Source of the DNA: Trichomonas gallinae
Lineage: Eukaryota
Assembly (NCBI GenBank): GCA_008369845.1
Contig: MRSU01010805.1
Location: forward strand, 1-45,515
Direction: 5' to 3'
Length of the DNA stretch: 45,515 bases
Translations under genes and position numbers: made by a program
Notes under the pieces: model-generated
The model's input: only the letters and a program-made list of their open reading frames with translations
Databases searched by the model: none
Told to the model about the DNA's origin: nothing
Shown here: positions 1 through 45,515 of the stretch, in pieces
How the letters are laid out: each line of letters begins with the position of its first letter
Numbering within the stretch: the first letter of the stretch is position 1

Positions 1-349
1 TATATTTCATACATTAAATATGACTTCTGATGAAAAAAAATAATTAATTCAAATTATCTCCAAAACAAACGTACGGCGAGATTAGTTGCAGTTAGTGATC
101 ATATTCCCCTATGCCATATGTATCCAACAGGCATGGTTTTGAGTCGATCTGAAAAGGTGGAGGGAGTTCCCCCCCTTTTTATATATCAGCTAGAACATCA
201 TATTAATAAAAGATTTATATGAATTTGAAAATATTATTTTATTATGAATAAAGTATTAATTTCTTATAGTAAGAATGAAACTTATGGGTTGTTGAAAAAA
301 AAAGACAAAAGACAAATTTATCAAAAAAACTAAAACTATCTCTAACAAT

Positions 350-1786
350 TTATACAATTTCTTCTGGTGGACGATCTTGTTCGACTTCTGAGGATTCGGA
401 GACCTCTTCTTCCTCTTCGTCGATTTCCATCTTGTGATCTGGGATGATAACGAATAGAGAATAAATAGCAGTAAGAATCGCCCAAACAGAGGCGAATCCA
501 ATAAGAGACTGGTATCTCTTTAAATTCCAGCTGGACGGGAACTTCGTGTACAAGTTTCCTAATCCAAGGTTCATTACTAAGTTTGCGATGACATAGGCAA
601 GATCTATGCATGTAGAGATGATTGACATGTAGACGCCCATGAACTCGTCGGTAACAGTGTAAGAAACGATTGCGTAAGGAGTTGAGTTGAAATTAGTGAT
701 TGCGATGCCAATTGGGACAAATAATCCCAGCAAAGCCCACTTGTTTTTGATGAAGAAGACTGTTGATAACGAAACTGCTTCGATTACGTGGGCGATGCAA
801 TATGTTGCTTTGTAGCCAATTAAATTTGTGACATACGTGTGAACGCAGCCATATATGAACGAGCAAGCATTGGAACAAGCTATGCAAAGCATGCCGAAAC
901 AGAGGCCTTTCGCTTCATTTCCTGGCGGGAAGACTTCTGACATGAAGAAGGACGTTCCGAGCATTGTATATGTGTAGTTTGCGATCCAGGAGAGAACCAT
1001 TAAGACGCAGGCCCTGAAAATCGGCTTTGGCATATCTTTGAATGCTTTAAACATTTGAACGAATGGGTTTGTCTTCTTTTGGTGCTCCTTGATTTCGAGA
1101 CTCTTCTCTCTGCCAACAATAGACGTTACAATTACTGAGATAATCAGAATAACTAAGCAAAAATACATTGTCACGTTGTCTGCCTTCTCCGAATACTTCG
1201 GGTTCGGGATGAAGAAGCCAACACCACCGACTAAGTTCGGAAGCACAGAAGATAAACCAATTAATATTGATGCGACAGCGTTTGCAAGGTTCTGCTTGTC
1301 TTCAGGAACCAAATCACCAATGAGTGCTCTCGACGGAGCCATAATTGTGTTGATCGCAGCGTAGCTAATGAAGAGAATAAAGAGCATGCATGCAGTTTTT
1401 GCGTACAGATTCATTTTCTCGTGGATTTTCTTGAGCAATATTAACAACAAGAAGCTAACGATTGTTACTCCGCATCCACCCACAATAAATGGACGTCGGC
1501 GGCCGAATTTATATTTGCAATTATCTGACCAGATACCTACAATCGGCAGCAGTGTCACACCCGCGATCGGGCCGGACAGCCAGCAAAGGAACTGTGCCGT
1601 AGATGTCAGGTTCATCGACGCCATGATGGGTTCGCTGAGGGAAAACAAGACATTAAAGGCCATTTCGAAGCCCAGAGTGCTCGCGCATACGCACAGTATC
1701 CTGAAGAGGCCGTATCTTACTTCCTCTTCACCCGGTGGATGAGCTACTTCGTCGATTGGTGATTCGACTTCGCTCAAGTCACTCAT
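350..1786 (-). CDS. MFS sugar transporter, sucrose/H+ symporter (SUC/SUT, SLC45)-like
   Basis: 478-aa ORF with about 12 hydrophobic segments. It carries the family motif GIWSD..KFGRRRPFI and RALIGDL, with an acidic C-terminal tail. Confidence 0.88.
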   Translation of the reverse strand: MSDLSEVESPIDEVAHPPGEEEVRYGLFRILCVCASTLGFEMAFNVLFSLSEPIMASMNLTSTAQFLCWLSGPIAGVTLLPIVGIWSDNCKYKFGRRRPFIVGGCGVTIVSFLLLILLKKIHEKMNLYAKTACMLFILFISYAAINTIMAPSRALIGDLVPEDKQNLANAVASILIGLSSVLPNLVGGVGFFIPNPKYSEKADNVTMYFCLVILIISVIVTSIVGREKSLEIKEHQKKTNPFVQMFKAFKDMPKPIFRACVLMVLSWIANYTYTMLGTSFFMSEVFPPGNEAKGLCFGMLCIACSNACSFIYGCVHTYVTNLIGYKATYCIAHVIEAVSLSTVFFIKNKWALLGLFVPIGIAITNFNSTPYAIVSYTVTDEFMGVYMSIISTCIDLAYVIANLVMNLGLGNLYTKFPSSWNLKRYQSLIGFASVWAILTAIYSLFVIIPDHKMEIDEEEEEVSESSEVEQDRPPEEIV

Positions 1787-2888
1787 TTATATAAAGAGAA
1801 AAAAAAAAAAAAAAACGATGTTACATTATTGAATCCCAATCGTTAATTTTATATTTCGCATGCTATATTGGAAGTCTAGCAGTATTTTATGCCAAAATTT
1901 TCCGATACAAAAATTTTGTCATTGGAGGCTGTTACGGGCGCAACAGCATATTATTATTTATATAAACATATAAGAAATAATATTATTAATTAAATATTTT
2001 TGAATGGTTAAGAAAAATTAATCGATTATAATTGAATTTTTCTTAGAGATGAAAGGTTTTCTACGGGCGTATTAGTGCTTGAAAGTTTTATATTTTTGCA
2101 TATAAAGTTATTTAAAATAAAATATTTTTGAATATGTATAAAATTTTTCTTTTTGTAGCAGATATTTTTTCTTAAGCAAATTAGATATAATATGACAGAT
2201 AAGCATGGAATATGTAAATAAAACGATAAATTACTTAATTCTCAGAATCATCAATTTTTTGTTACTTGCTCTCACGCGTTTGGTCTCTGTCTGGAGACTC
2301 GATTCTATCTCAAACGATTGTTTGTCAAACTATAATTGATAAACGAGTATTGTTGCAAAATTTATTCGATTTTCGAGCTTTGAAAGATGGGCCAAGCAGG
2401 CTTAAATTATAGCTTTTGTCGAGAAGGTTAATAGAATAGCCGCAATATTTTAGAATTATACAGTAAAATGGACAAAAAATCGAGATCGCATTTTAATATC
2501 ATCTTACAATTCGTGTTCGAGCCGTTAGTTTATCTAGCCATCACTACTTCATCGGTCGATATTCAACAGTTACGCGTTCGCACGAAAAATTTTATTTTAT
2601 GAATATTTCATTTTTACACAAAAAGCCTCTTTGTTCATCTACTATTCATTTACTAGAAATCTCTAGTGAAAATATTGAAGCTTATAAGTATAAAACAGTT
2701 TAATAGCATTTGGCCATATATTAATCTTAAAATAGCACAAAAAGATCATTAAAATATAATAGTTAATCCAAAAATTATTGATTAACAATATGATTTTTTG
2801 ATAATTTGAATTTCAAAAATATTTTTGTAATAAATTGGACAGACGATATATATGATGTAAGATTTAATTCTATAATACAGTAATATGC

Positions 2889-4676
2889 TTATTGGAGCTG
2901 GAATTTGATGAGATCTGCATAATATCCTTGCTTAGCGAGCAACTCTTCGTGTTTTCCACTCTCGATGACCTTTCCATCTCTGAAGACTAGAATCCTGTCT
3001 GCATTGATGACAGTTGCGAGTCTGTGAGCAACGACGATTGCGGTCTTTCCTTTTCTTACTTTCTCGAGTGACTCCTGGACGAGCTTCTCAGACTCAGTGT
3101 CTAGAGCAGCTGTGGCTTCATCGAGCAAAAGAATTGGAGCATCCATGAGAATTGCTCTTGAAATGCAAATTCTCTGCTTCTGGCCGCCAGAAAGAGATGT
3201 AATATCAACTGTTGTCTTGTAGTTGTCTGGGAATTTCATGATGAAATCGTGAGCATTGCCAACAGTTGCAGCTTTGGCGATTTCTTCATCACTGGCGTCC
3301 ATCTTTGAGTATCTGATGTTGTCTTTGATGGACATTGAGAACAAAACTGGAGCTTGTGGAACAATTGAAATTTGCTTTCTAAGATTGTGCGGAGAAAGTG
3401 TTGCAACGTCAACATCATCAATTAAGATGTGGCCAGACTCGATTTCATAGAATCTCTGAAGCAACTGGAGAGTTGTAGACTTTCCGCAGCCAGATTCACC
3501 GACAAGGGCAACTGTCTCACCAGGATTGATGGTGAATGAGAGGTCCTTGACTGCGTAGTTCTGGTTTGTGACGTATTTGAAGCTGACATCACGGAATTCG
3601 ATTTTGCCTTTGATTGGCTCCTTGAAATCGCCGCCTTTGAGTTGGTCGACCTGAATTGGCTCCTCTAAAATGTCAAGAATCTTATCAGCTGAAACTGCAG
3701 CTTTGTTGAAATCATCAATAAGTTGCAAAGCCTGCGAAATACCGATTGTAGCGAAGATGAGGCACGGGACAAGGATCATGAGGTCACCGTTTGTAACTCC
3801 CCAGCCTGGTCTGCGTACAATAATCCAAGTTGTGAAGTAAATAACGCCAACAAGCATGAAATGGGAAATGGCTGTGATGAAACCATCCTTTGTGCCAATG
3901 AGAATTGATGTCTTGTTGTAAACTTGGTTGATCTGTTGAATTGAAACCTCATATTTATCAGCTTCCAGCATTTCATTGTCAAAGCTCTTAACAGTTCTAA
4001 AAGCCATGATAACTTGTTCAGCCTTTGTTGATGCATCGCTTACAGATTGGTTAAACGTGTGCCAAAGACGGCCAACAAAATATTCGCCAATGTAGTAAAC
4101 GGCGCAGCACAAAAGAATGGCGCCAACAGCAATGAGAGACACCTGCCAGCACTTTACGAATGATAAAATGAGGCCAGCGATAGCCTGGATAACGTTTTGG
4201 AAAATTGTAACTGATTTGAAGATGTATGTTTCATTCAAAACAGCGCAATCAGATGTGAAATTGTTGAGTAATGTGCCTGTTTGGTGCTGATCGAAGTAAG
4301 AAATGTCCAAAGCCATTAATTTCTTGTATAAGTTCTTTCTGATATCAGATTGGAACCATGGACCAGAAGATCCGCCAATAACATCCTTGAGCTCCATCAA
4401 AACTGAGAAGCAAATGCAGTAAATAGCTAATTTGATGCAAATCTTTCCAGCTTCTTTGGAATAATTGTCAGTAGATGTCATTACGTTTGCTAAATCGCCC
4501 ATGAAAAGGTTCAAAATGACTGGAAGACAGCCTGCAATGAACGTAAGTGTTAATGCAACGAAGAATATCCATCTTCTATCATAATATTTCATGATTTTAG
4601 CATACACGAACTTGCGCTTTGGCTTCTGCCTCTCTCCGTCAGCACTGTCCTTCGAGTACACCTTCTGCGAACTCAT
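2889..4676 (-). CDS. ABC transporter, ABCB (MDR/TAP-like) half transporter
   Basis: 595 aa. N-terminal transmembrane domain, then Walker A GESGCGKST, Q-loop IVPQAPVLF, signature LSGGQKQR, Walker B LLLDEATAALD and H-loop VAHRL. Confidence 0.95.
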   Translation of the reverse strand: MSSQKVYSKDSADGERQKPKRKFVYAKIMKYYDRRWIFFVALTLTFIAGCLPVILNLFMGDLANVMTSTDNYSKEAGKICIKLAIYCICFSVLMELKDVIGGSSGPWFQSDIRKNLYKKLMALDISYFDQHQTGTLLNNFTSDCAVLNETYIFKSVTIFQNVIQAIAGLILSFVKCWQVSLIAVGAILLCCAVYYIGEYFVGRLWHTFNQSVSDASTKAEQVIMAFRTVKSFDNEMLEADKYEVSIQQINQVYNKTSILIGTKDGFITAISHFMLVGVIYFTTWIIVRRPGWGVTNGDLMILVPCLIFATIGISQALQLIDDFNKAAVSADKILDILEEPIQVDQLKGGDFKEPIKGKIEFRDVSFKYVTNQNYAVKDLSFTINPGETVALVGESGCGKSTTLQLLQRFYEIESGHILIDDVDVATLSPHNLRKQISIVPQAPVLFSMSIKDNIRYSKMDASDEEIAKAATVGNAHDFIMKFPDNYKTTVDITSLSGGQKQRICISRAILMDAPILLLDEATAALDTESEKLVQESLEKVRKGKTAIVVAHRLATVINADRILVFRDGKVIESGKHEELLAKQGYYADLIKFQLQ

Positions 4677-5296
4677 GGATAATTATAAACTTTAACCTCG
4701 ATGTTGTGAAAATATTGAGAAGAGTCCGACCTCAAAAATTCTCAAAATATAACCTCTTTTTGTAATTTTATTGAAGCATATGGCATAGGAATGAATATAT
4801 GTGGTTTTGTAAGAATTTGAAAGAGTGAAAAATTGAGAATTCAGAATGGGCTTCAATTTTCAATGATTTTGTTTTGATAATCTGTGTTTTTGGTTATAAT
4901 AAGATATTTGATAGCGATAACAGATTAGTTTTACGTGGCAAAATACAGTTTACATGTCAGGATCTATCTTAATTTCCTTTATATTAAATAAAAACATGGA
5001 TTCCCTGTGACTGCTTGATAAATTATGCTGAGAATGGAAATAATTAACAAATCTTAAGATTTCGAATGATTGGAGAAATTTTCTGTTTGTAATGCAAATT
5101 TACATGTCAATAATAACTATTTATTGTTATTAGAAAAAGTCTTTCCAGAGGAATTCCTTTATATAGAGTAAATAAGATTTAGTTTCTTTCATATTATATT
5201 AGAGTGTATAGTACACTATCTTATTTACCTACCAAAGATGTTCATTTCTAATCACCTATGTTAGTAGACTTCGATAATTAACCTGGTGGATTTTTG

Positions 5297-6604
5297 ATGA
5301 AAGCTGCTATTAATACTTCAACAACTGATAAAACAAGTGAAAGTCAGGAAATTGAAGAAGAGGATGAAGATGAGTACTTAGCAGCTTTATGTTCCTACAA
5401 ACAAATCGTTATTTCTCCTGATTATTTGCAAATTTGCTTGGAAAATTTAGCAACTGATCAACAAGAGACTCTAAATCAAGCTATATCATACATAAGTCAG
5501 TACAGTACATCATGTGCGAAGGATTTATACTCAAAATTGTCACAAGAGCAATTAAACTATTTAATTTCATTAGTCAACAACGAAATTTACCAAGTGCACA
5601 TTCTTCAATTTATTCGATCTCTTCTTAAATTCACGACTTTCAGTTTATCGGATGAAGATTTAATGACAATATCGCGACTTTTATTAAAATATCCATTAAT
5701 TGTTTTAGATATATATAATTTGTATTGTTCTTTGCGTGAAAATCAGATAAAGTTTCTTAGATTGAAGGCATTTGATCCCTTGTTCAATCTAAACTTTGAT
5801 ACACAAAAAATGTGGCATAAGTTCTTAAAACTGTGTTTAGCGTTATACACAAGTCCATTTGAAAACTATGTCCCATTATTAGAATCTAAATTCGATTTTC
5901 TTGATCAAATCTTTTCAATTAATGAAATCGATCCAAAGTCTGTTGCGATTGCATTAAAAATATACGGATATTCTATTTATTGGTCTCAGAAACCAATGGA
6001 ACACGTTGAAACATTAATCGAAATTTGTTTCAAATTATTTCAGCATGATTCGGATAAAATCAGTTTCAGATGTCTTGTTTTCCTCGAAAATATTGCAAAA
6101 TATTGTCCAAAATACTTAATAAATTACTTTCCGTCTATTTTAGAATTATATTCGATTTATCATGAAAACATCAGATTCATTAATGCTATTTTCAGGGTTT
6201 TATCGAATTCTCTTATATCAGATGACGTTATTTTGCCTATAATTCAAACATTTTATTCTGATGAAACAATTAAAACGATTTTCAATGTTCAATATGATGC
6301 AAAGATTTCATTGATAAAGTTTACATCACTGTTAATTAAGCGAACACCAGAATCACACCTGAATTTTGTTTTGAACGATTTTATCTTTGATGAAATATTG
6401 AGTGTTATTATTTCAGACCCACAAAGCGAGTTTTGCAATGAATTCATACAAAGCATTGCATATATAGTTAATTCATACGAAACAAGCTCAACAATTCTTG
6501 AGATTTTGAAAATGCTTGACGACTCTGATTTTCTACAACTACTGTCGGAATGCGACATTGAGCACGCTGTCTTAATCATTGACGCTGTTTCAAATTTAAC
6601 TTAA
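5297..6604 (+). CDS. hypothetical ARM/HEAT-like alpha-helical protein
   Basis: 435-aa ORF from the ATG at 5297. Acidic N-terminus followed by Leu/Ile/Phe-rich amphipathic helices. The fold is inferred. An in-frame upstream ATG at 5258 is separated from it by one TAA (see findings). Confidence 0.65.
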   Translation: MKAAINTSTTDKTSESQEIEEEDEDEYLAALCSYKQIVISPDYLQICLENLATDQQETLNQAISYISQYSTSCAKDLYSKLSQEQLNYLISLVNNEIYQVHILQFIRSLLKFTTFSLSDEDLMTISRLLLKYPLIVLDIYNLYCSLRENQIKFLRLKAFDPLFNLNFDTQKMWHKFLKLCLALYTSPFENYVPLLESKFDFLDQIFSINEIDPKSVAIALKIYGYSIYWSQKPMEHVETLIEICFKLFQHDSDKISFRCLVFLENIAKYCPKYLINYFPSILELYSIYHENIRFINAIFRVLSNSLISDDVILPIIQTFYSDETIKTIFNVQYDAKISLIKFTSLLIKRTPESHLNFVLNDFIFDEILSVIISDPQSEFCNEFIQSIAYIVNSYETSSTILEILKMLDDSDFLQLLSECDIEHAVLIIDAVSNLT

Positions 6605-7096
6605 TTACATCATACAACTAAGAAGTAATTTGTTCATTGATTAATTGCATTTAAAGATTGATATCAATGAACATTATTCACGCTTCATAACGTTCCTTCA
6701 TATAAACAGTTAACTAGGAATACTACAATTAATACTTATATCTTGTAAGCGATATTAACTTTGTTATGATACTATTTCTCGATGAGAAGATTCATTAATT
6801 TCTTCAAACGAAAAAAAAAAAAAACAATATACACGCTCGCACATATTCCAATAATTATTATTGTAGCAGTATCTATAACATTATTGATGTCAAAGTGGGT
6901 TGAGCTTGGAATTAAATATAAAACAAAATACAAATATGGCCAAACTCCATTCTTTGCAGCTGCGAATAAAAATATTTTGACAAAATATAAATTTACATGG
7001 CAAAAATATTAAAATTTATTCCCCAACTTTTATATTTTGTATTTCTTCTTTTTTGTATGTGTTTGTTGCATATCTCTGCTAAAATTGTTATTTCCA

Positions 7097-8311
7097 ATGA
7101 GTGAGTTTTTTGACGTGACGAGCACATCAGTCAGCGATGAGACAGACCCGATGAGGATGGAGATCGAGCGTCTCAAAGCTAAAAGCGCACAAGATAATGC
7201 AAAAATAAAGACTCTAAAGAAGCAAGTTTCTGATTTAACATTAAAAATTCAGCTATTGGAAGAAGAAAACAAGCTTTTACAAGCGACACGAGTTGTTGCA
7301 CCGCAAAAGAAGCAAGAAAACGTCAAAACTATCCCTCAATCAAAAGTTACCGAAGTTTTACTTGGATTCGATCAGCTGATTGAGCAAAATTCGAAGGAAA
7401 TAAGCACATTATTAAACGACAGAGACAAACTATCTAGCATTTGCTTTAACTCTCTTGCTTTAATTTCATCGCAGGAGCTTGTTATACAAAAATTTAAATC
7501 TTCAATTCAAAAACTGTTTAGATTCTTAGCAAATAGCAATGAATCCGTTGAAACCATCATCAGGGATTTCAAAATATTCGGTATTGACGTTTCAAATGAG
7601 TTAAATTCTCTTAAAAGACAAATTCAAGTTACAAACTTTGTTTCGAATATTACAGTCGATCCGAAGCAAAAGGTTGACGCAAAAGATATTCAACAGATAT
7701 TGAAATTCCTCCCGCAGATGCCAATGAACGAATCTTCAATGAAAACAGTAGCCCAATATCTTATGCAGCGTGTAGATGATGAAATCGCTTACAATAAAAC
7801 GATTGAAGAACTTACAACACAAAAACAATCAATAGAAAAAGATTATCAAAAATTATTGTCAAAATTATGCGAAAAATCAAAGAAAGCCAACTTAAAGCAT
7901 GCATTAGAACAAATAGAAGCATATACAAAAACAGAAAAACAACTAAACTCAAATGAAACTTTAATTTCAAATTTAGTCGACACATTCGCGCAATTTGGCG
8001 ACAAATTTGGCAAAGATCCAGACATTCAGAACTGTGTCAGCCGAATCAGGTTCTGGAATCAAGGCTCAATACCGCAAATCGACATAATTCAAGAAATCGA
8101 CTTTCTTCTAGGAATGTGCATAACTGAGAGGAATGTGAAGAAGGTTATGACTGATAACTATAACAATGACTCTAGTTCAGAGCCAAAACTCAAAAAATGC
8201 AGACTAGAAAAAAAGATAATTCGTCAAGTTAAAGAAATCAAAGAAAACGTTATAGATATGAAGGATAAGTTAGAGGATGCCAATAGGAAGCATTACAAAC
8301 ACCAATACTAA
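7097..8311 (+). CDS. hypothetical coiled-coil protein
   Basis: First ATG is at 7097 (MSEFFDVT...); the ORF track start at 7037 is a TTG. K/E/Q/L heptad-rich segments, no recognisable motif. Confidence 0.75.
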   Translation: MSEFFDVTSTSVSDETDPMRMEIERLKAKSAQDNAKIKTLKKQVSDLTLKIQLLEEENKLLQATRVVAPQKKQENVKTIPQSKVTEVLLGFDQLIEQNSKEISTLLNDRDKLSSICFNSLALISSQELVIQKFKSSIQKLFRFLANSNESVETIIRDFKIFGIDVSNELNSLKRQIQVTNFVSNITVDPKQKVDAKDIQQILKFLPQMPMNESSMKTVAQYLMQRVDDEIAYNKTIEELTTQKQSIEKDYQKLLSKLCEKSKKANLKHALEQIEAYTKTEKQLNSNETLISNLVDTFAQFGDKFGKDPDIQNCVSRIRFWNQGSIPQIDIIQEIDFLLGMCITERNVKKVMTDNYNNDSSSEPKLKKCRLEKKIIRQVKEIKENVIDMKDKLEDANRKHYKHQY

Positions 8312-8424
8312 GCGAAATTTTGTTTTTTAAAAAATTAAATCTTAAGAATTATTTTTTTTCATGCATTATAATTATAAAATATATTATATTCAATGATATT
8401 ATAAACTTCAGGATAAATTCTTTA

Positions 8425-11106
8425 CTAAATATTAATAGCCATCAGCATCCTAGAGTAAGCGAGTGCCATCGACTGTGTCTCGCATCTTAATCTCATGTAT
8501 CCGACAGTCTGTCCTTCTTCATTGATTTCGAGGGAAACATTCAGCAGGACGAACTCGTTGAATATAGAAGATGAGCAGAGGTTGACTGTTGTGAATGTGC
8601 AGTCTTCGTCGAATTCGTTCATGAGGGCGAACTTTCCGACCTCTGCGAGCTGTCTGATATAATCTGGAATCTTCGTTGAGCTCTTGATTGCCATCTTCTT
8701 CTCCCACTCGAACGCGTACCACTTAGTTCTGTAGTCTGGCTGGTCGAGCTTCATCGGGTTCATATATGTCTGCGGTGTGACTGTTATCGGTGAGATTGGC
8801 ATCAATTGTCTGTCAGTTGATCCTTCTATGTCGTAGAGAATGTTGCCGAAGACTCTTCCTGCTTCGGCACTTGTCGCTTTGATTGTCGTGTGGATTATGT
8901 CAGAGGCAAATGCAGGCAGCTCAATTACTGCTGGCTTGTCGACAATCTCAAGCTTGCCGGAGCAGTAGAACTCCACGTGGACATTGTGGAAGTTGTACTG
9001 CGTCTGGTTGAGGAGTCTAATATCCATGCCGATGTCGAACTTGCCAGGCTTCATCGTGCACTCGCAGAAGACTGGGTCGCACGTTCCTGTCAAAACTGTC
9101 ATCTTCTTTTCTTGGGCTTCTTCATCACTAGCTGCCTGCTTCTTGACAGCAATGCCCTGATCGAACCTGCGGCCGAGCAGTGAAGCGAATGAGAGGCGCT
9201 GGTCTGGAGCTGTGAAGTGCTGAGTGTTGTGGGCTGGCTGCTTCTCTTCGTTCGCCTTGCGCGAAGACTCGATGAACTCCTTGAAAGCTTCGTCAGCGTC
9301 GTCAACGAAAGCCTTTGTGTAATCGCTCTCCTTGCAGTGCACGATAGCTGCGTGTGCGAGTAAGAGTCTCTTGTGGTGGGCAGATGCCTGTGGCCTCATC
9401 AAGATAGACTCGACGAATCCCAAGCACTTCTCATTATTCGCAGTGTCTGGGAACCTGATGCAGATCCTCGCCATTGCGTTCGCCATTGTCGCAGCGACGA
9501 AGATGTTAGCGCCTCTTTCGAACCACGACTTCCTCATGTCCTGCATGTCTTTGTCCTGTTTGCTCAACTCCTCTTGGTTCGAGTTGTCGACGGTTATATA
9601 AGTGCCGTCCTTGCCGATGATTGTCGTCGTTGTGTTCTTTGCTGTTTCTGGAGTCACGCAGTCCTCCTCGCGGTGGAAGAATGCGTCGATGATTGCGTCG
9701 ATCGAATCAGGACGCTTCGTGTACAAAGAAATGAGATAAGTTGCTGACCGGACGTTTCTCACGTTTGGAATCAGCGACAAAATGTTCTCCAAATGCAAGC
9801 AGATCTTATCCTGCTGCGACGGGTCGACCATCGCGTACTCCCTGATGATCATGATTGCCTCGAACGAAATTTCGCGGCTGGTGTCGAGTAGCAGCTGGCG
9901 GCATGTATCGTAGATCTGCGACAAAACAGCAGGGTAAGTGGCGGAAATAGATCTGAAAGTCGAAAGAATGTCCTTGATGAATTCGCTCGCTGCGGCTGAT
10001 TCATTCTCGTTCTGGCGGAGAGTCTGCTGCGTTGTGATGTGGCTCAACAATTGCTGAGTGATGACGTTGATGTTAGACGGGCCGGCGAGTTTCTTGATCA
10101 TCTTTAAGACTGTTTTGCGGATTGGTTTCGCTTTCATCGCAACAATGAGCTCGCCAACCATTTGCTGGGCCACTGTCGGGTGGGATGGGATGAGGCGCTC
10201 GATCTGCTCGGCGAGGCTGAGCTGAAGGGCAGCATTTGGAATTGTCTGCATAATTTGGCAGAGTGTGGAGAAAGAGGCTTGAGAAGCTGTCGCTGATGTA
10301 GATAAGGTAAGAAGGGTGATTGACGCTTCGATTTTAACAGCTGGTGACGGAGAATCGAGTAATTCGATCAAAGCAGGAAGATAAGAGCCTTTGCGTGCTT
10401 GGGTGCACAAGCTCTTGATGAGTGTGACGGCTGTGAGCTGCATGGGCTGTGAAAGCTTCAAAACTGAGTCATCTAAAATTTCATCCAAAAATGTTGCAGC
10501 GAGATCGCGAGAAATGTCGCAGAGGACGAGGAAGGCAACACGCTTGCATGCTGGGTCCTGCTCTTCTTTAAGGAGGTCTGCGATTTCTTCTGGTGCATCT
10601 GGTGCTATTTCTGGCCATCTCTGGTGAATGCGGCCAATTGCGACGACGGCATGACGCCTTACGTATGCATTTTTGTGTTCGAATGATTTAGAAACGAAAG
10701 GAACAACATTTTTAATTAATTCTGGCTCGTTGAATCTTGATAAAAACCTCAGAGCTGTTGCGCGGATGTATTCGTTTGGATGGGTTAAGTCTTTGATGAT
10801 TCCGTCGCAGATGAGGTGGAATTCTGGCTTTAATTGGCCTTTTCTGTCTCTTGTATCGCAAATTTCGTAAAACAAATAAAGTAATTTCTTAACTTCGTGG
10901 CTCCTTGATGCGGAGAGGTTTGTGATGACGCCCATGAGTGCGGATTCTGGTGGTTGCTCACCAGAAACTTGATACTGAATTAATTTGCGGATAGAACTGA
11001 CTTGTGCTTCTGGCTTTGCAGTGATTGACAAACCACCTTCTATTTCGTCCCACTTCGGATTCTTCTTCTCCTCAGGCGGACATAAAAAAGGCGAAACTTC
11101 TTCCAT
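8425..11106 (-). CDS. COPB1: coatomer subunit beta (beta-COP)
   Basis: 893 aa. Adaptin-N repeats (HEVKKLLYLFYE, DLTHPNEYIRATALRFL, HKNAYVRRHAV), the beta-COP-typical KDGTYIT and LTGTCDPVFCE, a C-terminal appendage FEWEKK and GYMRLRCETQSMAL. Confidence 0.93.
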   Translation of the reverse strand: MEEVSPFLCPPEEKKNPKWDEIEGGLSITAKPEAQVSSIRKLIQYQVSGEQPPESALMGVITNLSASRSHEVKKLLYLFYEICDTRDRKGQLKPEFHLICDGIIKDLTHPNEYIRATALRFLSRFNEPELIKNVVPFVSKSFEHKNAYVRRHAVVAIGRIHQRWPEIAPDAPEEIADLLKEEQDPACKRVAFLVLCDISRDLAATFLDEILDDSVLKLSQPMQLTAVTLIKSLCTQARKGSYLPALIELLDSPSPAVKIEASITLLTLSTSATASQASFSTLCQIMQTIPNAALQLSLAEQIERLIPSHPTVAQQMVGELIVAMKAKPIRKTVLKMIKKLAGPSNINVITQQLLSHITTQQTLRQNENESAAASEFIKDILSTFRSISATYPAVLSQIYDTCRQLLLDTSREISFEAIMIIREYAMVDPSQQDKICLHLENILSLIPNVRNVRSATYLISLYTKRPDSIDAIIDAFFHREEDCVTPETAKNTTTTIIGKDGTYITVDNSNQEELSKQDKDMQDMRKSWFERGANIFVAATMANAMARICIRFPDTANNEKCLGFVESILMRPQASAHHKRLLLAHAAIVHCKESDYTKAFVDDADEAFKEFIESSRKANEEKQPAHNTQHFTAPDQRLSFASLLGRRFDQGIAVKKQAASDEEAQEKKMTVLTGTCDPVFCECTMKPGKFDIGMDIRLLNQTQYNFHNVHVEFYCSGKLEIVDKPAVIELPAFASDIIHTTIKATSAEAGRVFGNILYDIEGSTDRQLMPISPITVTPQTYMNPMKLDQPDYRTKWYAFEWEKKMAIKSSTKIPDYIRQLAEVGKFALMNEFDEDCTFTTVNLCSSSIFNEFVLLNVSLEINEEGQTVGYMRLRCETQSMALAYSRMLMAINI

Positions 11107-11115
11107 TATTTTTGT

Positions 11116-11124
11116 AAAAGTGAC
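11116..11124 (-). promoter_or_regulatory. initiator (Inr)-like element upstream of beta-COP
   Basis: The minus strand reads GTCACTTTT about 10 nt before the ATG at 11106. This matches the trichomonad Inr consensus (TCA+1 followed by pyrimidines) and its usual spacing. Confidence 0.6.
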
Positions 11125-11734
11125 AAAAAATCGGAATGAAAAATTTTAATTCGCTTTTTTATTACAGATATAGCATATTTTATATGAATTTAATCTAAAT
11201 AACTGGTTTTTAAGCCAAAATAATTAATTTTTGTTAATATCAAAGATATTTCACGATTATCAATGTAATATAACCACTCAAAATCTATTATTCGACACGA
11301 ATACATCAAAATGATTTAGTTCTGAAATATAAAGTAAAACAAATGTTTTAGTCTATATTTTCTAATATAATAATAAAGAAACTCTTTTTATCTATTCTAT
11401 TTATGATGTTATGGTAATATTTTATGTGTAGAATTAATATTACTAGTTTGATTATATTGATTCCTATATTTTATCAATTAAATATGAATATCAAAAATTT
11501 GCATGAATATTTTGATAATATACTTTATTTTCTGCAAACAAATATCATATGCAAAATAGTTTTTGCCTTATCACTTTAAATTAAGATAAAACAAATCAAT
11601 CAAGAAATATTAAAAATTGGAAGTTTGTTTATTAATATTGTATGTGATATAGATGAAACAGATGGAATATATGCATATATACATGATTTAAAAACAAACA
11701 AATAAATATAAACAATTCATGGTAATAAAGTAGA

Positions 11735-14224
11735 TTATAAGACATCTTCTGGAACTTCTGATGACTCTGGCTTGTATTGGGTTTTCTCTTTTTGCTTTTT
11801 GATTCGAAACATTACTACAACGAAAATTACTCCGCAAACGATGAGAACTAAAAGGACAGAAAAGATGGAGACAAGGGTTATCAATGATTTCTTGAGCTTT
11901 CCATCCTTTATATTCGCTGGAGTTGTTTCTTTCGTTGGAATAATTGTCAACGGAGGCTCTGTTCGCGGTGAAAGCTTCGTGATTGCCATTGTTACTGGAG
12001 GCACTGATGTCTGATACTCTAATCCTGAGATTTCTGGACAAAAAGATTCATTAAACTTAATTCTATTGTTATTTTCGTCATTTTCTTCTCCGATGACAAA
12101 AGCTTGGATAAATGATGAGCATGGATTAGGTTTCGTATGAGAAATCGGACTAATAGAAATAACTCCGTTTTTGAATTTCTTTGCGTTGGAAATGGATACA
12201 TTTATATATCCTGTGTTATAATCTATGGCCTGATGAATGACTTCATCGTGATCAAAGTCAACAATCGTTGTGACAATATCACAATCAAGTGGATTCGCCA
12301 GCCAATACGGCAGATGCAGGTCTTTATCTGTTTCTAATCTTCCATACTGCCGCAAAGTTGATTCCAGCGTCGAAACATTGTGATTTCCCGATTTTATCGA
12401 AACAATGCTCCCATTCGATAATATTACATTGGCGACGTAGTGAATGGACGACAAGTTGGCCAGGTTGTGCGGCGGATATGTTCTGTAACCGTTGATGTCT
12501 GATGCCTTGTCAAAAGATATGATATTGAAATACGCGTTGCTCTGATCTGTCATGTAAAATAAAACCGCTGGATTACTTGACAGTTCTTGTTTTAACTTCA
12601 AAGAAAGCTGGATTGTTTCTCCGGCTTTTAATTCCGCTCCTGGTTGGTAGTCAACGATGGACAAAGACCCAAAGCTATCTGACAACTCGTAGAGTTTGTC
12701 GTGGGATGGACTGGTAGGCTGCTGGATGATTTCACCTATTTTCTTGTCGACTTCTTCTTCTCCGAGGATGTTTTTCTTGATTAATTCTAGAGGTTTGTCC
12801 ATTCCGTAGACCTCAATGAATGTCGAACATATGCGGCCTGTTGGTATGCATCCTATAGACGAGATAGCGATGTGCCACTCGCCTGTAGCGGATTCGCCAA
12901 GAAATTGTCGAGCTGTGAATGCAAATCTGTTATATGCGGAGCCGCTTCTTTCTGTTTTTTGGATGTCATTGACGATAGCTCTTGTGCCACATGGTGATGT
13001 GACTTCTATTATTAGATCTCCAAGATTATCATGTGAAGTCTCAATAACAATAAAAACTGACTCAATAAAGCTGATCTTTTTGCCGAATCTATGCGTAAAA
13101 TTGAGTGGTGCCTCTCTGCATGATGGAATAACTGGATTTTGATAATATTGAAAAGAGGAAAGTTCAACTTCGGGTGGTATTGCTGGTATCATCGATGATA
13201 TTTTTAAGGCATTTTCAATGTTAAGACGCCCAAAACCGTATAAATTCGAATATTTAACACCTACAGCGTTTTCGATCCAACTTGAGTCACTTGCATCATT
13301 AACAGTGGCTGAAAGAGCCAAAATTAACTGCAATGCACGCCATGAATAAAACTGATTACGTTGTAATAAAAGAGATAACGAACCTGCAAAAATTGAGTTA
13401 GCTGCAATCATCTTTTCAGTAACAGGTCCGCATGTGTCGGATCCTGTTGGGCCCAAAATCGGATTTATAACCTGATCTGTGTGATAATTTATTGACGTAT
13501 CAGTTGAAGGAATATTAACTAAAAGGTTTGAAGACTTCGGAGAATAATAAGCGCGATCTCCTCTGTTTGTAGTAGCTGCAATATTGAATGAGTATCTTTG
13601 TTGTGTAACAGAATTAAAATTATAATCTGAATACACTTCGTTGCATAGAGGTGGATTAAAAATATTCAGTGATCCAAGTCCATTTCGACTTTTAGTGATC
13701 TTCATTGATAGAATGTGGTCGTATTCGGCTGAGTATTGGTCGATAACGAATTTATTATTGGGGCATTTAGGTGAAAATGGAAAAGTATTGATTTTCTTGA
13801 GTTCAAATTTCGGAGATTGTTCGAAATTTAATAAGAATTTGTCATTTGTCTGTAATTTTTTGCATTCGATTTTCACTTCAGGAGCAATTCCAACCGAACA
13901 TTGTTCGTCTGGTTGCTCATCTATTATTGATGTAAAATTCAATTCTGGATGTCTATGTTTTCGTTGTGGATTTTCAGGTGGGAGATCGTTTTGAATTAAA
14001 ATTTGTTCATTTTCGTTGTTGGAACATTGTGGTGCAAACACATCTATTCCAACATCCTTTCCAGTGAATAATTTTCGATCTATTCGCGCAAAATTAATAT
14101 CTTCACTAGCAAAACCTTGATTTTGGCCTGTATTTTGTAGGTAGAAAGGCATGGGTCCAGGATCAAAATCCCCTGGATGATCGCTTTCTCCGCAAATCAC
14201 CAGGCCAAAACACAAGAAAAACAT
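11735..14224 (-). CDS. kexin/furin-like (S8B) proprotein-convertase homologue with P domain and C-terminal TM; catalytic triad degenerate
   Basis: ATG at 14224 (MFFLCFGLV, signal-like). Kexin landmarks: CSVGIAPEVKI, SWRALQLILALSA, W.ENAVGVKYSNLYGFGRLN. P domain: IESVFIVIETSHDNLGDLIIEVTSPCGT...GESATGEWHI. TM LITLVSIFSVLLVLIVCGVIFVVVMF and a short cytosolic tail. Confidence 0.82.
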   Translation of the reverse strand: MFFLCFGLVICGESDHPGDFDPGPMPFYLQNTGQNQGFASEDINFARIDRKLFTGKDVGIDVFAPQCSNNENEQILIQNDLPPENPQRKHRHPELNFTSIIDEQPDEQCSVGIAPEVKIECKKLQTNDKFLLNFEQSPKFELKKINTFPFSPKCPNNKFVIDQYSAEYDHILSMKITKSRNGLGSLNIFNPPLCNEVYSDYNFNSVTQQRYSFNIAATTNRGDRAYYSPKSSNLLVNIPSTDTSINYHTDQVINPILGPTGSDTCGPVTEKMIAANSIFAGSLSLLLQRNQFYSWRALQLILALSATVNDASDSSWIENAVGVKYSNLYGFGRLNIENALKISSMIPAIPPEVELSSFQYYQNPVIPSCREAPLNFTHRFGKKISFIESVFIVIETSHDNLGDLIIEVTSPCGTRAIVNDIQKTERSGSAYNRFAFTARQFLGESATGEWHIAISSIGCIPTGRICSTFIEVYGMDKPLELIKKNILGEEEVDKKIGEIIQQPTSPSHDKLYELSDSFGSLSIVDYQPGAELKAGETIQLSLKLKQELSSNPAVLFYMTDQSNAYFNIISFDKASDINGYRTYPPHNLANLSSIHYVANVILSNGSIVSIKSGNHNVSTLESTLRQYGRLETDKDLHLPYWLANPLDCDIVTTIVDFDHDEVIHQAIDYNTGYINVSISNAKKFKNGVISISPISHTKPNPCSSFIQAFVIGEENDENNNRIKFNESFCPEISGLEYQTSVPPVTMAITKLSPRTEPPLTIIPTKETTPANIKDGKLKKSLITLVSIFSVLLVLIVCGVIFVVVMFRIKKQKEKTQYKPESSEVPEDVL

Positions 14225-15969
14225 ATTCGATGAAATAAAAAATTTTGATTTTTTCACTACATTTTTCTAAGAAAAAAATATTTAAAAAAAATAGTATAGA
14301 ATAAATATATGTATCTGAATTTAGTTGAAAAATTTCAATAAGGTGAATGTTGAAACGTTTGCAATCGTGAATATTTATCTTTAATGTCATTTATGTAAAA
14401 TATTCATCTTTATTTGATTTTTGGCAAAAAAAGATTCACGATAATTCCCCATTGAATTATTTTGACATATAAATATATTTATGCTATTTTTATAGTAATG
14501 TAATAAAAAATTTTGACTTTTTCACCCGTAAAAATTGATGCAAATTTAATTTAATCGGAATTTTAAATATACAGATTGTCAATGTATTAATTTTTCAAGA
14601 AAAATAAACTTGTAAAATTTTGAATGAAGAATAAAATATTAAAGAATTAGTGCGATAATGATATTAGCATTGTAAAAAACGCCAAATTTTGAATAACCTT
14701 TACTTTTTCAAATTGACTCTTTAACTTTATTTTCGATGATATGAAACATAGCAATATGGTCATATGTATACCTTTGGATATCTAAACATATGAAATGAAA
14801 ATAATGTTAATTTTTTTAGGTATTGAATATTTGATAAAAATAATACGTGGCATTGGCTCAGATATTGAAGCATATTCAATTCTATTTGATCCATAGAATG
14901 TTTTGTATATGCATGATATTAATATTTGTTTAATTTTTGTTGCGAATATAATTTAAAACTAGCTTTTGTATAGAACTTTATTCGTACATAGTAATGATAT
15001 TTGATTTCAAACTAAAATTCTCATACATATATATAATTGTTTGTTAAGGATGCACCCTTAACAAAAATTGAAGAAGATTCAAGATCAAATTGTGTATATT
15101 TGTTAAATTTTTTTCAATCCCAAAGATATGATTTGTTTAATCAAATGTGATATACATCGTTGGGTTTCTGACTAATAACTAAGAGCAGAATTTTGAATAA
15201 CAATCAATATATTGAATAACACAACGTTTTTCAACACCGTCTAATGGTGAAAAAGCTAAACTCATCTTGACGAGATCCTCATGGATAAATAAGATGTTAC
15301 AGAATTAATCAAGCAAGAATGATATAATCATAATCGAAAATAAGTATGATAATTAAAGATTTTATGAATTTTGTTTTTTCTTATAAATCAGTTAAATAAC
15401 GATTTAATACGAGAATTTTAGAGGATTAAATCATATAATCACACTAATTTTTATCAAAAAATAGCAAAATAAAGAATGTGCAATTGCCACAGTTTGCACT
15501 AGGTATATTGGAACAGAATTTCCAACTATAGGATGATGTAAAAATTATAGTAGGTGTATATTGATGATTGAGTGAAAAGAATAAAGGATTTTATTTTTCA
15601 ATTTTTGAAAATTATTTGTTAAATTGACGAATCATTTTACATGATGTAGGTAATATGTTCAATGATGTAATATTTAGAACAGATTATCTTCTACCAAAGT
15701 GCTTTAATAAATCTGGGTAAAAATAGTAAGTGAAAAATGTAAACCATTCAAAGTATCTGAATTTTAAGGTTAAATAATGATTGATTGTCACATTTTTTCC
15801 ATTACCGTTGTATTATTAATCAGTGGATCTTGAAAGTATAAATCAAAATGTGACGTTTTTGAATTTGGAAAGTAATAAAATATCTTATAACATTTAAAGT
15901 AATATTTCAATTATCAATAAAAATTTCGGTGGCTTATCTAGTCAGATTTTTTTTAACTTGACTTAAAAT

Positions 15970-17184
15970 ATGGAACATGTATTATTCAACTTCATTCTTA
16001 TCACGGCCTCTATGCTGATGGTTAGTTTTATGGGGCTAGAATTGGCCGTGTTAAATATACCAGATTTCCGATTGCAATTTATCAAGCATTTTTATTGGAG
16101 GCCAGAAAGAAGTTTACATAATTTCACAGAAGTACCGGCAAACTACAGCCATCCTGATATATTCATCGATATGCCAATAAATGGATCCTATCCTGGACTA
16201 AATAATTATACCTATTTCGATATGTATGACTCTACAGATGAAACTAAAGAAATCAATATTGTATACAAGAACCCTTTATACCATTTTATACAAGCTTACA
16301 ATTGCTACGTCAATTTTTATGGATCATTAATTTTCCGTGATTGCAAATTCTTTCACGGCGACTTATATAAAGATCGCAGACAAATCAATCCGTACAAAGT
16401 TATAAGACATTACCCACATATCCTTTGCATTGGCTATGGTGAATGTGATCACAATTTCGGTCATGCTCTCGAAGACATAGCCCAGCCGCTCCTATTCTTC
16501 TTGCATTATTATCCAAAGGAATTGCAGAAAAACGCATATTTTCTATACAACGGCTACCCTCCAGTAATGGATGTGATTATTGGTTTACTAAATATACCAA
16601 AGAGTCGAGTGATTGTTGTCAACAAGCACAGCTGGCTTTCATGCGATATAATTTCGTCTATTGTAAATCCAGTTAGCTTCATTAATGCTTTCGGAATTCA
16701 TACAAAAAGATTGCAAATGTTCCTGCATGAGAAATTCGGTCTCAGCAGGATCAAACCAACGCGATACGTGTTCATGAATAGAGTTTACAAACGCCCAAGA
16801 CACATATTAAATTTACCTGAAATTTTAACACAAACTAAATTAACGTATCCTGAGTATAATTGGGAAAATCAAACAGATATATACTCATTGAGGGAAGCAG
16901 CACCGGTTTTTGCTTCAATCAAATTCATGTTTACACCAACAGGATCAAACTGCGTCAAAGCATACGTAATGCATTCATTCTCGTGCATTGTTATCGCAAC
17001 ATGTCATTGCGGAGACAAAAGCATCGCTGCTGTAATATCGAATTGTGATATTTTTTGTCTAATGTACAAAGGAATTCCTGGATTTCACCATGATAATGGT
17101 GGAAAGGAAGTCAACGTGAATGAAGCACTGAAACATATTGGTCGAGGACTTCAAACACTTAAAGATCACAAAATACCTCTTTAA
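15970..17184 (+). CDS. glycosyltransferase family 61 (DUF563)-like type II membrane protein
   Basis: 404 aa with an N-terminal signal anchor. NFGHALEDI, YVFMNR...RHILNLPEI and FASIKFMFTPTGSN resemble the GT61 NxYH..D, R..R.I.N..E and F.....I.PHGAG blocks. Confidence 0.7.
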   Translation: MEHVLFNFILITASMLMVSFMGLELAVLNIPDFRLQFIKHFYWRPERSLHNFTEVPANYSHPDIFIDMPINGSYPGLNNYTYFDMYDSTDETKEINIVYKNPLYHFIQAYNCYVNFYGSLIFRDCKFFHGDLYKDRRQINPYKVIRHYPHILCIGYGECDHNFGHALEDIAQPLLFFLHYYPKELQKNAYFLYNGYPPVMDVIIGLLNIPKSRVIVVNKHSWLSCDIISSIVNPVSFINAFGIHTKRLQMFLHEKFGLSRIKPTRYVFMNRVYKRPRHILNLPEILTQTKLTYPEYNWENQTDIYSLREAAPVFASIKFMFTPTGSNCVKAYVMHSFSCIVIATCHCGDKSIAAVISNCDIFCLMYKGIPGFHHDNGGKEVNVNEALKHIGRGLQTLKDHKIPL

Positions 17185-17543
17185 GAGTCCTTTGTGATAT
17201 ATATAAGTCCATATCAATATGGATTTAAATTGTTTCTTTGTAAAAATGATAATATTGTTGATTCATTAAAATAATTTGCAAAATAGATTGAATTAATTTA
17301 GATAATAAAAGTACTAGAGCAAAAGACTTCATTAAAACATGATGAGATAGGATCAAAATTATTTTTAATATTTACGTGACAAATAAAATAAACTACATGA
17401 CAAAAAAAAATAAATTAGGCGAATCAAAACCTTCACCTTTTGTTAACATTGTTATAAGAAAAGTGAAATTGTTAAAATGTTTGTTTGATATCTATAAAAA
17501 TAAAAATATATTAGCGATAAAAGCGGTTTTTTTAGAAAAAAAA

Positions 17544-18663
17544 ATGAATGAAGATTTGAGGAAAGCAGCATTTAGTTGTCAGAGAAACAACCTTACTCTT
17601 CTTCAAAATCTCGTTCCTTCTCATGTGAAAGTTAGTGATTTGATACCACAGTTCATCATATCTTTATAATAAAATTAAATCTATATAGCAGATCGAATGT
17701 TCCTCTTATTTGTATTGCCGCAGCGTACGGATCTCTTGATTGCGTTAAGTATCTTGTGAATATGGGTGCGAATATCGATGCCACTGATAATTCAATTCAT
17801 CATTTTTTTATGGATCTAGCGCTATTCATTGGTCAGCGTTAGCCGGTTACGATAAAGTTCTCAAATTCTTAATCGAAAAGGGAGCTAAAATAACATATTC
17901 TCCTTTATTAATTGCAGCTCGCTATGGAAGACTCGAAGCAGTTTCAGTACTCTTAGATTTCGGTATTGATATGGTGTCCGTCGATCCTGTCGGTCGTACG
18001 GCACTTCATCTCGCAGCATGGTTCGGACATAATGATATTGTTAAGCTTTTATTGGCAAAAGGCTCTAAACCAGATGTTTTAGATAACTCTGGTCGTACAG
18101 CACTTCATCTTGCAGCTTGGTTTGGAAATGTTCCTGCGCTGCAAGAATTAATTGGGAAAGGCGCGCCATTGAACGTACAAGATAAGTCTGGAAATACAGC
18201 GTTGCACCTTGCTTGTCAGAATAACCACAAGGAAGTTGTAACAATCCTTTTAAACGCGGGCGCTAATACAAAACTGAAGAATATCCTCGGATTAACAATT
18301 TTAAACATCGCAGAAGCAGATGATAAGCCAGAAATTCTCGAAATCCTCCAGCAGAAAGAAGGAGAAGATACAAAGCATCGCGGATTAATCGTCGACAAGA
18401 CAATGCTCCACGAGCAAAGGTCCATGCAGAAGACGCTCGATGAGATTACGTCCGCACAGGAAAAGCGATCACAAGACATACATATGCTGCGCGAAAAACT
18501 TGATGCACAAGGACAGCGCCTAATATCGATCAATACAAGGCAGAACGAGCTTAAGCGGCAAATAGAAGAAATGGAAGATGTTGCAAATCAAATCGCGGCG
18601 AAGATCTCAGAATTAATTCCGAAGAAGTCTTCGAGATTCACAATGACTCATATACTAAAATAA
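17544..18663 (+). CDS. ankyrin-repeat protein with C-terminal coiled coil, split into three frames (putative exons 17544-17650, 17668-17794, 17812-18663; 361 aa)
   Basis: Ankyrin repeats continue upstream of the ORF-track start (17971): GSSAIHWSALAGYDKVLKFLIEKGA in the same frame, and NVPLICIAAAYGSLDCVKYLVNMGANIDATDNS in another frame. The ATG at 17544 follows an A run. 1120 nt minus 2x17 nt = 1086 nt = 361 codons plus stop, with no internal stops. Confidence 0.85.
17651..17667 (+). other. putative 17-nt non-canonical intron-like element 1 (GTTCATCATATCTTTAT)
   Basis: Removal joins frame 1 (…DLIPQ) to frame 2 (IKLNLYSRSNVPLICIAA…) and destroys the TAA at 17667. It is 14/17 identical to element 2 and both are preceded by CA. 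Exact boundaries are inferred. Confidence 0.6.
17795..17811 (+). other. putative 17-nt non-canonical intron-like element 2 (ATTCATCATTTTTTTAT)
   Basis: Removal gives DATDNSGSSAIHWSA, in exact register with sister repeats DVLDNSGRTALHLAA and NVQDKSGNTALHLAC in the same protein. Confidence 0.65.
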
Positions 18664-18760
18664 CTTCACTTATTTATTATATTCTTACTCAAATAATTGC
18701 GATTTTTTGTTTTTTTTCGAAAATGATAATTATGACAAATAACAAAATTATTTAATAAAT

Positions 18761-21700
18761 TTACAACATAATATGATTGTTATTGCAGAAGTCCTTTGCT
18801 CTGTTGTAGCCTTGGAGCGCGGCAGACTTGATGTAAGCGGCAGCTGTTGCCTGGTCCTTCTGGACTCCGGTGCCAGACCACAGCATCTTTCCGTACTGGA
18901 ACATGCCGCGTGCATTGCCTGCGTCTGCTGCCTTCTTCGCGTAGGTTGCGCAGCCTGTCATGTCCTTCGGAGTGCCCTCCCAGCCTGTGGCAAGGAGTTG
19001 CGAGTAGTGGATGCAGGCATCTTGGTCTCCTCTGTCTGCAGCCATCTTGTAGAACCTGGCGGCTGATGATACGTCCTTGGGGATTCCGTTGCCTGTCTGG
19101 AGAGTGACGGCGTAGTTGTACATTCCGAGGGTGGAGCCCATCAAAGCGGCAGCTCTGAAGCACTCAGCAGCGCGGACTGGATCCTTGCGGCAGCCAAGTC
19201 CTTCTGCAAGGAAATGGCCGTAGCTGCTCAATCCATCGCAGTCCTGCTGATCAGCGGCCATCTTGTAGTACTTCAAGGCACCAAACAGGTCCTTCTCGAC
19301 GGTCCACATGTAGTAGGCTGCTGCCTGCATCGCCTTGACGTGGCCTCTGTCAGCAGCAAGAATGTATGCGTGCTGGGCATCAGCTGGATTCGCTGGAACT
19401 CCAAGGCCGTTCTTGACGATGTTTGCGAAGTTGTACATTGCTTCGACGTTGCCTGCCTCGGCTGCCAGCTTGCACATGTAAGCGGCCTTGCGAAGATCCT
19501 GGCGGCATCCTTCGCCGTTCGTCAAAAGCTTTGAGCACTCCAGCATTGCCAGTGCGTGTCCGTGATTTGCTGCGTCTAAGTAGTAGACAATCGCCTTGGA
19601 GATGTCGCTCTTAGTGCCGAATCCTCTTGCCAAGTAGTTGCCGCACTGGAACTTCGCTTCGACATGGCCTAAGTCGGCGGCCTTCCTCATGTACTTAGCG
19701 GACTCCTGGTCGCTCTTCGGGTTGGACTCAGTTGCCAGAGCAGTGGCAACATCGTACATCGCCTCGATGTCACCTGCGTTCGCCCTGTCAATCATCTCCT
19801 TTGTGGCGATTGTGCAGACCGGAATCTTGCTGCCCTGGAACTGCATGACTTTCAGCTGTGGTGCTTGGTGCGGGGATGGCGCTGGGGCTGGTGGTGGCGG
19901 TGGCGGTGGGACTGGTACAGACTCCTTCTTCATCTCGAATGAGCTGGAGCGTGTCTTCACGTAAGGAGTCTGTGCAGGCATTTGCGGTGTTTCGTAGAAG
20001 ACGTCTCTTGATTTAGACATCTGGAGCGGGCTGCCTGCCGGCCCTCCTTTGCTGAAAAAACTGAAGTTCAACTGCTGTGGCTTTGTCTTTTGCTGCTGTT
20101 GCGAGAAATCTAAGAACATCGGCTGGTTAGCTGGCGTAGATTTGGATTGCAGCTGGGGATTCGAGTTCATCATCGCGAATGGGTCGAAGTTGGGGCCGAA
20201 CCTGACTGGGTTCTCCTGCGGCTGATTAGACTGTGGCTGTGGTGAAACCGGAGCAGGAGGGTTAAGGAACGGATTGAACGGTGTCTGTGACTGTGGTGAT
20301 GTTGGAGCGCTGGGTACCGGTGAGTTAGGCAAGGCTAAGTCGGATGGAGACTTAGGGAACTGGTTATTGTTAGGTCCAGCCTGCGGGCTCAAGACAGAAG
20401 GAGACTGATTGAATGATGGGTTGAATACAGACTGCTGTGAGTTGAGAACTGATGGAGGCTGGACGAGGAAGGAGGACTGTGGAGTGTTGACTGTAGCAGG
20501 CTGGTGTCCAACTTGGCCCTGCTGAGTGTTGTAGCCAGGTTGCTTCGAGTTGTAGGACGCCTGTTGCGGCTTGTTTGCAGACTGCTGTGTGCCGTAAGCT
20601 GATGATGTCGAGCCAAGAATTGGCGGAACAAACGGAGCAGGGCTGTACGGGCTTGGCTGCGGTGTGGCAATCATAGAAGACTGAGTTGATATGGAAGCAG
20701 CTGGCGGAGGATTGAAAATCATAGAAGACTGAGGCGTTTGATTAGTTATGGATGCAGCAGGTGGAGGATTGAAAATCATGGAAGACTGAGATGTCTGATT
20801 TGATCCGGATCCTGGTGGGGAGATGTAGCTTGCGGACTGCTTTGGACTGAGAGGCGGATTAAATTGTGATGAACTTGACAACGCGAGATCGAACGAAAAA
20901 TCCGATGATTTTGGCTGATTCTCTTGTCTGATCTTCTTAAGAAGTGGCTCTGCTTCAGTAATTCCGCCTTTTACAGCGATTTCGAGATATTTTTCAGCTG
21001 TCTTCAAGTCTTTTTGACCGAATTCGCCCTCATAGCAGTACTTGCCGAGGGTGTAAGCGCATTGCATGTTCTTTTTGTCGGCCATCATTGTTAACAATTT
21101 CTTGGATTTCGCTTGATTTTTCTCTACACCGTCGCCATCGATGAGCATGCGTGAGAGCATTAAGATCGCGCCTGCAATATATGATTTTGCGGCCTGAATA
21201 AAATATTCTGCCGCCATAACTTTGTTGCTGTTGACGATTTCACCCTTGTAAAGCGCCAATCCGCATTCGTATTGCGCTTCTGGGTGTCCTCCATCAGCAG
21301 CTTTCTTTAAAAACTTAATTCCAGTAAATTGGTCATATTTTGTGACTTTTCTGTCCATGATCAATTTGCCGAGAGAATAGCACGCATCGATGTTATTCGA
21401 TTGTGCCGCACGTTCGAATTCAGTGCAAGCGTTTTCGTATTCGCCGTGTTCCATATAAGCCAAACCCGCCTTGTAAGGATCTCCGAGAGATTTCACCGTA
21501 ATTGTGTTGTCTGCGTTCATCACTTTGCCAATGTATGCTTTGTATTGTGGAATGTTTGTATCTCCCATAAATTCTGTATCATCAAGAATGTGTCTATAAA
21601 TTTGCTCAAATGTTGGGCGGTCCTGCGGGTCCTGCTCCCAGCACTTCTGAATGATCTCAGCATAGAATGGAGGACATGTGTCTGGAATTTCGGGTCTTTC

Positions 21701-22420
21701 TCCCGAACAGATTCTCTTTCCGAGGGCGATTGTTGTGATTTTGCCGTCGAATGGTATCTTCAAAGTGAGTAGCTGGTACAAAAGGACGCCATATGCATAG
21801 ACATCGACGGCGTTTGTATATTGCTCACCGTTAAAAAGCTCAGGCGCCATCCAGAATGGAGATCCACCGACCATGGATTGGAGGTTGTTGTCATCTTCGA
21901 TTTTAGCAAGACCGAAATCAGCAATTTTTGGTTCTAATTCGTCATTCAACATAATATTCGCTGGTTTAAGATCTCTGTGTATGCCACCGCATGCGTGAAT
22001 ATGTGCCATACCGTAGGCGATTCCAAATGCGTTCATTAGTCTTTTTGTATCGTTCCAACCATTCACCATCTTAGCTTTTGCTTCTTTTACGAGGACTGAG
22101 AATAAATCGCCGTTTTTCATGTAATCCATCAAGATAAGAGGGCATAGTTGAGAATCTGTTGGAGGCAGGAAATAACCTCTTAAGCCGAGCACGCAATTAT
22201 GTATCAGTTTTGCCATGACGCTCACCTCTCTCTCGAACATTTGCCTATTCTTTTTTGTCGTGAAATTCGAGTGAAATTTCTTTAATGCGAAAATTTCTTT
22301 CGATACTTTGTGCCTTGCCGCGAAGACATGGGCGTAGGAACCCTTTCCGAGCAACTTTCCCATTTCAAAGTCGTTCTCTGAAATAACAAATTTGCTTAAA
22401 TCAATTTCATTATCAGTCAT
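18761..22420 (-). CDS. TKL-family protein kinase with two Sel1-like repeat blocks separated by a Pro/Ser/Gln-rich linker
   Basis: Kinase motifs GKGSYA, ALKK, HRDLKPAN, DFG, WMAPE, DVYAYG and CWEQDPQDRP. Sel1 repeats such as KAADGGHPEAQYECG and MAADRGDQDAC lie both before and after a roughly 370-aa low-complexity linker. Confidence 0.93.
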   Translation of the reverse strand: MTDNEIDLSKFVISENDFEMGKLLGKGSYAHVFAARHKVSKEIFALKKFHSNFTTKKNRQMFEREVSVMAKLIHNCVLGLRGYFLPPTDSQLCPLILMDYMKNGDLFSVLVKEAKAKMVNGWNDTKRLMNAFGIAYGMAHIHACGGIHRDLKPANIMLNDELEPKIADFGLAKIEDDNNLQSMVGGSPFWMAPELFNGEQYTNAVDVYAYGVLLYQLLTLKIPFDGKITTIALGKRICSGERPEIPDTCPPFYAEIIQKCWEQDPQDRPTFEQIYRHILDDTEFMGDTNIPQYKAYIGKVMNADNTITVKSLGDPYKAGLAYMEHGEYENACTEFERAAQSNNIDACYSLGKLIMDRKVTKYDQFTGIKFLKKAADGGHPEAQYECGLALYKGEIVNSNKVMAAEYFIQAAKSYIAGAILMLSRMLIDGDGVEKNQAKSKKLLTMMADKKNMQCAYTLGKYCYEGEFGQKDLKTAEKYLEIAVKGGITEAEPLLKKIRQENQPKSSDFSFDLALSSSSQFNPPLSPKQSASYISPPGSGSNQTSQSSMIFNPPPAASITNQTPQSSMIFNPPPAASISTQSSMIATPQPSPYSPAPFVPPILGSTSSAYGTQQSANKPQQASYNSKQPGYNTQQGQVGHQPATVNTPQSSFLVQPPSVLNSQQSVFNPSFNQSPSVLSPQAGPNNNQFPKSPSDLALPNSPVPSAPTSPQSQTPFNPFLNPPAPVSPQPQSNQPQENPVRFGPNFDPFAMMNSNPQLQSKSTPANQPMFLDFSQQQQKTKPQQLNFSFFSKGGPAGSPLQMSKSRDVFYETPQMPAQTPYVKTRSSSFEMKKESVPVPPPPPPPAPAPSPHQAPQLKVMQFQGSKIPVCTIATKEMIDRANAGDIEAMYDVATALATESNPKSDQESAKYMRKAADLGHVEAKFQCGNYLARGFGTKSDISKAIVYYLDAANHGHALAMLECSKLLTNGEGCRQDLRKAAYMCKLAAEAGNVEAMYNFANIVKNGLGVPANPADAQHAYILAADRGHVKAMQAAAYYMWTVEKDLFGALKYYKMAADQQDCDGLSSYGHFLAEGLGCRKDPVRAAECFRAAALMGSTLGMYNYAVTLQTGNGIPKDVSSAARFYKMAADRGDQDACIHYSQLLATGWEGTPKDMTGCATYAKKAADAGNARGMFQYGKMLWSGTGVQKDQATAAAYIKSAALQGYNRAKDFCNNNHIML
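20669..20790 (-). repeat. intragenic tandem duplication, 57-nt period (QSSMIFNPPPAASI x2 plus a partial copy)
   Basis: ATGGAWGCAGCWGGYGGAGGATTGAAAATCATRGAAGACTGAG starts at 20691 and at 20748 on the + strand. Confidence 0.85.
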
Positions 22421-23451
22421 TTTTTTTTATAAAAAATTAAAACCTTTTTAAGTTCACCGGACTGTTTATATAAACCAAAAGAACAATATTTGTCGGTGTA
22501 AAGGATTTTTTGCCTCAATATTTTTTTCCGAATCCAAAATTGTTACATTTTCACCTTATCTTGATGAGATGTGTAATATTCTCATGTAGAATAGTGCGGT
22601 TATTAGAGTGAAAAGCGATAAAAGGCATAAAATTGTTTGTCAATAATTAAATTAAAACGAATTTGCCAAAATCTTCGGTTGGATGGTTATACGGGGTGTG
22701 TATAATGGATATCGTTTAGTTATGCCACAGGTTGAGTTGATCAGTTAGCAAAACGATTAAAAAGAACACAAATGGTGTAAAAATGGCATCTATATATTTT
22801 ATAGCAATTCCACTGGCATATAATGTTTTACAATGTTCTAATGGTGGCAAGAAATTGGATGATTGCCGTGTAAAAACCAGGTTTTTGAATGATGTTGGTT
22901 TTCTGGGAAATTTAGAACGGATTTCACATCATGTTTGTGTTTATCAATACGATAGATCGTTATGGGTTAAGAGATTTAAGGTGAAATTTGTTGTCTTGAA
23001 TTAAATTTAATAATTTCATCCGTATCTATTAATATTTGCATATTTTTATGTATAAATATATGATACACTCGAATAATAATATTCGTTTGCAATGAAGTTT
23101 TGGTGTTAAGCTGTGTTTCTCTCGATCATATAAATAATTTAAAATTTGATATGCTTTTGTCTAATATAGTAATAAAAATATCTTTTTTTCTTGGCTAAAT
23201 ATTACAAATTTAGTAGTTCAATGAATGAAATATGTAAGTGAAATTTACTCGGCTTTATTCAGGAATTTATTTTGATAAACACTGGCATGGTGTTTGCGAT
23301 TTAGTCAAAAGGTGAGTCATTCTGCTGATCAGTTTTTCATTTATTACCAAATTTTGTGATTTATTTGAAATTTTCAGTGACTGTTTTATTAAATATACTG
23401 AAACATGAGAGAGTTATAATTAAAAGTTCTTTAAACAAAAAAAAAATCAAA

Positions 23452-24822
23452 TTAGTCGAATCTCTTTGAGCATTCAGTGTAGAAGTGCGTGAGAAGGTCC
23501 TTAAGATATTTCTGCTTTTCTGCATCACTGTAGTTTATCCATTTCTCAAGGGCTTCGTCCTCAAATTCCGGATAGAACATGAATTTCTTGTGTGACTCGA
23601 TTCTCTCTTTTGTTGGATAAATGCATGTGAATCCACCAAGGCGGCGCAAGGCCATTTCGTACTCAACTATGGCGATGGCGCAGCAGGATTTGTCGTCTGT
23701 TCTGTCCAGCATCAGTTCTTCAACGAACTCTTCCTCTGGAGAAGGCTGAGGAACGAGAGCGATGTTGAATAAGTCTTTAACGAGCGGAGATTTGATTGCC
23801 ATGTCGAGGTTTGAAGATGTGCCGAGTGCTGGCGAGACATTTACCTCGAGAATGTGTATATCTGCTGATTTAGATAAAATTACGTCGAAGCCGAAAAGTT
23901 CGAATGACTCACGCTGATTGTCCTGCTTCCTGAAGACTTCGCGAGAAGCCATGATTGTTGTAACGAAGGCGTCGTAGATTTTATTTCTGATTTCTTCAAC
24001 ATTGAAGCCTTGCTCTGCAAGCCATGGCCAGAATGGAACATGAGACCACTTGTTGCCTTTTCCATCTTCAGAAAGATCGTTTGTCACATGAAAATGTTCG
24101 TTTTCTTTGTTAATTGAGAAGTTTGTAAGGTGAGCAGACTTATTTCCAATGGCATCATGATTCTCTTCGTATAGCTCAGTTGCTAATCTAACTAAACCGT
24201 TATTGAACACGTAAATCTTGAGTGGAACAAGAGAAGTAACAGCAACATAAAATCTGAGATCGAATTTGAGTCCATTGATCAGTAATGGATGATCTAGGTA
24301 CTTTTGCACAACAACACGCTTCATTGATTGAGCAGGCGGTTCATTAATCACAGAAATTCCGTTTCCACGTGATCCACCGGCTGGCTTCATGATCCAAAGT
24401 GGTGATATCGGGAAAGCTTCCTTCATTCTCTCATACTCAGCTGGTAATAAATAAGTTTCCGGATAAAATGAAGGCATCTCTTTGATTCTAGCTTCAAGAT
24501 CACGCATAACATGATGATATCCAGCCTTTGAGCCAAGAGAAAATGTGTATTCGTAGTGGTTTGTTCTTTGGTAAGAGGCAACGCATGTTAAGTTCTCACT
24601 GCTGAGTTTTCCGCCAACTATTAAGTTAGCATCATCTAAATCATCAACTTTTGTGAATCCACTCTTCTTCAAAATCGTGTGGATCAACTTGGCCGCATAA
24701 CCCGTCTGATAATAGTTTGCTTCAGCTTCTTGCTTTATATCCTTATCATTCGGCATGCAGAATGAGTAGAATTGGATAGGATAAGGAGCATCAGCGAGGA
24801 TTTTATCAAAAACAGCACTCAT
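23452..24822 (-). CDS. tubulin-tyrosine ligase-like protein (polyglutamylase, TTLL4/5-like)
   Basis: WIMKPAGGSRGNGI, VVQKYL.HPLLI.GLKFDLRFYV, GLVRLAT, HLTNFSINK, KWS, FELFGFDVIL and ILEVNVSPAL. Confidence 0.93.
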   Translation of the reverse strand: MSAVFDKILADAPYPIQFYSFCMPNDKDIKQEAEANYYQTGYAAKLIHTILKKSGFTKVDDLDDANLIVGGKLSSENLTCVASYQRTNHYEYTFSLGSKAGYHHVMRDLEARIKEMPSFYPETYLLPAEYERMKEAFPISPLWIMKPAGGSRGNGISVINEPPAQSMKRVVVQKYLDHPLLINGLKFDLRFYVAVTSLVPLKIYVFNNGLVRLATELYEENHDAIGNKSAHLTNFSINKENEHFHVTNDLSEDGKGNKWSHVPFWPWLAEQGFNVEEIRNKIYDAFVTTIMASREVFRKQDNQRESFELFGFDVILSKSADIHILEVNVSPALGTSSNLDMAIKSPLVKDLFNIALVPQPSPEEEFVEELMLDRTDDKSCCAIAIVEYEMALRRLGGFTCIYPTKERIESHKKFMFYPEFEDEALEKWINYSDAEKQKYLKDLLTHFYTECSKRFD

Positions 24823-24971
24823 AATTTAAAACGTTCATTGTAAACAACTTTACGTGTCAAAAATTGTTTACATTTCTTTTGCCATGTAAATTTTACAAAT
24901 ATAAATTGTGCTATGTAAATATTTTTATGTGTCAAATAATAAGAAATTTGTCACCCATATAATAATTTCAG

Positions 24972-25481
24972 ATGACTAATTCATTCCCTGCGAGTCTTCC
25001 GCCGCTAATAACAAATGACCAAATGAATCCACAGAATGCAGCAAACCAAGGCATCGATATTCAAGAAAATGAGCCACTAAAAACAAAGAAACGTTTTTCA
25101 GATGAAGAAGATAACCAGATAAGAGCTTTAGTGCAGCAGCATGGATCTAACCAATGGACATTGATTGCAAAGTACTTTCCAAACAGAACATCTAGGCAGA
25201 TTCGAGATAGATATAGGTGCTACCTCGCTCCTAACATTGTGCGCACAGAATGGACGTTAGAAGAAGATAGCACACTAATACGCTTACATCAAAACTTCGG
25301 AAAGCAATGGTCTCAGCTTGCTAAATTCTTTCCAGGGAGAACAGACGTTGATCTTAAAAATCATTGGAATAAGCTACAAAGGCATGCCAAGAAGCTTCAT
25401 CTTGGTGATGGAGGAATAAATCCAACGATGAATCAACAAAATGAAATTAATGATGATGCCGCAGTTAACAATAGGATGTAG
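24972..25481 (+). CDS. R2R3 Myb-like DNA-binding protein
   Basis: Two Myb repeats: FSDEEDNQI...WTLIA...RTSRQIRDRYRCYLAP and WTLEEDSTL...FGKQWSQLAKFFPGRTDVDLKNHW. Confidence 0.93.
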   Translation: MTNSFPASLPPLITNDQMNPQNAANQGIDIQENEPLKTKKRFSDEEDNQIRALVQQHGSNQWTLIAKYFPNRTSRQIRDRYRCYLAPNIVRTEWTLEEDSTLIRLHQNFGKQWSQLAKFFPGRTDVDLKNHWNKLQRHAKKLHLGDGGINPTMNQQNEINDDAAVNNRM

Positions 25482-25958
25482 CACATCTTGTTTTACGGGT
25501 TTGTTTGATTTATTTATTGTATTGTATTGTTATGTTTTTCGAAATTTTGAATGTAAAAAAAAAAGTATTTAAAAAACGATGTGTGTTTAATGATCAATAC
25601 GTCGTAATTACAACTGATTTATAGGCTAAATATTTAAAAAAATCAATAAATTTAAATATTTTATTCATAAATTAAATGTTTGAGCTTAACCATTTATAAA
25701 TTAACATATACTCATACTAGTTAATAGTTTTAAATATGTATTTTGATCAGATGTTTTTAAATATTATTATCTAGGAATTCTTTGAATTTCTTTAGCATTT
25801 GCTACGCGCGTATGTCCATCTTCAGATTCTTTCATTCTTATTAATGTCAATAAATAATTATTTAAAAAAATTGTATTAATGCAATCAGGCTAATTAACAT
25901 CAACAAAAAACAAATTGTTTAAACAAAAACCCATGAAAAATAAAACAAAAATATAATA

Positions 25959-27389
25959 TTATTCCCGATCTTTCTCCTTTGAGATCACAATCTTCGCATT
26001 CTTTCCGCTACCTATCGCTATTGTGCATGGTGTCTTTTCAGGCTTGTCAATTTGAATGGAAGATAGTGAATCATTTGCAGCGTGGCTCTTCTTAGGCAGG
26101 GCGAAGCATGCAACAATCTGCAGATGGTCAGACGGGAAGAAGTCATGCGGCAGAGAAATGTATCTATCCAATATTTCTTGCTCATTATACGGTTGAAGAA
26201 CAGAAATTGGTCTGATCTTATTGCAAGTAGAATATATGAAGTCAATTGTCTTGTGGAAATTAGCTCCATAAATTGTAAACATCGGAGAATAACCGAAATA
26301 GTTATAAACATCAACAAAACCATTTTGCTGCAGGAAAATGTGCGGTGTGTGATTAGCTTCTGAGTTGAAATCACCTGCAATGATGATATCGTAGTATGGC
26401 GATGATTGTTTGACGAGATTTTTTGCAGCTTCTAGTGCTAAGTATAATTGGCTTGTTCTGACGTCATCGTTGCCTGTTTCCCAGTATAAGTGAATGTTAA
26501 CTATGGCGATATATAAGTTTGGCGCTGACTTGTGTGTGACGACTGTAATTATTGCTGTTTCATCATGTTTTTTGAGCTCCGCGTATGATGGCAGTAATGT
26601 TGCTTGTTGCATATTACGATACTGAATGCACTCTTCCTTAATAAAGTTAAAGTGTGAATTTCGAATGAAAGTTGCTTGGCCGTGTACTGTCTCTTTAAAC
26701 GTTTTCTCTGCCCTGCCCTTTTGACAATATGTGCAATGGAAGCCCTGTTTATGCATAAAAGTTTCCAATTTATCTTTATAAACCGAACCCTCAACTTCCT
26801 GGAGGCAGACGATGGATGCAGGATTCTCTGTAATTAATTCTTCGATCAGCTGAATGCGCTGTTCAGGGTTTAAGTACTTCGGAGGAACAAATGGAAATCT
26901 ATCCGGGCGAACGCAATATGGTGCAAGAATGTTGTATGAAAAAAGCATGAAGCCGTTCTTTTTGGGAGCCATTTTAATAGGTGCGAAGGTTCGAGGAGAA
27001 GGTCTCGGATTTTTTTGTACTAATTTGCGAAGAAAGGGAATTATTGCTGCGGGCTCTAATTCGAATGTTTTTATAAGTGTTGTGTAAAAAGGATTATATG
27101 TAATATCGAGCTCTTGTAAATTTTGCATTAAACCTAGTTCAAAAGGTATTTGATCGATGTTGTTATGCGATATATTTAGTTTCTTTAGCGTCGATAGTCC
27201 GAAAATAGACTGAGGAAGCTTCGAAAAACCGCAATTTGAGAGATCCAATTCCTCAAGTTGCGTAAATTTTTCGAAAATTTTGTCAATTGTCGAGCGAAAG
27301 CGGAAGCCGTGAGCGTCAAGAACCTTCACATCAGGGTCTGCCTGTGAGACAGGATCAGGACGCTCCTGCCCAATCTGAATATCTAGCAT
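25959..27389 (-). CDS. CCR4: CCR4/CNOT6-like deadenylase (LRR plus EEP nuclease)
   Basis: First ATG is at 27389 (MLDIQIG). LRRs LEELDLSNC, LKKLNISHN and LQELDITYN, followed by EEP motifs SYNILA, CLQEV, AGDFNS, IDFI and PSDHL. Confidence 0.88.
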   Translation of the reverse strand: MLDIQIGQERPDPVSQADPDVKVLDAHGFRFRSTIDKIFEKFTQLEELDLSNCGFSKLPQSIFGLSTLKKLNISHNNIDQIPFELGLMQNLQELDITYNPFYTTLIKTFELEPAAIIPFLRKLVQKNPRPSPRTFAPIKMAPKKNGFMLFSYNILAPYCVRPDRFPFVPPKYLNPEQRIQLIEELITENPASIVCLQEVEGSVYKDKLETFMHKQGFHCTYCQKGRAEKTFKETVHGQATFIRNSHFNFIKEECIQYRNMQQATLLPSYAELKKHDETAIITVVTHKSAPNLYIAIVNIHLYWETGNDDVRTSQLYLALEAAKNLVKQSSPYYDIIIAGDFNSEANHTPHIFLQQNGFVDVYNYFGYSPMFTIYGANFHKTIDFIYSTCNKIRPISVLQPYNEQEILDRYISLPHDFFPSDHLQIVACFALPKKSHAANDSLSSIQIDKPEKTPCTIAIGSGKNAKIVISKEKDRE

Positions 27390-27712
27390 TTTACAAATTT
27401 GACATTTGTAAACCAATTTTGGCGCCAATTTTACAAAAATCTCATTCAAGTGATTTATTCACTTTTTTGTTTCAACTATTTTCTAATCACTAACTAAAAT
27501 TCAATATTATTTGAATATTTTTAATTTCAAAAAAAAACATGCATTATATAGCATTTTGAATATAAATATATATTATGTATATGGAATGTAACTATATTTT
27601 GTGTGTAACTTATTGATATTTGCAAGATATTGAATTAACGAACAATTGAATTTGGAAAGAATTAGATGATTTATAAACATTAAACACACATATTTATTAA
27701 GAATTATCCTTC

Positions 27713-28798
27713 TTACTGAGAAACCTCTGGTATTGGAGACAATGATAGGTTTGATAAAACCTCGTTCCGATCTGGGAGGTCTTGGAACCACTTATGCCTC
27801 AGGACATCGTTGATAGTATATCTTTCATCCGGATTTTTACACAACATATGCAATATCAAATCCTTCGCATCATCTGATACATCTGAAGAATCTGGGAATT
27901 TAAGTTCCTCGTTAATAATTCTCTGTGATGCTTGGAATATCGTGGAGTAAGAAATGCATTCGTTGGAAAAGAAAAAAGGAATTTCTCCAAACAATATAAA
28001 ATATAGCGTAACTCCAGAAGCCCACACGTCGCAAGGTCTCCCTTTAAAAGGTTTTCCTAAGCACTGTTCAGGGGACATAAATGCCGGTGTTCCGTCTGAA
28101 TCATCAAAAAACTCTGTACCATCGCAATCCAGGGAGGTCGAGTAGTCTCCAAGAGCCACATGTCCGTCTGAAAATTTGAAGATATTTTCGGGCTTTATAT
28201 CTCTGTGAGCAACGTTTATACTATGTAAATATCGAACTCCTTGACAGATTTCGAAGAAAATGCTTTTGGCTTTCTGTTCTGGGAATGGAGTTGTCCTGGA
28301 AACCTGAGGTAGCAAAGGTCCAGCGTCGGCAAATTCTTGAATAATGATTAACGTGTTTGTTTGTTCATCATCCAAAACTTCATAAAGTTGGATGCAATGT
28401 CGATTTTTGATTTTTGGCATAAGTCTAATCTCGCGTATGAATGGTGGAGGTAGATTTGTATTTGTCAGAAGTGTCCGGTTGACGTTTTTATCGTAGACCT
28501 TTGCGGCGTATTTTACGTTGTTTTCAAAATTATTTACCAAATATACTACGGCGTGAGTTCCGTGACCTATCTGCTTTATAAAATCGTATTCAAATATTTT
28601 CCTCTCGGCTTGCATCATAAAAGTTGGGAATGGCATATATGTTTCTTCCTCCTCTTCAAAATATCCGTAATCGAAATTGGGATCGTAAAATTCTTCTTCT
28701 TCGTTGTAACCCTGTGTGGGCGATTCGGCATGTTCTTCGGAAACCCTAGATGTAGCTGGTCTCGTTCTCCTATCAGGTCGAGAAGGGGAGCAGCCCAT
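27713..28798 (-). CDS. CAMK-group (CaMKK/SAK1-like) protein kinase with predicted N-myristoylation
   Basis: MGCSPS N-terminus. YAAKV, HRDIKPEN, DYS in place of DFG, GTPAFMSPE, DVWASGVTLY and LRHKW. Confidence 0.88.
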   Translation of the reverse strand: MGCSPSRPDRRTRPATSRVSEEHAESPTQGYNEEEEFYDPNFDYGYFEEEEETYMPFPTFMMQAERKIFEYDFIKQIGHGTHAVVYLVNNFENNVKYAAKVYDKNVNRTLLTNTNLPPPFIREIRLMPKIKNRHCIQLYEVLDDEQTNTLIIIQEFADAGPLLPQVSRTTPFPEQKAKSIFFEICQGVRYLHSINVAHRDIKPENIFKFSDGHVALGDYSTSLDCDGTEFFDDSDGTPAFMSPEQCLGKPFKGRPCDVWASGVTLYFILFGEIPFFFSNECISYSTIFQASQRIINEELKFPDSSDVSDDAKDLILHMLCKNPDERYTINDVLRHKWFQDLPDRNEVLSNLSLSPIPEVSQ

Positions 28799-29940
28799 AT
28801 GAATCTAGATTTTTTTTTCTTAAAAAAACGAGGATTGTCACTTTTACTAAATATTTTTTCAGTTGACTTAATTTTTCATTTTTTGCTATAAAAATAGCAT
28901 TTTTGGATTATTTAGATACGGTTTATAACAATTATTTGGATGGTTTTTATAAAATGCTGTTTTATTAGCTGATATTGGAATATTTAATGGTTGTTTAAAC
29001 AAAACAATCGGAAATTTTGAAAATTGCCTCTTGTCACGACAAATTATCAATATTAAGGGTTTCGATTTTCTAGTATTTCTACCTTTCCTAATCTTTGATA
29101 ATGTGATTTATCAGCAAATTAGAGGTTATTTTAGATCACATTTCGTTATTGCAAATAATTTTGATTAAAAGTTAAATATATAGATTTTACAGTATTATTA
29201 AATCATTTTTAATTAAATTATTTTGCGACTTTAATTGAAAAATCTACTCAAAAAATTAAAATGAGAAAAATATTTTGTTTTTTGAACTGGATATTTTTGT
29301 GTTATTCCAATGGAAATATACCTAATCCGTCGACATCTATTTCATTTATATCGTTGGATTTGCTCTTTTCACAGACAACGGGCTTATCCACTGCAATTTT
29401 CCATATAAAATATTAAATTCGAGATCAGTGGGAAAATTATTTCGTTTTCTTCCATTGACACTTTGTAGTTATGTCAAGATTTAGCTAGTAAACATAATGT
29501 TTTTGTATAACAGTGAAAAAATGAAATATTAAAAAATTAATTTCAATTCTTTTTCGGAAAAACGGAAGTCAATAATAATCAAAATATAGTATGAAAATAT
29601 GTAAAATATTTCAAATATGCAATAATATTGATATTTGATTTCATAGTATGAAACATGCTTCAAAATCCATCAATATATGACAATAACATGTTCGAAATAT
29701 CACATCATTAAATCAATCTATATTAGATGTATAAAATATTTGAGTATGAAATCGTAATTTAGCATATCAATGTAATCTTAATTAATTTAAAAAGATGAGA
29801 AATGAAAATGGATAATTTTGCTAGAAATATAATGATTTTTGTATGGATAATATAAATATGAAGTAAAATCAATTGAACCAAATAATGAAAAAGTGGAGGT
29901 TAGAATTCGGCAGTTTGACACTTCAATTTTTTTTTTTCAA

Positions 29941-30630
29941 ATGTTCTTTGCGTTTTGTTTACTTGCGAGGATGGAGGAGGAAGTCCTTGGAACATATCAT
30001 CCAAGCACACACGCATTCCTCCCAGCCCTCTCCAAGGATGTCATTGACGCCCGCGGCATCTTACTCGATTTCCCAGATAAAAAGCTTCCATTTTTCTCTG
30101 AGATGATTCGCATCGTTTCTACTTTCAAGACTACCAGTTCATCTGAATTAGACGTTCTCGAGATCTTTGGCCACATCTACAACTCAGACGGCGAATTAGT
30201 TACAAATTACACAACATATTCTTCTCCAGCCCGTATCAACAACGAGGAATCTGTTACAACAACAGCCATCATCCAGCTTCAATCTCTCATTGAGCCAGCA
30301 AGCTACTTGTTCGATACATACGCTGTTATCGCACAAGCAGACGGAAAGAACTACTCCGCTCTCCTCTTCAACGAAACAGTCGAGGTTATCGAAGTTACAA
30401 ACTACAAAGAGACCATCGGCTCTGCTATTCTTTATATCTTTGTCATTGTCGTCCTTGGCGGCATTATCTACCTCATCCTCTCTAAGGACCAGAGAACAAC
30501 AATGTCTGCAGTTGCCCAGGCCAAGACAGCCAAGAAGAAGACTGTCCGCGACTACTCCGAGATCCACACTAGCGACCGCTCCTCATCTCCAGGCGTCGCA
30601 AAGAGGACAAAATCCCCATCCAAAAACTAA
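29941..30630 (+). CDS. translocon-associated protein alpha (TRAP-alpha/SSR1)-like
   Basis: ATG at 29941 with a short signal peptide and acidic start. Luminal DFPDKKLP...NYT...IEP...GKNYSALLFNETVEVIE matches the TRAP-alpha pattern. Single TM and a basic cytosolic tail ending SPGVAKRTKSPSKN. Confidence 0.72.
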   Translation: MFFAFCLLARMEEEVLGTYHPSTHAFLPALSKDVIDARGILLDFPDKKLPFFSEMIRIVSTFKTTSSSELDVLEIFGHIYNSDGELVTNYTTYSSPARINNEESVTTTAIIQLQSLIEPASYLFDTYAVIAQADGKNYSALLFNETVEVIEVTNYKETIGSAILYIFVIVVLGGIIYLILSKDQRTTMSAVAQAKTAKKKTVRDYSEIHTSDRSSSPGVAKRTKSPSKN

Positions 30631-31056
30631 ACATATTTAATATACACACAACAATTTCGAATATTAATTTATTGGCTTAATTTCGATTTTGTTCCGATAT
30701 TTCAGATCAGTTATGGGCTATTTGAGCCTTCCAAACAAATTGTTGTTAAAAAACAAAAAATTGGCAAAAATTTCAAGAAAAACAAAAAAATCTCCATGAA
30801 TTTGTTTTCACTTTTTGAGACGAAATTTGCTAATAATTGCCATGCATTATTCGATTATTTGGTATATGAGAAGGGGTAGAAAAGGGAAAAGAACAAGAAA
30901 TAGAAAATAATTCTCTGCCAGATGAGAAAATCAGATTTTAAATTGAGTGTTGAAAATTTTGCTGGTTATTTTTGATTTTTGCGCTATTTTACTCAAGAAG
31001 AAAAGATTCCCTGCAATGAATTAAATTCAGTTTTTCAGTTTTTTTTTTTCAAAAAA

Positions 31057-32922
31057 ATGGATTTACACCGAGTCAACTTTTATAGGATTCCAGATCCAAT
31101 AATAGACTCAAGTCCTCTGCATCCGGACGACTCAGAGCCGATGCTTCTCAACAGTGAAGAGTATAAAATCGAAAATTTGTGCAATCCAAACAATGATATT
31201 TTTCTAAAACTCGAACCGCCAGAGACAAATGAGGAGAGTCAGCTTAATTTGCCGACACTAGCCAAAAAACCAAAGCTTTCGCAGTCGATGCCGACTCTTA
31301 AATTCAAAAAATTACATCTTAAGAAAGATTTGGTCGATTTAAGTGAAAGTATTTTCCCTAATATATGGCCAGAGTGCAAATATGATATCGACATTCATCA
31401 AACGCAGATTGAAATAATTTGCAATATTCCTAGCTTCAAATTCGAAGAATCAATCATCATGACGTCAGTATTAGACCTTATTGATAACATTCCAAAGCAA
31501 GAGGAAGCTATTAAACACGTTTTAGAAAAAGTTTACAACACCCATGATCCGCTTCTTCTCGTTGACTATAGAAACGACTTGATCCAGCTCTATCTTGACT
31601 ATATAGACGACGTAGACATTTCTGATTTGGTTTTTATTCCGTTGGTCAAATTATTACAATTTGTTTCCAGATTCTTTGGCAGTAATTTTTCGACGCGTGA
31701 CGTGTCGTATCTCTGCATGTACGCTTCTGAAAACGTTTTGCCTCAATACAGAGATTTTTTTTACGAATTAAGCGATTGTTTGAATTGCGACTTTATCGAT
31801 GATGGATTGAGGTCGATTCTCATAGAATCCTTCAAAAAATACCACGATAGAAATGTTTTATTTATCAGATGGGCTCTAATGAACATGGACAAATCACAAA
31901 TTTATTCATCAGACGATTTCGAACCAACGTATACACTTAATTTATTGCAGCTTCAGTACGACATGACATCAATAGTAGAAAAAACCATCCCAGACCAACA
32001 GAAAATTTTGAAAAATATTTTCGAAAGCGCAGCAAAAGCCGAAACAGTCCTAAATACAGTAGAAAACCACGAAGTTGTTTCTAGCTGGCAAACATACTTC
32101 CATACTACACATATGCTGTACAAACAATTGTATATTGACTATTCTCCATCGAAAATCTCACAGGCAGGCTCACTGTTTGGCAAATCATTGTCAGCTCTCA
32201 CAAAATTTGGTCCAATATCATGCAAACTTCATCCAGAGTTACCAGATCTTATCGCAAACATTGTTTATAATGTTTCGATCATCGATGAGTATATTGCACA
32301 TAATAGAACTGGCTTCATTCTCCACAAAAACTTGATAACAGCAGTTGCAGAGTCAATAAATAAATTAAATGAATATGAATTAAGTTTACAAGAGCCAGCC
32401 GACTCTGCGATGTGCTCAGTTCTCTTCTGGAACTTAATCAAAGTTCACTCACTCATTACACATCCAAATATAACAGAACAAAACATTCATTCGATCGGAG
32501 CATTCTTTTCTTTGTTCTCACAAGGCGCAACACACTTCATAGCTTCCATCGCTGAAGTCACGGCCTTCCAGTTGAGCAATGTCAACGCTTCCTTGAACAA
32601 CGTGCAACTGGCATTTATTGAAGCGGACAGCTCACTGCACAATTTGGCAAGCGCGTGCATAAGGGCGGAAAGAAGATTTAAGGATACAAGCCAGAAACAG
32701 TTCGCGAGGCGATGGTCGAATTATGTTACAAGTTTATCGGCAAATGTTCGCAATTTATTCGGAGAAACATCGGCTGAAAACTGCATCACGAAACTCCGCG
32801 AGGTTTTTGGAGTCTTAAAGCAGCTGAAGCCCGATGTTTCTTTTCTTGCAATCGAAAACGAGTTTCAAATTGCTCATGCAGCTATCAATGGCTTAAATGC
32901 CGTACTCCACACCGTGCGTTAA
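31057..32922 (+). CDS. hypothetical alpha-helical protein (621 aa)
   Basis: First ATG is at 31057 after an A run, preceded by Inr-like TCAGTTTT. Long ORF with no recognised motif. Confidence 0.75.
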   Translation: MDLHRVNFYRIPDPIIDSSPLHPDDSEPMLLNSEEYKIENLCNPNNDIFLKLEPPETNEESQLNLPTLAKKPKLSQSMPTLKFKKLHLKKDLVDLSESIFPNIWPECKYDIDIHQTQIEIICNIPSFKFEESIIMTSVLDLIDNIPKQEEAIKHVLEKVYNTHDPLLLVDYRNDLIQLYLDYIDDVDISDLVFIPLVKLLQFVSRFFGSNFSTRDVSYLCMYASENVLPQYRDFFYELSDCLNCDFIDDGLRSILIESFKKYHDRNVLFIRWALMNMDKSQIYSSDDFEPTYTLNLLQLQYDMTSIVEKTIPDQQKILKNIFESAAKAETVLNTVENHEVVSSWQTYFHTTHMLYKQLYIDYSPSKISQAGSLFGKSLSALTKFGPISCKLHPELPDLIANIVYNVSIIDEYIAHNRTGFILHKNLITAVAESINKLNEYELSLQEPADSAMCSVLFWNLIKVHSLITHPNITEQNIHSIGAFFSLFSQGATHFIASIAEVTAFQLSNVNASLNNVQLAFIEADSSLHNLASACIRAERRFKDTSQKQFARRWSNYVTSLSANVRNLFGETSAENCITKLREVFGVLKQLKPDVSFLAIENEFQIAHAAINGLNAVLHTVR

Positions 32923-33773
32923 TATTGTTTTGTATTGTAATTAAATAGAGTTTTGTGTTATTTTATAAATTCAAAAATTATTATATTACGGATAGAATTC
33001 ATTTTGATTATAAATTTATGACACATACATGTTTAATAGCATATATTTATAGATATTGGCCTGAGGTAATAATTTCATATTAATTTTTTTTTGGGAAAAT
33101 TTTAGATTGATCATTATATAGACTTAAGGTTGATAAAAAAAAATAGGTATATGAAAATTGTGAGTTTTTGGAATCAGCATTGTCACTTTTGATAATAATT
33201 TTGAAAAAGTGAAAATTGAACCTGTTTTAGTTTGGAAAATCAGAGGAATATCGAATATTATAATGTTTTGGAGGATTTACCATAATTTGTTGGCAATTTT
33301 TAAAATTTTGATTAGATATGATTTTATATATTTTATGTATGCTAAAAAATGAAAAATTTTGGAGAAAAGTCAGCTTTTGAGAATTGAAATGAATATTTAT
33401 TGGAGTTATGTATTTAAGCAAATCTACAAGTGAACAAAAACAGTTTAATTGCTCCTTTTGAAAATCGTCTTGTCACTTTTAAACCAGTTTAAAACCTACA
33501 ACGTACTCTTACAATAAATGTATTAAACAAAATTTTATGCTACATTCAAAAATTTAATAATAATTACAAAAATAATGCACAAATATTGTTTGCAGCACGA
33601 TTCTAGACCTTTTTCAAAAAATTTACATTTACATTATTTCATGATTTTGTTTACAGCATGTCATAGATTAATATTTTGCTATTTTGATTTCTTATGTTTA
33701 CAAAAAGACGTTTTGAGTGATCAGAAAAAATAATATATTTCTGACACATTTTCAAATTATTATATTTTTGAGA

Positions 33774-34100
33774 ATGAGCAATGGTGTGAATGCAGCAGTC
33801 GCAAGCATTCCATCTAATGCTGCAAATGCTCCTAATGGTAGCGCTGAGACTTTGTCTTCTCCACCAACCAATTTCAATTCTGTATTTATCTCGCGAAATC
33901 AGATTCAATTCGCACAGAATAACGCAATATCTAATGGTAGTAACATATATCATATGCAAGAAGTGATTGATACAAGACGCATCCCAGGCTCTATCGATAT
34001 ATTACAACGAGGCAACTTACCATCAATAAAGGTCAAACAACACGAAGTGCAGTATGAATACCATTCAAAAGATGAAATAATTATGAATTTTAATAATTAA
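33774..34100 (+). CDS. small hypothetical protein (108 aa, Asn/Ser/Ala-rich)
   Basis: ATG at 33774. GC content is higher than the flanks and the ORF ends in TAA. Confidence 0.5.
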   Translation: MSNGVNAAVASIPSNAANAPNGSAETLSSPPTNFNSVFISRNQIQFAQNNAISNGSNIYHMQEVIDTRRIPGSIDILQRGNLPSIKVKQHEVQYEYHSKDEIIMNFNN

Positions 34101-34845
34101 TTTTATATCATGTTTTTTAAATCTTTATTTAAATATCATATAATTATATTATGCATGTGTGGTAGTTTATTTATTATATAACGCAGTCTGTTTAGTAAAA
34201 TATAATTTTTTTTGTCGATCAAATATTTTTCCTTTTTTTTGTTTCTCATCATATTCACAAGCGATACAGCCTGAAAATATGATATACAAAGTGCTCACTG
34301 TATGAAACACGTTTGACAACATCAAATTTTTCAAAAAACTGTTGAGTCATTTAGATTACTATATATTTTAGTGGAGAAATTTGTGTCTTTGAGATAAATA
34401 AAAGATATTTGCGTCAATATGATTTCTGTCACATGTGGAAAATTTGCTATGCGCGTGATACAACTTTTATTGGATTTTTGGACTGTATACTTAATAATTC
34501 ATATGTATTATCATTTCGGAAGAGCTTATGTAAGGACTCGTAAATTTTGAAATTCGTGGTCATCTGATTTCCACATTTCTATTGCGGGTTTATATAGATA
34601 TGATTATGGCGAGGCGGAGAATCATAATCTGACTATTTTTTGAAACAAATTTTTAGATGTGTTAACTGTATAACAGGTTTAATCGCATCACACTATTATC
34701 ATTGATGGTTCTCATTTTTCACTAATTTGCAACAAATTCAATTTTTTTAAAATTTGAAAAAATTTATTAGATCAATACAAGCTATTTGAAAATTAGATAT
34801 ATAAGAAAAGAAATATTTATAAATAAAAAATATATAAATAAAAAG

Positions 34846-37800
34846 TTATTTCGCAGGTGCAGTAGCTGGTGCTGGTGCTGGTGTAGCAGCAGATGTTGGA
34901 GCTGGTGTAGCAGCTGGAGCAGCAGCGGCTGGCTGTGGATTTGCAGCAGCTTCTGCGGCGGCCTTCGCCTCGTCTTCCTTCTTCTTCTTTTCGGCGAGTT
35001 CCATCCAGACGGCCAAGTTCGACTTCACAGAGTCCGCGTTGACCTGAAGCTTCGGGAAGATTGTGGCGACGACGTTGTAGAGTGGCAAGCAGACGAAGTT
35101 GTAGAAGCCAATCTGTGACTTCGGCTTGTCTGGGTGCTCTCTGTCGTTGAGTGGTGATGTTAAGCCGATGCCTGTTGCCTTTTCTAAGTCACCCTGCCTG
35201 TAGAACTCGACGTTGAGGATGTCGCACCACTTGTCGGCGATGTCGAACGGCCTGGAGACGTTGGAAATGTCGGCGACCTTCAGTAAAAGACTCATAGCGA
35301 TTCTTCTGTGCTCGTCCTTCTTGAGGTCGAACTCGCCTGCATCGACTAAAGCCTTCGTCGTCTTGATCATTTCGAAGTGCTTTGCCATATCTGTAGCGAG
35401 AATGTTCTGGATCATCATCTGCCAAAGCTGCTTCGTGTCTGCCTCGTTGAGTGCGTAAATCAAGTTCGTCGAGTCGTCGGACATGATGTCGATGGAGACA
35501 GTTAAGTGGTGAGTCTCCATGACAGATGTGTCCTTGAAGAGTAGACCGAGAGGTGTCTGGGCCTTGATGTTGAAGATGTTGTTGAAGCCTTCGTGGCCTG
35601 CATCGTGGCAGACAGCGGAAAGCATAATAGCGAGTCTCTCGAGTGGTGTGAGCATCTCGTCGAAGCCTGATGTTGTCAATTCGTACGCGAGGTACTCTGT
35701 GACGTCGCATGCGTGCATCCAATTGTGGTATGGGACGTCGTTGTATGTTGAGCGGATCTTGTAGATGAATCTGAAGAAGAGCTCGTTCGAGATCTTGAAG
35801 TCCCTTAAGAGGTTGAACTTGGAGAACAAATAGAACAGCTCCTTGATGTGGTTGATGCCTCTGAAGTCTGGACTGAAGAAGTTTAATGATGAAGCAACTT
35901 TCTGCTGATCCTCTGTGAGTCTGAGCTTGGCTGGGATTAAGTCCGTCATCGGTCTCTCTGGCTCTGTGATCCACTTACTCATCTCGACGTCAGCGCTGCC
36001 GTTTGTTGCGATGCCCTTCAGCCTGTCGTTCTCGATCGCGACAGATGAAAGAACGGCGAAGTTCTGGACGATTTCGAGGTCCTTGTTGTTGAACAAGTTG
36101 TCGGCTTTGTTGACCATTTCGACGACACCAATCAACTGGCCGCTGCCGCTGAGGACTGGGACGGCAAGCAGTGAGTTTGTCTTGAAGCCTGTGGAGATAT
36201 CGACGGTTCTGTTGAACTCCGGAGAGTGGTAGACATCGTTGTTGATGATGCCCTTCTTTGACTTCGCGCAGTGGGCGACGATGCCGGATGAAAGTGGCAG
36301 GTTCGGTGGAAGGGTGCCGCCGTCCGCGATGTACGAAGTGAGCATCTCTGATGTCTCGTCGAGGAGGAAGAGGGAGCCGCACTCTGCGCGGATCTGCTTC
36401 CTGGCGTTGGAGAGAATGTCCTTGAGGAGGCGCTGGACGTCTTCGCGCTTTGTGATGGAGAACGAGACATCGAGGAGAGAGCGAAGTTGCTCGCCTTTCT
36501 CCTGGGCCTCCTTGTAGAGGAAGACGTTTTCGAGGGAGATACCTGCGAAGACGTTGAAGATCTGGATGACGTCAATGTCCCACTGTGTGAACGGCTTGTT
36601 GTCGTTCTTGTTGATCATCTCAGTGACACCGATGATTTCTGTTCTGTTGTTGTAGATTGGGACGGATAACACTGAGCGTGTTCTGTAGCCTGTTTCTTTG
36701 TCTGTTGTTGGGTCGAAGTATTGATTTTCGTATGCATCTGTGATGTTCATGATTGCTCTCTCTGCGTATGTGTGTCCGGCAATGCCCTTGTTGATTGGGA
36801 TGGTGATGGCGTTTTCGAGGCCATTCTGGAATGATGTAATAAGCTTGTCTTTGTCGTCGTTGACGATGAACAAAGCGCATCTGTCTGCGTTTGTCAACTG
36901 GCGGCCTTTCTCCATGATTGTGAGCAAGAGCTTGTCCTTATCTCTCTGATTTCCGAGTAGTTCAGCGACTTCGAGCAAAGCACCGAGAGATTCTCTTTCC
37001 ATGTGAACGTGTTGGAACTCATCGTCAGCCATTGAGAATGTGTTAGCATTCTCAAGGCTCAAAACGTAATGAGGAGCTGCTTGCTTTAAGAAATCTTCAT
37101 CTTCAGATGTAAAGATCGAATTCTGCTGTGGTCCACGAAGGATGACACAGTATGCTGTATTTGCTTGGCTTTCCGTGACAGGAACAGCGAGAACTGCCTC
37201 GTTTTGATTTCCATCTGATGTTGGATTGTAAGAAGCGTGGAACTGACACTTCGGACAGTTGACAATCGTCGTCTTGAGTAAGCAGTTGCCCGCAATTCCG
37301 GCCGCGTCTTGGTTAACGAGAATTATATCATCCGAGAAACAAGTCATTTCGCCAGAAGATTTGTCGAGCTTCCATATTTCAGCCGCACGGCATGCGAAGT
37401 AAGAAGAAATCTTGCTTAGAGTCGTGCGAAGGTATTGATCTGTTCTTTGTATTTGCATAACGTCGAGAAGGTGGATGTTGAGGTCTCTCTTTGGCTTGAT
37501 CCATCTTGTGAGGCTCTTAAGCTTCCTGGAAAACCAAACGCAGAAGTTTTCCATGGCTTTTGTAAAAGGCTGGGATCCCACAGGCCTGATCACCAAGCAG
37601 ACGCCCATAATCGAGTTATTGAAGTCTATTATTGGGAATGCAATGACTGGCGCGTTGTTTGGACAGTATTTTCCGTCGATTTGAGGATTGAAAGCAGGAT
37701 GTTCTTGGCCGGCTGCGGCACTTGCCAATTGGCGTGTGCAGAAAGCGTTGCCAACGATACCATCAGTATGCTGGCATGTAGATTTAAGCGTTGGTGAGTA

Positions 37801-38187
37801 CAAAACCTGGAGATTTGGGACCTCTTGCCAAAATATCACAGTTTGAGCATCTAAAGCAGCTCTTATGTATAATTCGATTGTCTGGACGAGTGTATTGACC
37901 TCCAAAGTCTTCAACAACTCATCCATACACATATCCGCATCAAAATCTATATTTTGTGGCAGTGGAGCAAGTGGCTGAGCTTGTCTCGTCTGCCTAGACT
38001 GTGCGTATTCGTGATCATTGTTTGCAGTTACGATTGGGCGAGTAATTGGCACGTTTTGATTATCGAACTGGTGGAATTTCGGCATCACACGGCTTCCGTT
38101 CGCCTTGTGGCTGATGAGATTAGGAAGCTGCGGGCCGCCTTTGATTTGTCCGGCTGAATTTTTGATCCTAAATGAGCCGGTTCTCAT
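34846..38187 (-). CDS. class I 3',5'-cyclic nucleotide phosphodiesterase with tandem GAF domains
   Basis: GAF motifs (ADRCALF...GIAG...DAY...FDPTTDKETGYRTRSVLSVPI...INK) occur twice clearly and twice in degenerate form. Catalytic YHNWMHACDV, HDAGHEGFNN, METHH, ATDMAKH and DISN. Ala/Pro tail. Confidence 0.95.
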   Translation of the reverse strand: MRTGSFRIKNSAGQIKGGPQLPNLISHKANGSRVMPKFHQFDNQNVPITRPIVTANNDHEYAQSRQTRQAQPLAPLPQNIDFDADMCMDELLKTLEVNTLVQTIELYIRAALDAQTVIFWQEVPNLQVLYSPTLKSTCQHTDGIVGNAFCTRQLASAAAGQEHPAFNPQIDGKYCPNNAPVIAFPIIDFNNSIMGVCLVIRPVGSQPFTKAMENFCVWFSRKLKSLTRWIKPKRDLNIHLLDVMQIQRTDQYLRTTLSKISSYFACRAAEIWKLDKSSGEMTCFSDDIILVNQDAAGIAGNCLLKTTIVNCPKCQFHASYNPTSDGNQNEAVLAVPVTESQANTAYCVILRGPQQNSIFTSEDEDFLKQAAPHYVLSLENANTFSMADDEFQHVHMERESLGALLEVAELLGNQRDKDKLLLTIMEKGRQLTNADRCALFIVNDDKDKLITSFQNGLENAITIPINKGIAGHTYAERAIMNITDAYENQYFDPTTDKETGYRTRSVLSVPIYNNRTEIIGVTEMINKNDNKPFTQWDIDVIQIFNVFAGISLENVFLYKEAQEKGEQLRSLLDVSFSITKREDVQRLLKDILSNARKQIRAECGSLFLLDETSEMLTSYIADGGTLPPNLPLSSGIVAHCAKSKKGIINNDVYHSPEFNRTVDISTGFKTNSLLAVPVLSGSGQLIGVVEMVNKADNLFNNKDLEIVQNFAVLSSVAIENDRLKGIATNGSADVEMSKWITEPERPMTDLIPAKLRLTEDQQKVASSLNFFSPDFRGINHIKELFYLFSKFNLLRDFKISNELFFRFIYKIRSTYNDVPYHNWMHACDVTEYLAYELTTSGFDEMLTPLERLAIMLSAVCHDAGHEGFNNIFNIKAQTPLGLLFKDTSVMETHHLTVSIDIMSDDSTNLIYALNEADTKQLWQMMIQNILATDMAKHFEMIKTTKALVDAGEFDLKKDEHRRIAMSLLLKVADISNVSRPFDIADKWCDILNVEFYRQGDLEKATGIGLTSPLNDREHPDKPKSQIGFYNFVCLPLYNVVATIFPKLQVNADSVKSNLAVWMELAEKKKKEDEAKAAAEAAANPQPAAAAPAATPAPTSAATPAPAPATAPAK

Positions 38188-38190
38188 ATT

Positions 38191-38230
38191 AATTTGGCAC
38201 TTTTTTGTTTGTTAAAATTTGGCACTTTTT
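38191..38230 (-). promoter_or_regulatory. 15-bp direct repeat immediately upstream of the PDE start codon
   Basis: AATTTGGCACTTTTT (+ strand) occurs at 38191-38205 and 38216-38230, 3 nt from the ATG at 38187. Confidence 0.5.
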
Positions 38231-39298
38231 GATCTTTTGCGATATGTAGATAATCTTGCAGAAAGCATTTTGGTAGAAAATGTAAACAAAATTTCTGAAG
38301 AAAAATTTGAATGAAAATAAAATCGCCACAAAAGTTCAACACGCGCTTTAAAATAGTTTAGCATTTGAAATATTAAAAAACAATCGGAAAAACGTTATTT
38401 TATCAAATCGATATTTTTGCTTATTATAAATTGTAGAGTAAATATACTCGGAAATTTTGAAAAATTAAAAAGGGGAACTTTTCAAAAATAAGGGGGTTTG
38501 ACTATTACAAAAAAATACGTTATTTTGGTTATTGTGCAGTTTCAAAGTGCTCTCAACATAATGGATCATTTTTGAAAACCAAATTGATTTTTTTTGTGGA
38601 AAAATGCAAAATTTTCGGTCATTTCGGGATATATCGAAGATCGTTATAACATATTTATTTCTAGAGGCGATAAGAAATGTTCTTTGATACAGATCAGCGT
38701 CAGATATTGATAAATTGCTGAAACAATAAAATTTATCCAAAAAAGAGTAACATGAACTATTCATCGAAATTCTTTATAATGAACCTAATTTAATAATAAA
38801 ATGGGTTAGCTTTATTTTATAATTAATTGATTGAACTCATTAGCATATGATATTGGATAATTTGCATTGTATATATATCATATCTAAGTTATAAAAATGC
38901 TATATCTACAAGAGTACACAAAAATCTCAATAATTTTTTCAATCAAATTAATTCTTATCAAATTTAATTAGTTATATTGATTATGGGACATTAGTATTAC
39001 AATATATACATGAAAACAATGCATGTTACACTTTGTTATTTCTCTATAATTTTAGTTATTAGTTCAATATCTTTTAATTAATAAAAAGAATTGAATAATC
39101 TAATCTGGACTAAATAGTTATTCTATATCGAAGTAATATATGCTATTTAAAAATATATAATGCATCAAAAAGGATAATATTATGTTTGAAATTTATAAAT
39201 ATAACATAAAAGGAAAAGTTAACGCGTTGCATGTCTAGGAAACATATGCTGTCGTGGAAAATCCAATATAAACTGGATAAGTTGGCTAAAAAAAATTC

Positions 39299-40393
39299 AT
39301 GGAGAAAGTGATTTGTTCGAAATATAAAATTTTGAAGAAGATTGGGGAGGGAAGTTTTGGCAAAATTTACACAGGAGAGGATATAGAGACACACGAATGC
39401 GTTGCTATTAAAATAGAATCGAAATCGATCCAAAATCCTCAACTAGAAATGGAATCTAAGCTATATGCGTATCTTAGTGGGTGCTGCAACATGCCGAAGA
39501 TTAGATATTACTGTGCTAATCAAACTGAAGGCAACGTTTTGGTGATGGACTTATTAGGAAAGTCTCTAGAAGAATTATTCGTGCAATGTAAGAACAAATT
39601 CACACTCAAAACAGTGCTTATGTTAGTAGATCAGATGATTTCAGCCATAGAATACATTCATAGCAAAAATTTTATTCATCAAGACGTCAAACCAGATAAT
39701 TTCGTCATGGGAACAGAAAAACTGAAGAACCAAGTCTTTATCATAGACTTTGGCCTCGCCAAGCAGTACAGAGACATTAATTCTCACGAACACATTCCAT
39801 ATATCACAGGAAAGAGTCTCACAGGCACCGCGAGATATGCATCAGTCAACCAGCTCAAGGGAAACGAGTCGTCGAGGCGTGACGACATGGAGGCCCTAGG
39901 CTACGTCTGGCTTTACTTCTTGAAAGGAAGTCTGCCCTGGATGGGAATTAAAGCGAAAAACGAGGAAGAGAGATACGAAAAGATCGCAGAAATTAAGGAA
40001 TCACTCAATCTGAACGAAGTTTGCAAAGGTTTGCCGATCGAATTTATGAATTTTCTCAACGAAGTGAGAGCATTGAGATTTGCTGAAACGCCAAACTATG
40101 CGGCTTACAAAGCAATGTTTCGCGATCTATTTATGCGTCTAGGATATGAATTTGATTACAAATATGATTGGCTGACTACGAAAAAGAAGCCCTCGACTCC
40201 ATCTTTGTCCAGTGCTTTCAAATCACCAGATAAACAGGCAATCAAGTCAAGAATGAGCAACGGATCGAAGCCAAACTCTAAATCTCCACTTAAGTCAAGG
40301 ATGAGCACTGGCTCAAAACCATCTTCGAAGACTCCACACAAAGAACTCAACCACAGCACAGGTAAAGAGACTCCACGCAGAACACACAAGTAA
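39299..40393 (+). CDS. casein kinase 1 family protein kinase
   Basis: IGEGSFGKIY, VAIKIE, LVMDLLGKSLEELF, FTLKTVLML, HQDVKPDNF, IDFGLAK, LTGTARYAS, SRRDDMEALGY and LPWMG. Ser/Lys-rich tail. Confidence 0.95.
   Translation: MEKVICSKYKILKKIGEGSFGKIYTGEDIETHECVAIKIESKSIQNPQLEMESKLYAYLSGCCNMPKIRYYCANQTEGNVLVMDLLGKSLEELFVQCKNKFTLKTVLMLVDQMISAIEYIHSKNFIHQDVKPDNFVMGTEKLKNQVFIIDFGLAKQYRDINSHEHIPYITGKSLTGTARYASVNQLKGNESSRRDDMEALGYVWLYFLKGSLPWMGIKAKNEEERYEKIAEIKESLNLNEVCKGLPIEFMNFLNEVRALRFAETPNYAAYKAMFRDLFMRLGYEFDYKYDWLTTKKKPSTPSLSSAFKSPDKQAIKSRMSNGSKPNSKSPLKSRMSTGSKPSSKTPHKELNHSTGKETPRRTHK
40241..40336 (+). repeat. 48-nt tandem duplication in the CK1 tail (IKSRMSNGSKPNSKSP / LKSRMSTGSKPSSKTP)
   Basis: Two diverged 16-codon units start at 40241 and 40289. 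Confidence 0.8.
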
Positions 40394-40656
40394 TATTATT
40401 TTGTTTGTTACTAATAAATTTTGTTTGTATTTGTATTTCATTTAATCGATTTATTTGAAGCTCAAAACTATCATTAGAGGCAATATATTATAGATTCCAT
40501 TAGACTGTGGCTGTGTTTATGTTTGTTAGAATTCAATTTTTCTAAAAAACTAATGGATATTGGCTGCTTGGAAGTAATAAACATGATCAATGTAATTACA
40601 TATACACAAATATATTTATCAAACATTCAAACAAAAAAAGTTATAAAAATACAAGA

Positions 40657-41346
40657 TTAAACAACACGGACATATGATTTTTCGCGCGAAAACCTATGCA
40701 TTGGGTCCTTAAAAAGACGAATACTGCGATCATCGACATCATCACACATGAAATTTTTGGTGAATCTTGGATTTGTTCCCTTAAAGACCTGCTCGAAGCC
40801 ATAGCTTTCAAGTGGACCCATTTTGTCGAACAAATTTGTCTGTTCACTCTTGTTTCCGATGAAGTGAGAAAATATTTTCTCATTGACCTTAAAGTGTTCT
40901 GAGTCAACCCATGTCACTCCAACATGCTTGGAGGCCCCATGTGAGCTTTTCGTGATGCAAAGAGCATTATATAGCTTGATATCGAACTGTCTTGATGTTC
41001 CATTCCTCTTTGAAAAATAAGAATCCTGGATCTGCTCTAGCGATAAGGTGCTCGGTGTCCATTCGGACTTGGGGATGAGACCGATATTATGCGGCTCAAT
41101 AAAAATCTCGCTTGCTGATTTATTATCATCAGCGAGATCCAGGGTTCCATTCTGATCATTGTCTTGATATGTTGAGAAAAGTGTATTGTTCATTACAGTT
41201 GCATAAGGAATTTCTTCACCATCTGATGAATCGGAAAGATTTGTTCTAGGGACTAAAAGAGCCTGTCTTAGGATTGCTGCTTTGCTACGGGGGATGGGGT
41301 ATGAATCAGTAAGCTTCATAAAGCGTTTCGTTGAGTCATTATTCAT
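40657..41346 (-). CDS. initiator-binding-domain (IBD, IBP39-like) family protein
   Basis: HNIGLIP...YFSKRN...RQFDIKLYNAL.IT...VGVTWV..EHFKVNEKIF...LF...G.LESYGF resembles the trichomonad-specific winged-helix IBD family. Assigned by recall of the family pattern. Confidence 0.72.
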   Translation of the reverse strand: MNNDSTKRFMKLTDSYPIPRSKAAILRQALLVPRTNLSDSSDGEEIPYATVMNNTLFSTYQDNDQNGTLDLADDNKSASEIFIEPHNIGLIPKSEWTPSTLSLEQIQDSYFSKRNGTSRQFDIKLYNALCITKSSHGASKHVGVTWVDSEHFKVNEKIFSHFIGNKSEQTNLFDKMGPLESYGFEQVFKGTNPRFTKNFMCDDVDDRSIRLFKDPMHRFSREKSYVRVV

Positions 41347-42268
41347 TTCTTTTTTACTTTGTTTTATATCAAGAAATTTTTCTTTGGAGGCGTTTTACGT
41401 AGGCGATCAAAATCATTGTAATATTAATAAAGACGAGAAATATGGCATATTAAGTTTTTTTTGGGAAAATTTAGATTTTTCAATTTTTGAGAAGTGGATT
41501 CAAAGTTCTGAATATTCATCGTTACATTATGCCTCTGAAGAATGCAGAGACCAAGATTTTATCAAAAGCTCAACTTGCTAGAATTTTTTCATTTTTGAAT
41601 TTTATTGAAATAATGAAAAGTGATTAAATTCGCTGAAATTTTAAGCAGACCAACATGAATGTCAGTAAACTATATATAAGACAGAAACTGATTTTTTTTG
41701 TCATTTCAAAATTCTTTTTTCAATGTTTGCCTAATTATTTACAATAATCGTCTTCAAAGTTGTTGGTGTTGCGTAATTTGAAATCTATATTAGTTGATTA
41801 TACTGATTATTAAATAAAAATAATTATGGGCAATTTTTAAAAATATTATTATTCATAATGTATTTAACAATATTAGCAGACTTTAATTTTTAAAAGAGTC
41901 AATTTTTTGTTGATAATAAAACTCACAATTTTTTACAACAAAAATGTTTTTAGTTTAAAATATGCTTTATATACTTATTAGATCAATTCATATATTTTAT
42001 CGTTTTTATGAATATCACACGAATTATTCTATATTATATAAGGATCAATTTTTGAAGATTGAATTTTTTTTAAGTGATAATTTATCAATCCTTAAAAATT
42101 TGTATACAAAAATTTATAAAATATGAAATATTTAAATAACATAAGCAGTAGTTGGAACACTAAAAAAAAAGTGAAATACTCTCAATTTTTCTCCGTTGAA
42201 TTGAATATTTCGGGGAATTCTTGCATATTTCGAATAGCCTATTGCTATAGAATATATCTAAAGCAAAA

Positions 42269-43524
42269 TTAGAAATCATCTTTTTCCGTAGGCTGGTTGG
42301 AGCCAGGTAGAAGCTCAATTGGCAGGGAATCTACTCGTTCTATTATTTCCTCATATTTCTTCTGCTTCTCACCAATGGTAGGATAAACCTGTTCGTAATT
42401 TGATAATTTTACAGCTCTTTGTCGAGATTCTTCTATATTTCTTATAATATTCGGGTTATTCGATAGAAATGATTGCCAAGATTCACTCAACCAGTTGTGA
42501 AATCTAAGAGAATAAGCGAGCTGTAATGCTTCTATAGGAGCAGCAATGGAAATAGCATCTCTTATCATTGATACTTTCATTCTTCTTTCTGGTCCACGAT
42601 GGTATTCTAAGTTTGGCCTATAGTTCACTTCTATAACGTGTGGATGCAGATTTTGATCGAGCAAAATATCAAAGCCAAATACTTGGAAGCATCTGGGTAG
42701 TATTGTTGGAGGACATGCTCTTGCAATTCCAGTCTTCATATAGTTATGTGCTGATATTATTGTTAAAATAATAACATTATCAATCTCCGACCATAATTTG
42801 TTGATATCGACATTGCATTCTTGTTCCATTCTCTTAAAAGTATCCGAAAGCAGTCTTGATATATCTGCAAATTTGTCTAATTCTGGATTATATTTATTTA
42901 ATGTAACATTTGTGATTTGCGAAAAAACTGAATTTGCATTAGTCTTATCTGAGCAAAATCTGGCAAGCCCATCCCTGTATATATATATTTGAAGGGGTTC
43001 TATAGAAGTGACCAATGCGTAAACGCGCAAATCGAACTTTGTGTTGTCCAAAGTGAAAGATTCGATGTATTCTTGAGCTACGCTCAGCTGATTATCTGGT
43101 GGATATTCAGTTCCTGGTTTTAAAATTGTGATTCCTTGGCCTAGCGAGCCAGAATCGGGCTTAATTATCCACGAATGCGTTCCTCTCTTTATTGCACGTA
43201 TAAGTGCTGAATTTTTGAATGGTAATATATAAGATTTCGGATAAAAAGAATATAATTCTGGAAAATATTCTGAAATCTTCTGCAAACACCTCGTAAGCGA
43301 TGCTTTTCTGCATAGTACGTTTGCTGATGGTATCCTATTGACAATTTGCCAAATATTTAAATTCGAAAAATAATCTGCATCTTTAATTGAGTCTGTCCAA
43401 ACTAAAACAGCGCAAGGGTCGTAGTCCCTGACCTGAATGCCAAGTTCCTCAATTGCTTCTTTGACTGATTTGAAATTTTTGTGTGTGCTGATGCAAAGGT
43501 TGGACACTTTTTACTATCTGCCAT
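42269..43524 (-). CDS. tubulin-tyrosine ligase-like protein (TTLL6/7/11-like), with a 1-nt frame disruption near the start
   Basis: IVNRIP..LCRK, WIIKPDSGSLGQGI, VAQEYI, KFDLRVY, GLARFC, QITNVTLNK, CFQVFGFDILLD and VIEVNYRP. The ORF track starts at a GTG (43507). The nearest ATG (43524) is out of frame. Confidence 0.88.
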
Positions 43525-44037
43525 GTAAACTTAAAATTATTAGATTAAAAATATTGATATAGTACTGATTTATTCGATATTATTTCAAAATGTCAAAAAA
43601 CACCAAATTTGACTAGATATAACCTTAAAATGAATTTTTAATTTTTCACTGAGAATCACATGATTTATGCGATACAATATGAATATATTTCAGCCGATGA
43701 TTCCATTTTTTGATAAATTCTTCAACAATTTTGTGCTTGATTTTGATCAAATAAAATTGATCGATTAATGATAGAAATTTTGTTGTTAGTCTGACTATTG
43801 TTGTACCAAATTGATACTACATGCTTATCTCTACATTTTGTAAATTTTTCTTATAATCTGAATATTTCAACAAAATATGATAGTTATCATGGCATTTTCT
43901 AAATGATCTCTAAATAATACTGTAAAAATCAGTCTTTATTATGTCCAATCTCATATTTTATATGCATCAATCGTCCAGACAATCGTTGTGTTATAATTGA
44001 GGCATCATCGAAATGAGGTGAGGTGTTTCATTAGTTA

Positions 44038-44880
44038 ATGATGAGTGAGAAACTTCGTCTTGTCTTTCCACAGTGGCAATGTGCTGAAGCATACAACTTT
44101 GGCCTGATGAATCCCGACATTGAAACTAATATCTCGTGCAAGAGCTATGTACTGGGCTCGTGAGTAATTAATTGCCTCTGCCCACCCGAAAACATTCCAG
44201 TATCGCAGGATGAATCTAAGGAGGTATGTGCTACAGAAAAAGGTATTTTTGCATACAAAGCAAATAAAAAGCAGCTTCAGGCAACTCTGGACATCCTGAA
44301 TTCCAAAAAGTCAAAGAAAGTAACTATAGGCGGCGATTGTGCTGTCATCTTAGCACCATTCACATATTTGGCGTCTCAATATCCAGATGATGTTGCAATT
44401 TTGACAGGCATCCAGGCATCAATGTACTATGTGATCCATACACGGGTTTCTACGCAATGGTCTTAGCGCAGTGCTTCGGTATTGGCGATGAAGTGATTAT
44501 AAAATTGCTGCCTAAATCAATTGACCCAAAGAATGATTTGATTGTTGGTTTGGTTTCATTGAGCCAGCAGAAGAATCTCGCAAGAAACTTGGCATTGAGT
44601 ACATAACATCAGATGTTGCCAACAAAAGCTCGAAAGAGATTTTGGAGTGGATCAAGATGTCAGGAAATAAGAAGATAGTGATTCACTTTGATTTGGATGT
44701 ATTAGAACGAACTGTGCTCAACATCCAACATCTTGTTGGGCCAAATCAAACTGGCCTGACAATAGATGCAGTTGCATGAATCATCCGTGATGTTTTGAAA
44801 ACTTTGATCTTGTTGGTTTAACTATTGCAGAGTCTATTTCACGTGAGTTAATCAAGATTAATCAACTTATGTACCTTAAT
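44038..44880 (+). pseudogene. decayed arginase/ureohydrolase-family gene of bacterial type
   Basis: Manual translation: MSEKLRLVFPQWQ...SYVLGS*...VTIGGDCAVILAPFTYLASQYPDDVAI / DRHPGIN..DPYTGFYAM...LIVGL / KKLGI...ILEWIK..G.KKIVIHFDLDVL...GLTIDAVA*IIRDV / FDLVGLTIAE. Two TGA stops (44161, 44777) and about three frameshifts (near 44400, 44555, 44795). Confidence 0.88.
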
Positions 44881-45387
44881 TTTTTAATTAAAAATTTCTT
44901 TTGACAGAAAATATGCTCTTTAGGGTGAAAAATTAAAGTGGGATTGGATTTTGAGCCACATTTCGATCTTGTACTATTATATTTCGAAAGTGAAATGACT
45001 TAATCATGGGCAAAATGTTTCAAAATATTTATTGATGTCACAGAATGATAATTTCTATGAATAATGCTATCTGATATAGTGTTTTGATCCATTTTACACC
45101 CATCAGTGATTTTTCTTACGATGGTATTTTTCCTACCATGGTATCTCAAAAATAAAATCACATGAATTTATTCGCATTATAATAAATGCTTTAGTAATAT
45201 ATAAACATGCTATTCTACCAGAGCCAATCAGCAAACCCATTATTTATTTTTCTTTGTCAAATTTCCGGCAAGTCAAAATAAGATTATAGTATTATACGAG
45301 AAAATATATATTTTACATAGTTGGTATTCTTTCTGGAAAGTGAATTGAATGCTCAACTTGGCATTTTGACGGACTTCAAAAGTTTTG

Positions 45388-45515
45388 ATGTTGTTTTTCC
45401 TGAGCATAGCATCAGCAAATGCTGAAACATTCGAGGAGTGGTTCAGAAGAGTTTACCATGTTGGTGAAAAGAGACCTAAATGGTGGCCACCCATATACTA
45501 CGCAAAGCCACCAAC
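45388..45515 (+). CDS. 5' fragment of a probable secreted or membrane protein, truncated by the window end
   Basis: Open from the ATG at 45388 to the window end: MLFFLSIASANAETFEEWFRRVYHVGEKRPKWWPPIYYAKPP. The start resembles a short trichomonad-style signal peptide. Confidence 0.5.
   Translation, partial: MLFFLSIASANAETFEEWFRRVYHVGEKRPKWWPPIYYAKPP

What the first reader, a model, noticed from the sequence alone, without database searches (positions are those of the whole stretch)
17651..17811. Two matching 17-nt non-GT-AG elements interrupt an ankyrin gene: candidate novel ultra-short intron or recoding system
Seen: the ankyrin gene lies in three frames. Each frame switch holds almost the same 17-mer, GTTCATCATATCTTTAT (17651-17667) and ATTCATCATTTTTTTAT (17795-17811). 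They are 14/17 identical, and both are preceded by CA and end in TTTAT. Deleting both yields a stop-free 361-aa ORF from ATG 17544 to TAA 18663. Junction 2 then reads DATDNSGSSAIHW, in exact register with the protein's own repeats DVLDNSGRTALHL and NVQDKSGNTALHL. The flanking coding sequence shows no other decay. Known: described trichomonad spliceosomal introns are GT-AG with a conserved CTAAC branch motif close to the 3' AG. These elements have neither an AG end nor CTAAC. At 17 nt they approach the shortest known introns (15-16 nt in Stentor, 18-21 nt in chlorarachniophyte nucleomorphs), which are GT-AG. Inference: two independent frameshifts at the same motif with the same length are unlikely by chance. 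The motif sits in different codon phases (after position 2 of a codon versus between codons), which favours RNA-level excision over codon-dependent ribosome slippage. I am not aware of a description of this element class.
Basis: partly seen in the sequence, partly recalled or inferred. Interest (0 to 1): 0.92.

Follow-up and report, generated by a model that had tools for sequence, protein, structure and literature searches.

The report
Rule-breaking 17-base introns in Trichomonas
A gene of a Trichomonas parasite holds two 17-base inserts that are kept in DNA but missing exactly from two likely-RNA assemblies, so they are likely an undescribed, extremely short kind of intron that lacks the usual end and branch signals and would have slipped past published intron surveys.

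Summary
Confirmed and strengthened. The window is a Trichomonas sp.. An independent DNA-type contig keeps both 17-mers. A transcript-sized, likely-RNA contig lacks both exactly, and a second study's likely-RNA contig lacks element 2, the only one it covers. Orthologues are colinear with the excised product. All 26 of 26 strain substitutions in the spliced frame are synonymous. There is no microhomology at either junction. Orthologues of other parabasalids break at the element-2 position, with decoded 91- and 46-nt inserts that start RTT and end AY. T. vaginalis and T. musculus annotations are truncated. The donors match the trichomonad type-B donor (element 1 fully), but there is no CTAAC and no AG. 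IRE1, bulge-helix-bulge, U12 and inverted-repeat tests were negative. RNA-level excision is about 0.92 likely. The enzyme is unresolved: spliceosome 0.5, nuclease plus RtcB 0.3. Ten literature searches found no description, and both recent T. vaginalis surveys filtered on GT-AG motifs. No raw RNA reads were seen.

The parts
17544..17650 (+). Exon 1 (coding part) of an ankyrin-repeat plus coiled-coil gene; ends in phase 2
   Evidence: Colinear with the N-termini of P0003, P0153, P0154, P0155 and P0147; strain change at 17648 is synonymous
17651..17667 (+). Intron 1, 17 nt, GT...AT; donor GTTCAT matches type-B GTWYWD; no CTAAC, no AG
   Evidence: Kept in X1, absent from X2; X2's junction equals a clean removal at shift 0 only; donor test
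17668..17794 (+). Exon 2, 127 nt
   Evidence: Colinear with orthologues; present in X2; strain change at 17776 is synonymous
17680..17691 (+). Acceptor-like stretch inside exon 2 (8 of 12 letters as in the type-B 3' block); would end a 38- or 41-nt GT-AG intron but is not used in X2
   Evidence: retained in X2; its removal would delete residues conserved in orthologues
17795..17811 (+). Intron 2, 17 nt, AT...AT, phase 0; position shared with longer inserts in other parabasalids
   Evidence: Kept in X1, absent from X2 and X5 as one 17-letter gap; orthologous inserts decoded
17812..18663 (+). Exon 3 (coding part): remaining ankyrin repeats and coiled-coil tail
   Evidence: 24 of 24 listed strain changes synonymous, the stop included
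17971..18663 (+). 230-aa ORF from a late Met, which is what gene callers and the T. vaginalis G3 annotation report instead of the full gene
   Evidence: P0001; P0121 = EAY16771.1 / KAI5490822.1
18656..18659 (+). TAAA, likely polyadenylation signal; X2's contig ends at 18669
   Evidence: Sequence; UAAA as the T. vaginalis signal from PMC13548475
17532..17564 (+). Start-codon region that can pair with either intron (weak, post hoc lead)
   Evidence: Duplex -11.0 and -10.4 kcal/mol; shuffle p about 0.03 each; rank 1 of 18 start regions for both

Best explanation
The two 17-mers are kept in DNA and absent from likely-RNA contigs, so they are likely introns cut precisely from the pre-mRNA, most likely by the trichomonad spliceosome acting on a derived class that keeps a type-B-like donor (RTTCAT) but has replaced the CTAAC branch/AG block with a U-rich run ending in AT. 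Shown: presence in DNA, exact absence from transcript-sized contigs, frame restoration, purifying selection on all three exons, and donor similarity. Inferred: that X2 and X5 are RNA; that orthologous inserts of 46 and 91 nt are the same class; that intron 1 is a Trichomonas-lineage gain, perhaps copied from intron 2; and that T. vaginalis has the same introns. Untested: the enzyme and the chemistry. Unspliced RNA would give a 41-aa peptide, and RNA keeping only intron 2 a 93-aa one, so making the full 361-aa ankyrin protein would depend on both cuts. I put excision from RNA at about 0.92 and the spliceosome as the enzyme at about 0.5.
For: Excision. X1 (DNA-type, 3792-nt contig over the whole stretch) keeps both. 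X2 (1082-nt contig, 17554-18669, depth 43, no cover of either flank) has 34 gap letters, 17 at each site. X5 (another study, 275 nt, depth 2.8) has the same 17-letter gap at 17795. X2's split gap at site 1 equals a clean removal on X1's allele, at shift 0 only. X2 differs from X1 at 5 sites and from the window at 20, while the window and X1 both keep the elements. 26 of 26 coding substitutions are synonymous, 5 of 5 upstream of the late Met, against 22% of all possible changes (34% of transitions). P0003, P0147 and P0153-P0155 are colinear with the product. In the T. musculus cluster, long contigs give 209- and 153-aa calls and a 1231-nt contig gives 369 aa. Spliceosome. Element 1 matches GTWYWD fully (1.2% of its shuffles do; 0.5-0.7% of positions in the window and gene) and element 2 differs only at +1. 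3 of the 6 type-B donors in PMC13548475 Table 2 begin GTTCA. The decoded 91-nt insert starts GTTYTA, also a full match. Variable length at a fixed position, U-richness and a penultimate A are intron-like. A U2 spliceosome removes non-GT-AG introns in Fritillaria borealis (PMC13326754, Introduction).
Against: No CTAAC lies in 17544-17960, whereas the published Trichomonas introns carry the branch block (one T. vaginalis exception, TTAA for CTAA) and all 63 T. vaginalis ones end in AG (PMC12316389). The adenosines shared by both elements are at +5, +8 and -2, none at a usual branch distance, so a standard lariat is sterically doubtful (inference). Element 2 and the decoded 46-nt insert start with A, and the 46-nt one also fails the donor at +5. 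The RNA status of X2 and X5 is the tool's guess, both are contigs rather than reads, X5 is under depth 5, and X2 and X5 share two alleles that X1 lacks, so they may be one lineage. No DNA run of the X2 or X5 strain was laid. Intron 1 rests on one run. P0003 is continuous on a 3506-nt contig yet nests among insert-bearing orthologues, so the intron is lost or spliced there. Orthologous inserts are back-translated from protein calls, not read as DNA.
Confidence: 0.5

Rival explanations
1. The introns are removed without the spliceosome. A protein endonuclease (the tRNA splicing endonuclease or an unknown nuclease) cuts both ends and an RtcB ligase joins the exons, as in XBP1/HAC1 or tRNA splicing but with another nuclease.
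For: Tiny size, no branch motif and no AG. T. vaginalis has four RtcB genes (PMC8718801, passage). XBP1/HAC1-type introns also vary in length at a fixed site (recalled). Both elements can pair with the gene's own start region, as the yeast HAC1 intron does with its 5' UTR (recalled); this is weak and post hoc.
Against: IRE1 is listed as absent from excavates including T. vaginalis (PMC3218828, passages). No CNG|CNG at any of the 4 cut sites, and the bulge-helix-bulge central helix pairs at 1 of 4 and 2 of 4. No shared fold at the two sites. A type-B-like donor in 2 of 4 known or decoded inserts, and RT...AY ends in all that can be read, are not expected of a structure-guided nuclease.
Confidence: 0.3
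2. No splicing. X2 and X5 come from a lineage whose DNA lacks both elements, and strains that keep them make the protein by ribosomal bypassing or frameshifting, or carry a dead gene.
For: X2 and X5 are only guessed to be RNA and share two alleles absent from X1. No same-strain DNA was laid. Several orthologues are continuous on contigs longer than an mRNA.
Against: X2's contig stops at the transcript's likely ends while X1 runs on. It would need two exact losses within about 0.5% divergence from X1 (5 sites). Window versus X1, both with the elements, shows only synonymous coding changes, so the gene is not dead. The two sites are in different codon phases. Exact double loss is itself best explained through a spliced cDNA.
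Confidence: 0.08
3. The gaps are reverse-transcriptase template switches or assembler artefacts.
For: Only contigs were seen; X5's is at depth 2.8.
Against: No microhomology or direct repeat at either junction. The same junction appears in two studies, it is the only form in a depth-43 contig, and both gaps restore exact colinearity with orthologues.
Confidence: 0.03
4. Ordinary explanation: a 38- or 41-nt GT-AG intron at site 1 and a one-base homopolymer error at site 2.
For: Both GT-AG introns restore the frame and the 41-nt one ends in an acceptor-like stretch. The window has another frame break at a short A-run, in a TTL gene.
Against: They would delete 7-8 codons that orthologues keep and that X2 keeps. 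X1 has the same T-run length at site 2. An added base would leave a 6-residue insert that no full-length orthologue has.
Confidence: 0.02

Closest known systems
Trichomonas type B spliceosomal introns (23-28 nt; GTWYWD-N7-TCTAACH(1,2)AACAG; PMC6260720, PMC12316389, PMC13548475)
   Same: Same genus; short and T-rich; donor matches (GTTCAT 6 of 6, ATTCAT 5 of 6). Ankyrin genes often carry one near the 5' end: 1 T. vaginalis and 7 T. stableri entries of 25 nt with first exons of 96-116 nt.
   Different: 17 nt; no CTAAC, no AG; one starts with A. The elements stop where the branch A of a 25-nt type B intron would stand (nt 18).
Stentor (15 nt) and Bigelowiella nucleomorph (18 nt) tiny introns (lengths as cited in PMC12316389)
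   Same: Length range
   Different: Those are GT-AG with a branch A near the 3' end (recalled); these end in AT.
Non-GT-AG introns of Fritillaria borealis removed by the U2 spliceosome (PMC13326754, Introduction and passages)
   Same: Precedent for a major spliceosome accepting non-canonical ends
   Different: There most introns are non-canonical and U2AF is duplicated. Here they are a hidden minority beside strict GT-AG introns, and a 17-nt size is not reported in what I read.
U12-type (AT-AC) introns, and Giardia AT-AC/CT-AG introns
   Same: Purine-T start and tolerance of a non-G last base (recalled)
   Different: Donor matches RTATCCTT (recalled) at 2 of 8; no branch consensus; far shorter.
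IRE1/RtcB splicing of XBP1/HAC1; tRNA and bulge-helix-bulge introns; SOS splicing (PMC12779559, listing only); euglenid nonconventional introns (PMC12501133, listing only)
   Same: Short or non-GT-AG pieces removed exactly from RNA; a frame shift controls the protein (XBP1/HAC1)
   Different: No CNG|CNG loops, no bulge-helix-bulge, no terminal inverted repeats; IRE1 reported absent in excavates.

Membership tests
Intron (sequence removed from RNA, any mechanism) | Present in DNA, exactly absent from the transcript | tested here: met
   X1 keeps, X2 lacks both, X5 lacks the one it covers. Contigs only; RNA status guessed by the tool; strains not matched.
Intron (sequence removed from RNA, any mechanism) | Removal restores a conserved, selected reading frame | tested here: met
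   26 of 26 synonymous
Trichomonas type B spliceosomal intron | Donor GTWYWD | tested here: inconclusive
   Element 1 matches fully; element 2 has A at +1
Trichomonas type B spliceosomal intron | Branch/acceptor block TCTAACH(1,2)AACAG ending in AG | tested here: not met
   No CTAAC in 17544-17960; both end in AT
Trichomonas type B spliceosomal intron | Length 23-28 nt | tested here: not met
   17 nt; range from PMC12316389
Trichomonas type A spliceosomal intron | GTAYGT ... ACTAACACAYAG, 56-196 nt | tested here: not met
   No type A or B match anywhere in the window
Spliceosomal intron in general | Lariat intermediate and snRNP dependence | not testable with these tools
   Needs lariat RT-PCR or spliceosome depletion
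U12-type intron | Donor RTATCCTT (recalled) | tested here: not met
   2 of 8 for both elements
IRE1-spliced intron (XBP1/HAC1) | CNG|CNG in 7-nt hairpin loops at both cuts (recalled) | tested here: not met
   0 of 4 cut sites
IRE1-spliced intron (XBP1/HAC1) | IRE1 encoded by the organism | not testable with these tools
   No genome held; reported absent from excavates (PMC3218828)
Bulge-helix-bulge / tRNA-type intron | 4-bp helix between two 3-nt bulges that hold the cuts (recalled) | tested here: not met
   Central helix 1 of 4 and 2 of 4 pairs; no Rfam match up to E 1 in 17100-18800
SOS splicing / euglenid nonconventional / transposon-derived intron | Terminal inverted repeats or end-pairing stem; target-site duplication | tested here: not met
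   End pairing 3 of 6 and 1-2 of 6; no duplication of 2-8 nt

The most novel reading that the evidence does not exclude
Parabasalids, including the human parasite T. vaginalis, run a second mRNA splicing route that needs neither a branch point nor IRE1 (an unknown nuclease with RtcB, or a branch-free spliceosomal reaction). It removes a hidden class of RT...AT introns of 17 to about 90 nt, so some genes now annotated as truncated or as pseudogenes are intact, regulated genes.
Probability: 0.3. Interest if true: 0.97.

Novelty: new variant of a known kind. Interest (0 to 1): 0.9.

Why it matters
At 17 nt these are shorter than any described Trichomonas intron (23 nt, PMC12316389) and close to the shortest known anywhere, yet they lack the AG and branch signals that the other tiny introns keep. 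If the spliceosome removes them, they are a natural, two-per-gene test of how small and signal-poor its substrate can be. If it does not, they mark a new route of mRNA splicing in a lineage reported to lack IRE1. Two recent dedicated T. vaginalis intron surveys kept only junctions with GT-AG/CTAAC motifs, and STAR's default treats gaps under 21 nt as deletions (recalled), so this class would be invisible to them. The T. vaginalis and T. musculus orthologues are annotated as truncated proteins. Public RNA data already allow a genome-wide test, and a parasite-specific splicing step would be of interest as a drug target.

Tried and rejected
No whole genome is held, so the motif could not be scanned genome-wide. 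The search for related loci in metagenome contigs returned 80 loci, all generic ankyrins at 40% identity or less and none orthologous; no orthologous DNA was read. Of 10 runs listed (no holder on record as RNA), 4 were laid. X3 covers only 18076-18598 and says nothing about the junctions. X4 and X6-X10 were not seen. Three look-ups of earlier findings returned nothing. Rfam gave no match in 17100-18800. Folding gave no structure shared by the two sites. GT-AG introns of 38 or 41 nt at site 1 were rejected. My first decoding of P0123's insert as 40 nt was corrected to 46 nt once P0153 fixed the exon end. For P0004/P0124 a 28- or 31-nt GT-AG intron is formally possible but would leave about 20 F/N-rich codons inside an ankyrin repeat, so it was set aside, not excluded. 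Reading P0143's N-terminus as a 17-nt GT...AT intron was considered and dropped, because it puts a stop in the upstream frame (worked by hand). The likeness of TTCATCAT to the reverse complement of snoRNA box C (recalled) has no further support. Arginase-like frames at 44164-44779 gave no Pfam hit up to E 0.01.

Full report
Observation. Agreement this close occurs in 4e-6 of random window pairs and 1.3e-4 of composition-matched shuffles. Neither junction can slide: shifts of 1-4 nt either way change the product, and no 2-8 nt duplication flanks either element. One alternative needed testing: GT-AG introns of 38 and 41 nt from the same GT at 17651 also restore the frame.

Organism and gene. The window's 230-aa late ORF clusters at 90% with T. 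vaginalis G3 EAY16771.1 / KAI5490822.1, itself annotated as 230 aa from the same late Met. The window is therefore a Trichomonas sp.; the best DNA holder is a bird metagenome. The protein is ankyrin repeats (Pfam Ank, Ank_2) plus a tail that looks coiled-coil by eye. Its function is not known from these calls. Full-length orthologues P0003 (368 aa) and P0147 (369 aa) and the N-terminal fragments P0153-P0155 align without gaps across site 1 when exactly 17 nt are removed; P0003 and P0147 do so across site 2. The 38/41-nt introns would remove 7-8 conserved codons.

DNA against likely RNA. Of 10 runs listed, 4 were laid on 17400-18760. X1 (guessed DNA) spans everything in one 3792-nt contig with 33 other letters and no indel at either element, so it is an independent strain and the elements are not assembly errors. 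X2 (guessed RNA; 21 million letters, longest record 8041) has one 1082-nt contig from 17554 to 18669, depth 43, no cover of either flank, ending 13 nt after the start of a TAAA, with 34 gap letters. Seventeen are at 17795. The rest, shown as 3+2+12, equal a clean removal of 17651-17667 on X1's allele at 17648, and only at shift 0. X5 (guessed RNA, another study; 275 nt, depth 2.8) covers site 2 only and has the same 17-letter gap. X3 does not reach the junctions. Limits: these are contigs, RNA status is guessed, strains are unmatched, and X2 and X5 share two alleles that X1 lacks. Still, X2 differs from X1 at 5 sites and from the window at 20, and the window and X1 both keep the elements.

Selection. 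One search lists 39 substitution rows; 13 lie outside the coding sequence and were dropped. All 26 of the remaining 26 are synonymous in the spliced frame, including 5 of 5 upstream of the late Met, one each in exons 1 and 2, against 22% of possible changes or 34% of transitions. The gene is alive, and exons 1 and 2 are read in the frames that only removal connects. Retention would give 41 aa, or 93 aa if only intron 2 stays.

Other parabasalids. Gene calls on ENA contigs break at site 2. P0154 runs off exon 1 and P0004/P0124 run into exon 3 from another frame; the two readings are compatible over 11 of 11 residues (0 of 20,000 random stretches) and decode to a 91-nt T-rich insert starting GTTYTA and ending AAY. 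P0153 with P0123 (compatible over 11 of 20 residues, so related but not identical; 4 of 20,000 random) decode to 46 nt starting ATTTC and ending AAY. P0155 shows a third, longer read-through from the same point. The 3' ends assume colinearity with orthologues. These three lineages are continuous at site 1, so intron 1 is likely a gain in the Trichomonas line, and its likeness to intron 2 suggests copying or a tight local consensus (inference). On a tree of 27 rows the insert-bearing proteins fall in one clade (100/98) that also holds the continuous P0003, sister to P0123 (98/92), which means loss or an RNA-derived contig. In the T. musculus cluster, contigs up to 37.5 kb and the NCBI annotation give 209- and 153-aa calls, a 1231-nt contig gives 369 aa, and P0145 runs out of frame one repeat later, suggesting a further intron. 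That T. vaginalis has the introns is inferred from its truncated calls (230 and 264 aa); its DNA was not seen.

Mechanism. The donors resemble type B: element 1 matches GTWYWD (1.2% of its shuffles), element 2 differs at +1, 3 of 6 type-B donors in PMC13548475 Table 2 begin GTTCA, and the decoded 91-nt insert matches too. That, with variable length at a fixed site, is why I favour the spliceosome (0.5); F. borealis shows that a U2 spliceosome can take non-GT-AG ends (PMC13326754). Against it, there is no CTAAC or AG, and the shared adenosines at +5, +8 and -2 leave no ordinary branch geometry. The elements end where the branch A of a 25-nt type B intron would stand, which I note without an explanation. 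The rival is a nuclease with RtcB (0.3): T. vaginalis has four RtcB genes (PMC8718801), but IRE1 is reported absent (PMC3218828), and tests for IRE1 loops, bulge-helix-bulge, U12 donor and inverted ends were all negative (those motifs are recalled). Both elements pair best with their own gene's start region (rank 1 of 18; p about 0.03 each; against the whole pre-mRNA p is 0.05 and 0.13), a weak post hoc lead.

What is known. PMC12316389 (parts 1-3 of 7, passages, 3 supplements searched): 63 T. vaginalis introns, all GT-AG, and 81 intron-containing T. stableri genes; shortest 23 nt; junctions without the motifs discarded; its 12 ankyrin rows have introns of 25, 56 or 72 nt. PMC13548475 (parts 1-3 of 7, passages, 5 supplements searched): motif-guided; it mentions six 'motif-unassigned' historical introns whose sequences I did not see. 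TTCATCAT occurs in neither paper's searched supplements, and I could not resolve the T. vaginalis gene id to check by name. Passages only: PMC6260720, PMC6679479, PMC13735942, PMC10944700, PMC5009743. Abstract and outline only: PMC13149111. Ten searches found no description of such introns in parabasalids; subscription papers and bioRxiv supplements are outside this library.

Verdict. Real, functional and very likely spliced from RNA (about 0.92). It fails the defining tests of every intron class tried, so I file it as a new variant of intron and not as a member of any of them. It would be categorically new if the chemistry proves branch-free or spliceosome-independent (0.3). Interest 0.9. The main gaps are raw RNA reads, matched strains and a genome-wide count.

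Noticed in passing
window 43524-42269 (-): A tubulin-tyrosine ligase family gene (Pfam TTL, E 9e-52) whose ATG at 43524 is out of frame with the long ORF. The break is at a short A-run near 43510 with no RTTCAT motif; likely a one-base assembly error or a real frameshift. A 20-nt GT...AG stretch there would also restore the frame but fits neither type A nor type B.
   Followed up: partly
window 44164-44779 (+): Three overlapping frames that by eye resemble a decayed arginase-family gene (motifs recalled); no Pfam hit up to E 0.01.
   Followed up: partly
P0057 (Histomonas meleagridis paralogue): The annotated protein lacks about 28 residues starting within two codons of the site-2 position relative to P0141. 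This could be a mis-modelled intron at the same site.
   Followed up: no
P0145, P0127/P0143, P0067, P0131: Further gene calls in this family enter or leave the frame at other ankyrin-repeat linkers, some through F/Y/I-rich read-through, hinting at more introns of this kind in the family.
   Followed up: partly
PMC13735942 (Tritrichomonas foetus genome): Protein-guided prediction gave 7715 putative introns that the authors set aside as unsupported; worth re-examining for RT...AY ends.
   Followed up: no
PMC12316389 S2 Table: Eight ankyrin genes of T. vaginalis and T. stableri have a 25-nt type B intron after a 96-116 nt first exon, near where intron 1 lies here; possibly a shared origin.
   Followed up: no
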